64,000 bases of DNA, from positions 192,001-256,000 of the forward strand of contig CAVVMW010000004.1 of NCBI GenBank assembly GCA_963749495.1, written 5' to 3'. Below the pieces are notes generated by a model. The model was given only the letters and a program-made list of their open reading frames with translations. It was not told the origin of the DNA and did no database searches. Position 1 is the first letter of the stretch; every line of letters starts with the position of its first letter. Below, piece by piece: positions 1 to 64,000 of this stretch. A program made the position numbers and the translations under genes. Source of the stretch: an uncultured bacterium. Its GTDB lineage: Bacteria; Verrucomicrobiota; Verrucomicrobiia; Limisphaerales; UBA8199.

Positions 1-1
1 T

Positions 2-157
2 GCCGAAGCCGGTTTGGGGCAGGGGGACCTGTCGAAAATCAATATCCGCGGAGCCAGGCTGGCGGAGGTGACCAGGAAATACCGAATGCACGACGACATC
101 GAACGCGAGTTGCGCTGGATGGGCCCACTGAAGGAGATCCCGGAAAAGCTCGGATGA
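2..157 (+). CDS. 3' end of a gene entering the window (possibly DUF362-family)
   Basis: Open frame AEAGLGQGDLSKINIRG...YRMHDDIERELRWMGP...* ending at TGA 155-157; family guess from recalled similarity only. Confidence 0.5.
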   Translation, partial: AEAGLGQGDLSKINIRGARLAEVTRKYRMHDDIERELRWMGPLKEIPEKLG

Positions 158-292
158 GCGAGACGATCCCGGCCACCGCGCCCGTAATCGTTTGCCATCG
201 GCGAGATCTCGCCGGTTGGCCCGCGCGGCCTCCTTGTGTTACTAGTCGTCCGCCAGCTTGACCGGCAAATCGCCGGGGGTTATTCTTGCGAC

Positions 293-565
293 ATGAATGT
301 GGCTTCGACCGACCGGGCTCTGGTGGATCGGCTGCTTGAGCCGTTGAGCCGCTGCATCCGCGGGCAGGGTGAACAGGAACTGCTGAGGCTCCGCGCCGAC
401 ACGGCCGTTCAGGCGCGGATCGATGAACTGGCCGACAGGTGTGACGAAGGGACACTGACACCCGAGGAGCGCGTAGAGTACGAGACTTACGTCCGCTTCG
501 GGAATTTCGTGGCCGTTCTCCAGGCCAAAGCGCGGCTTCGGCGGAGTCGCGCCCCGGCGGGGTAA
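293..565 (+). CDS. Small helical putative antitoxin of the type usually found upstream of HNH genes in PVC bacteria
   Basis: 90 aa, 'LRADTAVQARIDELADRCDEGTLTPEERVEYETYV'; its stop overlaps an ATG stub (MNEAARQ). Confidence 0.6.
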   Translation: MNVASTDRALVDRLLEPLSRCIRGQGEQELLRLRADTAVQARIDELADRCDEGTLTPEERVEYETYVRFGNFVAVLQAKARLRRSRAPAG

Positions 566-749
566 TGAATGAGGCGGCCCGCCAGGCCGAAACCCGGCTG
601 GAGCCTCGGCCCAAAGCAGCCCCTGGCGGATACGCCAGACCGCTTGATGTTGGCGTGCCGATAGAGCAGGCGAACAGAGAGCGAGTGGGCGCGGGCTGAG
701 CCGGGTGAAAGCGTCAGACGGATCGTCAGGGGCCGGCCGCGTTGAAAAC

Positions 750-1290
750 TCAGGGCAGGGCGCATTCCTCGTGCTCGGTGCTGACGACGCAGTCCCGTTC
801 GTCGAAGAGATTGAAATAATACACCCGGGTTCCCGCCGGCAGGCTCGCGGTGACCCGGCCATCGGTTTGGCGGGCGGGTTTTGACTCCCATTTGCGGTCC
901 TGCCAGCGGCCAGTGTTCCTGGTGAAATTGAGCTCCGCTTTGAGCACCGGGACCTTCGCAGAATAGGCGGCCCAGACGTTTGTTCCCTCGCGACCGCAGC
1001 CGGTAATGACCGGGAGCGGCACCCCGCTCTTCAGGATGCTGTCGGCAAAAACCTGGATTTCCTTCGGATTCTCCCCAGGACCGCCGTGCCCGTGCGGCAT
1101 GCGCAGGCGCATGCAGAGTGAGCGCGGGCCTTTGGCGAGGCGATAGGAAAGCTGCAATGCATCCATAGTGTAGGCGAAGTGAGGTGGTCAAAGCCGCCCC
1201 AACCGGGAGGCCCGCCCCGCTCATCGCGGAACCATGCGCCGTAGTTGCCCACCGGGACCTGGCCGCAGGTGTCCATTTGGACAGCGAACC
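750..1290 (-). pseudogene. Alpha/beta hydrolase (acetylxylan esterase/dienelactone hydrolase-like) remnant with internal deletion
   Basis: N-part 'MDTCGQVP...GGPPGWGGFD' is joined out of frame to C-part 'HFAYTMDALQLSYRL...MPHGHG'; the middle appears missing. Confidence 0.55.
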
Positions 1291-1454
1291 GCCCGAGGAC
1301 AATACCAACCTGACTTGCATGCGTGATCCTCACGCAAAATGAGTGAAAATCACGCGCGGATCCAGCGTGGCCAGTCTCGGTACGCCGGTGTTTAGGCCGG
1401 AATCCGGCCCGGCACCAGAAATGCTAATGGATTTGGCTGTAATCCGTAAGGAAG

Positions 1455-4400
1455 ATGAAGCGGACGGTCGCCATTGGGATGACAGGTGTTTTCGCAGCCG
1501 CCTGGATTTGGTGGTTGTGCGCAGGGCACGCCCCGGGAGTGGGAGGCCCCCGCTCCCATCAGGCGCCTGGCTCTGAGCCGGCTTGGAAGGCGGACGCCAG
1601 TTCGAATAGGGCCGTGGCTGGCATCCAACAACGGGCCGGGAGGATACGCTCCGGCAGCCAACCGCCACAGCGGCCGCTTTTGGAGGGCCTCGTCCCCAGC
1701 AACGTGGCAGCGCGTCCCGCGATCGCTTTGGCGCCGCCGCGGAAGCGGCCCTGGGACCCTGCGTTTCTGAGCAGCCTGAGCCGCGCCGCCGCAGGCGATT
1801 CCATTGGATTCGAGTTGGTGAGTGGGGAAAGGGCTGTGGGCACCATTCGGCACGCGCAACGCGGCGAGCACTCGCTCATCTGCGTTTCGGGCGAATTGAC
1901 CGCTCCGGAAAGAGGACGTTTCTTTTTTCAGAAGCAAACCCGCCCTGGGCACGCAGGCGATTATGTGGGCGTGGTTGAACTGCCTGGGAGCGGACGGGCC
2001 TATCGGATCGAGCCGAGCGGTCCCGGGGGCAGCCCTGAGTTGGTCGAGCGGCCCCTCGGCGCAGTCCTCTGTCTGAGGTTGCCCCTGCCGGAGAACCGAG
2101 GCACGAACCAGACCGAGCAGATCCCTCCGCTCAGCCCGGGCAATTTCCCCGACCTGCCGATAGCGGGGTATCAAAACGGCATCGTCAGCCTCGAGAGTCT
2201 GCACGGAGCCACTGCGGTGGTCTATCTGGATTTCCAGGGCGGCTACACCCCCACTTGGGGAGGCATCACCTACGCCGCTGCCGGCCTGAGCAACAGCCAA
2301 ATTCGCGCTCTCTGGGAGCACGTGGCCGGGGATTTCATGCCGTTCATGGTTAATATCACTACGGATCTCAGCGTATATCAAAATGCGCCTGAAGGGAGCC
2401 GCCAGCGCGTCATTATCACGCCCTCGGACAGCGCGCAGCCCGATGCCGGCGGTGTGGCGTACGTCGGCTCCTTCAACTGGACAGGCGATACTCCGTGCTG
2501 GGTGTTCACCAGCCTGGGCTTGTATTGCGCAGTGGCCTGTTCGCACGAGATCGGGCACACCCTGGGTTTGATCCACGATGGCCAGCAAATCGGCGGCACT
2601 CACGTGGAGTATTTCGAGGGGCAAGGGAACAGTGCGCTGAGCTGGGCACCCATTATGGGGGCTCCCTACTGGAAGAGCGTCTCCCAATGGAGCAAGGGGG
2701 AGTATCTTTACGCCAACAACCCCGAGGATCAACTGGCTATCATTGCCTCCCAAAACAACAATGTCGCCTATCGGACCGACGATACCGGCGCCACTCTGGA
2801 GACCTCCCGATTCCTGGAAACGTATTCGGACAGCACTGCCGGCGCGGAGGGGGTGATCGAACGCACTGCCGGCGTGAATGCCTTTCAATTCACCACCGGG
2901 GGCGGAGCTGTGTCACTGCGGGCGGACCCCCTGAGCGCCGGGGGACCCTTGGCGATTCAGGTCGAACTGTGCGACGCGAGCAACATCGTGTTGGCTTGCA
3001 GCAACCCCCAGGACACTCTTTGGGCTGCATTGAGCACCAACCTGCCTGCCGGCACCTACACCTTCCGGGTCATGGGGGCTGGCCGATATGACCCGTTGAC
3101 CAACGGTTTTTCCTCTTACGGGAGCCTGGGCTACTATTCCATCACCGGTTCGGTGGCCAACGCGCGTGTGGCCAACCGCTTTTCGATCCGGGAGCATTCG
3201 CCCAACAAGAGCGTGGTCGGCTCGGTGCCGGCCCACAGCCCCAGCGGTGACAGACTGACTTATTCCATTGTTTCCGGCAATTCAGGAAACACCTTCGCCA
3301 TTGACAATGCGGGCACCTTGACCGTAGCCGACAACCGCCTGCTGGATTACCCAACCCTGGCCGCCCAGACCACTCTGGCGGTGCAGTTCGATTTGCTTGT
3401 GGATATCACCGACGAGCAGGACCCGGGTCTGACCGAAACGCATCGCCGGGTTGTGGTGGCTGTCACTCCCGCATCCACACCCCCGATCATCCTTCAGCAG
3501 CCGCAGAGTCTGAGCGTTCTGGTGGGCGCCACGACCGTTTTCACCGTCACTGCCACAGGCGATGAGCCTCTCTACCCGCTTTCCTATCAGTGGTTGTTCA
3601 ATGGCGCTTCGATCTCAGATGCAACGGCATCTGAACTGCTCATGCCTGACGCCCAATTGCGGAACTCCGGGAGTTACAATGTGACTGTCAGCAATGCAAT
3701 GGGCGTGACGACCAGCGCCACGGCGAATCTTACCGTCCTGCCGGCGCCGCCTTGCATTACGGCGCAACCCTCGTCACAGGCCGTTTTCCCGGGCTTGGGC
3801 GCCAGTTTCCAGGCCTCGGCAATCGGCACCGCCCCCCTGGCTTATCAATGGCAGTTCAATGGCGCCAATCTCCCGGGCGAAACGAATCCATCCCTTGATC
3901 TCACGAATGTGCAATCGGCCGATGTCGGCTGGTACCGGCTCATCGTGACCAATTTGGCTGGCAGCGCAGCCAGCAGCAATGCCGCCTTGGCCGTTGTGCC
4001 GGTCGCCGCCTGGGGGTGGGACGCGGATGGCCAAACCGACGTGCCGATTGAGGCGACCAACCTGGTCCAAATTTCGGCCAGCGCCACCCACAGTCTGGCC
4101 CTGGCGCGAGACGGGCACATCATTGCGTGGGGCTCAGGGCTGCAAGCCAAGGTCCCTCCCGGCCTGCCCGACATCGTGAGCGTGGCCGCCGGGGAAACCC
4201 ACAGCCTTGCCCTGAGCAGCGATGGCAGGGTATTTTGCTGGGGGGACAACAGCGCCGGACAGGCTGCCGTGCCGGCGGGCCTGAGCAATGTGGTGGCCAT
4301 TGCCGCTGGAGGCAGCCACAACCTGGCGCTCAAGCGCGATGGCACAGTGACCGCCTGGGGCCTGAACAGCCTGGGCCAGGCGGCCGTGCCGCCCGGGCTG

Positions 4401-7338
4401 ACCAATATCGCGGCGATCGCCGCGGGTGCCGATTTCAGCCTGGCTCTGAGCGGCCAGGGAACGGTCTTTGCCTGGGGCGACAACGCGCGGGGCCAGACCA
4501 ATGTCCCGCCTTACCTTGCGGAGGTTGTCGCTATTGCGGCGGGCGGCCAGCATTGCCTGGCCTTGCTCAGCGACGGGACGGTCACTGCCTGGGGTGACAA
4601 CTTCTACGGCCAATCCGCCGTTCCTGCCGGGCTCTCGAACGTCGCCGCTGTCGCTGCGGGTGCCCTCCACTCACTGGCCTTGAGAGAGGACGGCACCCTG
4701 GCAGGCTGGGGCGCCGGAAGCAACTCCGCAGGGCAATACCCGATCTCGGGCCAGGCGATGATTGCGACGAATCTGGTCCACATGACGGCCATTGGCGCCG
4801 GCACGGCGCACAGCCTGGCGCTGGTTGGAGAGGGCGCGCCGTTCATTACACAACCGCCGGTGGGCCAGACTGTGTACCGCGGGACCCGCGCGATGTTCAG
4901 GGCCGCGGCTTCCGGCGCGCTGCCTCTAGCCTATCAATGGCAGCTCAACGGGACAAATCTGCCTGGGGCTACCGACCGAGTATTGATTCTCGCGGAGGCC
5001 GTGCAAGCCGGCGATTGCCGTGTCGTGGTCAGCAACCTCTTTGGAGTGACCGTCAGCGCCGCGGCGAACCTGGCCCTGGTGGACCAACCCCCTTACGTTG
5101 TGGTTCAGCCTCGGAGCCAGATCGGGTACGTCGGCGGCCAAGTCACCCTCCAAATCCTCGCGGGCGGCTCCGGACCACTGACTTACCAGTGGTACGCTGA
5201 CAGCACCGGCATCCCCGGAGCCACCAATGGGGTGCTGACGGTCAGTGACCTGCCTCAGAATCAATCTGTGGGCTACTGCGTAGTGGTGAGCAACTCCCTG
5301 GGAACGGTCACCAGTGTCACAGCCCGCGTCAGCACGTCGGCCCAGGTGCTGGGGTGGGGCGCGGGAACCGACCGATCCGGCAACCCCGATTTTGGCCAAT
5401 CCATGGTGCCCGCCGGGTTGAACGGAGTCGTGCGCCTGGCCGGCGGCGCTTTCCACACCCTCGCGCTCAAGGCCGATGGGACCGTCGTGGCCTGGGGCGC
5501 CGGCGCCAAATGTTTCAAGCGATCCGCATTTCGGCCAGTCCATGGTGCCGGCTGGTTTGGGGAATGTGGTAGCGATCGCCGCGGGCGGCTATCATAGCCT
5601 GGCGCTTAAGGCGGACGGGACCATCACGGCCTGGGGGCTGGGAGCTTACGGTGCGACCACCGTTCCGGCGGGCCTGAACAACGTCGTTGCCATCGCTGCG
5701 GGTGACTTCCACAGCCTCGCCTTGAAAGGCGACGGGCGCGTGGTGGTTTGGGGCGGCGACCTCTATGTGAACAACGTTCCGATCGAGGCGACTGATGTGA
5801 TCGCCATTGCCTCCGCAGGCTCCAATATCATTGGGCTCAGGTCGGATGGCACGCTGGTCCGATGGGGTGACTCCGCCGTTGTCCCCTGGGACTCAGGTTT
5901 TATCGCCGTGGCCGCCGGAGCGGGTGAGTGCCTTGCCCTGGACAGCCGCGGCAGGGTGATCTCACCGGATTATAATGACCTGCCAGCGGACATGCCCGCG
6001 GTGAGCGCCATTGCGGCCGGCTTTCTGCACAACCTGGCCCTCAAACCGGACGGGACAATCTTTGGCTGGGGATTGTTAGCCGGCGTCCTCGGCATGGACC
6101 AAATCCCTGTCGGCCTGACCAACGTGATCAACATCGCCTGTGGAGACTTCCACAATTTGGCTGCCGTGGCGGCCCCGGCTGTGACCATCAAGGCCGAACC
6201 CCCCGATCGAGTGGTCGAATCGGGTGGCCAGACGCTCTTCAGTGTGACCGCAGCAGGCGCTCGACCGCTCAGCTTCCGCTGGCAGTTCAATGGGATCGAC
6301 GTGCCGGGCGCTCCGGGCGAGTGGTTTAGGCTCAGCGGCGTGCGAGCCACCGATGCAGGCAGCTACCGTGTCGTCGTGAGCAATCTCTTCGGCGCGGTGA
6401 CCAGCCGAATCGCCAAGCTCGTGGTGCTCCCCTCTCTCGCCCAGGCCCTCAACGCCACGGGCCTGGTGTGGACGGCTGCCGGCGACGCAGGGTGGTGGGT
6501 GCAAACTAATGTGACCCACGATGGCATCGCGGCCGCCCAATCCGCCCACGTCGGCGACGGCCAACAATCTTCGATCTGGACCACCGTGAGCGGGCCCGGC
6601 ACGGTGCATTTCTGGTGGAAGGTGTCCTCCCGACAGGACTATGATTATCTCATCTTCAGCGTCAATGGCACGATCGAGGCCGCGATCTCGGGCGAGGTGG
6701 GCTGGCAAGCCCAGAACCGCTCCGTGCTGGCGGGCGCGCACACCCTGGAATGGACCTATATTAAAGACCCCACAGTCACCGGCGGACAAGACGCCGCCTG
6801 GCTCGACCAGGTGTCCTTTGCAACCAATCCGCCCGTCATCACCTGTCAACCGGTCAGCCAGGTCGTTCCCATGGGAGCTAACGTGGTTCTGGGAGTGGCC
6901 GCATCGGGTCCCCCGCCCATTTCCTACAAGTGGTTCAAGGACGGGACTAATGTGCCGGGAGCCACCTCCACGAACCTCGTCCTGCGAAATGCGACGCGCC
7001 GCACCTCGGGCATCTATGCGGCGGCTGCGAGTAACCCGGGCGGCTCGACCCTCAGCAGCAATGCCTCCGTCCGGGTGCTCGTCCCGCAGAAGCTGGCCTC
7101 GCCTTCCCAGCTCAGTGGCCCGACATTTACGCTCCTCTCGGGCGATGCCGATGGCGGGGCTTTGCTGCCAACCGACTTGCCCGCTTTCCAAGCCCAGGCC
7201 AGCACCAACCTGGAGGTCTGGACCACCTTGACCAACAGCCTGTCGATAAGCAACGGAGTCCTCTGGCTTGTGGACCCGGAGTGCACCAACTACGACAGGC
7301 GGTTCTACCGCATTGGCGAGAGCGTTTCCGGCCCTTGA
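1455..7338 (+). CDS. Large secreted metzincin metallopeptidase with cadherin-like, Ig-like and RCC1-repeat domains; split by one frameshift near 5505
   Basis: HEIGHTLGLIH zinc motif plus SWAPIMG Met-turn; repeated 'AAG..HSLAL..DGTV.AWG' RCC1 units; 'P..YQW.FNG' Ig units; ORFs 1455-5597 and 5476-7338 continue the same repeat. Confidence 0.85.
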
Positions 7339-7388
7339 AATGAAGGAAGGGATCGGCTGTTTCGTGCATTCGCCCCAAGCGAGTCCCG

Positions 7389-7580
7389 CTAAAGGCCCTG
7401 GATAAAACCCCAACTGCCCCTCCGCTGATAGCGGTCAGTGATGTCGCTGGGACGCATCCAGACCACCCGGTCGCCCAGATGCTTGCGGATTCGTCCCACA
7501 ACCGTCGTGAAGGCCCGCCAGCCGACGCCTTTGGCCGGATTGAGCCCCTGCCAGTGGGAATACCAAAGGCAATACGGCGT
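7389..7580 (-). pseudogene. C-terminal fragment of a hypothetical protein
   Basis: Protein-like 'YCLWYSHWQGLNPAKGVGWRAF...VVWMRPSDI' with no N-terminus; abuts the RAYT stub. Confidence 0.4.
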
Positions 7581-7597
7581 TGGGGCTTCGCATGGTT

Positions 7598-7684
7598 GTC
7601 GCCAAAGGCCGCCTGTCCGCGGTGACCCCGTGCCCTCGCATGATAGATCGCCCCCGGATACTGGATGCGGACGGGCCTGGCCAT
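7598..7684 (-). pseudogene. N-terminal stub of a REP-associated tyrosine transposase (RAYT, Y1 HUH)
   Basis: MARPVRIQYPGAIYHARARG matches the typical RAYT start MARPLRI.YPGA.YHV..RG. Confidence 0.7.
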
Positions 7685-7739
7685 AACGCCGAGCGCGCGG
7701 GCAGGAACTGCCTCGCCTGTCAAGGACCTTGTGCAAATA

Positions 7740-8444
7740 TTACAGGACTGACCTTTTCCCCTTTGTCGCATCGCCGGTTTGTCGCGGGCTCAGGCAGTGC
7801 CCTCGCAACAACTTCAAGCACTGGGCGAGCATTCGACCGTCTTTGCCATTTGCAAACGCGGTGTACTTTTCTTGCTTCTGCCGAGCGAACGGGTTGATGA
7901 TCGTGAGAAACTTTTCCGATACATCACGGCCAATTAGGACGGTCATTTTCACACTATTGTTCTCGCTCGTGAGGAACTTCTCCGGTGCACGGCCAATGGA
8001 GGGGAACCCCAGATCTGGAATGGCGGCGATGAGAAACGCGCCCGCCGCTGGGGTCTTGCAGCCCGTAGGGCAGTTCCGCTGGTCAGTAAGCCGTTCCCCG
8101 CAGCCTGGGCAAAAGGGGCCGTCCAAGAATTGGTCGTAAACACTCAAGATCGCTAAATAGGATGGAACACTACGTTGGGCGTGCAGGCCAATTAGCGTGG
8201 TGGACATCGGGTCGAACAAATCCCCAGGGTACAAGCCGCAGCACTGGCCGATGCAAGACGCAGGTACGGCGGTCATGCCAGCGCCTGAATCAACCAACCC
8301 CCACCACTCTTGCAGGGCCCTGGTCTGTCCGTTCTGCTGACAAAAGCGAAATCCAACCTTCATGGTGGGATGGTTGCCATTGACGGCTGACGGCCTTTGC
8401 GCGATCAGGACTTCTGTGGGCGTGTGACGACACCAGACTCTCAT
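7740..8444 (-). CDS. Retropepsin-like aspartic protease with inserted Cys-rich zinc ribbon
   Basis: LVDSGA catalytic motif, C-terminal LIGRD motif, CPGC...CPTGC between them; RBS GAGGAGG upstream. Confidence 0.75.
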   Translation of the reverse strand: MRVWCRHTPTEVLIAQRPSAVNGNHPTMKVGFRFCQQNGQTRALQEWWGLVDSGAGMTAVPASCIGQCCGLYPGDLFDPMSTTLIGLHAQRSVPSYLAILSVYDQFLDGPFCPGCGERLTDQRNCPTGCKTPAAGAFLIAAIPDLGFPSIGRAPEKFLTSENNSVKMTVLIGRDVSEKFLTIINPFARQKQEKYTAFANGKDGRMLAQCLKLLRGHCLSPRQTGDATKGKRSVL

Positions 8445-8465
8445 GATCGCATCCTCCTCTTTAAC

Positions 8466-9128
8466 TCAAAGCCCGATTGTAAACATCTCGCAGATTTGTT
8501 CCTCCTTTTTCGGTGGGACGTACAGAACGGGTGACTTGATACCACGTTCGCACAAGGCCTGCCCCACTGCCGAGCGGCTGGGGCCGTGCGCGACAACGGT
8601 GCCACCCTTCACAGCGAGCCATTGGTCCGCACCATAGATGCGCCGCCAGTCGGGTTCAAAGTTCTCCAGCAGTTTTAAGTCGACAGAGAGATCATCTGGC
8701 GCACGCAGCTCAGCCACCTCCAACCCGCTGGCGAGTTTCGTGGGGTGTATGCCCAAAATCTCGGCAATGCGAACTTGAACGGCATCTAGGAAGTAGCTGT
8801 CAATGGGGTCACCAACCGCGCTCTTCAGTGCGTCCCGTGTGAGCGGCTTGCCAACAAGGACGACCAACGGCCCTATATGGCAAGCTCCGAAGCAGAGTCC
8901 CGGTGATTCCTGACCGATGCCCCCGGCACGCCAAGTGACTGACTTTCCCGACTTGCTGGCGATCGCCGAAAGGATGGTTTGGCGGTGTTCCGTGATCAGT
9001 GTTTCGGCCGCCGCCTCTCCGGAGACTAAATGGCCTTCAACCAAGTCGTAAAGATGCACCACCATGCACTCAAATGGACGATGTGCGAGCGCCTCATAGA
9101 TGCGCTGCTTGACGGAATTCTGATTCAT
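8466..9128 (-). CDS. Hypothetical protein with C-terminal DUF5678-like domain
   Basis: 'YGADQWLAVKGGTVVAHG' resembles DUF5678; the ~150-aa N-terminal region is unrecognised; ATGA overlap with the receiver gene. Confidence 0.65.
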   Translation of the reverse strand: MNQNSVKQRIYEALAHRPFECMVVHLYDLVEGHLVSGEAAAETLITEHRQTILSAIASKSGKSVTWRAGGIGQESPGLCFGACHIGPLVVLVGKPLTRDALKSAVGDPIDSYFLDAVQVRIAEILGIHPTKLASGLEVAELRAPDDLSVDLKLLENFEPDWRRIYGADQWLAVKGGTVVAHGPSRSAVGQALCERGIKSPVLYVPPKKEEQICEMFTIGL

Positions 9129-9598
9129 ACTCTAGTGTCGCCTTGGAAAAAGAGCTTGATGCGTTCCGCCACCAGCCAGGGTCTTTCCGGTTTGAGCCAG
9201 GATTCTTGGACCCGCAACGACACGAGTTCCTTCTGAGTATCTTCGTCTGGAACACAAGTCAAAACGAAGACGGGAACCTTGGCGGACACCCCTTTCTGGG
9301 CAAACTCGCCCTGCCGAATCTGACGGAGGAGTTCCATCCCCTTCCAACGGCAGGTGCTCTGGCTCTGCTGCGAAAGGGGTTGGGGCAGGTCGTCCGGCAG
9401 GATAAGGTCCAAGACGACGCCTGTGTAAGCGAGTTCACCCAATCTCCTCGCGGCCCCCCCTGCGGTCCGGGCGATTTCCACCTTAAAATCACGTTTGACC
9501 AACTGCTCTTCCAGAGCTTGAGAAGCCGGCGACTCATCCTCGATCAACAAAATCGTGCCGAGGCCGGGGGAGGGTCCTAGCGGGCTGTTAGCATTCAT
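9125..9598 (-). CDS. Single-domain response regulator (receiver)
   Basis: ILLIEDE, VVLDLILP (phospho-Asp), VFVLT, LKP motifs. Confidence 0.85.
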   Translation of the reverse strand: MNANSPLGPSPGLGTILLIEDESPASQALEEQLVKRDFKVEIARTAGGAARRLGELAYTGVVLDLILPDDLPQPLSQQSQSTCRWKGMELLRQIRQGEFAQKGVSAKVPVFVLTCVPDEDTQKELVSLRVQESWLKPERPWLVAERIKLFFQGDTRV

Positions 9599-9599
9599 A

Positions 9600-9902
9600 T
9601 TAATTCTGCCTTCTCGGTAGGGTGACTGTGAACGTTACGATGTGGCCGTCTTGCGGGGATTGTCTTGCGGGATCGTTCAGGAATGGGACACTCGAAACCT
9701 CGATTTTGCCACGATGCGCTTGCACGATCTTGCTCACGATCTTCAGCCCGATGCCAGTGCCGGGCACGAAACGTGTCCGGTCATCAACAACCCTGCGTTT
9801 GAACACCTGCTCGAAAATCAACTCATGATATTCAAGTGGAATGCCGGTACCCCTATCTTGGATGGAGAACTTCCATTGAAAGGAATTTGATCTTCGAGGC
9901 AA
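9600..9902 (-). pseudogene. C-terminal HATPase_c fragment of a sensor histidine kinase
   Basis: G1 box IQDRGTGIP, G2 box GTGIGL, TFTVTLP end; H and N boxes absent. Confidence 0.8.
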
Positions 9903-10446
9903 CGCTCCTTCGTTGCCGCTGCGCGGGTCGAGGTGAATTGGTCTTGTGTCCCGCTCATTCGGGCTTCATCCTGCCACAGGGGGGAGGAGGATGTCAAGAC
10001 GGTCTTTGGCCGTCTTTTGGCGGTTTTTGGCGGTTTTCGCCCAGCGAATGGGCGTTGAGCTGCGGCCGGTCGCCCCATTCGTTCTCTCGTCCAATTCCAG
10101 GTAGTGGGGGTGCCATCCCCCGGCGCGCCCAGCGCCAAATTGGAAAGCACGATGTCCCCTTGCTCCTGGTCGCGGCTCCAGAAGACGATCGGCACTGGCT
10201 CAGGAAAACCAAACCGAATCGGCTGCTCCACAAGTTCCTGGCAGGAAATAGTCATCTGCAGGATTCGCTCCTGGTCTCTCGCATTTGCTCGGGTTGGTTG
10301 AGTGTGATGAACAGGGTCTTAAAAACGGCAGTTGCCTTCGAGGACAATCTTCCTGCAAGCCCTCAACGGCGTCAACGGTCTCAGCGGTCGGACCCGGCAG
10401 TTTCAGTTGCATAAACCTCCAGGTCCGCCACGCTCATCTGGGCATT

Positions 10447-10518
10447 TCAACAGGAATGCGCTGCTTTTGTCGCAGACGGCTCGCCGCCTTCCCCTTCTGA
10501 ACCGTCCATGATAATCAT
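10447..10518 (-). pseudogene. rtcA: 12-codon N-terminal stub of RNA 3'-phosphate cyclase
   Basis: ATG at 10518 reads MIIMDGSEGEGG (RtcA start DGS.GEGGGQ), then diverges and stops; directly downstream of rtcB. Confidence 0.7.
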
Positions 10519-10526
10519 GCTTATTT

Positions 10527-10600
10527 AACCGCAGAGAGTGCAAAGGACGCAAAGAAGGAAGAACCGGCTGCTCTTTGTGTTCTCTGCGTTCTTTGCGGTT
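10527..10600. repeat. Inverted pair of 9-nt-periodic repeats
   Basis: AACCGCAGAGAGTGCAAAGGACGCAAAG ... CTTTGTGTTCTCTGCGTTCTTTGCGGTT. Confidence 0.75.
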
Positions 10601-10611
10601 GAATTGGCTAA

Positions 10612-12006
10612 TCAGTCCTCAGGCCGTTCTCCTGCGGGCGCCATCTTCACGAGCTTGGGATCAAACTGGCCCAGGACGGTGACGAGGTCGCTCTGGGCGG
10701 CCATGACCTGATGGATGTTCTTGTACACCATGGGCACTTCATCCAGACCGGCGGAAATCAGCGTCACCCCTTGCTGACGCAGGAAGCGGTTGGCGTCCTT
10801 CCAGTTGAACTTTTCCTTCGCGGCCTTGCGGCTCATGACGCGGCCCGCCCCATGGGCAGCGGAGTTCAGGGATTCGGCGTTGCCTTTGCCGGCCACGACG
10901 AAGCCCGGCGACGCCATCGAACCGGGAATGATCCCCAGCATGCCCTGGCCGGCCGGTGTGGCGCCCTTGCGATGCACAATCACCTCACGTTCGACTCCGT
11001 TAATCACGTGCCGTTCTTTCCAGGCGAAGTTGTGATGGTTCTCGAGGTCCAGCAGCACCTCCGCGCCGAGGTTGGCCGCGACATATTTGTGGATCAGGGC
11101 GTGATTGGCGGCGGCGTAACGGCCCATTAACTCCATCGCCGCCCAGTATTCCTGGCCCTCTTGCGAATCCAGGGACAACCAGGCCAGCCGCTTGAGCTCG
11201 CTCGGCAAATCCGGGAACTGGCTGAAGGCGATTCTGCTGTAATAATCGCAAACCGCCGCTCCCGTGCCACGGCTGCCGCTATGCGAAAGCAGAGCAACAT
11301 AGGTCCCCGGCTCCAGGTCGCGAATGGCTCCATGAGCCGTGAAGAGGCCGAATTCCACAAAGTGGTTCCCGCTGCCGCTGGTGCCGAGCTGCAACCAGGC
11401 CCGGTCCTTGTTCTGTTGGGTGACGGGACTGCCGTTCCAATCCGCATCCATCACCTCATGATGACGGCGCTCCCTGAAGTTGGCGCCGACCCCAAAGCGG
11501 GTCTCGGCTTCAATCGCCCGGGTGAGCCAATCCCGGTGCCGTTCCAAGTCCCGCGCCGGGAGGTCCAGCACCGTCATCTTCATCCGGCAGGCAATGTCCA
11601 CGCCCACCGCATACGGAATGACCGTGTTCTCCGTGGCCAGCACTCCCCCAATCGGCAGACCGTAACCGACGTGGGCGTCCGGCATGAGGGCGCCCGCCAC
11701 CGCAACCGGCAGCAGGCAGGCCCGTTCCATCTGCATCACCGCCTCGTGTTCGAGACCCTCGCCCCATTGGCGGTATTTGATCGGCTCGCTCCGTGGCGGT
11801 GGCGGAGCCTTCAGCAGGGCCTTGGCAAATTCCCCGCGCAGGCTGTCGTTGGCGAAGGCAGATGGATTCGCGAGGACCGCTTTCACTTCCTCCTCCAGGC
11901 GGGTCTTGTCCCCGCCGGCGAGGATGAACTTGCTGATGAAATCGGTCGCCCGCCGGGTTGCCTCCCCCAGCGGCACGCCGAGACGGATAAAATCTTTTGT
12001 GTTCAT
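10612..12006 (-). CDS. rtcB: RNA-splicing/repair ligase RtcB
   Basis: MPDAHVGYGLPIGG, VGVDIAC, GTSGSGNHF, SHSGSRG, NHHN, HRKGA, AAHGAGR, DEVPMVYK motifs. Confidence 0.96.
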   Translation of the reverse strand: MNTKDFIRLGVPLGEATRRATDFISKFILAGGDKTRLEEEVKAVLANPSAFANDSLRGEFAKALLKAPPPPRSEPIKYRQWGEGLEHEAVMQMERACLLPVAVAGALMPDAHVGYGLPIGGVLATENTVIPYAVGVDIACRMKMTVLDLPARDLERHRDWLTRAIEAETRFGVGANFRERRHHEVMDADWNGSPVTQQNKDRAWLQLGTSGSGNHFVEFGLFTAHGAIRDLEPGTYVALLSHSGSRGTGAAVCDYYSRIAFSQFPDLPSELKRLAWLSLDSQEGQEYWAAMELMGRYAAANHALIHKYVAANLGAEVLLDLENHHNFAWKERHVINGVEREVIVHRKGATPAGQGMLGIIPGSMASPGFVVAGKGNAESLNSAAHGAGRVMSRKAAKEKFNWKDANRFLRQQGVTLISAGLDEVPMVYKNIHQVMAAQSDLVTVLGQFDPKLVKMAPAGERPED

Positions 12007-12043
12007 AGGCTCTTGCGCGACGCGGCGCTCTCTTTTCGGTCCA

Positions 12044-12460
12044 TCATGATCCAATGTGGCAAGGACAGCCTGGTTGCGCGAGCCGCATTTGGGGCTGCGG
12101 CGGTAGGGCCGCCATTGCTGGCGGCCCTACCCCTTTTTCGTCCTCGACGAACATCTCCCAGTCCTCGATACCGTGGGCATTCCGGATGAACGCCGAAATG
12201 GGCAACTCCCTCGGCGCACGGGGGATGGAAAGGAGCTTCAGGCCCGCCTCGTGCGGGAGGCGGTCGGCCTTGCGCCGGTTCACTTCCTTGGCCGACTAGG
12301 CCAGCTTCTCCCAGGCGTCCTCGCCACCACGCGAGCGCGGCACAACGTGGTCCAGGCTTCCCTCCTCCGGGCGCAGGATGCAGCCTGTGCATTGGCATCG
12401 ATTGCCGTCGCGTTGGCGAATGGCGCGGGCGCAGAGCCTCGGACGCTTCCTGGGCACCCT
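12044..12460 (-). pseudogene. HNH endonuclease remnant (5'-truncated, frameshifted near 12296)
   Basis: RDGNRCQCTG...SLDHVVPRSRGG.DAWE continues in another frame as VNRRKADRLPHEAGL. Confidence 0.8.
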
Positions 12461-12505
12461 TGTGCCACTCTCTGTCAAAATCTTCTTTTTGGAAAAACTC
12501 TTCGG

Positions 12506-12564
12506 CCACGGATTACGCGGATGGCACGGATAAAAGAAATCGGTGCCATCCGTGCCATCCGTGG
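12506..12564. repeat. Inverted pair of 9-nt-periodic repeats
   Basis: CCACGGATTACGCGGATGGCACGGAT ... ATCGGTGCCATCCGTGCCATCCGTGG. Confidence 0.75.
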
Positions 12565-12758
12565 TTAATTCCTTTCCCCGGTTGCGGCTTTGCCGCGCTG
12601 GCTAGTTTACCGCCACAATGGCGGTCGGCAAGCGGATTTGGCCACGAACGTTCTGCACCGCCTCGTCCTGGTCACGCATGGGCAGGGTGATCCACTTGAT
12701 CAATATACTACTCATAAAAGGTATTGCGTGTATCGTTCTACGTTGCTACCCATCACCC

Positions 12759-13403
12759 ATGACCAGATACGAAAAGGCTGCCCACAACAGGGAGACGGCT
12801 GCTTCCCTTAATGCAAAGTGGGGTGTTGGTGCGGTCCAGTGTCACTACAGGGAAACTGGCAATTGGTATCACAAGCTCAGCCGCTTTCCTGCCGCCCTAT
12901 TTGACGCTCACGGTTACATTCTGTTTCCAACAGAGGAGGCCTATCGGGCTTTGCCTGGGATTCAAACCGGCAAGGAAATCGGTGTTCCAAGGGGGATTTC
13001 GGCGCTACCCGGTTATATGCCCTTCCCAGACCTAGGCGCATCGCCCACCTGCGACTTGGACATTCACTCCGACGCAGCCACCGAGGGGCACAGGCGGCTG
13101 GTCCTGCACCTTGAGCGCGAGCGCAATCAAAATGTCGTGCGCGAAAAGAAGAAACACGCGGCGTCGTTTAACTGCGAGGTGTGCAACTTCTCTTTTGGTG
13201 CCGCATATGGCAGCGCCGCAAGGGACTATTGCAAGGTCCATCACTTGCTGCCATTGTCCGATGTCAAGCACAGCACCCGAACGCGACTGAAGGACCTCGC
13301 GATCCTGTGCGCTAACTGCCATCGCGTCGTTCATCTGCAAAACCCGCCTTACACCCTGGGACAAGTCAAGAGCATGCTGGAGGGCGGGCCGCTGGATGGT
13401 TGA
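12759..13403 (+). CDS. HNH endonuclease (McrA-like) with an N-terminal domain
   Basis: EG..RLVLH..RERN, CEVC, VHHLLPL, LCANCHRVVH motifs. Confidence 0.85.
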   Translation: MTRYEKAAHNRETAASLNAKWGVGAVQCHYRETGNWYHKLSRFPAALFDAHGYILFPTEEAYRALPGIQTGKEIGVPRGISALPGYMPFPDLGASPTCDLDIHSDAATEGHRRLVLHLERERNQNVVREKKKHAASFNCEVCNFSFGAAYGSAARDYCKVHHLLPLSDVKHSTRTRLKDLAILCANCHRVVHLQNPPYTLGQVKSMLEGGPLDG

Positions 13404-13482
13404 GGGAGAAGGGAAGCCTCAGTGTGCATGCCGGTCCACTTGCGCAGATCTTTTCCACAACAGCCATTGGGCCGCGCGGTAA

Positions 13483-13692
13483 GGGCTCGTGCAAGAATTA
13501 ATTCCGGTTTTCTTGTCCGCAGGCTTAGCGAAAGCGCGGGAATGCCACGCACCCCAGACGCTTCGCGATTTCGCCGGCGCGTCCGGGCTTCGAGAAGCGT
13601 CTGAAGTGCGGCGCATCCCGCCGCTCTCTTGTCGGCAGCTTCAGAATATTGGAATTGCGCCTCAATCCCGGTCTCTATTCTTGCATAGGCCC
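13483..13692. mobile_element. MITE-like element with TIRs enclosing a REP-like palindrome
   Basis: GGGCTCGTGCAAGAAT / ATTCTTGCATAGGCCC termini, TAA on both flanks; internal AAAGCGCGGGAATGCC..GCAC motif also occurs at ~34171. Confidence 0.65.
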
Positions 13693-13806
13693 TAATTTGG
13701 TATCCTCGAAGTCATGCAAAACCTCCACAGCTATAGGGGCGCCGGAGCTTGCAGTCCGCCAGTTTTTAGGCGGGACGCGTGCATGTTTAGAGAGGCTTGA
13801 CTGGGC

Positions 13807-14061
13807 ATGTGCCGATGGCTGGGGCTGCCGGCGCTTCTATCGATTCCATTGTCCGGGGCGGCCCAGGAGCCGCCCTCGCTGCTGCTCAACGGCGATTTCG
13901 AGCAAGGCGCCGAGGCCGGGGTGCCGTGCTGGAGTTTGCAGGTCTGGCCGGAGGCGGGAGCCCCCGGGTTGAACGGCGCGCTGGCGCGTTCCAACGCCCG
14001 TGCCCGGACGGGCCTATGGGGCCTGCGCATCGATGCGCAGCCGCTCCTGGGTGGAACTTAA
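13807..14061 (+). pseudogene. Truncated secreted protein with CBM-like start
   Basis: Signal peptide, then LLNGDFEQG...ARTG...LRID; stops after 84 aa. Confidence 0.5.
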
Positions 14062-14140
14062 GGCGCTGGTGGCACGCGCTGTTGAGGGACACGAGGTTCT
14101 TTGATCTTGCCCGAAGGCATATGGGGTTTAGAGTGCTGGT

Positions 14141-14371
14141 ATGAACGCTGTGGCAAAAAGGCAATTGTTGGAGCTCAGTGAAAAGCTGCCAGCCGAACAA
14201 GTCCGTGAAGTGGTTGATTTTGCGGAGTTCCTGGCTGCGAAGTCTGCTGCTGGCGTGCGGGCCGGCACCGTCAAAGGATCTAAGGCCCTGCGCCGATACA
14301 TCCGGGGCCTAAACAATGGCGCACTCTCCCGTGGCATTGACGAGGAGTTGTATGGCCGGGTTGTTTGTTGA
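14141..14371 (+). CDS. Putative antitoxin (DUF2281-like)
   Basis: LPAEQVREVVDFAEFL motif; overlaps the PIN gene. Confidence 0.75.
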   Translation: MNAVAKRQLLELSEKLPAEQVREVVDFAEFLAAKSAAGVRAGTVKGSKALRRYIRGLNNGALSRGIDEELYGRVVC

Positions 14372-14777
14372 CACATGGGGCTGGCTGGCCGCACGCGACA
14401 AAGGCGATGCGGGGCACGGCGCAGCGGTAAGCGCGCTCGACAGCGCCTTGGCGGCCGAAGAGGCGGTGGTCACTACTGATTACGTTCTGGACGAGACGTT
14501 CACGTTGTTGTTCCGCCGGCTATCGGCTTCCAAGGCGAGGGAATCGGTGCAGTCTCTGGCCGCGGCGGTGGAGGAGGGCTCGGTCTTGCTCGTGCCTGTC
14601 AACCTGACCCGGTTCCGCGAGGCGTTGAAGCTGCGGTTGAAGTACAAGGACAAACCTGAGATCTCGTTTACGGATTTCACCTCCATGGTCGTCATGCGGG
14701 ACTTGGGGCTGAAGCGCGTGTTGACCGAAGATCGGCATTTCGCACAGGTCGGCATGGGCTTCGAGCGCGTGCCGTAA
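14352..14777 (+). CDS. vapC: PIN-domain (VapC-type) toxin
   Basis: FVDT, VLDETFT, SFTDFTS, LTEDRHF acidic tetrad. Confidence 0.9.
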   Translation: MAGLFVDTWGWLAARDKGDAGHGAAVSALDSALAAEEAVVTTDYVLDETFTLLFRRLSASKARESVQSLAAAVEEGSVLLVPVNLTRFREALKLRLKYKDKPEISFTDFTSMVVMRDLGLKRVLTEDRHFAQVGMGFERVP

Positions 14778-15012
14778 ACCGCCTCGGTCAAAGCAGGGCC
14801 GTCCGGCTTGGCGGACGTTCGGTTCGAGGCCGCGGGAAATAGATTTCCGCGGCCTCGGCGGCTTTGGGCAGGATAGACAAGGCGACCCGAGCGGCTATGA
14901 TGGCGTGCATTCTTGGGCAAGCGTTGCGCATGGCGTCCGGTTTACCAACCCTCGAACCGGAAGGACAATCACTGACATCTCACCTGCGTCCGGCTGGCTT
15001 CCCGCGCTCCTC

Positions 15013-16686
15013 TCATAGAGGGCTATCCACACGCTTGAAGCGGCAGACGCGTTTTCCCATCGTGGCACCGGAAGCGTCCATCAGCTCCACCTTGGCTTCG
15101 TAGTCCCCAGGGGCCAGCGCGGCCGCCGGGAACAGAAACCGGCAGCCTGTCAGTGACGCCGGCACGACTAAAGTAATTCCTTCAGTCGAGGCGGGCGCCG
15201 CGCCAGCGACGAAAGGGGCGGTGAGCGCCAGGATGTTGCGGCCGCTGCCCGTAATGGTGAACCGCACCTGTTGCGGCCGCGCGCGTTTTGCGATGGTGAC
15301 CATGGCCTCGCCCACGCGGTCCTCCGCGTCATAGGCCGCTTGGTCGAGCGAAAGGCCCATGGCGGGCGGCACGACCTCTCTCAAGCTCAAGTCATCCACC
15401 CACAACGTGCCCATGCCCGGCAACCAGACGGCAAGGTAATTGGGCTGCGCCGGGCCGGTCGTCTCGAAGCGCATCCAAATGCGTCGCCACCCGTCAGGTT
15501 GCGCGGGGTCCTGCCCGGCCCGTGTGGAGCGGACGGCGGGCGACGGGATGTTCACGCGCAGCTCAGGCGGGGTGGAACGGTTCTTGAGCTTCACCCAGAC
15601 TGACATCTCGTAGGTCTTGTCGCCCGCCAGTGCCAGGTTGAGACCGCCCCCGCCCCACTGGGGCCACACGAGCACCGTGATGGCGGCGTCTCCGTTCTCG
15701 ACGGGCACGTCCACCCGCAGGGAACGGGTTCCGCTGTGGTGCTCCGCGGTGTCCAGCCGGCCAGTCCCTTTCCCTTTCCACGCCTCCACGCGCCACGGCC
15801 CCGCGTCCTTCTCGAAGTCCGAGGCCGGCAGGAACTCGGCGGCATAAGCCGGCGGCTCTGTGTCCTCACGTGCCCACTAGGCCCACTGGGCGATGCTCTG
15901 AGCGGCGGTGTGCCACCCGTAGAAGCCGAAGAAGAAGCGGGCGCCCGCGGGCGTGGGGCCGGCGCCGTTGTAGATGCCCCACGGTTTGCCGCGCTCCAGG
16001 AGCGCCCGCGCGAGATCCGGGTTCAACCGGTTGGAACATAAGTAGTCCACCACGGGCGACAGGCGGCCGATCTCGTCATGGCCCATGGCGATGCCGCCGC
16101 CGATGTCGGTGGTCGTGGGCAAGTCCGGCGCGCGGCGCTTGAGCAGGCCATAGTAATAGACTGCCTGCTCCAGCAGGAAGGGCCGCCACCGCCACGTGCG
16201 TGCCATGGCGTCCACGATTTCACGAACCGGCCGCGCCACCCGAACGTCCACCTGATCGGCCGGGATCACCGCACTGTCCCCGCTTCGCAGTGGGCCCGCC
16301 TGGACAGTGACCTGCGCCAGGTCCTCCAGCGGCCAAAACGCGAATGTGAGCGGCTCGTATTGGCCGCGCGCTGCAACGCAATGCACTGATTCGGTGCGCA
16401 GCGCCGCGGATGGCGCCGTCCTCAACAGCGCCGGCGCCATCGGGTCCAGGGCAAAAACAACAAACCCGCGTCGCTTTTCGTCCTCCGTCGGGGTCAGCGT
16501 GGCCAGCCCTTCGCTGGCTGGCTGCAACTCAGTCCAGTCCATCGGTGCCTTCGCCAGCATGGGGCCTTGGCTCCCCCATACCTGGAACTGCGCCGGTGGC
16601 TGACACACCGCGCCCGGCGCCAGACCCAGCAGAGAGGTGGCGACGGCAGCTAACTTTCGGGTTAAGTTGAGGGTCATCGTGCTCAT
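15013..16686 (-). pseudogene. Secreted glycoside hydrolase/CBM-like protein with internal deletions and an in-frame TAG at 15877-15879
   Basis: Signal peptide at 16686; AARGQYEP N-domain; abrupt junction RPFLLEQ|AVYYY; same frame resumes after TAG into SDFE...HSGTRSLRV...LWVDDLSL CBM-like domain. Confidence 0.55.
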
Positions 16687-18329
16687 GAATGCAGTTCCGG
16701 CAACAGCGCGCTTTCCAGGCCACCCAACCTCACTTCCCGGCTTTTCGCCCCGCAACGGACGAGGAAGGTCGTTGGTTCCGCGCGCACATTCCACAGCAGC
16801 GCCGCGCGTGCCGATGGATACCACGCCATTACCGCCGGCTCGTCGTTCTCCACAAAAGGCACTTTGCGCAGCGTCGGCCGGATGCGGTGTTTCAAGGCGA
16901 AGAGGGCGGCCAAGGTTTCTTCGCAGGGCTCGAGCACTCCGGTGGTGACTGGAGCCGTCGAACGGCTTACGAACCGGGTGCCGCTTGAGACCAGTTTTCC
17001 TTCGGTTGCCGCTGCGGCATCGGCATCCGACAGGAAGGTCCAGCCCTCCCGCGCGGGCTGACCCGTGACCTCGAAGGGCACGCCCGCTGCCAGGAACAGG
17101 CTCAATGGACGGTCCTCCCCGGTGTAACGGCTGGCCTCACCCCAGTAATGCTTGAAAGGTCCGCGCAGCCGATGCCCCGCCAACCGCCTGTGAAACCCGG
17201 CCTGGCGCTGCATCTCGGGACCCAGCGTGGCCCAGTGGGTCTTCGGAAAGGGCGTGATCCCGCTCATGAACATCGTGTGCCGCACATCGGCCACGGTGGA
17301 CATCACGAGCTTGGCCGCGAGATGCCCGGCGGAAAGTTTGTCCGCCGGGTAGGCCGTGGTCTCGCTCCAGGCGGATTCCGGCGCCGCAAAACGGCGGTGA
17401 AACAACACGCTGAACAATTCGTCGGTTTTCCCTTTCACCGCGCTGAATGCCTGGTCGTCAAACATCAGTTCACCGACCCGCAACGGCACACCCCGGTACT
17501 CTGCCAGGCGGATGCCCGCCTTTTCCGCGCCGAGGTACATTACCATGATCCCCAAGTCGCCGCCGGCCGCTTTCTGCTGCGCCCGGAATGAACCGGTCAA
17601 ATCGTCGCAGGCAAACTCCACCCACTGCCGAAGGAGCGGTGTGAGGCGGCGGGAGCGCGCGTCATCCAACAGCTCGGGCCAACGGCGGCCGGGCAAACCC
17701 GTCCGGCGCAGAAACCGGGGGCGATGTTCTGCGCAAAAACAACCGCCGATCTCGCCCGGCCCACGGGCCAGGCGGAAATCGTCGTCGAGGAAGAACTGCG
17801 AGAAGCCCGCGCGGCGCAGCTTGCGCAGTGCTTCGGCGTTTTCCTCCGTCGCCGGCGCGTGCACAGAAGTGCCCGCGTAGGGTCTCCCGTCCCGGCTCGA
17901 TCCCAAGCGCCAGTGGGCTGGGGGAGTTAGCGGGAAGTCCCCATCCCGGGCGCCGAGGGAATCGCCCGGATGTCCGAGCGGCACGTTGATCACCCTGGCT
18001 TCGAGCCCGGCGAGGCGCAGCGCCTCACGCGCGCGAGTCAGGGCCTCGATCGGCCAGGGCCAATGCCCGTAAAAGAAGCCGGCCAGCCACACACAAGATA
18101 CTCCTGCCCGGGCCACCAGGGCCGGCAAATCAGGGTCCTGCAAAACGGACTGTGGGTTGAGGCACAAATGGTATTCGCGGGCTCTGGCCGCCCGCCCGGC
18201 CCAGGCGTGCCAGGGCAAGAACGCGCCGGTCAGCGAGGCCAACGCTGTGAGCCCGATGCAGCGGCGGCGCGTCATGCCGCCGAATCCGGAGCTTGCCCCG
18301 GAAGCGTCAACTGAGACTGAGCTTTTCAT
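16683..18329 (-). CDS. Tat-exported putative glycoside-hydrolase-like (TIM-barrel) protein
   Basis: TRRRCIGL twin-arginine signal; FFLDDDFRL...GGCFC..H motif; start uncertain (18386/18329/18275). Confidence 0.6.
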   Translation of the reverse strand: MKSSVSVDASGASSGFGGMTRRRCIGLTALASLTGAFLPWHAWAGRAARAREYHLCLNPQSVLQDPDLPALVARAGVSCVWLAGFFYGHWPWPIEALTRAREALRLAGLEARVINVPLGHPGDSLGARDGDFPLTPPAHWRLGSSRDGRPYAGTSVHAPATEENAEALRKLRRAGFSQFFLDDDFRLARGPGEIGGCFCAEHRPRFLRRTGLPGRRWPELLDDARSRRLTPLLRQWVEFACDDLTGSFRAQQKAAGGDLGIMVMYLGAEKAGIRLAEYRGVPLRVGELMFDDQAFSAVKGKTDELFSVLFHRRFAAPESAWSETTAYPADKLSAGHLAAKLVMSTVADVRHTMFMSGITPFPKTHWATLGPEMQRQAGFHRRLAGHRLRGPFKHYWGEASRYTGEDRPLSLFLAAGVPFEVTGQPAREGWTFLSDADAAAATEGKLVSSGTRFVSRSTAPVTTGVLEPCEETLAALFALKHRIRPTLRKVPFVENDEPAVMAWYPSARAALLWNVRAEPTTFLVRCGAKSREVRLGGLESALLPELHS

Positions 18330-18382
18330 CGAACTGGCACCCGATAATCCAACCTCCAACGGCCAAAGCAAACCGAACTTGT

Positions 18383-18637
18383 TCATGCGATGGGACCTTT
18401 CTCTAATTGGGCTGAGGATGAGGGCAGAGCCTCAGTCTCTGCGTGACCCAGACGATGCTCCAGAATGTCGCCAGGCTGGCACTGGAGAATCCGGCAGACG
18501 GCATCGAGGGTCGAAAACCGAATCGCCCTGGCCTTGCCGGTTTGGAGGACCGACAGATTCTGGGGCGTGGTTCCTATGGCTTCGGCAAGGTCATTGAGCC
18601 GCATCTTCCGCTTGGCTAACATCACGTCCAGATTCAC
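18383..18637 (-). CDS. XRE-family HTH regulator (YozG-like), 5' end possibly clipped
   Basis: VNLDVMLAKRKM...NLSVLQTGKARAIRFSTL...CQPGDILE. Confidence 0.75.
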   Translation of the reverse strand: MNLDVMLAKRKMRLNDLAEAIGTTPQNLSVLQTGKARAIRFSTLDAVCRILQCQPGDILEHRLGHAETEALPSSSAQLEKGPIA

Positions 18638-18654
18638 CTCGCACGACCCGCAGG

Positions 18655-19710
18655 TTACGGTTGCGGCGGTATGAGCGCTTCGCGAATGGGCTGGACCCAT
18701 TTCTGGTTCACCATGTCGAAGAGCACAAAATCCCCGGCGAATTGCCAATAGGCCCAGCTCCAACCCTGCTTCTCGGCTTGGCGGGCCACAAAGGCCGTCC
18801 AGCGAGCCCGCGAAGCCATGTCCCCCTTTTCGTAGGCCCCAAATTCACCCAGATAGATGGGGCGGTTCTGCCGCCCGGCCCAGGCCCGCACCTGCTCAAA
18901 ATCCTGCTCGATCGCCTGACGCTCCTGTTCCGTGCCTTGCCAGGCGACACCCGTTTTGTCCCTTTGCCCGGTCCAGGGCGTTCCCTGGTGGGTGAACGCG
19001 AACGGGTCATAATAATGGAAGGTGACGATGAGATTCCGGTCTTCCTCGGGCAGGTGCAGCGACTCCAACTGCTTGAAACCGTTCCACGGGTCAGGCCCGA
19101 TAATCACGGTGCGCGCCGGATTGGATGCCCGGATGATGGCCAGGGCCTCGTGCCAATAATTGCTCCAGGATTGGTGGGTGAACTTGGGGGCCGGCTCGTT
19201 GAGGATCTCGAACAACACTTGCGGCGGACGCCCTTGGCAATGGTTGGCAATGGCGGTCCAACTCGCCAGGAAGTCGCTTTTCCTGCCGGCGGGATCGGGT
19301 GAAATCGCCAGGTCATCGTGATAATCGAGGACCACCAGCAGCGTGTTGGCCAGGGCCTGGTCGATGGCCCAATCGAGGGTTGTGAAAAACTCGGGCCGCA
19401 GGTTGCCCTGGGCGTCGGGCCTGCCATCGCGCAGCGGGTGGAGATTGATGCGCACGTGGCTGAACCCGGCTTCGTGGATCAGCTTGAAATGTTCATCCTT
19501 GAACTGGCCGCGGGCGCGATCCCGCCAAAGCGCGTCCCAGCCGATGATGTTCACGCCCCGCCCCAGCCGTTGGTTTTGCCGGAAGGCGTCCGCAGCGGTG
19601 ACGGGAATCAGGCAGGTGAGCGTGATCGCCGCCAAGGCGGCAGCCACAACGGGTTTCATCCGGCTTGGAACGGTGAGCCAATGTCGAGCAGTCGCGGCAG
19701 TCATATTCAT
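18655..19710 (-). CDS. Glycoside hydrolase family 5 (endoglucanase/mannanase-like)
   Basis: GRGVN, HVRI, FEILNEP acid/base, HYY, LGEFG nucleophile, WAYW; signal peptide. Confidence 0.92.
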   Translation of the reverse strand: MNMTAATARHWLTVPSRMKPVVAAALAAITLTCLIPVTAADAFRQNQRLGRGVNIIGWDALWRDRARGQFKDEHFKLIHEAGFSHVRINLHPLRDGRPDAQGNLRPEFFTTLDWAIDQALANTLLVVLDYHDDLAISPDPAGRKSDFLASWTAIANHCQGRPPQVLFEILNEPAPKFTHQSWSNYWHEALAIIRASNPARTVIIGPDPWNGFKQLESLHLPEEDRNLIVTFHYYDPFAFTHQGTPWTGQRDKTGVAWQGTEQERQAIEQDFEQVRAWAGRQNRPIYLGEFGAYEKGDMASRARWTAFVARQAEKQGWSWAYWQFAGDFVLFDMVNQKWVQPIREALIPPQP

Positions 19711-19766
19711 CGGGTGAGGGAATCATCGGGCGAGGAGCGGCGCAAGCCCAACCTGCATCATCCGGG

Positions 19767-20100
19767 TTAGCGGCTCTGGGCGAAAACCTCCGGGACATGC
19801 ACTGTGGTCACATCCCACACGACCCTGAGGTCCACGTTGGCATAGTCATGCGCTACCATATTACGCATCCCGCGCATCTTTCGGAACGGGAGTTCGGGGA
19901 TGGCTTGCCGGGTTTCCTCTGTCAGGTGCACCGCCGCTTCACGGATGATTTCGGTGCGGCGGATGATGGCATCCTATCGACATCACGCTCGGCGGTGGCC
20001 AGGCCCTTGGCCGCGGACCCGAACACCTCCAGGGGACAGATGCGGCGCTTCTCGCAGAAGGGCTGGAGCACCATCCGCATTTCCGCGAGCGAGAGTGGAG
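19767..20100 (-). pseudogene. Collapsed MNT-HEPN (DUF86/HepT) toxin-antitoxin remnant
   Basis: MNT start LEVFGSAAKG...DVD joined at ~19975 to DAIIRRTEIIREAA...MRGMRNMVAHDY (HEPN Rx4H motif). Confidence 0.75.
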
Positions 20101-20113
20101 ACTGAGGTTGGCC

Positions 20114-21034
20114 CTAAATTGCGAGGTCCAATGGCAGGTCGCTGATGTCTCTGACACGTTTGCCATTGACCAGCGTGCTCAGGCTTCTGTGCTGGTCGGA
20201 CTTGCCGAGGGTCTGAACTTCCTCTACGGCGGCCCTGAGTTCGGGAAGCGCGATGTGGTAAACGCAGTCGAGATCGCTCGTTCCGAGCGCGAGCGACGCG
20301 AGGCGCGACGGGAGCGGTTCGGCTGTGATGGCGACTATATGGGGCACGCGGCCTTTGCGGTTGCGGATAAGATTGAGGGCTTCGGAGCGGGCGTTCTGTG
20401 CCCTGTCACTGCGGAGTGTCCACTTGCAGGAGACGCTGGCGTGCAGGAGGAGTATTTCATGTTCGATCTCCTTGCCTCTGAGTCTCGTGCGAACATTCGG
20501 GCGGTTTAGTCGCCGGAGTGGCGTGAGCCTGGCGAATGCCTCGTCGGCGACATTGAGGGGGCCGTTGAGCCTGTCCTCTGATTCGGGGCGGCGGAGGACG
20601 ATGACGTCGGGAGTAATAAGGTAGTCTGAGCCGAGGGCGGCGCTGACTTCGGGGTCGGACTCGATTATGGCCATGAGCTTGGCGAGGTGCTCGTACTGCT
20701 CGAAGTTGGAAATTTCAACTGAGGCGCTGGATCTGCGGTCGCGGATTTCCCAATCGCCTGGCCGCAGATGGGCGAGCTTGAGGAAGGTGGCGCGCAGGAA
20801 GTCGGCGACCGCCTGCTCGAATTTCTTGCCGGATGTTTGGCCCGCCTCCTTGATCTGCGTGAGTGCGTTGCCGATCTGGTGGACGATGCCTTTCGCGAAG
20901 GCGATGCTTGCTTCGCTGTCGCGGTCGGCAATGTTGGGGACGCCTTCCCGGTCTAAGGTAAGGATTCCTTTGAGAAGCGCGCGGTGGAACTGCACACGGG
21001 CGGCAGTTATCAACGCAGGACTATTTTGTGGCAT
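20114..21034 (-). CDS. NgoMIV-family type II restriction endonuclease
   Basis: AGQTSGKKFE, DYLITPD, LHASVSCKWTLRSDRAQNARSEALNLIRNRKG signature. Confidence 0.9.
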   Translation of the reverse strand: MPQNSPALITAARVQFHRALLKGILTLDREGVPNIADRDSEASIAFAKGIVHQIGNALTQIKEAGQTSGKKFEQAVADFLRATFLKLAHLRPGDWEIRDRRSSASVEISNFEQYEHLAKLMAIIESDPEVSAALGSDYLITPDVIVLRRPESEDRLNGPLNVADEAFARLTPLRRLNRPNVRTRLRGKEIEHEILLLHASVSCKWTLRSDRAQNARSEALNLIRNRKGRVPHIVAITAEPLPSRLASLALGTSDLDCVYHIALPELRAAVEEVQTLGKSDQHRSLSTLVNGKRVRDISDLPLDLAI

Positions 21035-21049
21035 TGGTGGTGTTGGGGG

Positions 21050-22076
21050 CTAAATTGGCGGTCTGTTCGTCTTGGCCTTCCGTGGCCCGTCGAACAACCG
21101 GGCTTGGATGGCGAGGCGTTCGCCGCTCAATTGGTTTCTTTGGCGGGTGAGCGCCCGTCTTATCGCTAACCCGACAGCTTTGGCCACGAGGGGTGGAAAG
21201 GCGTTTCCCACCTGGCGATAAGCGATGGTCTTGCCACCGACGAAGTCCCACTCGTCCGGGAAGCTTTGGATGCGAGCGACCATTCTAACAGTCAGCCTCG
21301 GGAAACCTTCTTCAGGGAAGTTCTCATCGGGAGCAGCGTCAGCGATACCCAGGCCGTCAACACGGAACTCACGCCACTGTTTGCGAGCCCGTGTGGGGCC
21401 GAGATCTGGGCCTCCGTGTTTCTTGGAGCCGCCGACGATGGTGGGTGCGATGCCTTCGGCGCGCCGCGCCCAGGCTTCAGCGCCGGGCCACCCATTTGCG
21501 CCCATGAGGTCCACGAGCGTCTCGCCCACACTCCGGTAGGGGCCGGTGGGCTCCGGCCGACTCGAGAAACTCCGCATCACGGGGCTGGAGGGCTACCAGG
21601 AGGAAGCGGGGACGGAGTTGGGGGACGCCATAGTCGAATGCCTGGAGGACCTTCCATTCGGGCTGGTACCCCAGTCTGGAGAGTTTGGCCAGAAGGTCAC
21701 GCCGGTAGTGTTCAAACCTTGCTGAGGCGAGGCCTGGAACGTTTTCGAAAAGAACGGCCCTTGGCTTCACCCTTTCGACTATTGATATGGCCGCGGGGAA
21801 CATGTCGCGTTCATCGTCGGCACCGAGTTGCTTTCCAGCGATGCTGAAAGGGGGGCATGGAACACCGCCCGCGAGGAGGTCTATGCCGGTGAACTTCTCG
21901 GCGGGGAAGACGCGGATGTCCTCTTGGTAGGTGTTCCAGTGCGGGCGGTTCTTTCGCAGCGTTGTGCAGAAGTTGGGCTCGTATTCCACCAAGGCTTCGT
22001 GGTGGAATCCGGCCATCTCGAGCCCGAGGGCTTGGCCTCCCCCCCCGGCGCAAAGTTCAACTGCTGAAAAGCTCAT
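21050..22076 (-). CDS. DNA (cytosine-5) methyltransferase, frameshift near 21560
   Basis: ELCAGGGG (I), GGVPCPPFS (IV), ENV (VI), PQLRPR (VIII) in 21477-22076; RIQSFP and RQVGNAFPP (IX/X) in 21050-21580. Confidence 0.92.
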
Positions 22077-22531
22077 TTCTTTGAGGTGACTTTACCAGCA
22101 CGGCCTTCGGTTTGCGAGAGTGGACTTCTTGCGAGTGCCTGCTTGATTTTGGAGACAATGGCGGTTGGGTTTTGCAGGTCGTGCTCCCAGAAGCGTAGCA
22201 CAGTCCGACCCGCCCTGCGGAGTGCGGTTGCTACAGCCCTATCCCGCGTCTTGTTGCGGGCCAACTTCGGCGCCCAGTACCAGGTGTTGCTGCCGGGATT
22301 GCGGCCGTGTTTAGGGCACCCGTGCCAGAAGCAGCCGTCAACGAAGATGGCAAGCCGGTCGCGCCGGAATACGAAATCGGGGCGGCCTGCCAGGGGCTGA
22401 TGCCGTCGCCAGCCGGTGACGCGGGCGGCGCGCAGAATGGCCGCGAGCTTTAGTTCGGTGTCCCTGTTGCCGCGGGAGCGGATGGCGGCCATAACCTGGC
22501 TGCGCTTTCGCTTTGTGAATACGTCGGGCAC
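22073..22531 (-). CDS. vsr: Very short patch repair endonuclease
   Basis: RSQVMAAI, GRPDF, IFVDGCFWHGCP, WEH motifs. Confidence 0.95.
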   Translation of the reverse strand: MPDVFTKRKRSQVMAAIRSRGNRDTELKLAAILRAARVTGWRRHQPLAGRPDFVFRRDRLAIFVDGCFWHGCPKHGRNPGSNTWYWAPKLARNKTRDRAVATALRRAGRTVLRFWEHDLQNPTAIVSKIKQALARSPLSQTEGRAGKVTSKK

Positions 22532-22579
22532 TGGCGGAATATAGCAGGATTGGGCGGTTTGGTTAATGAAAAACAGACT

Positions 22580-22983
22580 GGCGCCGCGATCGTCGTCTGG
22601 CGGTAGCCGCCCCAGGTCTGGTCAAACCATCCTTCCCGCAGCACGGGCGGTTGGTCGTCCACGCGGACGCTCGCCTGGCCCATCGGACCGCGGAAGTGCC
22701 AGTCCATGAGCAGGATGGCTTGGCCCGCCACCTCGAATTGGATCACGCTGCCCGGCGGGTCGGCTTTCCAGTACTTGTCTCCCCGCTGTTTGGACTCGCA
22801 ACTCCAGCCCTGCCACGTGAACCGATTCGGCGCCTGGGTCGTGACCTCGTGGCCGGAGCACCTGGCGCGCGAACTCCACATCATCGACGTTGAGAGCTTG
22901 CGCTGAGAAAAGCACACTCGGCGGGCGGCCCACTGATGCTCCACGCGGACCTTGCCGCCGAAATCGGCGCACCACGCGGGCAA
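22580..22983 (-). pseudogene. C-terminal fragment of a secreted hydrolase (possibly SGNH-associated)
   Basis: Protein-like WKADPPGSVIQFEV...GPMGQASVRVDD...GWFDQTWGG with no proper start or end. Confidence 0.4.
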
Positions 22984-23327
22984 TCGGCCTCCAACTCGGC
23001 CAACAGGATGCTCAGCCCGGCGGCGTCAAGCCTCGTAGGCGGCACCCAAATCCTCGGCTAAGAATTCTTGAAACCCTGAATTCGGTTGCGTCGCATGGCC
23101 CGGCGGCATTGATCTGTGCCGAGACACGATGCATCGCACTATGGCCGGATGCGAATCCCAGGCGGCGCTCCCTCGGTCCGGGGGCTGAGGGCGTCAGCTT
23201 CCCTTGACACTCCGCCGGCGCTCGCGCTCGCGCCACTCATGGCCGGGCGCGGTGTTTATCTCAGAACGAAACGGGGTTGGTGTGGTCAAAGCATTATTGC
23301 GGGAAGGCGCCAAACCGGATCAACGCG

Positions 23328-24311
23328 ATGAACGACATTTCACCCCAGGAGGTCAGCCAACTCTATGGCCGGATCACGGCGGAGTTGGGGCGGGTGATCG
23401 TGGGCCAGGACCAGGTGGTGAAGTTGTTGCTGGTGAGCCTGTTCGCGCGGGGGCATTGCCTGCTGGTGGGAGTGCCGGGCCTGGCCAAGACGCTCATCGT
23501 GCGGGCGCTCTCGGAGATCCTCCAGTTGAGCTTCAAGCGCATCCAATTCACGCCGGACCTGATGCCGGCGGACATCATCGGCTCGGAGGTCCTCCAGGAA
23601 CGCGAGCGGCGGCTCGAATATGAATACAAGCCGGGCCCCGTCTTCGCCAACCTGATCCTGGCCGACGAGATCAACCGGACGCCGCCCAAGACCCAGGCGG
23701 CCTTGCTCGAGGCGATGCAGGAACACAAGGTCACCGTGGGCGGCCAATCGCGTCCGCTGCCCGACCCCTTCCTGGTGGTGGCGACCCAAAATCCGATCGA
23801 GCAGGAAGGGACCTATCCCTTGCCGGAGGCGCAACTGGACCGGTTCATGTTCTCGCTTTACCTGGATTACCCGGCCAAGGCGGAGGAGACGGAGGTGGTG
23901 AAACGGACGACGTTGCGGGAGTTGCCGGCGCTCGAGCCGACGGTCGCCGCCGAGGACCTGCTCCGGGTGCAGCGGTTGGTGCTGGCTGCGCCCGTGTCCG
24001 ATCACGTGGTCGATTACGCGGTCTCACTGTCCGCCGCCACGCGCCCGGGCAGCCCCGACGGCCTGCAAGTGGCGCGGGACTTCGTGGAATGGGGGGCAGG
24101 CCCGCGCGCCTCGCAGTACCTGATCCTGGGCGCCAAGGCGCTGGCCCTGCTGGACGGCAAGATCACTCCCGAGACTGCCGACGTGCGCCAGGTGGCCGTG
24201 CACGTCCTCCAGCACCGGGTCATCACCAACTACCGGGCCACCGGCGCCGGCAAGAAATCGCGTGACATCGTCAAAAATGTCATCGAGCAGGTGAGGGAAC
24301 TGGCGTATTGA
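23328..24311 (+). CDS. moxR: MoxR-family AAA+ ATPase
   Basis: GVPGLAKT Walker A, RIQFTPDLMPADI, LADEINR, ATQNPIEQEGTYPLPEAQLDRF. Confidence 0.95.
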   Translation: MNDISPQEVSQLYGRITAELGRVIVGQDQVVKLLLVSLFARGHCLLVGVPGLAKTLIVRALSEILQLSFKRIQFTPDLMPADIIGSEVLQERERRLEYEYKPGPVFANLILADEINRTPPKTQAALLEAMQEHKVTVGGQSRPLPDPFLVVATQNPIEQEGTYPLPEAQLDRFMFSLYLDYPAKAEETEVVKRTTLRELPALEPTVAAEDLLRVQRLVLAAPVSDHVVDYAVSLSAATRPGSPDGLQVARDFVEWGAGPRASQYLILGAKALALLDGKITPETADVRQVAVHVLQHRVITNYRATGAGKKSRDIVKNVIEQVRELAY

Positions 24312-24317
24312 GCCGCA

Positions 24318-25412
24318 ATGAACGATCCTTTGCGCAAACCGCCGGCAATCGGGGGGCGGAGCGGGACGTGGGGCGCGGGAGTGCCGCTGCCGCCGCCTCC
24401 GAGAATCCCGCCGCCGCCGCGGATTCCAGCGCCGCCTCGCATCCCGCCCGGTTCGCGCGTGCCCGCGGCGATGGCGCGGCTCTACCCGCGACAGCCTCCG
24501 GTGGCCAGCCGCCACTCGCTGCTGCTGCCGGAGGAGTTGGAGCGGTTCAAGAACCTCCTGGTCTTTGCCCGCGCGACGGTCGAGGGCTATTTCATCGGCA
24601 AACACAAGTCGCCCTACCGGGGCTCGTCGGTGGAGTTCACCGATTACAAGGACTACGTGCCGGGCGACGAGATGAACCGGATCGATTGGCGGGCCTACGG
24701 GCGGACGCGGCGGCTCTTCGTGCGCCAGTACGAGGCGGAGACAGACATGGTAGTGTACCTGCTGCTGGACGTGAGCGCCTCGATGAGCTACGCGGGGGCG
24801 GGGCGGCAGTCGAAGTACCTGGTGGCGGCCAAGATAGCGGCGGCCCTGGCCTACCTGATGCTCCACCAGGGCGACAAGGCGGCGCTGGTGATGTTTTCCG
24901 ACACGCTAAACCGGTTTTTGGCCCCGGGCGGCACGCGCCGCCACCTGCACAACCTGGTGACCGAACTGGAGCGCGTCGAGCCCGCCTCGACCACGGGCAT
25001 CGCCCCCGCCCTCCAGGAGTGCGATTCCCTGTTCAAGAAACGCGGGCGCCTGGTCATCCTCTCGGATTTCTGGACGGACCTGCCCGGTTTCCTCGATGCC
25101 CTGGGCCGGTTCCAGCACCGGAAGTTCGAGATCCTGTTGCTGCACGTGCTGGACCCCGATGAGCTGAGCCTGCCCCCGGCCCAGGCGGCGCGCTTCCAGG
25201 ACTTGGAGACGCGGGAGGAGGTCCAGGTCGAGTTGGACGAGATCCGCGCCGCCTACCGTGCCGGCGTGCAGGCGCGCCTGGACCAACTCGCCGCCGAGGC
25301 CAACAACCGCGGCCTCAACCATGCCATTGTCAATACCGAAAACCCCTACCTCCAGGCCATCGAGGCCTACCTCGGGTTCAGGGGGCGAAACTTCTTCGGA
25401 AGGAGCGTATGA
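24318..25412 (+). CDS. DUF58 (vWA-like) protein with Pro-rich N-terminus
   Basis: G.HKSPYRGSSVEF..YKDY.PGDE..RIDW, LDVSASM, LSDF. Confidence 0.92.
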   Translation: MNDPLRKPPAIGGRSGTWGAGVPLPPPPRIPPPPRIPAPPRIPPGSRVPAAMARLYPRQPPVASRHSLLLPEELERFKNLLVFARATVEGYFIGKHKSPYRGSSVEFTDYKDYVPGDEMNRIDWRAYGRTRRLFVRQYEAETDMVVYLLLDVSASMSYAGAGRQSKYLVAAKIAAALAYLMLHQGDKAALVMFSDTLNRFLAPGGTRRHLHNLVTELERVEPASTTGIAPALQECDSLFKKRGRLVILSDFWTDLPGFLDALGRFQHRKFEILLLHVLDPDELSLPPAQAARFQDLETREEVQVELDEIRAAYRAGVQARLDQLAAEANNRGLNHAIVNTENPYLQAIEAYLGFRGRNFFGRSV

Positions 25413-25426
25413 GGCAAGGGCTCAAG

Positions 25427-25634
25427 GAATGACGAATGACGAATGACGAATGACGAAGGCGGAATTTGGCGGACGCCGAAATCCGAATCTCAAAACCCGA
25501 AAGTCGAATGTTCAAAACGCGTGCGCCAGACTGGATTCGGACGTTTTCAGGCTGAATATTGGCGTTGATATGGATTGCAGATTTCAAATCTCAGGTTTCT
25601 CGTCATTCGTCATTCGTCATTCGTCATTCGTCAC
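25427..25634. repeat. Inverted heptamer tandem arrays
   Basis: (GAATGAC)x4 at 25427-25454 facing (TCGTCAT)x4 at 25600-25627. Confidence 0.85.
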
Positions 25635-25670
25635 TTGCGAAACTCCAGGCCCCAACGGCCCTTCCCCCGC

Positions 25671-27752
25671 ATGACCTTCGCCAGCTCAGCCTTGTTTAGT
25701 GTCCTGGTGGCGGCCCTGGCGCTGCCGCTGGTGATTCATTTGCTGAACAAGAGCTTTCCGCGCTTTTTGCGGTTTCCGTCGATCGAGCTGATCAAGCAGA
25801 CGATGTCGCAGCGTTCGCGGCTCTACCGGTGGCGGCACTGGATTCTGCTGCTGCTGCGGACGGCGTTTTTGGCGCTGCTGCTGCTGGCCTTTTTGCGGCC
25901 GGTGCTGAGGCGGTTTGGGGACCCGGCGGGCCGGGAGGCGCGGCGGGTGCTGATTGTGGTGGACCACTCGGTGAGCATGGAGCACCGGGGAGACGGACCC
26001 ACCTCCAGGGAGCGGGCCGCCCACGAGGCGCTCAAGCTCATCGAGTCGCTCGGCGCCCAGGACGCCGTCAACGTGCTGTTGATGGACACAAGCCCAACGA
26101 CCTGTTTCGCGGATTTTTCGAGGGACTTCGGTGAGGCCAAGCGCTTTTTGGGCCGGCTGGGGCCGGGCCTGGGCCGGGCGGACGTGAACCTGGCCACCGG
26201 GCTGGCGGCGCGGCTGGTGGCCAAGGCGGCGGGGCGGCCGGAGGTCTATTACTTGTCGGATTTCCAACGGAAGAACTGGGCGAACGCGAACTTCACGGCC
26301 CTGCCACCGGCGGTGCGGCTGTTTTTCGTGGACGTCGGCCCGGTACACCGGGACAACCGGGCGATCCTGGGCGCGCGGGTGTCGCAGGCGCATGTCCTGG
26401 CCGGGGACACGGTCATGCTCGAGGCGACAGTGGGGAACTTCAGCGGGGAGAGTTTTGCGGGGCGGGTGACGGTGACGATTGACAAGCGGTTGAGCTTCGA
26501 TCAGGAGGTTGTCATTGAGCCGTGGTCGGAGGCGAAGGTCTCGGTGCCGGTGTCTGCGGGCGGGCCGGGGATGCACTTGTGCGAGGTGACGCTGCCGCCC
26601 GACGCGCTGGAGTACGACAACCATTTCTGCCTGGCGCTCCCGGTGCAGGAGAAGGAGGAGGTGCTGATCGTGACGGACGGCGCGGGCGACTCCAAGAGCG
26701 GGGCTTATTTCCTCAAGACGGCCCTCAATCCATTCGAGAACGAGGCGGGCTCGCTGCTGCCCCGCATCATCGGGTCGAGCGAACTGACGCCCAGCCGCCT
26801 GGCCGGGGTGCGGAAGGTCTTTTTCACGGAGTTGAACCGCCTGAACGCCGCGGCCTGCGCCGCCACGGCCAAGTTCCTTTTTGAGGGCGGCGGGCTGGTC
26901 TATTTCCTGGACGGCCGCGCAGACGCCGAGAACCTGGCGGCGCTGGAAAAGGGGATTGGCCCAAACACGATGCCGATGCGCCTGTCCAAACGGCGCAGCG
27001 CCACCAACGTGGTCAGCGGCGCCCAACAGGTCGTGCGCGGCGACTTCAAGTCGCGCTACCTCAAGCTCTTCCAGGGCCCGGCGCGGCAGAACCTGGCCCT
27101 GCTCGAGTTCTATGACTATTACCAGGCCAGCGCCACCGGCGCCGGCTCGGTCCTGCTGGCCTATGGCGAGGAATCCCCCGCCGTGGCCGCCCTCCATCAC
27201 GGCCTGGGCACGATGCTCCTGCTCAATTTCTCCGCCGGCGAACTCTCCAGCAACCTCGCCCGCCAGCGGCTCTTTCCCGCCTGGGTCCAGGACCTGGTCA
27301 AGGCCCTCTCGGCCGACGAACCGCCCCCGGCCTCCTACACCATCGGCGAGACCCTCCACACCGAGGTCTGGCGCAGCGAGATGCGCAACCTGGACTTCCG
27401 GGCCCCTTCCGGCGCCCCGGTCACGGTCCGCCGCCAACTCACCGGCGAGCGCTACGCTGTCTCTTTCACCCCCAATCAACTCGGCTTTTACACCTTGGGC
27501 GCCCCGCGCCCGCTCTATGCCTTCGGCATCAACACCAGCCCCGACGAGGCGGACCTGCGCCCGATCGATAAAGACGCGCTCCCCAGGGACTTCGCCGCCG
27601 AGCACGAGGCCCACTTCGTGGCGGGCGCGGAGGACTTCGAGGAATTGGCCAAGGGCAAACCCATCTTCCACTGGTTCATCCTGGGCGCTGTGGGGTTTCT
27701 GGTCCTGGAAAGCGGGTTCCAGTTTTTCCTCAGAACGAGGGCCAGGGCATGA
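25671..27752 (+). CDS. BatA-like N-terminal double-TM plus vWA domain protein
   Basis: LPLVIHLL...FPS...LLLLR...RP, DHSVSM MIDAS, LSDFQ, DALEYDN, C-terminal TM. Confidence 0.85.
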   Translation: MTFASSALFSVLVAALALPLVIHLLNKSFPRFLRFPSIELIKQTMSQRSRLYRWRHWILLLLRTAFLALLLLAFLRPVLRRFGDPAGREARRVLIVVDHSVSMEHRGDGPTSRERAAHEALKLIESLGAQDAVNVLLMDTSPTTCFADFSRDFGEAKRFLGRLGPGLGRADVNLATGLAARLVAKAAGRPEVYYLSDFQRKNWANANFTALPPAVRLFFVDVGPVHRDNRAILGARVSQAHVLAGDTVMLEATVGNFSGESFAGRVTVTIDKRLSFDQEVVIEPWSEAKVSVPVSAGGPGMHLCEVTLPPDALEYDNHFCLALPVQEKEEVLIVTDGAGDSKSGAYFLKTALNPFENEAGSLLPRIIGSSELTPSRLAGVRKVFFTELNRLNAAACAATAKFLFEGGGLVYFLDGRADAENLAALEKGIGPNTMPMRLSKRRSATNVVSGAQQVVRGDFKSRYLKLFQGPARQNLALLEFYDYYQASATGAGSVLLAYGEESPAVAALHHGLGTMLLLNFSAGELSSNLARQRLFPAWVQDLVKALSADEPPPASYTIGETLHTEVWRSEMRNLDFRAPSGAPVTVRRQLTGERYAVSFTPNQLGFYTLGAPRPLYAFGINTSPDEADLRPIDKDALPRDFAAEHEAHFVAGAEDFEELAKGKPIFHWFILGAVGFLVLESGFQFFLRTRARA

Positions 27753-30352
27753 AATCTGGATCTCGCACCCTCCTCTGCTCGTCAGACCAGTCCGACCGGT
27801 CTGACCGGTCTGACCGGCTGCGACTAAAAGCATCGGGCATGCGCCTCGGGAGTTTTGTCCCGGAGGGACATCTGACAATAGCCCGGCGTTTCAACGCCGG
27901 GGAGGCCACAAAAGGGACCCTCGTCCCGAAGGGACGACTGAGAACACTCCTTGCTTTCAGCCGTCCCTTCGGGACGGACCTGCTCCTTGGGTCCGCTCAC
28001 CCGGCGTTGAAACGCCGGGCTATTGTCGGAAGCCCCTTCGGGGCAAAAAGGCATGGTGGGCTGGCCGACAGTCTTAATCGCACCTGGTCCGGCCAGTCTG
28101 CCCGGTGGGGGGCGCTCGCTCTGGCATTGGCTCTGGCGCCCTTGAGCGCCCTGGCCCAGACCGAGGGCGGGCTGGTCCTGGACCCGATCCTTCCGGGGCC
28201 GTTGGTGGCGCTGCTGGCGGCGGTGTTGCTCGTCCTGAGCGCCCGCATCTATTTCAAGGTGGGGGGCACTCTCGGGGCCTGGCGCAGGTGGAGCCTGCTC
28301 CTCTTCCGGGCGGCGGGACTGGCGCTGGTGCTGGCGCTCCTGCTCCAGCCCTCGAGGCGGGAGTTGCTGCCCCCGCCATCCCGGGAGCGCGTTACCTTGA
28401 TCGGCCTGGACACCTCGCTGAGCATGAAGCAACGGGACGCCGAGCGCGCCACCCGGCTCGATGCGGCCAAGAACGCCCTCCTCAACGCCGGGTTGGTGGG
28501 GCGCAACGGCGTCCCCGAAAACCCGCGCTTGCGCTTCTTCGAGTTCGGCCCTGATGCCCAGCCGGTGGTCAAGTCCATCCTCGACCTCACGCCCAAAGGG
28601 CCGACCACGCGCCTGAACTCGTCAGTGCTCACTATGCTCAACACCCCCGCCGGCAGCGAGGAGCCAAATGCCCTCATCCTGCTCACCGACGGTCACGATT
28701 TCGAACTGGTCAACCCGGCCCGCACGGGCGCCGCCGCCCGCGCCCGGCAGGTGCCCATCTATGCCGTGCCCCTGGGCAAACAGGGAAAAGTCCGGGACGT
28801 CTCGGTGCGCATCACGGCATTCCAGCCCTATTGTTACGTGAAACAGAACGCGCGGATAGCGGCGGCGCTGCGCCTGATCGGCTGCGAGTTCGAAGACCTC
28901 ACCGTGCAACTGCTCCGCCAGGGCCAAGTGGTCCAGACCAAACGCGTCAACGCCGAGGAACTGCAGGAACTGCCGGTCGAGTTCGAGGTGGCCGAAAACC
29001 AGGTCGGCCAGTACGAATACGAGGTGCGCGTGCCCCCGCTCGACAACGAGGTGGACACCGCCAACAACAGCGCCATCACCTACCTCAATGTCATCGATCA
29101 ACAGATCCACGTCCTGGTCATCGAGGGCGATCCGTACTGGGACACCACCTTCCTGCAGCGCTCGTTGATGCGCAACGACAAGTTCGACGTGGACGCGCTC
29201 ATTCGCTACAGCCGGGACCGGGTGCGGGCGTTGCGCAAGACCGAGTTGGCGGGACCCTTGCGCGTGCCGCAGACCCTCGAACAGTTCAGCCACTACGATG
29301 TCATCTTCCTGGGCCGGATGGTGGACCGGGTCCTCACCCCCGCCCAGGTAGTGCTCCTGGACCGTTACGCCCGCGATTGCAGCGGGACGGTCATCTTTGG
29401 CCGGGGCAGCGCCTTCGTGAATCCCGCGGCGGCCGGCGAACTCGAACCGGTCCTCTGGGGCGACAAGGCCGGGGCGCGGGTGCGCCTGGACGCCACCGCC
29501 GAGGGCCGGAACCTCGGGGCCTTTCGCGCCCTGGGCGAGGGCGCGGCCGGGCTGGAAACGCTGCCCGACCTGCTGAGCGGGCGCAAGGCGGCGGTGACCA
29601 AGCCGCTGACCTCGACCCTGGCCCTGGCGGCCGACCGCGAGGACGGCGCGGCGGCGCCGGCCGTGGTACACCGCCGCTACGGCACCGGCCAGGTCGTCAG
29701 CGTCGGCGTCGAGGGCTTCTGGCGCTGGGGCCTCAACTCCAAGGCCGACGGCCTCAACACCCCCTTTGACCGGTTCTGGGACCAGATGATTCTCTGGCTG
29801 TTGGCGGGACGCGATTTCATTCCCAGCCGCCAATTCTCGTTTCGCCCCAACTCGGCGAACATCCTCCTGGGCGAAAAGGTGTATTTCCATGTGACGATGC
29901 GCCAGGCGGACCCAAAGGTGGCGGCGGTGCCGCTCACGCTTTACCTGGGCGAGGCGGAGGTGGGGCGGGTCAATATGATGCCTGCGACGGCCCAAGGGGG
30001 CCGGCGAGGCGCGGAGTTCCTGCCCGAACGGGTCGGGCGCTACCGGGCGGTGGCGAAGTTTCCCGACGGCACATTGCAGGAATCGCGGTTCATCGTGTTC
30101 AACGAGAACCTCGAGGAGACCGAGGTGGCCACGGACGTCGTGGGGTTGAGGCGATTGTGCGAGAGCAGCGGCGGCAGCCTGGTCGAGGCGGGCCAGTTGG
30201 CGCGGCTGATCAAGGAATTGAGCGCCGAGGAGAACGAGGCCGCCCCGCAGGCGCACCTTTGCCCCGTGTGGAATCAGGCTTGGGTTTTCTACCTGGCGGG
30301 TCTATTATTGGGTTTGGACTGGTTTTTACGACGCAGGTGGGGCCTATGCTGA
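27749..30352 (+). CDS. Membrane protein with vWA and glutamine-amidotransferase-like domains; N-terminus contains an in-frame MITE
   Basis: DTSLSM, LLTDG, RYGTGQV...FWRW, C-terminal DWFLRRRWGL; ATGA-coupled start. Confidence 0.8.
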   Translation: MKSGSRTLLCSSDQSDRSDRSDRLRLKASGMRLGSFVPEGHLTIARRFNAGEATKGTLVPKGRLRTLLAFSRPFGTDLLLGSAHPALKRRAIVGSPFGAKRHGGLADSLNRTWSGQSARWGALALALALAPLSALAQTEGGLVLDPILPGPLVALLAAVLLVLSARIYFKVGGTLGAWRRWSLLLFRAAGLALVLALLLQPSRRELLPPPSRERVTLIGLDTSLSMKQRDAERATRLDAAKNALLNAGLVGRNGVPENPRLRFFEFGPDAQPVVKSILDLTPKGPTTRLNSSVLTMLNTPAGSEEPNALILLTDGHDFELVNPARTGAAARARQVPIYAVPLGKQGKVRDVSVRITAFQPYCYVKQNARIAAALRLIGCEFEDLTVQLLRQGQVVQTKRVNAEELQELPVEFEVAENQVGQYEYEVRVPPLDNEVDTANNSAITYLNVIDQQIHVLVIEGDPYWDTTFLQRSLMRNDKFDVDALIRYSRDRVRALRKTELAGPLRVPQTLEQFSHYDVIFLGRMVDRVLTPAQVVLLDRYARDCSGTVIFGRGSAFVNPAAAGELEPVLWGDKAGARVRLDATAEGRNLGAFRALGEGAAGLETLPDLLSGRKAAVTKPLTSTLALAADREDGAAAPAVVHRRYGTGQVVSVGVEGFWRWGLNSKADGLNTPFDRFWDQMILWLLAGRDFIPSRQFSFRPNSANILLGEKVYFHVTMRQADPKVAAVPLTLYLGEAEVGRVNMMPATAQGGRRGAEFLPERVGRYRAVAKFPDGTLQESRFIVFNENLEETEVATDVVGLRRLCESSGGSLVEAGQLARLIKELSAEENEAAPQAHLCPVWNQAWVFYLAGLLLGLDWFLRRRWGLC
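27816..28085. mobile_element. ~270-bp MITE/REP composite, copy 1
   Basis: Near-identical to 53844-54114 and to the reverse complement of 58397-58670; ends GGCTGCGACTA / TAATCGCACC. Confidence 0.85.
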
Positions 30353-33255
30353 ACCAGAGGCAAGAGGTTGTGGAACGTCTGGCGGCCGCTGATCGGCGGC
30401 ACCAGAAGGAGGCCGGGGGACGACTGCTCCTGCGCAGCCTCAAGTATGGCTGCGCCCTGGTGCTGGCGGCCTTCGTGGCGGACGTGGCGCTGCACTTGAG
30501 CGCCGGGTGGCGGCTGGGCCTGGTGCTGGCGCTGCTCGGCGGGGCGGCCGCCCTGGCCATCGCGGCCTGGCGCGTCGCCTTTGTGCGCCGCAACCGCCTC
30601 GAGCGCATTGCGCGCTTTCTGGAGGGCCGCGCGCCGGCCCTGGGCTCGAGCCTGATCAACCTCCTCCAGCTCCAGGTCCAGGTCACCGACCCCGCGTTGA
30701 GCGCCCTCACGCGCGACCTGGCCCGCCAGGCGGTCGAGGGCTACGCCGCCCAATTGAAGGGCACCCCGCTGGAACGGCTCGCCTGGACCGGCGAGCTGCG
30801 CCGCCACCTCAAGCGGGCCGCCTGGGCGCTCTTGGGTTTTGCCGCGCTCCTGGCCGCATTCTTCCGGGTCACGGCCGTCGAGGTGGCCCGCTTCGCCGAT
30901 CCTTACGGCGACCATCCCCCGTACTCCTTCACCCGGCTGGAAATCGTCGAGCCCGGCCGTGCCGGCACCAACGTCCTTTATGGCAAGGGCATCGTCGTCA
31001 AGGTCAAGGCCGCCGGGCACCAGCCCCGGGAGGTCTTCCTGAGCACCTTCCCGCCCGGCCATCCAGAGCGGACTCTCACCGTTGCGATGTTCGACAAAGG
31101 CGCCGCCGGCTTCCACCAATTGGTGGACAACGTGCGCGCCGACCTGCTGGCCTTCGCCCACACCAAAGACCGCACCAGCGTTTCCAAGCAGGTCCGCCTG
31201 GGGGTCATCCTCACGCCGCAGTTGGAACGGGCCTTGGTCCAAGTGACCCCGCCGGCCTATACCGGTTTGAAGCCCGACGAACAGCCTTATGCCTTCAAGG
31301 CCGTGCAAGCGCTGGAGGGCAGCCAGGTGCGCTTCCGGCTCCAATCCAATCGCCCGTTGCGCGAGGGGCTGCTCCAGTTGTGCGCCGCCGAGCAGCCCCC
31401 GCAACGCATCGCCCTGGCCCGCTCGGCTGAAAACGAGGTTGCCGGCGCCTTTACCGCCGCCGATTCCTGCCGGTTGCGCTTCAGCATCCTCGATGTGGCG
31501 GGCCTGCCCTCCCAGGCCGATTTGGAAGGGGCCCTCACCGTCACCCACGACCTGCCGCCGGAGGTCCGCATCACCGAACCGGCCCACGACGCCTTTGTCG
31601 CCCTGGATTTCAAATTCCAGGCACACATCGAGGCGAACGACGACTACGGCCTGCGCAGCGTGCGAATCCACCGCGGGGTCAATGGCGTCTATCCCGCCCC
31701 CAAGGCGGTTTCTTATGAGGGCATTGTGCGCGACAGCCATGAGACGATGGACTTCGATCTGCAGCAACTGGGCGTGAAGGCCGGGGACATCATCTCGTTG
31801 TTTGCCGAGGCGGTGGACAATGCGCCCCAGCCCCACCTGGCCCGCAGCCAGACCCTCCGGCTCTCGGTCATCAGCGTCGAGGACTACAACAACCTGCTGC
31901 GCGAGCAGACCGACCTGTCCGATACGGAGGCCAAGTACGCGGCGCTCATGGAGGACCTGCAAGAACTGGCAGACGACCAAAAGAAGCTCGGCGGCCAATT
32001 CCAGCAACTCCAAGAGCAGACAGCCAAGGCCGGGCCCAAAGAACGGGACGAGTTGCCCGCTCGGCTCGACCAGTTGTTGGCCCGGCAGAACGAACTCAAC
32101 CAGAAGCTCAATCAACAGGCGGAGCGCATGGACCATTTCGTGCGCGATAACCCGCTCTACGATGTCGAGCGGGAGTTGCAGGACCTGCTGCGCCAGGAGG
32201 CCGGGCAGGTCCGCCAGAGCACCGGCGCCAACAACGACGCCGCGCGAGACGTTGCCCAGCGCAGCATGCCCCCCGGCGGCGCCCGCCAGGTGACGCCCGC
32301 CATGCTCAGCGATTTGAAGAGGGCCTCCGACGACCAGGTGGCCCGGCTGGGCGGGGTCGAAGAGGCCGGGGCCAAAAGGATGTCCGAGACACTCCAGGAG
32401 ATGGGCCAGATGCAGGAGTTGCAAAAGGACTTCAACCAGTTCGAGGACCTCTACCGCGCCCAGAAAGAACTGGCCGCCCAGACCCAGGCCTACAACCGCG
32501 CCGGCCAACTCGACCGCGAGGACCAGTTGGCCCTCAAGGAACTGGCCGCAACCGAAAAACAAGTCGGCGAGGCCCTCGACCAGGTCGAACAGAAGCTGCG
32601 GGAGGACGCCAAAGCCGCCGCCAAGCTCTTCCCCAAAGCCGCCCAGAGCGGGCATGACCTGGCGGACAAGATCAACGAACTGCGGCTGGGGCCGCTGGCG
32701 CGCCAGGCCACCGGCCAGATGCTGGCCGGCAACGGCGACCGCTCGTTCCGCCTGGCCGAGCGCCTGCGGGGCGAGATGGACAAATTGTTCACCGAGGCGC
32801 AGGGGGGCAACTGCCCCTCGTGCGAGGAGTTGGACGGCTATTTGACCCTGCAGCGGGGCATGAAACCGGGCAACAATTTCTCCCAGATGGCCCGCAGCCG
32901 CAAAGGCGGGCAGAACCTGGGACGCGCCCGCGGACAGGGCATGGCCCAAGGCCAGGGCCAGACCGGCTCGTCAGGCTACGCCGTGCTCGATGACTCCATC
33001 GCTGACGTGATGGGCAACGAAACCCACGCCCAGCGCGGCAGCGCCACCGCCCGCCAGTCCAGCCGCCTGGGCAAGGGCCTGGCCGCCCCCTCCGACACCC
33101 ACGCCGCCACCGACGCCCAGACGGCCGACGTGGTCAAAAACCTCAACCCCGTCAACCGCCAGTCCGGCGCCGTCTCCCCGGAGGCACTCATCGAGGAATA
33201 CAGCGACCTGGTGGACAGCTACTTTAAGACGATCACCACGAGGAAAAAGGAATGA
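30346..33255 (+). CDS. Large membrane-anchored coiled-coil protein (DUF4175-like)
   Basis: N-terminal TMs, PPAYT, D.PP.V.I..P, A.DDYGL, Gln/Leu coiled coils, C-terminal EEY..LVDSYF. Confidence 0.75.
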   Translation: MLNQRQEVVERLAAADRRHQKEAGGRLLLRSLKYGCALVLAAFVADVALHLSAGWRLGLVLALLGGAAALAIAAWRVAFVRRNRLERIARFLEGRAPALGSSLINLLQLQVQVTDPALSALTRDLARQAVEGYAAQLKGTPLERLAWTGELRRHLKRAAWALLGFAALLAAFFRVTAVEVARFADPYGDHPPYSFTRLEIVEPGRAGTNVLYGKGIVVKVKAAGHQPREVFLSTFPPGHPERTLTVAMFDKGAAGFHQLVDNVRADLLAFAHTKDRTSVSKQVRLGVILTPQLERALVQVTPPAYTGLKPDEQPYAFKAVQALEGSQVRFRLQSNRPLREGLLQLCAAEQPPQRIALARSAENEVAGAFTAADSCRLRFSILDVAGLPSQADLEGALTVTHDLPPEVRITEPAHDAFVALDFKFQAHIEANDDYGLRSVRIHRGVNGVYPAPKAVSYEGIVRDSHETMDFDLQQLGVKAGDIISLFAEAVDNAPQPHLARSQTLRLSVISVEDYNNLLREQTDLSDTEAKYAALMEDLQELADDQKKLGGQFQQLQEQTAKAGPKERDELPARLDQLLARQNELNQKLNQQAERMDHFVRDNPLYDVERELQDLLRQEAGQVRQSTGANNDAARDVAQRSMPPGGARQVTPAMLSDLKRASDDQVARLGGVEEAGAKRMSETLQEMGQMQELQKDFNQFEDLYRAQKELAAQTQAYNRAGQLDREDQLALKELAATEKQVGEALDQVEQKLREDAKAAAKLFPKAAQSGHDLADKINELRLGPLARQATGQMLAGNGDRSFRLAERLRGEMDKLFTEAQGGNCPSCEELDGYLTLQRGMKPGNNFSQMARSRKGGQNLGRARGQGMAQGQGQTGSSGYAVLDDSIADVMGNETHAQRGSATARQSSRLGKGLAAPSDTHAATDAQTADVVKNLNPVNRQSGAVSPEALIEEYSDLVDSYFKTITTRKKE

Positions 33256-34031
33256 AAGCGATTAGGGCATCCCTGCGGCCAACCAACTCGTCCGACTCGT
33301 CCGACCAGTCTGACTCGTCTGACTGGTCTGACTGGTCTGACTGGTCTAAGACCGCCAGGCTTTGGATTTCATCCGCCCTCTTTCTGTGCCTTTGCGCCGG
33401 CTCGGCCTGCGGGGCCGGCTACAGCTACCAGCCCCCCGGCCGCTCGGACCCGACCTTGCTCCAATGCGGCAACCTGATCTACGCGGGCAACCGCAGCTCG
33501 GTCTGTTTTGCCGATCGCTTCCTGACCGACGTGGCCGACCAGACCTGCCTGCGCGTCAACCGGAAATTCTGCCCCGTGCGCCTGGATACCGAGACGCTGT
33601 TCGACTTCCCCTTTTGCGTCATGTCGGGCAATGAGAGCTTTGCTCTCTCCGAAAAAGAGCGAGGCCAGCTCCGCAAATTCCTCACTCAAGGCGGCTTCCT
33701 CCTGGCCAGCCCCGGCTGCTCGGATGAGAAGTGGGACCGGTCCTTTCGCCAGGAGCTCCGAGTCTGCTTCCCGGAGAACCCGCTCAAGAAGATCCCGATG
33801 AACCACGCTATCTTCTCGATCGTCCACCAAATCCCCCGCCTGACCGACAAGCACGGCAGGCTGGTGTCGCTCGAGGGTCTCGAACTCAACGGACGGCTGG
33901 TCATGGTCTATTCCAAGGAGGGCCTCAACGATGTCGAGCACGCCATCGGCTGCTGCTGCTGCGGCGGCAATGAAATCAGCAACCCCGTCCGCGTCAATGT
34001 CAACGTCTTCACTTATGCGGTGGTGTACTGA
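33252..34031 (+). CDS. DUF4159 domain protein
   Basis: FPFCVMSG..F.LSE.ER..LR.FL..GGFL, IPMNHAIF, NVNVFTYA; C-terminal CCCCGG; N-terminal SD nonamer repeats. Confidence 0.8.
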   Translation: MKAIRASLRPTNSSDSSDQSDSSDWSDWSDWSKTARLWISSALFLCLCAGSACGAGYSYQPPGRSDPTLLQCGNLIYAGNRSSVCFADRFLTDVADQTCLRVNRKFCPVRLDTETLFDFPFCVMSGNESFALSEKERGQLRKFLTQGGFLLASPGCSDEKWDRSFRQELRVCFPENPLKKIPMNHAIFSIVHQIPRLTDKHGRLVSLEGLELNGRLVMVYSKEGLNDVEHAIGCCCCGGNEISNPVRVNVNVFTYAVVY

Positions 34032-34109
34032 GCGCGGCCAGGCCTCCCATGAACCGCCGCAGAGCCCGCAACGCTATCGCGCGCTCCTGCGCGTCCCTGT
34101 CTCGCGAAG

Positions 34110-34546
34110 CGTCTGGAGTGCGGCGTATTCCGCCGCTTTGCGAACCAACGTCACCCGGCCTTCGAACGCCAAAGCGCGGGAATGCCGCGCACTCCAGACG
34201 GTTCGCGACTCCGACCGCGCATCCCCGCCGCGCGGAGTCGCGCCCGCGGGCGCTTCTCGCCAGTACCCCCACCTCCAGCCAGGAGCAGCGGCTCGGAGCC
34301 GAGCCCCAGCGGAGGCTCGGGGCAACCCGGAGGGTTGCCAGATGGTCGCCGGGGGTCGCGGCGTTGCCGCGACCCCCGCTTTGTGGCCGAAAGGGGCCTG
34401 CACCCCGGAACGGGGTGCCAGAAGGCTGCACACATGGAGCAGGCGGCCTTCTGGCATCCCTCCGGGATGCAGACCCACACTGCCGCCAAACCGGGGGTCT
34501 CGCTGCGCTTCGACCCCCGGCTACCATCTGTCATCCCTCCGGGATG
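34110..34546. repeat. Cluster of two REP-like palindrome pairs
   Basis: GTCTGGAGTGCGGCGTATTCC..GGAATGCCGCGCACTCCAGAC and CAACCCGGAGGGTTG..CATCCCTCCGGGATG. Confidence 0.75.
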
Positions 34547-34605
34547 AATTCCTGGGCGACGGGCACGCGCCCTCACCCCCTGGCTCGCATGGTGGTATTC
34601 ACGAG

Positions 34606-35990
34606 ATGCGCCCCACCCCCCCTCGCCACGCTCTGACGCTTTGCCTCGCGGCGGCGGCGGCCGTTATCCTGTGCGGTTGCGGCCGTTCCCCCGCGCCCCC
34701 GGTCACTGAGGTGCCGCTCTACTTCACGTGCGACACCCGGGGGCGGCTCGACCCTGCGGCTGTTTCACCGGCCAGTTTGGGGGGCTCACGCGGCTCAAGA
34801 CGGTGCTCGACGCCGAGGCGCCGCCGGGCGCAATTCGGGTCAACATCGGCGACGCGATCAGCGGGCACGAGGACTATGACGTGATCCAGTATCGCTACAT
34901 GCTGCGCGCCTTTGCGGCCATGAAGTTCGACGCGCTCAACGCCGGCCAGCGCGAGGCGCAGCTCAGCGCAGCGCAACTGCGCCAACTCAAGGCATCCTCT
35001 CCCGTGCCGATCCTGAGCGCCAACCTGCTGGACAAGGCGAGCCGCAAACCGATCTTCGAGCCCTACCGGGTCGTCCAGCGCAATGGCTTGCGCGTGGCCC
35101 TCATTGGCGTGCTGGACCCGCGCGGGTTGGGGGATGACCTCGGGGCGGGGCTGGTGGTGGACGACATGGAATCGACACTGGTGCGGTGGCTGGCCGAGGT
35201 GCGGCCCAAGGCGGACTTGATCGTCCTGCTGGCCTTCACGGACGAAGCCACGCTGGCGCGGCTGGCGGAGCAGTTTTATGAAATCCAGGTCATCCTGGGC
35301 GGCAAGGTCAGCCAGCCGGCCCAGGAGCTCAAACGCGAAAACCGCAGCCTCATCTATTTCGTCACCAACGAATCGCGCGCCTTGGGCATCCTGCGGCTCC
35401 AAGTGCGCCGCGGCGCTCCCCTGCGCGTTGCGGCCAATGAGATCCGCCTGCTCCACGACCAGATCGAGCAGGATGCCTCGTTCTGCGCCCTGGCGCAGAG
35501 CTATCGCCAGGAAGTGCGCCGCGCCCGTCTGGATGTGGACGACCCCGCCAACGCCACCGCCGACATGGTGCCGGGCATAAAGAGCATCGCCACGTTCGTG
35601 GGCACCCCCCGTTGCGTGGAATGCCATAAGACCACCGGCGCTCTATGGGCCAAATCCGGCCACGCCCGCGCCTTCGCCACGCTGCGCGACCGCCAGGCGG
35701 ACGCCGACCCCAAGTGCATCGTCTGCCACACCACCGGCTTTGGCAGCGCGTCCGGCTACCGCCGCCAGTTCGCCGGCGACAAGCTGGTGGATGTCGGCTG
35801 CGAAAGCTGCCACGGCCCGGGCAGCCTCCATGTCCGGCAGCGCGAAGGAGACAAGACCGTTGACTTCACCTACCGCCCGCTGGACGCCGGGGACTGCAAG
35901 AAGTGCCATTACGGCGAGTTCAGCCGCCCGTTTTATTGGCACGAATTCTGGCCCGCGATCAAGCACGGCAAAGAGCCGCCGGCCGTTTGA
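34606..35990 (+). CDS. Lipoprotein with metallophosphoesterase (UshA-like) domain and tetraheme c554-like cytochrome; frameshift near 34752
   Basis: LCGC lipobox; FTCDTRGRL(E)PCGC..QFGG; four CxxCH (CVECH, CIVCH, CESCH, CKKCH). Confidence 0.85.
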
Positions 35991-35999
35991 GGGGCGTTT

Positions 36000-36140
36000 G
36001 TCCGGCCGGTCGGACCTGTCGGACTTGTCCGACAGGTCAGACTAAATCGAACCACGCAACTTTGGCACAACCTTTGTCGCAGCCTTTGTCGCCTCCTTCG
36101 TCGAGAAATGGCGCATTCGACAAAGGCCGCGACAAAGGTC
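36000..36140. repeat. Nonamer (GTCGGAC-type) and CTTTGTCG/CGACAAAG repeats
   Basis: Same motifs recur at 27780, 33288, 52800-52870, 60525-60560 and 63707-63740. Confidence 0.65.
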
Positions 36141-36185
36141 CAAAACCCGCATGGGTGTGCCAATGTGGGTTGTTCCGATTTAGGC

Positions 36186-36698
36186 TTACTTCGGCGTCGA
36201 GGGCGCCGCCGGCTTGTTGGTAGCGGGCGCCGGGGCCGGCGCCGGGGCCGGTTTGGCGGGGAGGTTCGTCGCTTCGGCGGACGGCACGGTCAATAGCAGG
36301 TTCGAACCGGAGGAGGGTGCGCTCATGAGCAGGTTCGAGCCGGCTCCGGGCGCAGGGCCAGGCTGCACGGGGGTCGTGTGTGCGGCCGGGGCAGTGGCGG
36401 GCGGCCTGGAGCCGGGCGATGCGAGCAGATTGCGGAAGGTCGAGGTGCCCTTGCCATAATGGTAGCCCCGGAGCAGCGCGATCAACACCGACAGGAAAAA
36501 GAAGCTCCCGGCCAGGTACTTCGTGATCTTCGTCAGCACGTTTCCGGAGCCGGCGCCGAACAGGGCGTCGGTGGCGGCCCCGCCAAACGCCAGGCCCGCG
36601 CCCGCATCTTTCTTGGGCAACTGCAGCAGCACCAGGAAGATCAGCACGAAGCAGTTCAGAATCATTACCAGCGTCAAAAGTCCAATTATGAACACCAT
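36186..36698 (-). CDS. secG: Preprotein translocase subunit SecG with Pro/Ala-rich tail
   Basis: LVLLQLPKKDAGAGLAFGG...LTKIT two-TM pattern; follows tpiA. Confidence 0.9.
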   Translation of the reverse strand: MVFIIGLLTLVMILNCFVLIFLVLLQLPKKDAGAGLAFGGAATDALFGAGSGNVLTKITKYLAGSFFFLSVLIALLRGYHYGKGTSTFRNLLASPGSRPPATAPAAHTTPVQPGPAPGAGSNLLMSAPSSGSNLLLTVPSAEATNLPAKPAPAPAPAPATNKPAAPSTPK

Positions 36699-36712
36699 AT
36701 CGTTTTCCTGGC

Positions 36713-37478
<766 letters not shown>

Positions 37479-37528
37479 GGCAGCCATTTCTGGGTTGGTA
37501 TTCTGCGTGTTCTCTTCTGCGCGCCCGG

Positions 37529-38785
37529 TTACTTGTCGCTCAACGCCGCCACGCCGGGCAGGACGCGGCCCTCGAGGAACTCGAGGCTGGCGCCCCCGCC
37601 GGTGCTCATGAACGTGACCTTGTCGCCCAGCTTGGCCTTGTTGAGGGCCTTGACGCTGTCGCCCCCGCCGATGATGCTCTTGGCGCCGTGTTTCTGCGTG
37701 GCGTCCGCCACCGCCCGGGCCACGGCGTTGGTCCCCTCGGCGAAGCGTTTGTCCTCGAAGAGCCCCATCGGCCCGTTCCACAGGATGGTCCTCGCCTTGG
37801 CGACTTCATCGGAATAGGCCTTGACCGTCTTGGGGCCGATGTCCAGTCCGGCGGCATTGTCGGGGCAATTCATCTCCTTGTTGGTGCGCACGTCCTGGTA
37901 TTCAATCACCGGCTTGCCCTTCTTGTCCAATGTGCCGCTCTTGACCGGGACCGCCACGACGTTGTCGACCGGCAGCAGGAACTTGACCTTGCGCTGCACC
38001 GCCTTGGCCAGGGCCGCCTTGGCCACCTCGGTCTTGTCCGGCTCCACGAGCGACTTGCCCGTTTTGAACCCTTGCGCCAGGCGAAAGGTATAGGCCATCG
38101 CCCCGCCGATGAGGATCACCTCGGCCTTGTCCAGGAGCCGATCGATGACCAGAATCTTGTCCGAGACCTTGGCCCCGCCCAGGATGACGACGAACGGGCG
38201 CGCCGGGTTCTCCAATTCCTCGCCCAGGAACTTGAGTTCGCGCTCCATCAGCAGGCCCGCCGCGCACGGACCGCCCCGCTGCGACACCACTCGTGCCACC
38301 CCTTCGGTCGAGGCATGCGCGCGATGGGCTGAGCCGAAGGCGTCGTTCACGTACACGTCTGCCACCGCGGCCAGCCGCCCGGCAAACCCGGGGTCGTTCG
38401 CCTCTTCTTCCTTGTAGAACCGCACGTTCTCCAGCAGCAACACCTCGCCCGGTTTCATCGCGTTGACCGCCTGCTCGACCGTCGGCCCGGTGCAGTCGTC
38501 CACGAAGCCCACCGGGCGCCCCAACAATTCCTGGAGCTTGGCCGCCACGGGCCGCAGCGACATCGTTGGCTCGCGCCTCCCTTTGGGCCGGCCCAGGTGC
38601 GAGGCCAGGATCAGTTTGCCGCCCCGCTCGCTCAGTAACCGGAGCGTCGGCAGCGTCTCCACGATCCGCGTGGCGTCGGTGATGACCATCTGCCCCTCTT
38701 TCTCCTCAAGCGGCACATTGAAGTCCACCCGCACAAACACCCGCTTGCCCCGAACGTCCAAATCTTTAACCGTCAATTTTGCCAT
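37529..38785 (-). CDS. pgk: Phosphoglycerate kinase
   Basis: RVDFNVP, SHLGRP, LLENVRF, NDAFGSAHR, GGAKVSDK, WNGPMG, STGGGASLE. Confidence 0.98.
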   Translation of the reverse strand: MAKLTVKDLDVRGKRVFVRVDFNVPLEEKEGQMVITDATRIVETLPTLRLLSERGGKLILASHLGRPKGRREPTMSLRPVAAKLQELLGRPVGFVDDCTGPTVEQAVNAMKPGEVLLLENVRFYKEEEANDPGFAGRLAAVADVYVNDAFGSAHRAHASTEGVARVVSQRGGPCAAGLLMERELKFLGEELENPARPFVVILGGAKVSDKILVIDRLLDKAEVILIGGAMAYTFRLAQGFKTGKSLVEPDKTEVAKAALAKAVQRKVKFLLPVDNVVAVPVKSGTLDKKGKPVIEYQDVRTNKEMNCPDNAAGLDIGPKTVKAYSDEVAKARTILWNGPMGLFEDKRFAEGTNAVARAVADATQKHGAKSIIGGGDSVKALNKAKLGDKVTFMSTGGGASLEFLEGRVLPGVAALSDK

Positions 38786-38860
38786 AAGTTCTTTTCTCCT
38801 GAACAAGGGCGCCCAGCATACCCCGGCGCGCCCCGGAGTCAAAACGAAAATCTACCCCCC

Positions 38861-39835
38861 TTACTTGCTCATCGCCGCTTCGCCTGTGCGGACATCGAGG
38901 GTCCACTCCCTGGGCTGGGGCAGCCACAACCTGCCCTGGCCGATCTCCAGCGGCATCCACAGGTAACGGGAATCCCACTGCGCGCGCGGCTTCCAGAGGT
39001 CCGCCATGAAGATCACCGTGGTCCCCTTTGTCCCGGCCACCTTGAGCATCATCGTGGATTGCGAGCCGTAGGTGTTGGTCTCGGGCGGGGCAATGTCTTT
39101 GAATTCGGACCAGGGCCCCTCCAGCGAAGCGGCTGTGGCGTACTTGTTGGGGTTCGCCTGCCAGCCCGTCAACGCGGAGCCAATGGCATAGTAGAGCGCG
39201 CCGTAATGCACCACTGCCCCGCCTTCCAGGTGGGCGGAAATCAGGCACATCTGCTTCTCGACGCCAAGGAAATCCTCCGAGAGCCGCGCGATGCGGAAAC
39301 CGAAAGGCCGGTCCTCGAAGATCAAGTAGGCCGTCCCGTCGTCATCGATGAATTGGCCGATGTCCCGGCTCTCATGCCCCAGCGGACGGAAGCTCTTCAG
39401 ATAGGCGTAAGTGCCATCAACCGTGCCGCAGGTCGCCACGGCCACTCGCGCCAGCTTGTAGCCGGCATCGTCCAGGTGGGCGTAGAGGACGAATTGCCTG
39501 GTCTTGGGGTTAAAAAACACCTTGGGGCGCTCGAGAACCCAGCCCCGACCCAGGTTCAGGCCCTCGGGGGCCGCCATATTGACGACCTGGTTGCGGAACG
39601 TCCAGTGCGCCAGGTCCTTGGAGGAATAGCAACTGGCATAACGGCGGCTCCGATCGTTTTCCTGCGAGCGGTCCTCGCCGAACCAATAATAGGTGTCATC
39701 CAGCTTGAGAATGCCTCCGCCATGGGCCTGGATGTGCCGGCCGCGGTCGTCGGGCCAGATCTCCCCTGGTCGGAAGGCCTGCGGGGCCGCCCAGGCGGCG
39801 CCGGCCAGCAGGCAGCAGGCGGCGGCGGCAGCCAT
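38861..39835 (-). CDS. Glycoside hydrolase family 43 (exo-beta-1,3-galactanase-like)
   Basis: IQAHGGG, YYWFGE, ERPKV, SRD..FIDDDG, TYGSQST, Y.WMP; signal peptide; start approximate. Confidence 0.88.
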   Translation of the reverse strand: MAAAAACCLLAGAAWAAPQAFRPGEIWPDDRGRHIQAHGGGILKLDDTYYWFGEDRSQENDRSRRYASCYSSKDLAHWTFRNQVVNMAAPEGLNLGRGWVLERPKVFFNPKTRQFVLYAHLDDAGYKLARVAVATCGTVDGTYAYLKSFRPLGHESRDIGQFIDDDGTAYLIFEDRPFGFRIARLSEDFLGVEKQMCLISAHLEGGAVVHYGALYYAIGSALTGWQANPNKYATAASLEGPWSEFKDIAPPETNTYGSQSTMMLKVAGTKGTTVIFMADLWKPRAQWDSRYLWMPLEIGQGRLWLPQPREWTLDVRTGEAAMSK

Positions 39836-40663
39836 CGTCCGGCCTTTGCCCGGTCTTGCGGTTGGCGTCGCGCTGTTCAACTGGAAGACAATGTTGCTGA
39901 CCAAGGGCGAGCTGGCAAGGCAAGAAAAGGTGGCGTGAGTGCCGCTGCCGATGCAGGCCGCCTGGAGCCGGGACGCGTTTTCGCAGGCGTACTGGCGGTT
40001 GTCGAAGGCTCCCGATGGCATGTAGAGGGACAAATAAAGCCGGCGAAGGTGGAAGTCGTACGTGTTGACCACGCCGGCGTGGGCCAGGAGCCCGGCGGTG
40101 TTGGCCTCCCAGGTCATCTGGTCGGCGCAGTGGTAGGACAGGAGGGTGACACTGGTCCCCTTGGTGGCGGGGGCCAGGCCCCCGAGACGGACGACTTGCC
40201 GATACTGAGAACTGAACATGTAGTACCGCACCCTCGACCGCCAGTTGTGGACGTGACGCAGACCGCAGTCCGGGTAACCCGGGCAGGGTCTCGGCCGCAC
40301 CCTGCCGGAGGGCCTGGCGATTCCCTGGCGGCCTGGAGTGCCTTCCAGAGCCGTTACACCCGTTACAAGCCCGTGAATTCAGGGCTTTCCTGAGGACCGG
40401 CGCGGTTTGGCGAGCCGTGACACACGTGACAACCTCGGAAGAACGGTCCGTAGCAGAGATTGGATGCGCAGCTTGCGCGGCATGTGGAAAGCACGCCACA
40501 ACCCGGCTCTTGTGTCAACAGTTTTTACCGACCGCTATTTGACCCCTTTTTGTTGGCTACGAAGCGATGAACCGTAGCTCCGCGCAAGTTGCGCGGGCTT
40601 TGAACAACGGCCTTTACGGTGGCAAGAGAACTAGCCTGCCTAAACGACCTCGAAGTAATATAC

Positions 40664-40692
40664 TTGACGGAATATAACTATAATAATATAAC
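40664..40692 (+). promoter_or_regulatory. Sigma70-like promoter
   Basis: TTGACG-17 nt-TATAAC, 7 nt before ATG 40700; AATATAAC directly repeated within it. Confidence 0.65.
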
Positions 40693-40699
40693 AGAGCGT

Positions 40700-40882
40700 A
40701 TGCCGATGGTGCAACTGCCCGGTTACCGTTGCGAGCGATGTGGTCACCAGTGGGTCCCACGGGGTGGCCGTGGCGAGCCGCGTGTGTGCCCAAAATGCAA
40801 GAGCCCCTGGTGGAACGCGCCGAAGAGCTTGGCACCTGTTCGGCCAAAGGCGAGTGGCCACGATAGAAACCGGAAAGCTTGA
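40700..40882 (+). CDS. Small zinc-ribbon protein
   Basis: 60 aa, CERCGHQW...CPKCKSPWW; overlaps the start of the MTase ORF. Confidence 0.75.
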   Translation: MPMVQLPGYRCERCGHQWVPRGGRGEPRVCPKCKSPWWNAPKSLAPVRPKASGHDRNRKA

Positions 40883-43800
40883 TGGCCCCAAAATGGCCTG
40901 TATTGCGTTTCAACCCGAAAATCCTTCTCAAGAGTCATGCGCGGCACAAGACTAAGGACCTTATCGAGCCCGCAGGACGAATCGTCAGGAATTCCGCCCG
41001 AGCTTCTGGCGTGTGGGTACCATCCCAAGGCATAAAGCTGTTCCGTAGCGGACCTCAGCCGGAACTGATCAACTATCTTGACCTGTGCCCCGGGCGCGCC
41101 GGCCTTGAGAGCAAAGACGTTCCGGACGGGGTGGCGGAGAGCCGCGACCGTCCGTTGCTTTACTTCATCACCAGCACACTGCTTTCGGCAGATCCGAAAG
41201 AGCGGCGCCTCGAGTTGAGTCGTTTGCGGCGTGCGCTTGGCAGTCGGGGCGAGCGTGCCTTTCTAGCCCTGGTCGAGCCGGGCTTGGTCCGCGTGATCCC
41301 AGTCAGCCTCGATTCACGGGCAGACCATTGGAGGGAGTTCCGCCAAGGGACCCCCGGGACACGAAGCCTATTCGCGCGGATGGCACTGGGTGAATACGAA
41401 GCCGAGGGTGCTCCTGAGCATGCGGACTACGTTTACGAGGAGATGTTCAAGCTGTTGACAGGAGTCGCCAACAGCATTGTCACGGAAAATACCGCCATGG
41501 AACGAAACGACGTGCTGTCGCTCGTGGGGCGGGCGCTCTTTCTCCGTTTCCTCAGTGACCGTGGCGTTATCACGACGGGCAATCTCAATGACATCGCTCC
41601 GGGGGCAAGTCGGCTGGACGAGTGCTTCGCTGACGCCACACAGGCTACACACACCTGCAGGTGGCTGGATTCCACTTTTAATGGCGACTGCCTCCCACTA
41701 TCTGACTCTGGCAGCCTTGCATGGTTTCAGAAGGTGGCTCCGCCTCGCAGTCAGGTGTTTAAGGACCTGCGTGCCATTCTTCGGAACGAGGAGCCCGCCG
41801 GCGGCGGGCACCAGCAACGGCTGGCAATGGACTGGAGCACGTTCGATTTCGCCCACGTGCCGGTGGGTTTGCTGAGTCAGGTGTACGAGGGATTCGTTTG
41901 GAAGTGGGCCCCGGACGAGGCGGGAGAAACCAGCGTTCACTACACCCCTCGCCGCATCGCGGACTATCTCGTGGACGACGCCTTCGACGGCATGCGTAGC
42001 GCAGGCAAAGCACATGTCCTGGATCCGGCCTGTGGAGCCGGCGTCTTCCTGGTGCTCTCATTTCGCCGCCTTTGCCGCGAGCGGTGGAAAGCCACCGGTC
42101 GGCGGCCCGATCGGCCGGCCATTCGCGCCATTCTTAATAAACAGTTGCGCGGTTTCGACATTAGCGAATCCGCTCTACGTCTCGCCGCCCTTAGCCTTTA
42201 CCTCACGGCCATCGAACTTGATCCCAAGCCAACGCCGCCCGCCGCGCTACGCTTTAAAAACCTCCGCAACAGGGTGCTTTTCAACTGCCGCGGCGACAAC
42301 GATGCGCCGAAAGGCCCGGTGGCTGGCAGCCTCGACACAAGAATGGTGAAAGGCCATAGAGGGAAGTACCAACTGGTCATTGGCAACCCCCCTTGGACGA
42401 GCCTCGATAAGTCCCAGAAGGAGCTCGCGGCCACCTTTCATGGCATAGGACGTGAGGCGCTGGTTGAACGGAACCTAACTGACCTTTCCAAAGGCTTCGA
42501 GAACCCGGATAGCGTGCCGGACTTACCGTTCATCTGGCGGGCAACGCAATGGGCCGAGTCAGGGGGGCGCATCGCCTTCGTGCTCCCCGCACGGCTTCTG
42601 TTCAAGCAGGGGGACATCGGCCAGCGAGCACGGGATGCCATCTTCCAGGCAGTGGCCGTAACGGGGATGCTGAACTGCTCAAACCTTTCCGACACCAACG
42701 TTTGGCCTGGGATGCAGCAACCTTTCCTGCTGTTCTTCGCTCGCAACAGAGTTCCCAAGCCCGACCATTCGGTGCGCTGGATAACAGTCCATGCAGACCA
42801 GGCCTTGAATGACCGCGGCGAGATACGCGTGGATTCCAAGTCCATGGAGGAAGTTAGCGTCGAGCAGACCTTCGACGAGCCCTGGTTATGGAAGGCCCTG
42901 GCCCTAGGCACCGCACTGGACGTTGAGGTGGTGCGAAAGGTGAAACAGAGTGGTGGAGTGCCTTTGCAGAAGTACTGGGAGGAGAACCTCGCCTTGCGGT
43001 TTGGCACGGGTTATCAGATCAAGCCCAAACAGAAGCAAGCAGACGCAACGCACCTCCGAGGGCTCCCCGACGTGAGTGACCCGAAGCAGTTCCGGTTTCT
43101 CGTTCGCCCAGAAGAACTGAAGGAATTCCAACGCCCGACAGCCTGTTTCCCCCGCGAGCGGGATTTGTATAGGCACCCCCTCGTTCTGGTCAAGGGATTT
43201 GTCCGCCTTGCGCGCCAGGAAGGGAGGGCGTGGCTGGCGTCGCAAGATGTTGTATTCAACGAGAGTTTTCATGGCTTCTCTGCTTCCGGGCATCCGGACG
43301 GCGACGCGCTCGTGCGGTACGTTCAGCTTTTAACGCACTCGGACTTGTGGATGCATTACGCGCTACTCACGAGCCCAAAACTCGGGGCCGAGCGGAGGCA
43401 GTTTTACAAAGAGGACCTTGAGCGCTTTCCGATTATCCCGTGGGAGAAGCTATCTCCCGACGAGAGGTCCGCAGCGCAGAAGCTCAGCGACCGCCTCCTC
43501 GCGGAGGACTTGAGCGTATTCCCCGACATAGATGCCTTTTTTGCCGAGCTCTTTCACCTCAAGCCGCGTGATATGGAGGTCATACGGGACACGCTGAACA
43601 TGGAGCTACCCTTCAAGTCAATACGGTCACAGGCGAGTGCGCCGCCCACCCTAAAACAACGCCGAGAATTCTGCGTGCGCATGGAGGGGGCCTTGCGCCC
43701 ATTTTTCAAGCGCCTCGGGCAAACGGTTTCCGTGGATCTAGTCGCAATCCGTGCCTTGACGCAAGATTGTCCATTCTCGGTCGTGGGCGTCAGCAATGAA

Positions 43801-44013
43801 CGAGAACTCGCTCTGGATGTCGAGCATAACATAGTACGGGAAACCCTCCATCTAGCCAGTCGGAGCGGAGCGAGTATGGCGCTGATTGAGACAAATAAGC
43901 CCCGGACCTGCTTCGTCGGGATCCTCAATCACGCGCGTTACTGGACAGCATCCCGCGCCCGCCTGTGTGCGGCGCGGATTCTGCGCGAGGGCATGGGGCC
44001 ATTTGAGGAGTAG
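40879..44013 (+). CDS. Large N6-adenine DNA methyltransferase (gamma class, type IIG/I-M-like) with C-terminal TRD region
   Basis: HYTPR, VLDPACGAGVFL (motif I), GFDI, VIGNPPW (motif IV), AFVLP. Confidence 0.9.
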   Translation: MMAPKWPVLRFNPKILLKSHARHKTKDLIEPAGRIVRNSARASGVWVPSQGIKLFRSGPQPELINYLDLCPGRAGLESKDVPDGVAESRDRPLLYFITSTLLSADPKERRLELSRLRRALGSRGERAFLALVEPGLVRVIPVSLDSRADHWREFRQGTPGTRSLFARMALGEYEAEGAPEHADYVYEEMFKLLTGVANSIVTENTAMERNDVLSLVGRALFLRFLSDRGVITTGNLNDIAPGASRLDECFADATQATHTCRWLDSTFNGDCLPLSDSGSLAWFQKVAPPRSQVFKDLRAILRNEEPAGGGHQQRLAMDWSTFDFAHVPVGLLSQVYEGFVWKWAPDEAGETSVHYTPRRIADYLVDDAFDGMRSAGKAHVLDPACGAGVFLVLSFRRLCRERWKATGRRPDRPAIRAILNKQLRGFDISESALRLAALSLYLTAIELDPKPTPPAALRFKNLRNRVLFNCRGDNDAPKGPVAGSLDTRMVKGHRGKYQLVIGNPPWTSLDKSQKELAATFHGIGREALVERNLTDLSKGFENPDSVPDLPFIWRATQWAESGGRIAFVLPARLLFKQGDIGQRARDAIFQAVAVTGMLNCSNLSDTNVWPGMQQPFLLFFARNRVPKPDHSVRWITVHADQALNDRGEIRVDSKSMEEVSVEQTFDEPWLWKALALGTALDVEVVRKVKQSGGVPLQKYWEENLALRFGTGYQIKPKQKQADATHLRGLPDVSDPKQFRFLVRPEELKEFQRPTACFPRERDLYRHPLVLVKGFVRLARQEGRAWLASQDVVFNESFHGFSASGHPDGDALVRYVQLLTHSDLWMHYALLTSPKLGAERRQFYKEDLERFPIIPWEKLSPDERSAAQKLSDRLLAEDLSVFPDIDAFFAELFHLKPRDMEVIRDTLNMELPFKSIRSQASAPPTLKQRREFCVRMEGALRPFFKRLGQTVSVDLVAIRALTQDCPFSVVGVSNERELALDVEHNIVRETLHLASRSGASMALIETNKPRTCFVGILNHARYWTASRARLCAARILREGMGPFEE

Positions 44014-44017
44014 GCGA

Positions 44018-44767
44018 ATGGGATTTGGACTTTTGACCGATTGGGCGGCTGACAGGGAGCGGAGGTTTTCGCTGCCCCATCCGCCCCTCTCTATTTCGAT
44101 CTTTTTAACCCTTGAAGGCGCGATCACCGCAGCATGGGGAATTCTGCACACCAAACCCCCGCGGCCCTTTGATCCGAAAACGGCCAAAGAAACCGATTTC
44201 ACGACCTACTTGCATGAAATTCTGGAGGACCACCTTCTGGATTCCGGAGAGGTTAACGGATTTACTAGCGAAATCTTTTCGAGCATCACAAGACCCGAGG
44301 TGCGAAACTTCGACGGGAAGAAGACGAGCAAGAAACCAGACATGGTGGCCTTCCTCACAGATCGTCCTAACGTCAAACGCTCGCAGGACGGGATCTTCAT
44401 CGAGTGCAAGCCCGTGGATGCCACCCACTCGCTGCTCACCGACTATTGCGACGCGGGGATCGCCCGCTTTGTCGTTGGCGACTACGCCTGGGCGATGACT
44501 GAAGCTTTAATGGTCGGTTACAACACGATCCACGGCAAGCCATCCCTGGCTTTGGTAGCACCGTTCAAACAGCGCACGCAAGGGATCCGCCCCACCGGCA
44601 AGCCGCGCGATTGCGCCGCCAGCCCCCACAACCCCATGGTCGGTGTCACGCGGCACAAGCGTGCGTTCCGCCTGGCAGGCCGACAGGCCCCAAGCATCAC
44701 GCTGAGGCATCTCTGGATGCTTGGGCCGAGCTTCCCATCTACCGAGCCAAGCTGCGCCCACTGCTGA
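44018..44767 (+). CDS. Putative stand-alone PD-(D/E)xK nuclease
   Basis: E.DFT..L, KKPDM...IFIECKP, then YCDAGIARFV.GDYA; 4 nt after the MTase stop. Confidence 0.65.
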   Translation: MGFGLLTDWAADRERRFSLPHPPLSISIFLTLEGAITAAWGILHTKPPRPFDPKTAKETDFTTYLHEILEDHLLDSGEVNGFTSEIFSSITRPEVRNFDGKKTSKKPDMVAFLTDRPNVKRSQDGIFIECKPVDATHSLLTDYCDAGIARFVVGDYAWAMTEALMVGYNTIHGKPSLALVAPFKQRTQGIRPTGKPRDCAASPHNPMVGVTRHKRAFRLAGRQAPSITLRHLWMLGPSFPSTEPSCAHC

Positions 44768-45101
44768 GCGGATCGACGCAGTCCCGTCCCACCGTCGGCT
44801 ACCTTGATCTGGAGCCTTCTTCCAGCTTGCGTTCGCCGGCGGTTCAGCGCCCGGATGGCGCGAATGGCCTCCCCCCTTTGAAAGCCATCAGGACGGAGCC
44901 AAAGCCGCGGTTGCGAGCGTGAGTTCGGCTTGCGGGGATTTCGACCGGTGACACCTGCCTGAAAGGTTCGAAGGGGCGGGGCCACTTGGAGAGTCCTACC
45001 GGCGTCAGAACAAAGTTTCTTCACTTTTCTCGGGCTTCTTGCTTTGGCGCTCGAGCAGGGACGCGACATGCGTGGGCGTGAAGGGGTCGGCCCATAGCAT
45101 G

Positions 45102-45272
45102 GATTCTGCTGAAAAACCCCCGCTGATCAAAAAGAGACAGTGAAAAAGACCCTCTCGGATGCATCCCTTCATCATTAAAATCGCGTACAGACCAGATTAG
45201 CGCGTAAGAATTCTCGACACTTTTCGTGTATCTTCACTCACGTTCAAAAACAGGGGTTTTTTCAGCGGAATC
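45102..45272. mobile_element. MITE-like element
   Basis: TIRs GATTCTGCTGAAAAACCCC / GGGGTTTTTTCAGCGGAATC around an AT-rich core. Confidence 0.6.
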
Positions 45273-45353
45273 ATTCTCGTTAACTGACCCCTTTTCTTTT
45301 CGTTAACTGACCCCTTTTGACCCCTTTTTCGGATGGATCAATGACGTAGGCCA

Positions 45354-45635
45354 TCAGAACCGCCTCCCGTGGTTGATCAGGTCTTTGAGGCTGGTTTTGT
45401 CCTTCGACTTGGGCAGACTCTGGCGCAAGGCATCCATCTGGCGGAAGAGCGTGGCGACGTGTTCCCGTGAGGGGCGTTCGGCGGGAACCAGGCGCGCGAC
45501 GGGCCGGTCGTGCTTGGTGATAGTGATTTCCTCGCCTTTGGCGACGCGCTCAAGGAGTTGGGAAAAATGCGTCTTTGCCTGAAACGTGCCGACAAAGGCG
45601 CGGGAGCGGCGGGAACGGTTGGAGCTTGTGGGCAT
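45354..45635 (-). CDS. Phd/YefM antitoxin; cognate toxin reduced to a stub
   Basis: AKTHFSQLLERV.KGEEITITKHDRPVARLVP; followed by overlapping ATG reading MAYVIDPS. Confidence 0.9.
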   Translation of the reverse strand: MPTSSNRSRRSRAFVGTFQAKTHFSQLLERVAKGEEITITKHDRPVARLVPAERPSREHVATLFRQMDALRQSLPKSKDKTSLKDLINHGRRF

Positions 45636-45639
45636 AAAT

Positions 45640-45660
45640 AAACTAGTTAGAGACTAGTTT
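45640..45660. promoter_or_regulatory. Probable autoregulatory operator of the TA operon
   Basis: Inverted repeat AAACTAGT-TAGAG-ACTAGTTT immediately upstream of the antitoxin ATG. Confidence 0.6.
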
Positions 45661-45896
45661 AGCCCAAGATTTGCGGTCGTCAACACGGATAAAGAAGGAC
45701 AAATGGAGGGGGGCGCGGGACAAAATAGTAACCATTAGACCTGTTCATTTCCGCGTATTCCGCGTATTGTCAGCGGCGGCGGGAACGCGGATGAAAAGCG
45801 CCGGTTCCAAAATCTGAGCGGGCGGAGGGTCGAAAAGCAAACAACCGGCAGCTTCTGCTGCCGGTTTTGCGACGGAACTGATAGTGGAGAACCGGA

Positions 45897-46637
45897 TCAC
45901 GTTTGGATTTGGTCTTTCATGCGAAAGCTGGTGCCTTCGACGACGACCGTCTCGGCGTGATGGAGGAGCCGATCCAGGACGGCGGAGGCCAGCGTGGCGT
46001 CATTGTTGAAGATGCTGGCCCACTGTTTGAAGGGTTTGTTGGTAGTCACCACGATGGAACCGCGCTCGTAGCGCTGGCTGATAACCTGGAAGAGCAGGTC
46101 GGCGCCATGCTGGTTGATGGGCAGGTAGCCGATCTCATCCAAGATCAACAGCCGGGGACGGAGGTATTTGCGGAGTTCACTTTTGAGGCGGCTGCTTTTC
46201 TGGGCGGCGCTGAGTTGGTTGATGACATTGATGGCGTTGGCAAAGAGAACCGAGTGGCCCTCCAGACAGGCCGCGTAGCCGAGGGCGGTGGCCAAGTGGG
46301 TCTTGCCCAAGCCAACGTTGCCCAGGAAGATGGCGTTGGCGTTCTGTTCCAGGAACTGCAGGCGAAAGAGGTTCTGCACCTGGAGCCGATTGATTTTCTT
46401 AAGCCAATCCCACTGGAACTGTTCGAGGGTCTTGATGACCGGAAAGCGCGCGGCCTTCACGTGCAGGGCCACGGCGCGCTCCCGGCGCTGCTGGTATTGG
46501 CCGTTGATGAGCCGGGCCAGGTATTCGGCGTGAGTCCAGGGCTGCCGGGCAGCCTGCTGGGCCAGGTTGTCGTATTGCGCCTTCAGGAAAGGCAGTTTGA
46601 GGTAGTCGAGTTGCTGAGCCAGGAGGGAGGGGTTCAT
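45897..46637 (-). CDS. istB: IS21 helper ATPase
   Basis: ARFP..KTLEQF, GNVGLGKTHLA, LLILDEIGY, RYERGS, AVLDRLLHH. Confidence 0.95.
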   Translation of the reverse strand: MNPSLLAQQLDYLKLPFLKAQYDNLAQQAARQPWTHAEYLARLINGQYQQRRERAVALHVKAARFPVIKTLEQFQWDWLKKINRLQVQNLFRLQFLEQNANAIFLGNVGLGKTHLATALGYAACLEGHSVLFANAINVINQLSAAQKSSRLKSELRKYLRPRLLILDEIGYLPINQHGADLLFQVISQRYERGSIVVTTNKPFKQWASIFNNDATLASAVLDRLLHHAETVVVEGTSFRMKDQIQT

Positions 46638-48112
46638 GGTTGGGGAGAGGGCGGGTTGGGGTCATAGGGACTCAAGTCGGCCGGGGGCAGGTCCAGTTCC
46701 AAGAGGTCCTGCCGGCGGGTCAGGTGCAAGGGCGAGGGCGCCACGGCGTGGCGCTCGCGTTGTTCCAACAGGTTGGCGATGTATTCGCAGCCGTACGCAT
46801 CGAAGGTCAGGGCGTCCTGGAGGGCGCGGGCCACTTTATCGGGGCCGTAGAGTTGGCTCAACGCGACGATCTTTTGGATGTGATGGGGAGCGTTGAAGCG
46901 TTTTTCCCGGAGTTTACGGCCGTAGAGTTCGGCCTGCGGTCCCAGGCTCAGGAACGCTTGCAGGCAGGTTTGGTTGCGGGCGCGGTGACGCTGCGTCAGG
47001 AGTTCCTGGATATGGTTGGGGTTGCGGATGTCCTGGCGGCGGTCGTAGCCGCGCAGGTGGGTAGCGATCAGCTTTTCGTGGTGATAGCAGAGCACTTGGT
47101 CAGGATAGATTTTGAGGCTCAGTTGCTGGGAGGCATAGAGGTGAGGCACGGTGTAGCGATTGGTCTCAAAAACGACGCGGCAACAACTGTTGGCGCTGGT
47201 GGGCCGGACGACTCCGCAGTCATAAGGACGGAGCGGCAGGGCTTTGAGCAGGGGCTTTTCCTGAGCAAACCGTTCCAGGGGTTTGACGTGGGTCTCGCCG
47301 TGGATACGCACGTTGGCCACGGTATCCTGCCACTGCCGGGCGGCGGGATTGACGGCCTCGAAGGAGGGGATCTGCAAACCGCTCAGGAAGTTCTTTTTGA
47401 CGTAGCCCACGCCATTTTCCACGCGCCCTTTTTCGTTCGCCTTTTTGACCTGGCAGGCGACGGGGACGAAGCCATGGTGGGCGGCGAAGTCCAGGTAGCG
47501 CGGGTTGAAACGGGCCGCAGCGCCCAGCGGATGTTCGAGCACCCCGACCTTGAGATTATTGATCATGACTTTAGCGGGGATGCCCCCGAAGAACTCGAAG
47601 GCATGGCGGTGGCAGGAGAGGAACTGTTCCATGCCTTCGGAGAGGGTAAACTCCACATAGATGAGGCGGCTGAAGCACAGGACCATCACGAAGAAGCTCA
47701 AGCGCCGTCTGGTAGAGCCGACGGTGACGGAGCCGAAGCTGCCCCAATTGACCTGCGCGCATTCCCCCGGGGCAAACTCCAGCATCAGGAAGGCGGGTTT
47801 GCGCATCGGGCGCACCAGGCGGACAAACTCCTTGAGGATGCTGTAACCGCCAGCGTAGCCCTGGGGTTTGAGTTCCTGGAGGATTTGCTGAGCGCTGTAA
47901 GGATGACGTTCCAGCAGGCCAACAATCCGGCCCTTGAACGCGTCGAGCTTACTGGGGCGTTTGCCGCCTCGGCGTTGGTGATAGCTGGTCTGCTCCGCCC
48001 ACTTGGCGACGGTTTTGGGGTCCAGTTGAAGTTCCACCGCAACCTGGGCGGCAGTGAGATGCTTTTCATCCAAGAGCACTCGAAGCTGGCAGAAGGTGGG
48101 GTAATCGATCAT
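46634..48112 (-). CDS. istA: IS21 transposase; both catalytic Asp read as Asn
   Basis: N-terminal HTH, SKLD.FK, PGE.AQVNWG, VMINNLK, EKGRVE, NRYTVP. Confidence 0.93.
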   Translation of the reverse strand: MIDYPTFCQLRVLLDEKHLTAAQVAVELQLDPKTVAKWAEQTSYHQRRGGKRPSKLDAFKGRIVGLLERHPYSAQQILQELKPQGYAGGYSILKEFVRLVRPMRKPAFLMLEFAPGECAQVNWGSFGSVTVGSTRRRLSFFVMVLCFSRLIYVEFTLSEGMEQFLSCHRHAFEFFGGIPAKVMINNLKVGVLEHPLGAAARFNPRYLDFAAHHGFVPVACQVKKANEKGRVENGVGYVKKNFLSGLQIPSFEAVNPAARQWQDTVANVRIHGETHVKPLERFAQEKPLLKALPLRPYDCGVVRPTSANSCCRVVFETNRYTVPHLYASQQLSLKIYPDQVLCYHHEKLIATHLRGYDRRQDIRNPNHIQELLTQRHRARNQTCLQAFLSLGPQAELYGRKLREKRFNAPHHIQKIVALSQLYGPDKVARALQDALTFDAYGCEYIANLLEQRERHAVAPSPLHLTRRQDLLELDLPPADLSPYDPNPPSPQP

Positions 48113-48510
48113 GGCCGACCTCCCGCCAAGGCCCGGCGCAGGATGTCGCCCACGCACTGAGCTTGCTCGCTGCGAGGTGCGTCCGGGGCCACCGGCTCGG
48201 AGGAGACCTCCGGCAGGGCCAGCACCTGGTAGAGAGGTTTTTGATAGGCGATGAGCCCGGCCCGCTCCAATTGCTGACGCGCTGAGGCCAGTTCCAACGG
48301 ATCCAGCTTGAGCTGCCGCCCCAGGGCCGCCTCGGAGTAGTAACTCAGGCCTTGGGCGTTGCCGACAGTGACCAGGAACAGGTAGAGAGCCCAGGCCCGG
48401 TGGTTGCAGGTTTTCAGATGGTGGTGACGAATCAACCGGTGGTCCACCCAGCTAAAACTGCTGGGGACCTCACGGAGCCGATTGGGTCGGAGGAGACGTT
48501 TGATGATCAT
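48109..48510 (-). CDS. IS-borne accessory protein, probable winged HTH
   Basis: FSWVDHRL...LYLFL....GLSYYS...L...L...R..L...GLI; overlaps the istA start. Confidence 0.75.
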   Translation of the reverse strand: MIIKRLLRPNRLREVPSSFSWVDHRLIRHHHLKTCNHRAWALYLFLVTVGNAQGLSYYSEAALGRQLKLDPLELASARQQLERAGLIAYQKPLYQVLALPEVSSEPVAPDAPRSEQAQCVGDILRRALAGGRP

Positions 48511-49018
48511 AATCAGAACATGGTTTTTCGTTGCGTTGCTCTGGAAGCACCCGCCCCAGAATGATGCAACCCTGTTCTATCAGGCGGCGGATCAAAGGCT
48601 GGATGTCATCTTGTAACGTACTGCCCGCAAACATCGAGAGCAGTCCGATAAACGCGGGCTCCTGTGCCAGGCAGAAATCTTGTAACGTACGGGGCAGAGG
48701 TCTCGGTACGTTACGAGATGTCTGCTCGGGGTTAACCGCTTCTGCCTCAATTGGTTGAGTGCCTTCAGACGCAGGGGTTTTCCGCTTCCAATACCCTGGA
48801 TGAGCCTTGCGCCAAGCCCGCACCCGGTCGGTGCCTTCGCCCTGCCGAAAGTGCGAAAGATTTTTGGGTTGGCGATACCAGCGCCGCTGGCTGGCGAGCT
48901 TGCTGGCCCGGCGGCAATCCGGTTTTTCGCAGTAGCGTTGATGCTTCCGGTTCCGGTAATCCGGGAAGAAAAACGCGTTGCAACACTGGCACTTACGTCG
49001 CTTGGACTTTGGGCTCAT
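48470..49018 (-). CDS. IS-borne accessory protein with N-terminal zinc finger
   Basis: CQCC..FFPDYRN...QRYC...DCR, RVRAWRKAHPGYW; first gene of the element operon. Confidence 0.75.
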   Translation of the reverse strand: MSPKSKRRKCQCCNAFFFPDYRNRKHQRYCEKPDCRRASKLASQRRWYRQPKNLSHFRQGEGTDRVRAWRKAHPGYWKRKTPASEGTQPIEAEAVNPEQTSRNVPRPLPRTLQDFCLAQEPAFIGLLSMFAGSTLQDDIQPLIRRLIEQGCIILGRVLPEQRNEKPCSDYDHQTSPPTQSAP

Positions 49019-49324
49019 CGCGCCCCAACAGCAACACAGCCGCCGAGCGGATCAAAACAAAACAATCGGCCCGAAGAAGAACCAAGGCGAAGAAGCAAGA
49101 AGAGCTCTCAGGAGAATAGCCGGAAGAAAAGACCAGGGAAGAAGAAGGGAATTTCAAACCAGCGGTTTTCCGGGAATATCACTCCGCCGCTGGCACGTAT
49201 TCCGCGGTTCATTCTTCTTCGGAGGTTTGCTAGCCTCACCGGCCATGAAAACCAATCTTATTTACCATCCAAATTGAGCGCATCGCAGCGGAGCGGGGCC
49301 GACACGGCTATGGCAACTGAGGGC

Positions 49325-49352
49325 AACCGCGGAATACGCGGAATACGCGGAA
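49325..49352. repeat. 9-nt-periodic repeat arm
   Basis: AACCGCGGAATACGCGGAATACGCGGAA is the exact reverse complement of the reconstructed IS21 empty site. Confidence 0.85.
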
Positions 49353-49702
49353 AACAAAGCCGCCCAGCGATCCCGGGGGAGATTGGCCGGCATTGGGGTA
49401 GCCCCATGTCGTCGCGGTTGCATCCGCATAGATACAATCACGCAAGCGAAGAAACAACGCCTGCCCTGGGCTCTTCAAGGGAGGTTACTTTTTTGTCCGG
49501 CACCCAATGGAGGGGTCAGCCGTTAGGGCACTGATCAGGTAAAAAAACGTTTCCCGCCCGGTTTTTTTTCCAAACCGTTTTTGCCGCAACTCTTCGACCG
49601 CCGCGCGGGCACCGAATCGAGCCTGCGTTTTCATTGTGTGAATCGGATCTTCGCGGGGCCTCGCCCTTGAGGCGATCCGTTCCGCCTAAAAAAGAGCAGT
49701 TC

Positions 49703-49829
49703 AGCCGCGAAAAGGCGCAAAGGTCGCAAAACGTGAAGGACTTGCGTTCAAGGGGTCCGCCTCCGCTTTGGTGAGCATCGTGGCGAGTGCAAGTGTTTCT
49801 TTTTGCGTTTTTTGCGCCTTTTGGCGGCT
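49703..49829. repeat. Inverted periodic repeat pair
   Basis: AGCCGCGAAAAGGCGCAAAGGTCGCAAAA ... TTTTGCGTTTTTTGCGCCTTTTGGCGGCT. Confidence 0.7.
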
Positions 49830-49858
49830 ATTCAACTGCCGTCTCCAGGGTCAACCGT

Positions 49859-50704
49859 TCAACTCCCGCATTCGTTGGACCCCTGCGCCCCGCGACGCAG
49901 GCGTTGCCGATTTGCTTCGTAGAAGAAGACCGCTGCGGCGCTGCCCACATTGAGGGAATCCACCGTGGGCGGCATGGGGATGGTTGCGGCATCCTGGCAG
50001 GCTGCCAGCACCGCGCCAGAGAGCCCGTAGCCTTCGCTGCCGAACACCAGGCAGCAGTCCCCGGAGAAATCGGCTTGGCACAAAGGGCGGGCGCGCGCGT
50101 GCGGATGGGCCGCGATGCCCCGAACGCCGTGTTGCCGCAATTGGGTCAGCGTCCCGGCCAGGCTCTTGGTCTCCAGGACGGGCAGGTGAAAGATGGCGCC
50201 CATGGACCCGCGGACTGCGCGGCGCAAGTAGGGGCTGACGCACGTCTCGCCCGCGATGAGGGCCTGCACGTTGAAGGCGGCACAATTGCGGACCAAGGCC
50301 CCGAGGTTCTCCGCGCTCGACAGCCCGTCCGCGGCCGCAAGGAGGCGTGGTTTGGCTGCTTGCGCCAGGATCCTCTCCAACGAGAGCGGCGGCGGCACTC
50401 GCCCCACCGCCAGCAATCCCTGGTACATCGAAAAGCCCGTCAGCGTCTCCAGCAGCTTCTTTTCCGCAACGAAAACGCTGATGTCCTCGGGCCGGGCCTG
50501 GAGGAACGGCGCCAGGTCCCGCAGCCATTTTTCCGGCAGCAGCACGGAGACGACGGTGAAGCGGCTCTCCAGGAGGCGGCGGACCAGTTTCTCACCTTCA
50601 GCCACGAAGAGGCCCTGCTGGCGGTGGTCGTGCTGGCGCCGCATCGTGCGGTAGGGCTCCAGCTCGGGCCAATCAAAGGCGACTATGGGTTGGGCGTGGA
50701 ACAA
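49859..50704 (-). CDS. TrmH/SpoU-family RNA methyltransferase
   Basis: FVAEGEK, ENLGALVR, RRAVRGSMG, FGSEGYGL, IPM...VDSLNV. Confidence 0.93.
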   Translation of the reverse strand: MFHAQPIVAFDWPELEPYRTMRRQHDHRQQGLFVAEGEKLVRRLLESRFTVVSVLLPEKWLRDLAPFLQARPEDISVFVAEKKLLETLTGFSMYQGLLAVGRVPPPLSLERILAQAAKPRLLAAADGLSSAENLGALVRNCAAFNVQALIAGETCVSPYLRRAVRGSMGAIFHLPVLETKSLAGTLTQLRQHGVRGIAAHPHARARPLCQADFSGDCCLVFGSEGYGLSGAVLAACQDAATIPMPPTVDSLNVGSAAAVFFYEANRQRLRRGAQGSNECGS

Positions 50705-50832
50705 GTGACTCAGTGGGAAGTGGGACGGGACACATGAGCAGACCCCTCACCCCGGCCCTCTCCCCATCCGATGGGGAGAGGGAGACGACTGCTCAACGCG
50801 CGTTGTGTCATACGCCGGGTACACATCAGCGA

Positions 50833-51702
50833 CTAAATCGGCAAATGGGCCTGGACCGGAGATTCCGCAAGCCGTGGCGGCGGCGCCGGCGGCGCCTGGG
50901 GCGCCTCGGCGCCGTTGATCTGGACGGTCAGGGCAGAGCAGGGGACCGATTGGGAGGTGAGTTCGACCCGGACATGGGAGGCGCCGATCTTGGCCAACCG
51001 TTGCTGGATGACTCGATAGGCCAGGTTGGGCCGATTGCACTCGCGGCTGAGGTGGCCCAGGTAGAGATGCCGCAGGCCGGAGGACATGATTGCTTCGAGG
51101 GCGTCGGCGGCCGCGTCGTTGGAGAGGTGCCCGTGGCGGCCCAGGATGCGCTGCTTGAGGCTCCAGGGGCGGGTGGGGCAGTCCTGGAGCATCCGGATGT
51201 CGTGGTTGGACTCCAGGAGCAGGACATTGGCCGCGCGGATGCGTTCGAGGACCAGCCTGGTCGTGTGGCCGAGGTCGGTCAAAAAGCCGAGTCTGCCCGC
51301 CGGGGTGTGCAGGAGATAGCCTACGGGGTCCTGGGCGTCGTGAGGGACGCTGAAGGTCTCCACCTGGATGTCCCCGACCTCGAAGCCGGCCCCGGTGCTG
51401 AAAATCCGGCAGTCGAACTGCGTCTTGAGTTGGTACTCGATGGCCTCCTGCGTCGGGCGGTTGCAATAGACCGGCAGCCCGAGCTTTTCCGTGAGCAGCG
51501 GCAGCCCGCGGATGTGATCGGCATGCTCGTGGGTGATGAGGACCCCCGTCAGGCCCTCGGGCGCCCGGCCAATGGTGGCCAGGCGCTGGCGGATCTGGCG
51601 CAGGCTGAATCCCGCATCGACCAGGATTCGCGCGCGCTCGGTCTCGATGTAAGCGCAATTGCCCGCTGAACCACTGCCGAGAATAGTCAGACAAACAGGC
51701 AC
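50833..51702 (-). CDS. MBL-fold metallo-hydrolase (YycJ/WalJ-like)
   Basis: LGSGSAGN, THEHADH, PHDA, TDLG, ESNHD, GHLSN, GHLSRECN. Confidence 0.92.
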   Translation of the reverse strand: MPVCLTILGSGSAGNCAYIETERARILVDAGFSLRQIRQRLATIGRAPEGLTGVLITHEHADHIRGLPLLTEKLGLPVYCNRPTQEAIEYQLKTQFDCRIFSTGAGFEVGDIQVETFSVPHDAQDPVGYLLHTPAGRLGFLTDLGHTTRLVLERIRAANVLLLESNHDIRMLQDCPTRPWSLKQRILGRHGHLSNDAAADALEAIMSSGLRHLYLGHLSRECNRPNLAYRVIQQRLAKIGASHVRVELTSQSVPCSALTVQINGAEAPQAPPAPPPRLAESPVQAHLPI

Positions 51703-51783
51703 GACTTACCTTAGCCGCCGCAATCCCGCCGGGCAACGTTATTTGTGGGCGGGTGCAAGGGCGCGTATCCCGACACTGGCCCC

Positions 51784-51900
51784 GTAGCGCAGACTTCCAA
51801 GTCTGCTGTATCGCGGGTTTCCTAACCCGCAGGCGCCGCGATTTTCGGCGCCCTGCCGACTGGAAGTCGGCGATACAGCAGGTTCGGAAATCTGCGCTAC
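51784..51900. repeat. GTAG-type REP doublet
   Basis: GTAGCGCAGACTTCCAAGTCTGCTGTATCGC ... GCGATACAGCAGGTTCGGAAATCTGCGCTAC. Confidence 0.85.
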
Positions 51901-52079
51901 AAACTGCTGTGCCCCGCCAAATGGGGGCGGTGCCGGGTCCGCCCGTTGCAAGGGACAAAAGCGACGAAAGGGACACAAGGGACGCGAGCGCGCGGTTTTG
52001 AGCTTGCGTTGGCGCGTGGGGCCTTCACCCTATTCTCATCGCCGCGTTATGGGCGATATTGCGGCGCGATGCAGTGCCT

Positions 52080-52754
52080 ATGAAAAAGATATCGGTTTTG
52101 CTCGTGGACGACCACACCGTAGTGCGCCAGGGCCTGCGCGCCCTGCTCAAGTCGGAGGAAGACATCGAGGTCGTCGGCGAGGCGGAAAACGGGCGCCAGG
52201 CCGTGATGCTGGCCCGGAAGACCCCGCCCGACGTCGTGGTCATGGACGTGGCTATGCCTCTGTTGAACGGTTTGGAGGCCACGCGGCAGATCCTCAAGAG
52301 CGTGCCGTCCGCCAAGGTGCTGGTGCTGACTTCGTATGGCGACGATGAATGCGTCGAGCAACTGATGCAGGCCGGGGCGGCGGGTTATCTCATCAAGCAA
52401 ACGGCGGCCGACGACCTTCTCAAGGCCATCCGCGAGGTCAAGCGCGGCAACGCCTACTTTAGCCCGGCCATTGCCAGGCGCCTGCGCGACCAGTGCCGCG
52501 AGGCCTTCACGAGCGGACAATCCCCAAAGAAGACGGGCGAGTTGACCTGCCGCGAGGCGGAGGTCCTGCAGTTGATTGCTGAGGGCTTTTCCAACAAACA
52601 GATCGCCTCCGAATTGAGCATCAGCATCAAGACCGTCGAAAAACACCGGCAGCAGGTGATGAACAAGCTCAATATTCACGACGTGGCGGGCCTGACCCGC
52701 TACGCCCTCTCCAAGGGCATGATCGAACGCAGCACCCCGGCGCTGAGCGCGTGA
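52080..52754 (+). CDS. NarL/LuxR-family response regulator
   Basis: VDDH, VMDVAMP, GYLIK, LT.REAEVL...SNKQIA..L.IS.KTVEKH. Confidence 0.95.
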   Translation: MKKISVLLVDDHTVVRQGLRALLKSEEDIEVVGEAENGRQAVMLARKTPPDVVVMDVAMPLLNGLEATRQILKSVPSAKVLVLTSYGDDECVEQLMQAGAAGYLIKQTAADDLLKAIREVKRGNAYFSPAIARRLRDQCREAFTSGQSPKKTGELTCREAEVLQLIAEGFSNKQIASELSISIKTVEKHRQQVMNKLNIHDVAGLTRYALSKGMIERSTPALSA

Positions 52755-52917
52755 GGCCGGTTGCCGCCGGGCTCCGCGCGGGTCTGGCTTGCTCCCAACC
52801 TTCGTCGCAACCTTTGTCGCCTGGGCTCTTTCTCGACAAAGGTGACGACAAAGGCCGCGACAAAGGTCTGGATTTGGGGTTTTTGGGTGCGCGAGCGATT
52901 TGCTCGAGCGCCCACCC

Positions 52918-52970
52918 TGCCGCCTAAAGGCGGCGTTCCGGATGGCTGCGGAACGCCGCCTTTAGGCGGC
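52918..52970. repeat. Long palindrome
   Basis: TGCCGCCTAAAGGCGGCGTTCCG ... CGGAACGCCGCCTTTAGGCGGCA. Confidence 0.8.
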
Positions 52971-53003
52971 AGCGAGGAACTCCGTCCTGCGCCCTGGGGT
53001 TTC

Positions 53004-53206
53004 AGGGCCGTTGACAAAGTTGTAGCGCAGGTTTCCAAACCTGCCGTATCGCCGATTTCCAATCGGCAGGGCGTCGGCATGTCGAGCGCCCCCGGTTTGC
53101 GGACGGCCTGCGGGTTTGGAAACCCGCGATACAGCAGGTTTGGAAACCTGCGCTACGCTGGCGCCCCTGGCGCACGGGCGCGCCGAGCGACTTTGTCAAG
53201 GGCCCT
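53004..53206. mobile_element. MITE enclosing a GTAG REP doublet; intact relative of the element interrupted at 60564-63707
   Basis: TIRs AGGGCCGTTGACAAAGT / ACTTTGTCAAGGGCCCT; REPs at 53022-53156. Confidence 0.85.
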
Positions 53207-53296
53207 GCCTGGGGTTTTTGGGTCCGCGAAAGGGACTTGCCACATTGGGATATATGGGGTATAAATCGGGTGTACCACTTGCTAGAGCTCCGTTTT

Positions 53297-53824
53297 ATGA
53301 ACTGGGCAGACGAACCAGCTACGGAGACGCAACTCGGTCACCTGGGGCAACTCGGCTACAGGCCCGCTGCCGCGCTGACCAAAGGGGAGGCTGCGCGTTT
53401 GATTAGCTGGTTCGAGCGCCACCGCGCCAATCCGTCTTCACCCGGAGAGGCCGCCCTCCATGAGAAGGCCGAGCCGGAGGCCTACCTGCTTCGCATCGCC
53501 GTGGCCAGCCGCAAACGGACGCCCACCTCGGCCCAGGGGCAGACCCTGGACGCGTTCCAGCAGGAGCTGCATCTGGCCCTGGAGCGGCGCCAGGAATTTT
53601 GGCTCGACACATGCCGCGAGGTCACCCAAATGCGCCAGCCGTCCAACCAGGTGCTCGAGCTCTACAAACAGCACGGCTGCCGCTTCTTCCCCCCCAAACG
53701 CCTGGAGGCCCAGGAAATCCTCGACGCCCTGGACTCCGCCATGCCAAGCTGGGACATAGAGCACCCTGCGCCTTTCTACCAGACCCTCGAGTTGAACTTC
53801 CCGCAATTGGTGCGCCTCCGCTGA
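53297..53824 (+). CDS. Hypothetical protein
   Basis: 175-aa ORF with coding-like GC3; N-terminal W.DEPAT..QL..L...G......TKGEA..LI motif. Confidence 0.7.
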   Translation: MNWADEPATETQLGHLGQLGYRPAAALTKGEAARLISWFERHRANPSSPGEAALHEKAEPEAYLLRIAVASRKRTPTSAQGQTLDAFQQELHLALERRQEFWLDTCREVTQMRQPSNQVLELYKQHGCRFFPPKRLEAQEILDALDSAMPSWDIEHPAPFYQTLELNFPQLVRLR

Positions 53825-53843
53825 AGGGGCGCATCTGGCCGAG

Positions 53844-54114
53844 GATTGCCATTAAAAGCGTCGGCTATGCGCCTCAGGAGTTTTGTCCCGGAGGGACATC
53901 CGACAATAGCCCGGCGTTTCAACGCCGGGGAGGCCGCAAGAGGGATCCTCGTCCCGAAGGGACGACTGAGAACACTCCCGGCTTTCAGCCGTCCCTTCGG
54001 GACGGACCTCCTCCTTGGGTCCGGTCACCCGGCGTTGAAACGCCGGGCTATTGTCGGAAGCCCCTTCGGGGCAAAAAGGCGCCGAGGGCTGACCAACAGT
54101 TTTTAATCGCACCC
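53844..54114. mobile_element. ~270-bp MITE/REP composite, copy 2
   Basis: Near-identical to 27816-28085. Confidence 0.85.
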
Positions 54115-54173
54115 CTCGCCGAAATCTGATTTGCGCTCAGCGCCGCGGACGGCGTAAGTTGATGGCTGCTGGC

Positions 54174-56002
<1,829 letters not shown>

Positions 56003-56004
56003 TT

Positions 56005-58359
56005 ATGAATTCTAACATTCTCCGCAAAGATTCCGGCCTGCTCGGAGGGGGAGCGGCGGGAAGAGTCGAATTTGGCCTCGTTGCGTTGTTGCTGGCTGCC
56101 CTGGCGTCCGCGGCGCTGGCGGGGGCGCCGGCGCCGGTCACTCTGGCCAGCCCGCTGCAAGGGACGGACTCGGAGTTTCAGTTTTCGCACGGGAACGAGT
56201 ACCCGGCCATCGCGTTGCCGTTCCCGATGAACACCTGGGCGCCCTACACCCAGCCGGCGCGCGACTCGTTCTATTATCAATACCGCCAGACCAGGATTCG
56301 CGGCATCCGCCAGACGCACCAGCCCAGCCCATGGATCAACGATTACGCCGTCTTCGCCCTTATGCCTGTCTGGGGCAAACTCGCCCTCAAGGAGGACGAG
56401 CGCGCCTCGGTCTTCAGGCACGAGCAGGAAACCGCCCAGCCCAGCTACTACCGTGTCCGCCTGGATACCTGGAAGGCCATCGCCGAGGTCACCCCCACCG
56501 AACGGTGCGCCAGTTTCCGCTTCACCTTCGAGGAACCGGGGGAGGCTTATGTCGTGCTCGACGCGTTCCCGGGCGGCTCTGCAGTCGAGGTCATCCCCGC
56601 GGAAAACAAGATCGTCGGCATCAGCCGTTACAACCACGGCGGTGTGCCGGCCAATTTCGCCAACTACTTTGTCATCATCTTCGATCGGCCCTTCAGCGCC
56701 CACGGCGTTTGGTCGCCGGACGAGGTCAAGCCGGGCGAGACCCGCCTGGAGGGCAAGCAGGCCGGCGCCTTCGTGAAGTTCGATACGACGGACAATCGTG
56801 TGGTCGGCTGCCGGGTCGCCTCGTCGTTCATCAGCCCGGAGCAAGCGCTGCGCAACCTCGAGCACGAGATCGGCAAGGCCGATTTTGACGCCGTCCGCCG
56901 CCAGGCCGAGCAGCGATGGAACCAGGCCCTGGACCGCGCCCGCGTCGAGGGCGGCACTGAAGACCAGCGGCGCACCTTCTATTGCGCCCTCTACCGCAGC
57001 ATCCTCTATCCCCATCGCTTCTACGAACTGAACCAGGAGGGCCGCCCGGTCTATTTCAGCCCTTACGACGGCAAGCTCCACGAGGGTGTGCTTTACACCG
57101 ACTCAGGCTTCTGGGACACCTTCCGCGCGGCGCACCCGCTCTACAACCTGCTGTTCCCCGAGGTGAGCGCCGAGATTCTCCAGGGCCTTCTCAATGCCTA
57201 CGACCAGAGCGGCTGGCTGCCCTCGTGGTCCAGCCCGGGCCATCGCCCGTGCATGATCGGCAACCACGCCTTCTCGTTGCTGGCCGACGGCTGGGCCAAG
57301 GGCGTTTGCGGTTTCGACGCCCAAAAGGCGGTCACCGCCATGGTCCATGACGCCAACACGCAGGGACCCGGCAATTGCCGCTCGATCGGCCGCGACGGCG
57401 CGGAGTATTACCGCAAGCTCGGCTATGTCCCCTACTCGAACGTGCGCGGCGAACCCAGCGTCGAGGAGGCGGCCGCCAAGACACTCGAATATGCCTACGA
57501 CAACTTCTGCCTGGCCCGGCTGGCCCAGGCCATCGGGCGCAAGGCCGAGGCGGAGGAGTTCTACCGCAAGGCCCTCAATTACCAGAACCTCTTTGACACC
57601 AAGACCGGCTTCATGCGCGGCCGCAAGGCTGACGGCTCATGGTGCGAGCCCTTCGACCCGACCGAATGGGGCGGTCCCTTCACCGAAGGCTGTTCCTGGC
57701 ACTGGACCTGGAGTGTCTTCCACGACATCCCGGGCCTGGTCAAGCTCATGGGCGGCGACAGGGCCTTCGCCGACCGGCTCGACGCGGTGTTCACGGCGCC
57801 CAACACCTTCAAGGTCGGCACTTACCGCGGCACCATCCACGAGATGACCGAGATGGTTGCCCTGGACATGGGCCAGTACGCCCATGGCAACGAGCCGATC
57901 CATCACATGATCTACCTCTATGATTATGTCGGCCAGCCCTGGAAGACCCAGTCCCGCATCCGCCTGGCAATGAACATGCTCTACCAGGCCACACCCGACG
58001 GCCTCTGCGGCGATGAGGACACCGGCCAAATGTCCGCCTGGTATGTCCTGAGCGCGCTCGGCCTTTATGCCGTCTGCCCGGGCGACACCAACTACGTCAT
58101 CGGCAGCCCCCTCTTCGATCGCGCCACCCTCAGCCTGGCTGGCGGCAAGACCTTCACCGTCCTGGCCAACAACAACGGGACCCAGCATCCCTACATCCAT
58201 GCCGCTTCTCTCAATGGCCGGCCTTTTAATCGCACCTACCTCTCGCACCAGGAGGTCCTGGCCGGCGGCCAACTGGCCTTCGAGATGGTCTCCGCCCCGG
58301 ACTACAAGTGGGCCACCGGCAAGGATGCCCGGCCACCGGCCGTGATGCCCGCGGAATAG
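56005..58359 (+). CDS. Glycoside hydrolase family 92 (alpha-1,2-mannosidase)
   Basis: THQPSPW, WDTFRA, MIGNH, TLEYAYD, FTEG, HGNEP, GDEDTGQMSAWY. Confidence 0.95.
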   Translation: MNSNILRKDSGLLGGGAAGRVEFGLVALLLAALASAALAGAPAPVTLASPLQGTDSEFQFSHGNEYPAIALPFPMNTWAPYTQPARDSFYYQYRQTRIRGIRQTHQPSPWINDYAVFALMPVWGKLALKEDERASVFRHEQETAQPSYYRVRLDTWKAIAEVTPTERCASFRFTFEEPGEAYVVLDAFPGGSAVEVIPAENKIVGISRYNHGGVPANFANYFVIIFDRPFSAHGVWSPDEVKPGETRLEGKQAGAFVKFDTTDNRVVGCRVASSFISPEQALRNLEHEIGKADFDAVRRQAEQRWNQALDRARVEGGTEDQRRTFYCALYRSILYPHRFYELNQEGRPVYFSPYDGKLHEGVLYTDSGFWDTFRAAHPLYNLLFPEVSAEILQGLLNAYDQSGWLPSWSSPGHRPCMIGNHAFSLLADGWAKGVCGFDAQKAVTAMVHDANTQGPGNCRSIGRDGAEYYRKLGYVPYSNVRGEPSVEEAAAKTLEYAYDNFCLARLAQAIGRKAEAEEFYRKALNYQNLFDTKTGFMRGRKADGSWCEPFDPTEWGGPFTEGCSWHWTWSVFHDIPGLVKLMGGDRAFADRLDAVFTAPNTFKVGTYRGTIHEMTEMVALDMGQYAHGNEPIHHMIYLYDYVGQPWKTQSRIRLAMNMLYQATPDGLCGDEDTGQMSAWYVLSALGLYAVCPGDTNYVIGSPLFDRATLSLAGGKTFTVLANNNGTQHPYIHAASLNGRPFNRTYLSHQEVLAGGQLAFEMVSAPDYKWATGKDARPPAVMPAE

Positions 58360-58396
58360 GCTTCGTCAAGGCCGGCTTGCGGCTCAACCAGCAGGA

Positions 58397-58670
58397 GGGT
58401 GCGATGAAAACTGTCGGTCAGCCCACGGCGCCTTTTTTGCCCCGGAGGGGCTTCCGACAATAGCCCGGCGTTTCAACGCCGGGTGAGCGGACCCAAGGAC
58501 CAGGTCCGTCCCGAAGGGACGGCTGAAAGCAGGGAGTCCGCTCTCAGTCGTCCCTTCGGGACGAGCGTCCCTGTTGTGGCGTGCCCGGCGTTGAAACGCC
58601 GGGCTATTGTCAGATGTCCCTCCGGGACAAAACCCCACGAAGCCCATCGCCGAGGCTTCTAATCGCACCC
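58397..58670. mobile_element. ~270-bp MITE/REP composite, copy 3 (inverted)
   Basis: TIRs GGGTGCGATGA / TAATCGCACCC; body is the reverse complement of copies 1 and 2. Confidence 0.85.
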
Positions 58671-58683
58671 CCAGCAGGAAACA

Positions 58684-58974
58684 TTGCTTTTCCGGGAGGA
58701 AGCCGCTAGGGTACTCGACGAGACTGAGAAGGCTAGTATTATGGAATTGACGACGAGTTGGACTGAGAAGGGCATCGAGATCGGGCGACAGGAAGGCCGT
58801 GAACAGGAGCGCCAGCTTCTTCTGCGCATGTTGCGCAAGCGGTTTGGCCCCATGGAGCCCGAATGGGAGGCGCGCATCGGCCAGTTCTCGTTCGAGCAAC
58901 TCGGAGAGTTAGGCGAGGCCCTGGTGGATTTCACCTCGCGCCTGGACATCAGGAACTGGCTGGCGACCCACTGA
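58684..58974 (+). pseudogene. C-terminal DUF4351/Rpn-like fragment
   Basis: MELTTSW.EKG...GRQEG...LR.L.KRFG...EQL.ELGEAL.DF....WL. Confidence 0.75.
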
Positions 58975-58984
58975 GAATTCAACA

Positions 58985-60493
58985 TTGCGAAACGAGAACC
59001 CGATAGCTTCGCTGACCTCGGAGTCCGGCGCCTCGGCTCAGCCCGCCGCCGCCTCGCCGGCGGCCGGTGGCCAGGGCCAGGCCTATCGCGGCCCGTTCGC
59101 GATCATGACGAGCCTCTTCTTCATGTGGGGCGTCATGAATGTCTCGAACGACATCCTGATCCCCCGCTTCAAGGAGGCCTTCGCACTCAGTTACTTCCAG
59201 GCGATGCTGGTCCAGTTCGCCTTCTTCGGCGCCTATTCGATCGGCGGCCTGGCCTATTTTTTGATCTCGATGTACTCTGGCGACCCGATCAACCGCATCG
59301 GCTACAAGAAGGGCGTTATCATCGGCCTGCTCATCTGCGCCTCGGGCAGCGTCTTGTTCTATCCGGCGGCGATGGCGGTTTCGTATCCGTTTTTTCTGAC
59401 CGCGTTGTTCATCGCCGGGCTGGGCCTGGCGATGCTGCAGATAGCCGCCAACCCGTACGTGACCATCCTGGGCTCGGAACGGACGGCCTCGGCACGGCTC
59501 AACCTCTCCCAGGCCTTCAATTCGTTCGGCACGACCATCGGCCCCATCATCGGCGGCTGGCTCATCTTCACGGTGTTCAATCGCCCCGGGGCGCACGGGG
59601 CCGACTCGGTCAAGATCCCCTACCTGGGCTTCGCCGCAGCCTATCTTTTCCTGGCGTTCTTTTTCACCGTTGCCCATGTCCCCAATTTCACGAACAAAGA
59701 GCAGGCGGTGCGCGGCCTTGGCGCTCTCAAGCACCCCCACACGGTCCTGGGGATGATCGCCATCTTCATGTACGTCGGCGGGGAGATCTCCACCGGCAGC
59801 ATCATCGTCAATTTCCTGGGCACCGAGAAGCTGGGCCATGTCCCCAGGGAGATCGCCAGCGGCTACCTGGCCTTTTATTGGGGCGGGCTGATGATCGGGC
59901 GGTTCATGGGCGCGTTTGCCCTGAGCGATATGCGCAAGGCGCTCAAGCACACGCTGGTGGTGGCCGTGCCGGTGACGGCCTTTCTGATCATCCTGTTGTT
60001 GCCGGCCGCGGGCAAGGCCCTGCACCTGGGCTGGGACCGCGCGGCGCTGCTCTGCAGCCTCCCCAATGCCCTGCGCTACGGTGTCTTCCTGGCCGTCCTG
60101 CTCGCCGCCTTTTTCGCGGGCGAATCCAGCCCGCACCGGATGCTGGCGCTCTTCAGCGGCGTCATCCTTGGCCTGATGCTCACGGGCATTGTCAGCGCCG
60201 GCGAAACGGCCAAATGGGCCATCCTGTGCGTCGGGCTGTTCTGTTCGGTGATGTGGTCCAACATCTTCTCATTGGCCATCGAGGGGCTTGGCCCTCTCAA
60301 GAGCCAGGCCTCCTCGCTCCTGGTGGTGGCCATCCTGGGCGGCGCCGTGCTGCCGCCCACGCAGGGCCGGATCGCCGACCTCTACGGCGTTCAGGTCTCC
60401 TTTGTGGTTCCGATGGCGGCCTTTGCTTACATCGCCTTTTACGGGCTCTACGGCTATCGGGCGGGGCGAAACCCGGTCGTGAGCATAGAATAG
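58985..60493 (+). CDS. MFS sugar permease (FucP/GluP family)
   Basis: SLFFMWG, NDILIP, QFAFF, LQIAANPYV, RLNLSQAFNS, YVGGE; multiple TMs. Confidence 0.93.
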   Translation: MRNENPIASLTSESGASAQPAAASPAAGGQGQAYRGPFAIMTSLFFMWGVMNVSNDILIPRFKEAFALSYFQAMLVQFAFFGAYSIGGLAYFLISMYSGDPINRIGYKKGVIIGLLICASGSVLFYPAAMAVSYPFFLTALFIAGLGLAMLQIAANPYVTILGSERTASARLNLSQAFNSFGTTIGPIIGGWLIFTVFNRPGAHGADSVKIPYLGFAAAYLFLAFFFTVAHVPNFTNKEQAVRGLGALKHPHTVLGMIAIFMYVGGEISTGSIIVNFLGTEKLGHVPREIASGYLAFYWGGLMIGRFMGAFALSDMRKALKHTLVVAVPVTAFLIILLLPAAGKALHLGWDRAALLCSLPNALRYGVFLAVLLAAFFAGESSPHRMLALFSGVILGLMLTGIVSAGETAKWAILCVGLFCSVMWSNIFSLAIEGLGPLKSQASSLLVVAILGGAVLPPTQGRIADLYGVQVSFVVPMAAFAYIAFYGLYGYRAGRNPVVSIE

Positions 60494-60638
60494 AGCCTGT
60501 ACCAACAGCCCCGCGCGTGGGGGACCTTTGTCGCGGCCTTTGTCGCAGCCTTTGTCGAACCGCGGGGCCATTGACAAAGTCGCTCGGCGCGCCGGTGCGC
60601 CAGGGGCGCCAGCGTAGCGCAGGTTTCCGACGGTGGTT

Positions 60639-62735
60639 TCATACTACACCTGGTGCAATTTCGTTTAGGGCTTGCCGGCTTTTTGATTTGGCGATCCGCT
60701 TGGAGTTGGCCACCCAAGCCCGCAACGCCTGCTCTTGTTGGGCCGTCAACGCGATCCACATCCGGCCGTCGGGTTGCGCTTTTCGAGCTGTCACCAGTCC
60801 GTTCTTGAGCCAATAGTGAACCACGTATTGGCTAACGGCAAACTTTTGGCTCAGTTGCTGCACCGTCAACTCGCCGGGTTGTTGCAGCACTGGGGCCGGA
60901 ATGTGGTGCTTGCACCGAATCCAGGCGACCATACTGACGGTAAAAGCTCGGCCTTTGGCGCTTCGGAGGCCTTCCTGGTTCAGGGTGAGGGCAATCTGGC
61001 GGTCGGTCTGTTGCTGGGCGAGTTGCCGCACTTTGCTCACGAGGGCCTCCGTGTAGCGCCAGCGGTCGGCAGCGTTAAGCGGCAGCTCGACCACGAGGTC
61101 CTCGGTGGCCTCTCCTTGCCAGCGCAAATGCAAGATCGCCTGGTGCGTTGCCGGCCGCTTTTCCAGTGTAATATCCTTGAGCAGCAGCCGCAAAATGCAC
61201 TTGCGCTGCTTGGCGGTCGTGGTGGCCGCTTGCCAGAGCCGCGGCAGGTCCTCGGCCAGCAATCGTACCTGGGCCTGTTGCTCCGCCGACAAGGGCGGGG
61301 TTTGCTTTTCCTGATATTGCCGGTATTGCTGGCGCAACCCTTCGAGTTGCTGCAAGGCGTGTTCCCAACGTTGTTCGAGCGTCGCTGCTACCAGACGGTT
61401 GGCCGGATCAACTTCCTCGAAGCGCCGTTGGGCCAACTGCCCTTCATACTCGGCTCGCTGGATTCTGAGCTGCCATTGATGCTCCAACGCCTGGTCGCGC
61501 TGTTCCACCTCCGCCACGGCAGCCAAGGCGATTTCCACCTGCGCCGGCACCAGCGCCGACAAGATCCGCCGGGCGACGGCTTCATCCAGCAGGTCGCCAC
61601 GAACCGACCAGCAGCCTTTGCCTGCCAGTTCTCGCCGCCGCCAGTTGCATTCATACCAAACCAGGCAACCGCCCTGTCCCACGTAACGCGGGGAGAGCCG
61701 GTGCCCGCACTGACCACAGACCAGCAGACCTTGCAGCAGCGCCGGCCCTTCGCGCGCCGCCGAACCGGCGGCGCCAGGGCAAGCGTTGGTTTGGTTCTGC
61801 GCCAGCCGCTGCTGGTTGGCCAGATATTCCTCCCAGGGGATGTAGCCCGGATGTTGGTTGGGCAGGTTCACTTGCCACTCGGCCAAAGGCATAGAGCGGA
61901 CGGTATTGTGCATCTGGCCAGTGGGCGAGAAGTTTTTGCAGGTTCGCCGCCGACCGAATACATAGGCCCCGGCGTAAGCCGGGTTGCGCAATAGACTCAG
62001 GACGCGGCCATGGTTCAAGCGGCCCCACCGCAACTGCCCGTTCCAGACTCCACCGTAGCTGCGCTTGGGGAAGAGCAACTGGTGCTTGGCAAAATGCTGC
62101 ACCACTCCGTAAGCGCTGGCGGTTTGCCCAAAGCTGCTGAAGACCAGGCGCACGGCGCCCTGCACCTCCTGGTCCGGGTCTAAAACGATGCCCTCGGCCT
62201 CGGCATAAACAAAGCCCACCGGCAGGGGAAAACGCAGTTGGCCTTTGCGCGCTTTGTTGAGCTTGCCGCCCTGGAGGCGGACGCGCAAGAAGTGCAGTTC
62301 GGCCTGGGACATCGTACCCTTGAGTCCCAAGAGCAAGCGGTCGTTGAAATCCCCGGGGTTGTAAGCGCCGTCTTCGTCGATGAGCAACGTGCCCGTCCAC
62401 CCACACAAGTCCACTAGCCGATGCCAGTCCAGATCCGAGCGCGACAGGCGGGAGGCCTCCAGGGCGAGAACCGCGCCCACCTTCTGTAAGGAGACCAGCG
62501 ACACCACTCGTTGGAAATCCGGTCGGTTGGCCATCTGGCTGCCCGAGATCCCCAGGTCGCCGTCCAGAGTGAGTATCCGCTCCGGCGGCCAGCCCAGTTG
62601 AAGGGCCTTGTCCCGGAGCGCGTATTGGCGCTCGGTGCTCTCCCGGTGCTGGCGCACTTGGTTGAGGGTCGACTGGCGCAGGTAAATGCAGGCCAGTTTT
62701 TGGCGATGAGTTTCCTGGACCAACTCGGTGTTCAT
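60639..62735 (-). CDS. Large serine recombinase
   Basis: IYLRQST catalytic Ser, DLGISG, SRLSR, NPAYAG recombinase domain, CGQCG..C zinc ribbon, coiled coil, C-terminal HTH-like extension. Confidence 0.95.
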   Translation of the reverse strand: MNTELVQETHRQKLACIYLRQSTLNQVRQHRESTERQYALRDKALQLGWPPERILTLDGDLGISGSQMANRPDFQRVVSLVSLQKVGAVLALEASRLSRSDLDWHRLVDLCGWTGTLLIDEDGAYNPGDFNDRLLLGLKGTMSQAELHFLRVRLQGGKLNKARKGQLRFPLPVGFVYAEAEGIVLDPDQEVQGAVRLVFSSFGQTASAYGVVQHFAKHQLLFPKRSYGGVWNGQLRWGRLNHGRVLSLLRNPAYAGAYVFGRRRTCKNFSPTGQMHNTVRSMPLAEWQVNLPNQHPGYIPWEEYLANQQRLAQNQTNACPGAAGSAAREGPALLQGLLVCGQCGHRLSPRYVGQGGCLVWYECNWRRRELAGKGCWSVRGDLLDEAVARRILSALVPAQVEIALAAVAEVEQRDQALEHQWQLRIQRAEYEGQLAQRRFEEVDPANRLVAATLEQRWEHALQQLEGLRQQYRQYQEKQTPPLSAEQQAQVRLLAEDLPRLWQAATTTAKQRKCILRLLLKDITLEKRPATHQAILHLRWQGEATEDLVVELPLNAADRWRYTEALVSKVRQLAQQQTDRQIALTLNQEGLRSAKGRAFTVSMVAWIRCKHHIPAPVLQQPGELTVQQLSQKFAVSQYVVHYWLKNGLVTARKAQPDGRMWIALTAQQEQALRAWVANSKRIAKSKSRQALNEIAPGVV

Positions 62736-62862
62736 AAGCAGCGTTGGCCGCCCAAGGCGGCGGAGGCAAGGGTGCGCCAGCCCGACGGAACGCCTGGAGC
62801 ATGGTGGCGACCACCTGCGCCACCGGCCGGGGATCGATCCGCAAGGCCGCCGGCTGCATCGC

Positions 62863-63195
62863 TCAGACCTTCTCCTGGCGGCGTAAGAGTTGGCGGTTGA
62901 TGTCGCATATCTGTTCCAACAGATGGCGCACGTGCTGAAAGTTTTTTATCAGGGCTTGGACCTGGGCGTGCTGCTGCTGAGAGAGGTATTGGAGTTGGGG
63001 ACGGCCGTGGGGATAGCTGACCGACAAATAGTATTTGGGACCGTGACCGCGGCCGGAGGCGCAGTGGCAACCGGGCTTGCCGCAGGGCAGGTATCGCTCG
63101 ATGAGCGAGCCGCGAACCACGCGCCGGGCCAAAGGAGGCAGGCGTTGGATCAAGGCCTGGCGTTTGCGGCGCAGGCTGGCGATGGAAGCGGGCAT
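62863..63195 (-). CDS. DUF6788-like small protein
   Basis: RGSL.ERY..CGKPGCHC..G.GHGP.YYLS motif. Confidence 0.8.
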   Translation of the reverse strand: MPASIASLRRKRQALIQRLPPLARRVVRGSLIERYLPCGKPGCHCASGRGHGPKYYLSVSYPHGRPQLQYLSQQQHAQVQALIKNFQHVRHLLEQICDINRQLLRRQEKV

Positions 63196-63196
63196 G

Positions 63197-63254
63197 ATTA
63201 TCAGAACAGTTAAATAACTGTTCTGATAATGGATCGGTCAAGGGCATCTGTCAA
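63197..63254 (-). promoter_or_regulatory. Element promoter with overlapping perfect 16-bp inverted repeat
   Basis: TTGACA (63254-49)-17 nt-CATTAT (63231-26); IR ATTATCAGAACAGTTA-AA-TAACTGTTCTGATAAT at 63197-63230. Confidence 0.75.
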
Positions 63255-63567
63255 CTCCTTTCTGGTTCGAAGAGGCCGGCGGGCCGGACGCCTTCAACTG
63301 CCGCAGCAGTTGCACCAACTCCAGCAGTGCGGGCGCCGACAGCCGGCGCGCGGTCCCCGCGCTCGTCGGCACCGCCTTGTCGGTCCAGTCCTCCAAAATG
63401 GAAAAGGTGCCACCTTCTCCCCCCTCCAGAATCAGCGTGGCCTGACCGCGGTAGCGCCGGGCTTCGACCACCCGGAACCGCTCTCCGCGCCGGGGATGGA
63501 AGGGGTGGGTGATTACCGCCCATCCCAAAAGTTCACCTGCACCATGTGCAGTTCGCACTAACTGTCC
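63238..63567 (-). CDS. DUF5372 (Y4bD/Y4pK-like) protein with no ATG inside the integrated element
   Basis: ITHPFHP..G.RF...WTD motif; the frame runs open through the element end. Confidence 0.75.
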   Translation of the reverse strand, partial: GQLVRTAHGAGELLGWAVITHPFHPRRGERFRVVEARRYRGQATLILEGGEGGTFSILEDWTDKAVPTSAGTARRLSAPALLELVQLLRQLKASGPPASSNQKGVDRCP

Positions 63568-63749
63568 CAAACCTGCTGTATCGCGGGTTTCCAAACCCGC
63601 AGGCCATCCGCAAACCGGGGGCGCTCGACATGCCGACGCCCTGCCGATTTGGAAATCGGCGATACGGCAGGTTTGGAAACCTGCGCTACAACTTTGTCAA
63701 CGGCCCTCTGTCGAACCGGCCAAGTCTCGACAAAGGCGGAAACGAGTGC

Positions 63750-63998
63750 TCAGCGCCGCGGGCTTTGGGCCGGCAGCGGGAGGGTCTCGCCGGTGGCGTT
63801 GGAGGTCGAGTGATAGGTGCCCGGCTGGAGACCGCTGAGGGGATCGGTGGTCTGATAATGGCGCCAGGCGAAGAAGCCTGCCAGCAGCGCCCCCGCCAGG
63901 ATCAAGACTCCCAAGGCCAGCAGGCCGCGGCGCCAATCCACTTTCGAGAGTTGGAGCATGAAGGAGTCCAGCATCCCGCGCGGCTCGTTCGAGAGTGC
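63750..63998 (-). CDS. 3' end of a membrane protein entering from the window edge
   Basis: Open to the window end; one TM segment LLALGVLILAGALLAGFFAW. Confidence 0.55.
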   Translation of the reverse strand, partial: ALSNEPRGMLDSFMLQLSKVDWRRGLLALGVLILAGALLAGFFAWRHYQTTDPLSGLQPGTYHSTSNATGETLPLPAQSPRR

Positions 63999-64000
63999 CG

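What the first reader, a model, noticed from the sequence alone, without database searches (positions are those of the whole stretch)
60627..63568. Excision-reconstituted gene: the circle junction of a serine-recombinase element supplies the missing start of a DUF5372 ORF
Seen in sequence: on the minus strand the recombinase ends GTA-GTA-TGA (stop 60641-39), overlapped by an ATG at 60642. Joining the two element ends through one CC core gives ATG AAA CCA CCG TCG GGA CAG TTA GTG CGA ACT, i.e. MKPPSGQLVRTAHG...ITHPFHP. This is exactly in frame with the ATG-less ORF at the other end and gives a 114-aa protein. When integrated, that ORF lies upstream of the element's only evident promoter. In the circle it becomes the last, ATGA-coupled gene of the operon DUF6788 > recombinase > DUF5372. 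Inference: the att site sits inside a gene, making a genetic switch that expresses an accessory factor (integration/directionality or circle maintenance) only after excision. I do not know of a description of this logic for this element family.
Basis: partly seen in the sequence, partly recalled or inferred. Interest (0 to 1): 0.92.

Follow-up and report, generated by a model that had tools for sequence, protein, structure and literature searches.

The report
Gene split by its element's ends
A small jumping-DNA element keeps the start signal of one of its own genes at one end and the rest of that gene at the other, so the gene is whole only when the element has cut itself out as a circle; the same arrangement is conserved in relatives across many bacterial groups.

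Summary
Window 60627-63568 (minus strand) is a 2,940-bp large-serine-recombinase element: DUF5372, then an internal promoter and operator, then DUF6788, then the recombinase. The genome holds six near-identical copies, all in one palindromic repeat. Uninterrupted repeats fix a 2-bp GG crossover core. The DUF5372 frame starts at the left crossover. At the right end, 14 nt before the core, an ATG overlaps the recombinase stop and is in frame across the joint.

In 119 related loci the layout holds: shared motif, start codon, 2-bp core (GG, TT, AA or AG), mirrored motif, then 36, 39 or 42 nt to the invariant ITHPFHP.
- No in-frame stop lies between core and ITHPFHP in 0 of 77 distinct segments (45 and 55 of 77 in the other frames).
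- 22 of 106 loci have no ATG, GTG or TTG there.
- All 42 distinct right ends carry ATG or GTG at the same position. Some lie up to about 290 nt beyond the recombinase stop and have their own ribosome-binding site.

I read this as a gene split by attP and made from the circle. Circles, expression and DUF5372's function are not shown. It is a new variant of att-in-gene switches.

The parts
60566..60626 (-). Right half of the ~160-bp palindromic MITE-like repeat that serves as target (attB right arm, AAACCTGCGCTAC...)
   Evidence: Flank matches the empty repeats directly.
60627..60628 (-). attR crossover core (GG on the minus strand, CC on the plus strand)
   Evidence: 2-bp overlap of the two flank matches in empty sites. 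Located.
60629..60642 (-). P-arm spacer of 14 nt. It holds ATG 60642-60640 plus four codons (M-K-P-P and the first two bases of the fifth). The ATG overlaps the recombinase TGA.
   Evidence: ATG or GTG at this position in all 42 distinct right ends.
60643..60651 (-). P-arm motif GTGTAGT (family consensus GTGCAGT), mirrored in the left arm. With the bases before it, it reads AGGTG, which is Shine-Dalgarno-like, 4 nt before the ATG.
   Evidence: Positions -7..-1 are conserved in both arms.
60639..62735 (-). Large serine recombinase, 698 aa
   Evidence: Pfam Resolvase, Recombinase and Zn_ribbon_recom. Y18, R20, Q21 and S22 invariant in 26 relatives.
62863..63195 (-). DUF6788 protein, 110 aa, with the CGKPGCHC motif
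   Evidence: Pfam PF20586, E 3.6e-26. 1,616 homologues.
63197..63230 (.). Perfect inverted repeat, 16-nt arms with a 2-nt gap, over the -10 and the leader of DUF6788. Putative operator.
   Evidence: Related palindromes in relatives.
63226..63254 (-). Only promoter-like site of the element (TTGACA-17-CATTAT). Its -35 lies in the last codons of DUF5372.
   Evidence: A -35-like hexamer near the DUF5372 stop in 55 of 92 distinct relatives.
63238..63567 (-). Body of the DUF5372 gene: 109 codons plus stop, beginning with the second core base
63526..63558 (-). In-element alternative starts of this copy: GTG 63558-63556 and TTG 63528-63526
   Evidence: Not conserved in the family.
63546..63566 (-). 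P' arm: 14-nt spacer GACAGTTAGTGCGA plus motif ACTGCAC (mirror of the P-arm motif). It also codes for residues of the DUF5372 leader.
63567..63568 (-). attL crossover core (GG on the minus strand)
63569..63705 (-). Left part of the MITE-like repeat (attB left arm ...CAGCAGGTTT). In-frame TTG codons at 63594 and 63570.

Best explanation
The attachment site of this 2.94-kb large-serine-recombinase element lies inside the 5' end of its own DUF5372 gene. The ribosome-binding site, the start codon and four codons sit at the right end, just behind or overlapping the recombinase stop. The other 109 codons begin at the crossover base of the left end.

In the chromosome the gene body has no element-borne promoter. 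In many relatives it also has no start codon.

When the recombinase joins the two ends (attP), a 114-codon ORF is restored directly downstream of the recombinase gene. Transcription from the single internal promoter then runs DUF6788, recombinase, DUF5372 round the circle. DUF5372 is therefore made mainly or only by the excised form.

Shown here: the ends, the 2-bp core, the frame, and the family-wide conservation of start codon, frame and open reading.

Inferred: that circles form, and that expression depends on the excised state.

Further inference, held at about 0.35: DUF5372 is an SH3/KOW-like barrel plus helix behind a disordered leader encoded by the att site. It binds the recombinase and biases it towards re-integration, so the element's topology sets the direction of recombination.
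For: 1. Ends. There are six copies in one repeat, and uninterrupted sites in 22 of 24 fetched loci. The core is GG.

2. Layout. Of the window plus 119 loci, 109 showed both motifs and 107 kept the left end. 106 of 107 are in frame.

3. Spacing. The distance from motif to ITHPFHP is 39 nt in 96, 42 in 11, 36 in 1 and 38 in 1. Indels are therefore whole codons.

4. Open frame. Stops occur in 0 of 77 distinct core-to-ITHPFHP segments in the DUF5372 frame, against 45 and 55 of 77 in the other two frames.

5. Missing starts. 22 of 106 have no ATG, GTG or TTG between core and ITHPFHP. 14 of those also have none in the flank before the first upstream stop. PGAP starts the Burkholderia savannae plasmid gene at ATC. 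18 of 98 database homologues are called from downstream of ITHPFHP.

6. Right ends.
- A profile with the start columns masked gave 54 right ends and 42 distinct 40-mers. The three start-codon positions read A in 39 or G in 3, then T in 42, then G in 42.
- The mirrored positions in the left arm are variable, at 0.7-0.8 bit.
- In a test that mirrors each locus's own left motif, with the codon left free, 67 loci were tested. 36 candidates carry ATG or GTG and 8 do not. Six of those 8 lie inside the recombinase gene or beyond an end found otherwise. Background inside the elements: 2 of 14.

7. Cores. The core predicted from symmetry agrees at both ends in 35 of 40 loci: GG, TT, AA or AG.

8. Separate starts. 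Where the start does not overlap the recombinase stop, it has GGAGG or AAGGAG in front.

9. Promoter. The only promoter-like site lies at the 3' end of DUF5372.

10. Binding (weak). Complex prediction scored 0.56 against a best control of 0.00. The mark was reached by 116 of 157 solved complexes and 2 of 215 mismatches. At 0.60 or under it was reached by only 18 of those 157, and by both mismatches that passed. The runs agree in at least 65% of contacts and the partner's pLDDT is at least 63. The score fell to 0.00 when the recombinase was replaced.
Against: No circle junction was seen. Contigs of four runs laid on the element showed no joints, and none of the fetched loci holds the two arms side by side. 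There are no RNA data.

This window's copy has in-frame GTG 63558 and TTG 63528. The TTG has AGGTGA 4 nt upstream. The flank adds TTG 63594 and 63570, with 44 open codons upstream. A shorter protein could therefore be made in the integrated state if the region is transcribed.

Part of the conservation at both ends must reflect recombinase binding, because the GTGCAGT motif is mirrored in both arms.

The loci are related by descent, so the counts are not independent events. The regexes that define the motifs dropped 11 of 120 sources, and L171 is out of frame. For 18 loci long enough to hold a right end, the profile found none. Four of these show a start by eye, and most others have broken or nested recombinase genes.

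The core differs between the two ends in 5 of 40 loci.

The function of DUF5372 rests on one weak complex prediction and on logic.
Confidence: 0.72

Rival explanations
1. DUF5372 is an ordinary gene translated in the integrated state from an internal start (GTG 63558 or TTG 63528 here). The right-end ATG and its frame are by-products of the recombinase's C-terminal codons and of att-site sequence.
For: Both codons are in frame in the window, and TTG 63528 has AGGTGA 4 nt upstream. Gene callers use the equivalents: 105-108-aa and 95-96-aa forms. The folded domain starts near residue 12-16 of the 109, so a TTG product would keep the fold. The GTGCAGT motif beside the ATG is an att feature.
Against: These starts are missing in 22 of 106 loci, and even in some close relatives: L063, L066, L069, L078, L093, L094 and L105. 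There is no promoter upstream within the element. The right-end start persists where it lies 3 to about 290 nt beyond the recombinase stop. The mirrored left-arm positions are not conserved. The core-to-ITHPFHP stretch is kept open in 77 of 77 distinct sequences.
Confidence: 0.1
2. Dual mode. In subfamilies that keep internal starts, such as the window's, a short form is made at a low level from read-through transcription while integrated, and the full form comes from the circle. The split modulates the gene rather than switching it.
For: Internal starts are common in the window's subfamily. The window's flank leaves the frame open for 44 codons and has two TTG codons.
Against: In 7 loci checked, the elements sit antisense to the target gene, which removes the obvious source of read-through (L174 by eye). 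No promoter-like site lies in the flank.
Confidence: 0.2
3. The gene starts at the I codon of ITHPFHP (ATC/ATT/ATA) as a non-canonical start, as PGAP annotates. The open frame upstream is not translated.
For: The PGAP call in B. savannae begins at ATC. The Pfam model begins at this residue.
Against: The upstream frame is open in 77 of 77 distinct segments, against 32 and 22 of 77 in the other frames. Indels there are whole codons. The AlphaFold model places the four residues before THPFHP in a strand at pLDDT 88.
Confidence: 0.04
4. The short repeats are internally deleted derivatives of the element (MITEs) rather than empty targets. The true element ends would then lie further out and no gene is split.
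For: The repeat has its own terminal inverted repeats and at least 34 copies.
Against: The junction in the repeats is a perfect palindrome around GG. Relatives with the same ends sit in unrelated targets: group II intron RT, IS21, IS91 and IS3 genes.
Confidence: 0.02

Closest known systems
Archaeal 'suicidal' SSV1/pTN3/pT26-2-type integrases (review PMC8371274; passages read)
   Same: The att site lies inside a gene of the element. Integration splits the gene, and it is whole only in the circular form. The review treats this as built-in directionality control.
   Different: Those are tyrosine recombinases, and the split gene is the integrase itself, cut in mid-gene. The review states they occur 'exclusively in the archaeal domain'. 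Here the system is bacterial, the enzyme is a serine recombinase that stays intact, and the split gene is an accessory one cut after codon 5, which separates the translation start from the body.
Integration-dependent immunity of mycobacteriophage BPs and relatives (PMC4557955; abstract read)
   Same: attP lies within a regulatory gene, so the integrated and free forms encode different products.
   Different: There the enzyme is a tyrosine integrase and the 3' end is changed, removing a degradation tag. The integrated form is the active one. Here the 5' end and the start are removed, and the free form is the complete one.
Tn4451/Tn4453, TnpX (Lyras and Rood 2000; only the title seen, in the reference list of PMC13023037)
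   Same: A transposon moved by a large serine recombinase, in which the circular intermediate creates an expression signal across the joint.
   Different: There the joint forms a promoter for the recombinase gene. Here the joint completes an open reading frame of an accessory gene, and the promoter is internal.
Junction promoters of IS911, IS2, IS30 and IS110, and read-through across the Tn916 joint (recalled, not checked here)
   Same: Expression depends on circle formation.
   Different: Those act on transcription, and the coding sequences stay intact in both states.
skin/sigK, gin/gerE and similar gene-intervening elements excised by serine recombinases (PMC5595907 and PMC5025042; search listing and abstract starts only)
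   Same: Excision by a large serine recombinase restores an interrupted reading frame.
   Different: There the restored gene is the host's, at attB. Here it is the element's own, at attP.

Membership tests
Large serine recombinase (integrase/transposase type) | N-terminal resolvase catalytic domain with the nucleophile Ser in a Y-x-R-x-S context | tested here: met
   PF00239, E 3.3e-18, residues 16-166. Y18, R20, Q21 and S22 invariant in 26 sequences.
Large serine recombinase (integrase/transposase type) | Recombinase domain plus zinc beta-ribbon domain C-terminal to the catalytic domain | tested here: met
   PF07508, E 6.6e-15, and PF13408, E 2.6e-9.
Large serine recombinase (integrase/transposase type) | Crossover at a 2-bp asymmetric core flanked by imperfect inverted half-sites | tested here: met
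   2-bp GG overlap between filled and empty sites. The motif is mirrored 14 nt from the core on both arms. Other cores in relatives: TT, AA, AG.
Large serine recombinase (integrase/transposase type) | Excision as a covalently closed circle and re-integration | not testable with these tools
   No joints in contigs of 4 runs. Multiple identical copies and empty sites are indirect.
DUF5372 (PF17342) | Match to the Pfam model above the gathering score | tested here: met
   48.3 bits against a cut-off of 25; profile positions 1-76 of 78.
DUF6788 (PF20586) | Match to the Pfam model above the gathering score | tested here: met
   91.8 bits against a cut-off of 27.2.
Suicidal (SSV-type) integrase module | Tyrosine recombinase whose own gene contains the att site | tested here: not met
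   The enzyme is a serine recombinase with an intact gene in the integrated state. The split gene is DUF5372.
Recombination directionality factor of serine integrases | Small protein that binds the integrase and switches the direction of recombination | tested here: inconclusive
   Complex prediction gave weak support: 0.56 against controls of 0.00, with the caveats. No fold match to a known factor. Direction of action not testable here.

The most novel reading that the evidence does not exclude
The element reads its own topology through a split gene. DUF5372 would be a circle-only partner of the serine recombinase that sets the direction of recombination: integration once excised, silence once integrated. 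That would be a mode of directionality control not described for serine recombinases. The family that carries it lives as a parasite of other mobile elements, inserting antisense into conserved catalytic motifs of group II intron reverse transcriptases and of IS21, IS91 and IS3 transposases.
Probability: 0.35. Interest if true: 0.93.

Novelty: new variant of a known kind. Interest (0 to 1): 0.82.

Why it matters
1. It would be a compact natural state sensor. One recombination event both moves the DNA and turns a gene on or off by joining or parting its translation start and its body. Such a design is directly reusable in synthetic circuits built on serine integrases.

2. It points to DUF5372, and perhaps DUF6788, as untested accessory factors of a large, widespread recombinase family. 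DUF6788 alone has 1,616 homologues, and DUF5372 matches 97 plasmid records, including Sinorhizobium, Rhizobium and Burkholderia. Directionality factors are the limiting part of integrase toolkits.

3. It explains why DUF5372 genes are annotated inconsistently: truncated, or with an ATC start. It also gives a rule for finding the ends and attP of these elements from sequence alone.

4. The family's choice of targets, conserved motifs of other mobile elements, is an unusual ecological niche for a transposon.

Tried and rejected
- Junction reads. The look-up of sequencing runs listed 18 runs, all kept as contigs, and no RNA holder was listed. Four runs were laid on 60500-63700. The pieces were fragmentary and showed no joints. 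This is no evidence on circles or expression either way.
- A 26-nt right-arm stretch found 0 matches in viral contigs.
- None of the fetched loci has the right arm directly before the left arm.
- I did not search for the joined junction sequence itself, because that would need a typed joined sequence.
- Literature. 0 papers hold 'DUF5372' and 0 hold 'DUF6788'. A search on serine recombinase + group II intron + insertion sequence + reverse transcriptase gave 18 papers (15 listed); none of the 15 listed was on this family by title and abstract start. A search on serine recombinase, circular form, reconstitut*, start codon and attP gave 18 papers holding at least 4 of the 5 terms; among the 12 listed there was no such case in a bacterial element's own gene by title and abstract start.
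- Folds. Foldseek against the PDB gave no match at E <= 0.001 for DUF5372 or DUF6788. VIA-align wide gave only SH3/KOW/Tudor-like barrels at Z 5-6.2 over residues 12-64, which is a common arrangement. The Atlas returned only DUF5372 clusters.
- DNA search in 60 relatives found only three weakly similar elements at 65-72% identity, so I turned to protein-anchored loci.
- A loose right-end regex picked up spurious sites. I replaced it with the masked profile and the mirror test.
- The idea that the short repeats are deletion derivatives of the element was rejected.
Full report
ANATOMY. On the minus strand of window 60627-63568 lie three genes.
- A DUF5372 ORF, whose Pfam match starts at ITHPFHP.
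- DUF6788, 62863-63195.
- A 698-aa large serine recombinase, 60639-62735, with Resolvase, Recombinase and zinc-ribbon domains.

Between the first two lies the only sigma-70-like site of the region: TTGACA-17-CATTAT at 63254-63226 (1 found, 0.6 expected). A perfect 16+16-nt inverted repeat at 63197-63230 covers its -10 and the leader.

ENDS AND TARGET. The 11.4-Mb genome holds six copies at 99-100% identity. Each is flanked by the same sequences. Those flanks are the two halves of a ~160-bp palindromic repeat with its own terminal inverted repeats. 34 further places match the left flank at 95-98% identity. 22 of the 24 fetched as loci hold the uninterrupted site (example).

The left and right flank matches overlap by two bases, GG on the element's strand. 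The empty site reads as a perfect palindrome around that GG. Cores lie at 63568-63567 and 60628-60627, and the element is 2,940 bp in five copies and 2,941 bp in the sixth, L006.

THE SPLIT IN THIS COPY. The recombinase ends GTA GTA TGA, and an ATG at 60642 overlaps the stop. From that ATG there are 14 nt to the core. From the core there are 53 nt to the I codon of ITHPFHP. The total of 14 + 2 + 53 = 69 nt is 23 codons.

In the integrated state the frame continues into the repeat, with TTG codons at 63594 and 63570. Inside the element it has GTG 63558 and TTG 63528. This single copy cannot decide the question.

COMPARATIVE TEST. I collected two sets of loci, each oriented on DUF5372.
- 80 metagenome loci: (344 pattern matches, 267 relatives, best 80 kept).
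- 39 loci from named genomes: (67 matches, 41 relatives). They include Burkholderia, Paraburkholderia, Cupriavidus, Ralstonia, Bradyrhizobium, Acidobacteriota and Pirellulales, at 25-50% identity.

All share one layout. It reads: a motif GTGCA(G/A)T; then a start codon opening a 14-nt spacer; then a 2-nt core; then a 14-nt spacer; then the mirrored motif A(C/A)TGCA; then 36, 39 or 42 nt to ITHPFHP.

Of the 120 sources, my regexes missed the ITHPFHP motif in 5 and the left motif in 6. Of the remaining 109, 107 keep the left end.

Left-end results:
- 106 of 107 are in frame from the predicted core. L171 is the exception.
- The motif-to-ITHPFHP distance is 39 nt in 96, 42 in 11, 36 in 1 and 38 in 1.
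- No in-frame stop occurs between core and ITHPFHP in any of 77 distinct segments. 45 and 55 of 77 have stops in the other two frames.
- 22 of 106 have no ATG, GTG or TTG in that stretch. 14 of these also have none in the flank before the first upstream stop.

THE RIGHT-END START. A profile built from 44 right ends, with the three start-codon columns masked, gave 54 right ends, 50 of them in loci with a mapped left end. They make 42 distinct 40-mers. The start-codon position reads A (39) or G (3), then T (42), then G (42). Most of those hits were also seeds, and the seeds had been picked with a start codon.

I therefore ran a test that leaves the codon free. It takes each locus's own left-arm 7-mer, reverse-complemented with at most one mismatch, then 14 free bases, then its own core. 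67 loci were tested. 38 had one candidate, 3 had several and 26 had none. 36 candidates carry ATG or GTG and 8 do not.

Of those 8, six lie inside the recombinase gene or beyond an end identified otherwise, and two are unresolved. Background sites inside the elements carry ATG or GTG in 2 of 14. The mirrored positions in the left arm are variable, at 0.7-0.8 bit against 1.6-2.0 bits. The start codon is therefore not explained by symmetric recombinase binding.

Cores predicted by symmetry agree at the two ends in 35 of 40 loci: GG 27, TT 8, AA 2, AG 1 and others.

THE ATGA OVERLAP IS NOT THE CONSERVED FEATURE. In a second subfamily the recombinase stops 3-27 nt before the start, which is preceded by GGAGGTG or AAGGTG. 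In a third, the stop lies about 290 nt upstream and the start follows AAGGAG. That third subfamily is one of those without any internal start. Where the start overlaps the stop, the ribosome-binding site is often weak: CATGTG in about ten loci. This is the pattern expected of a real translation start that is either coupled or stands alone.

RESULTS AGAINST OR LIMITING.
- No circle junction was seen. Contigs of four runs gave no joints, no fetched locus holds the joined arms, and the right arm was not found in viral contigs.
- No RNA run was listed.
- The window's subfamily mostly keeps internal GTG and TTG codons, so a short form in the integrated state is not excluded here.
- For 18 loci long enough, the profile found no right end. 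Four of these show ATG or GTG by eye: L147 and L153, L174 and L177. Most others have broken or nested recombinase genes.
- The loci are kin, so counts are not independent events.

TARGETS. Outside this genome the elements sit in other mobile elements.
- Group II intron reverse transcriptase, at the P-T-V-(K/R)-D-R motif. RVT_1 plus GIIM were found in the flanks of L082 and L129, and RVT_1 alone in the L109 flank.
- An IS91-type Y2 transposase, in its zinc domain (L156).
- IS21 istA, between P-R-D-K and A-K-V-E. This is seen in L154 and in a B. savannae plasmid with istB next door.
- An IS3-type transposase (L174; by eye).

In all seven loci checked the element is antisense to the target gene.

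PROTEINS. The DUF5372 model has mean pLDDT 82. It shows about 15 disordered N-terminal residues, four strands and a helix. The barrel resembles SH3/KOW/Tudor folds only at Z 5-6.2, and Foldseek found nothing at E <= 0.001. The att-encoded part is thus a floppy leader in front of the fold.

DUF6788 (pLDDT 74) is a three-stranded unit with a long C-terminal helix and has no fold match.

A three-chain complex prediction with DUF5372 as partner gave weak support. The score was 0.56 and the best control 0.00. The mark was reached by 116 of 157 solved complexes and 2 of 215 mismatches. At 0.60 or under it was reached by only 18 of the 157 and by both mismatches that passed. The runs agreed in at least 65% of contacts, and the partner's pLDDT was at least 63. 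The score fell to 0.00 when the recombinase was replaced while DUF6788 stayed.

MECHANISM.
- Shown: the ends, the core, the frame, and selection to keep the start, the frame and the open reading across the joint.
- Inferred: the internal promoter drives DUF6788 and the recombinase. After excision, the same transcript runs over attP into DUF5372, which now has its ribosome-binding site and start.
- Further inferred, at about 0.35: DUF5372 binds the recombinase and favours re-integration. Its synthesis stops once the element is integrated again.

COMPARISON AND NOVELTY. Att sites inside genes are known.
- Archaeal suicidal tyrosine integrases split their own gene. The review says they occur only in archaea (PMC8371274; passages read).
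- Mycobacteriophage BPs has attP in the 3' end of its repressor gene (PMC4557955; abstract read).
- The Tn4451 circle forms a promoter for TnpX (title only, in the reference list of PMC13023037).

I found no paper that names DUF5372 or DUF6788, and no bacterial case of an element's own accessory gene parted from its start by attP among the 12 papers listed. I file it as a new variant of a known kind.

Noticed in passing
L059-L138 and L139-L177 flanks; e.g. L082:3033-4001, L156:2-1288, L154:3174-3944, L179: Relatives of the element are inserted into conserved coding motifs of other mobile elements. The targets are group II intron RT (PTV(K/R)DR), the IS91 Y2 transposase zinc domain, IS21 istA (PRDK^AKVE) and an IS3-type transposase. 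The element is antisense to the target gene in the 7 loci checked, and each lineage has its own core dinucleotide. The window's lineage instead uses a chromosomal palindromic repeat.
   Followed up: partly
window 53051-53208, and at least 34 places in the genome (e.g. L016:1455-1655): A ~160-bp MITE-like repeat family with terminal inverted repeats (GGCC.TTGACAAAGT) and an internal long palindrome. Its left arm holds the reverse-complement copy of the target palindrome (core CC), yet all six insertions use the right arm.
   Followed up: partly
window 63197-63230: A perfect 16+16-nt inverted repeat over the -10 and leader of DUF6788. Related palindromes with changed arms occur in other subfamilies (CAGAACAGTTA... 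against CAGACCAGTTA...), as expected of an operator. Which protein binds it is unknown.
   Followed up: partly
L116, L119, L123, L129, L141 (about 290 nt between recombinase stop and right-end start): One subfamily carries a ~290-nt stretch without an obvious ORF between the recombinase stop and the right-end ribosome-binding site and ATG. It may hold a regulatory element or RNA.
   Followed up: no
L179 (B. savannae plasmid NZ_CP013419.1) and L178 (S. meliloti GR4 pRmeGR4b): The proteobacterial subfamily has four genes: DUF5372, an HTH protein, a small hypothetical protein and the recombinase. PGAP starts DUF5372 at ATC in L179 and gives a 69-aa truncated call in L178. In GR4 two partial copies appear inverted relative to each other, next to IS66 genes.
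   Followed up: partly
L115, L116, L123, L136, L141: The core dinucleotide differs between the left and right ends of the same copy (e.g. GG against GT or GC). Such copies may be unable to excise cleanly, or they may carry sequencing errors.
   Followed up: no
L073/L074, L096/L097, L078, L142, L147/L168, L167, L171: Several copies have truncated or frameshifted recombinase genes while the DUF5372 frame is still open. These look like decaying or non-autonomous copies.
   Followed up: no
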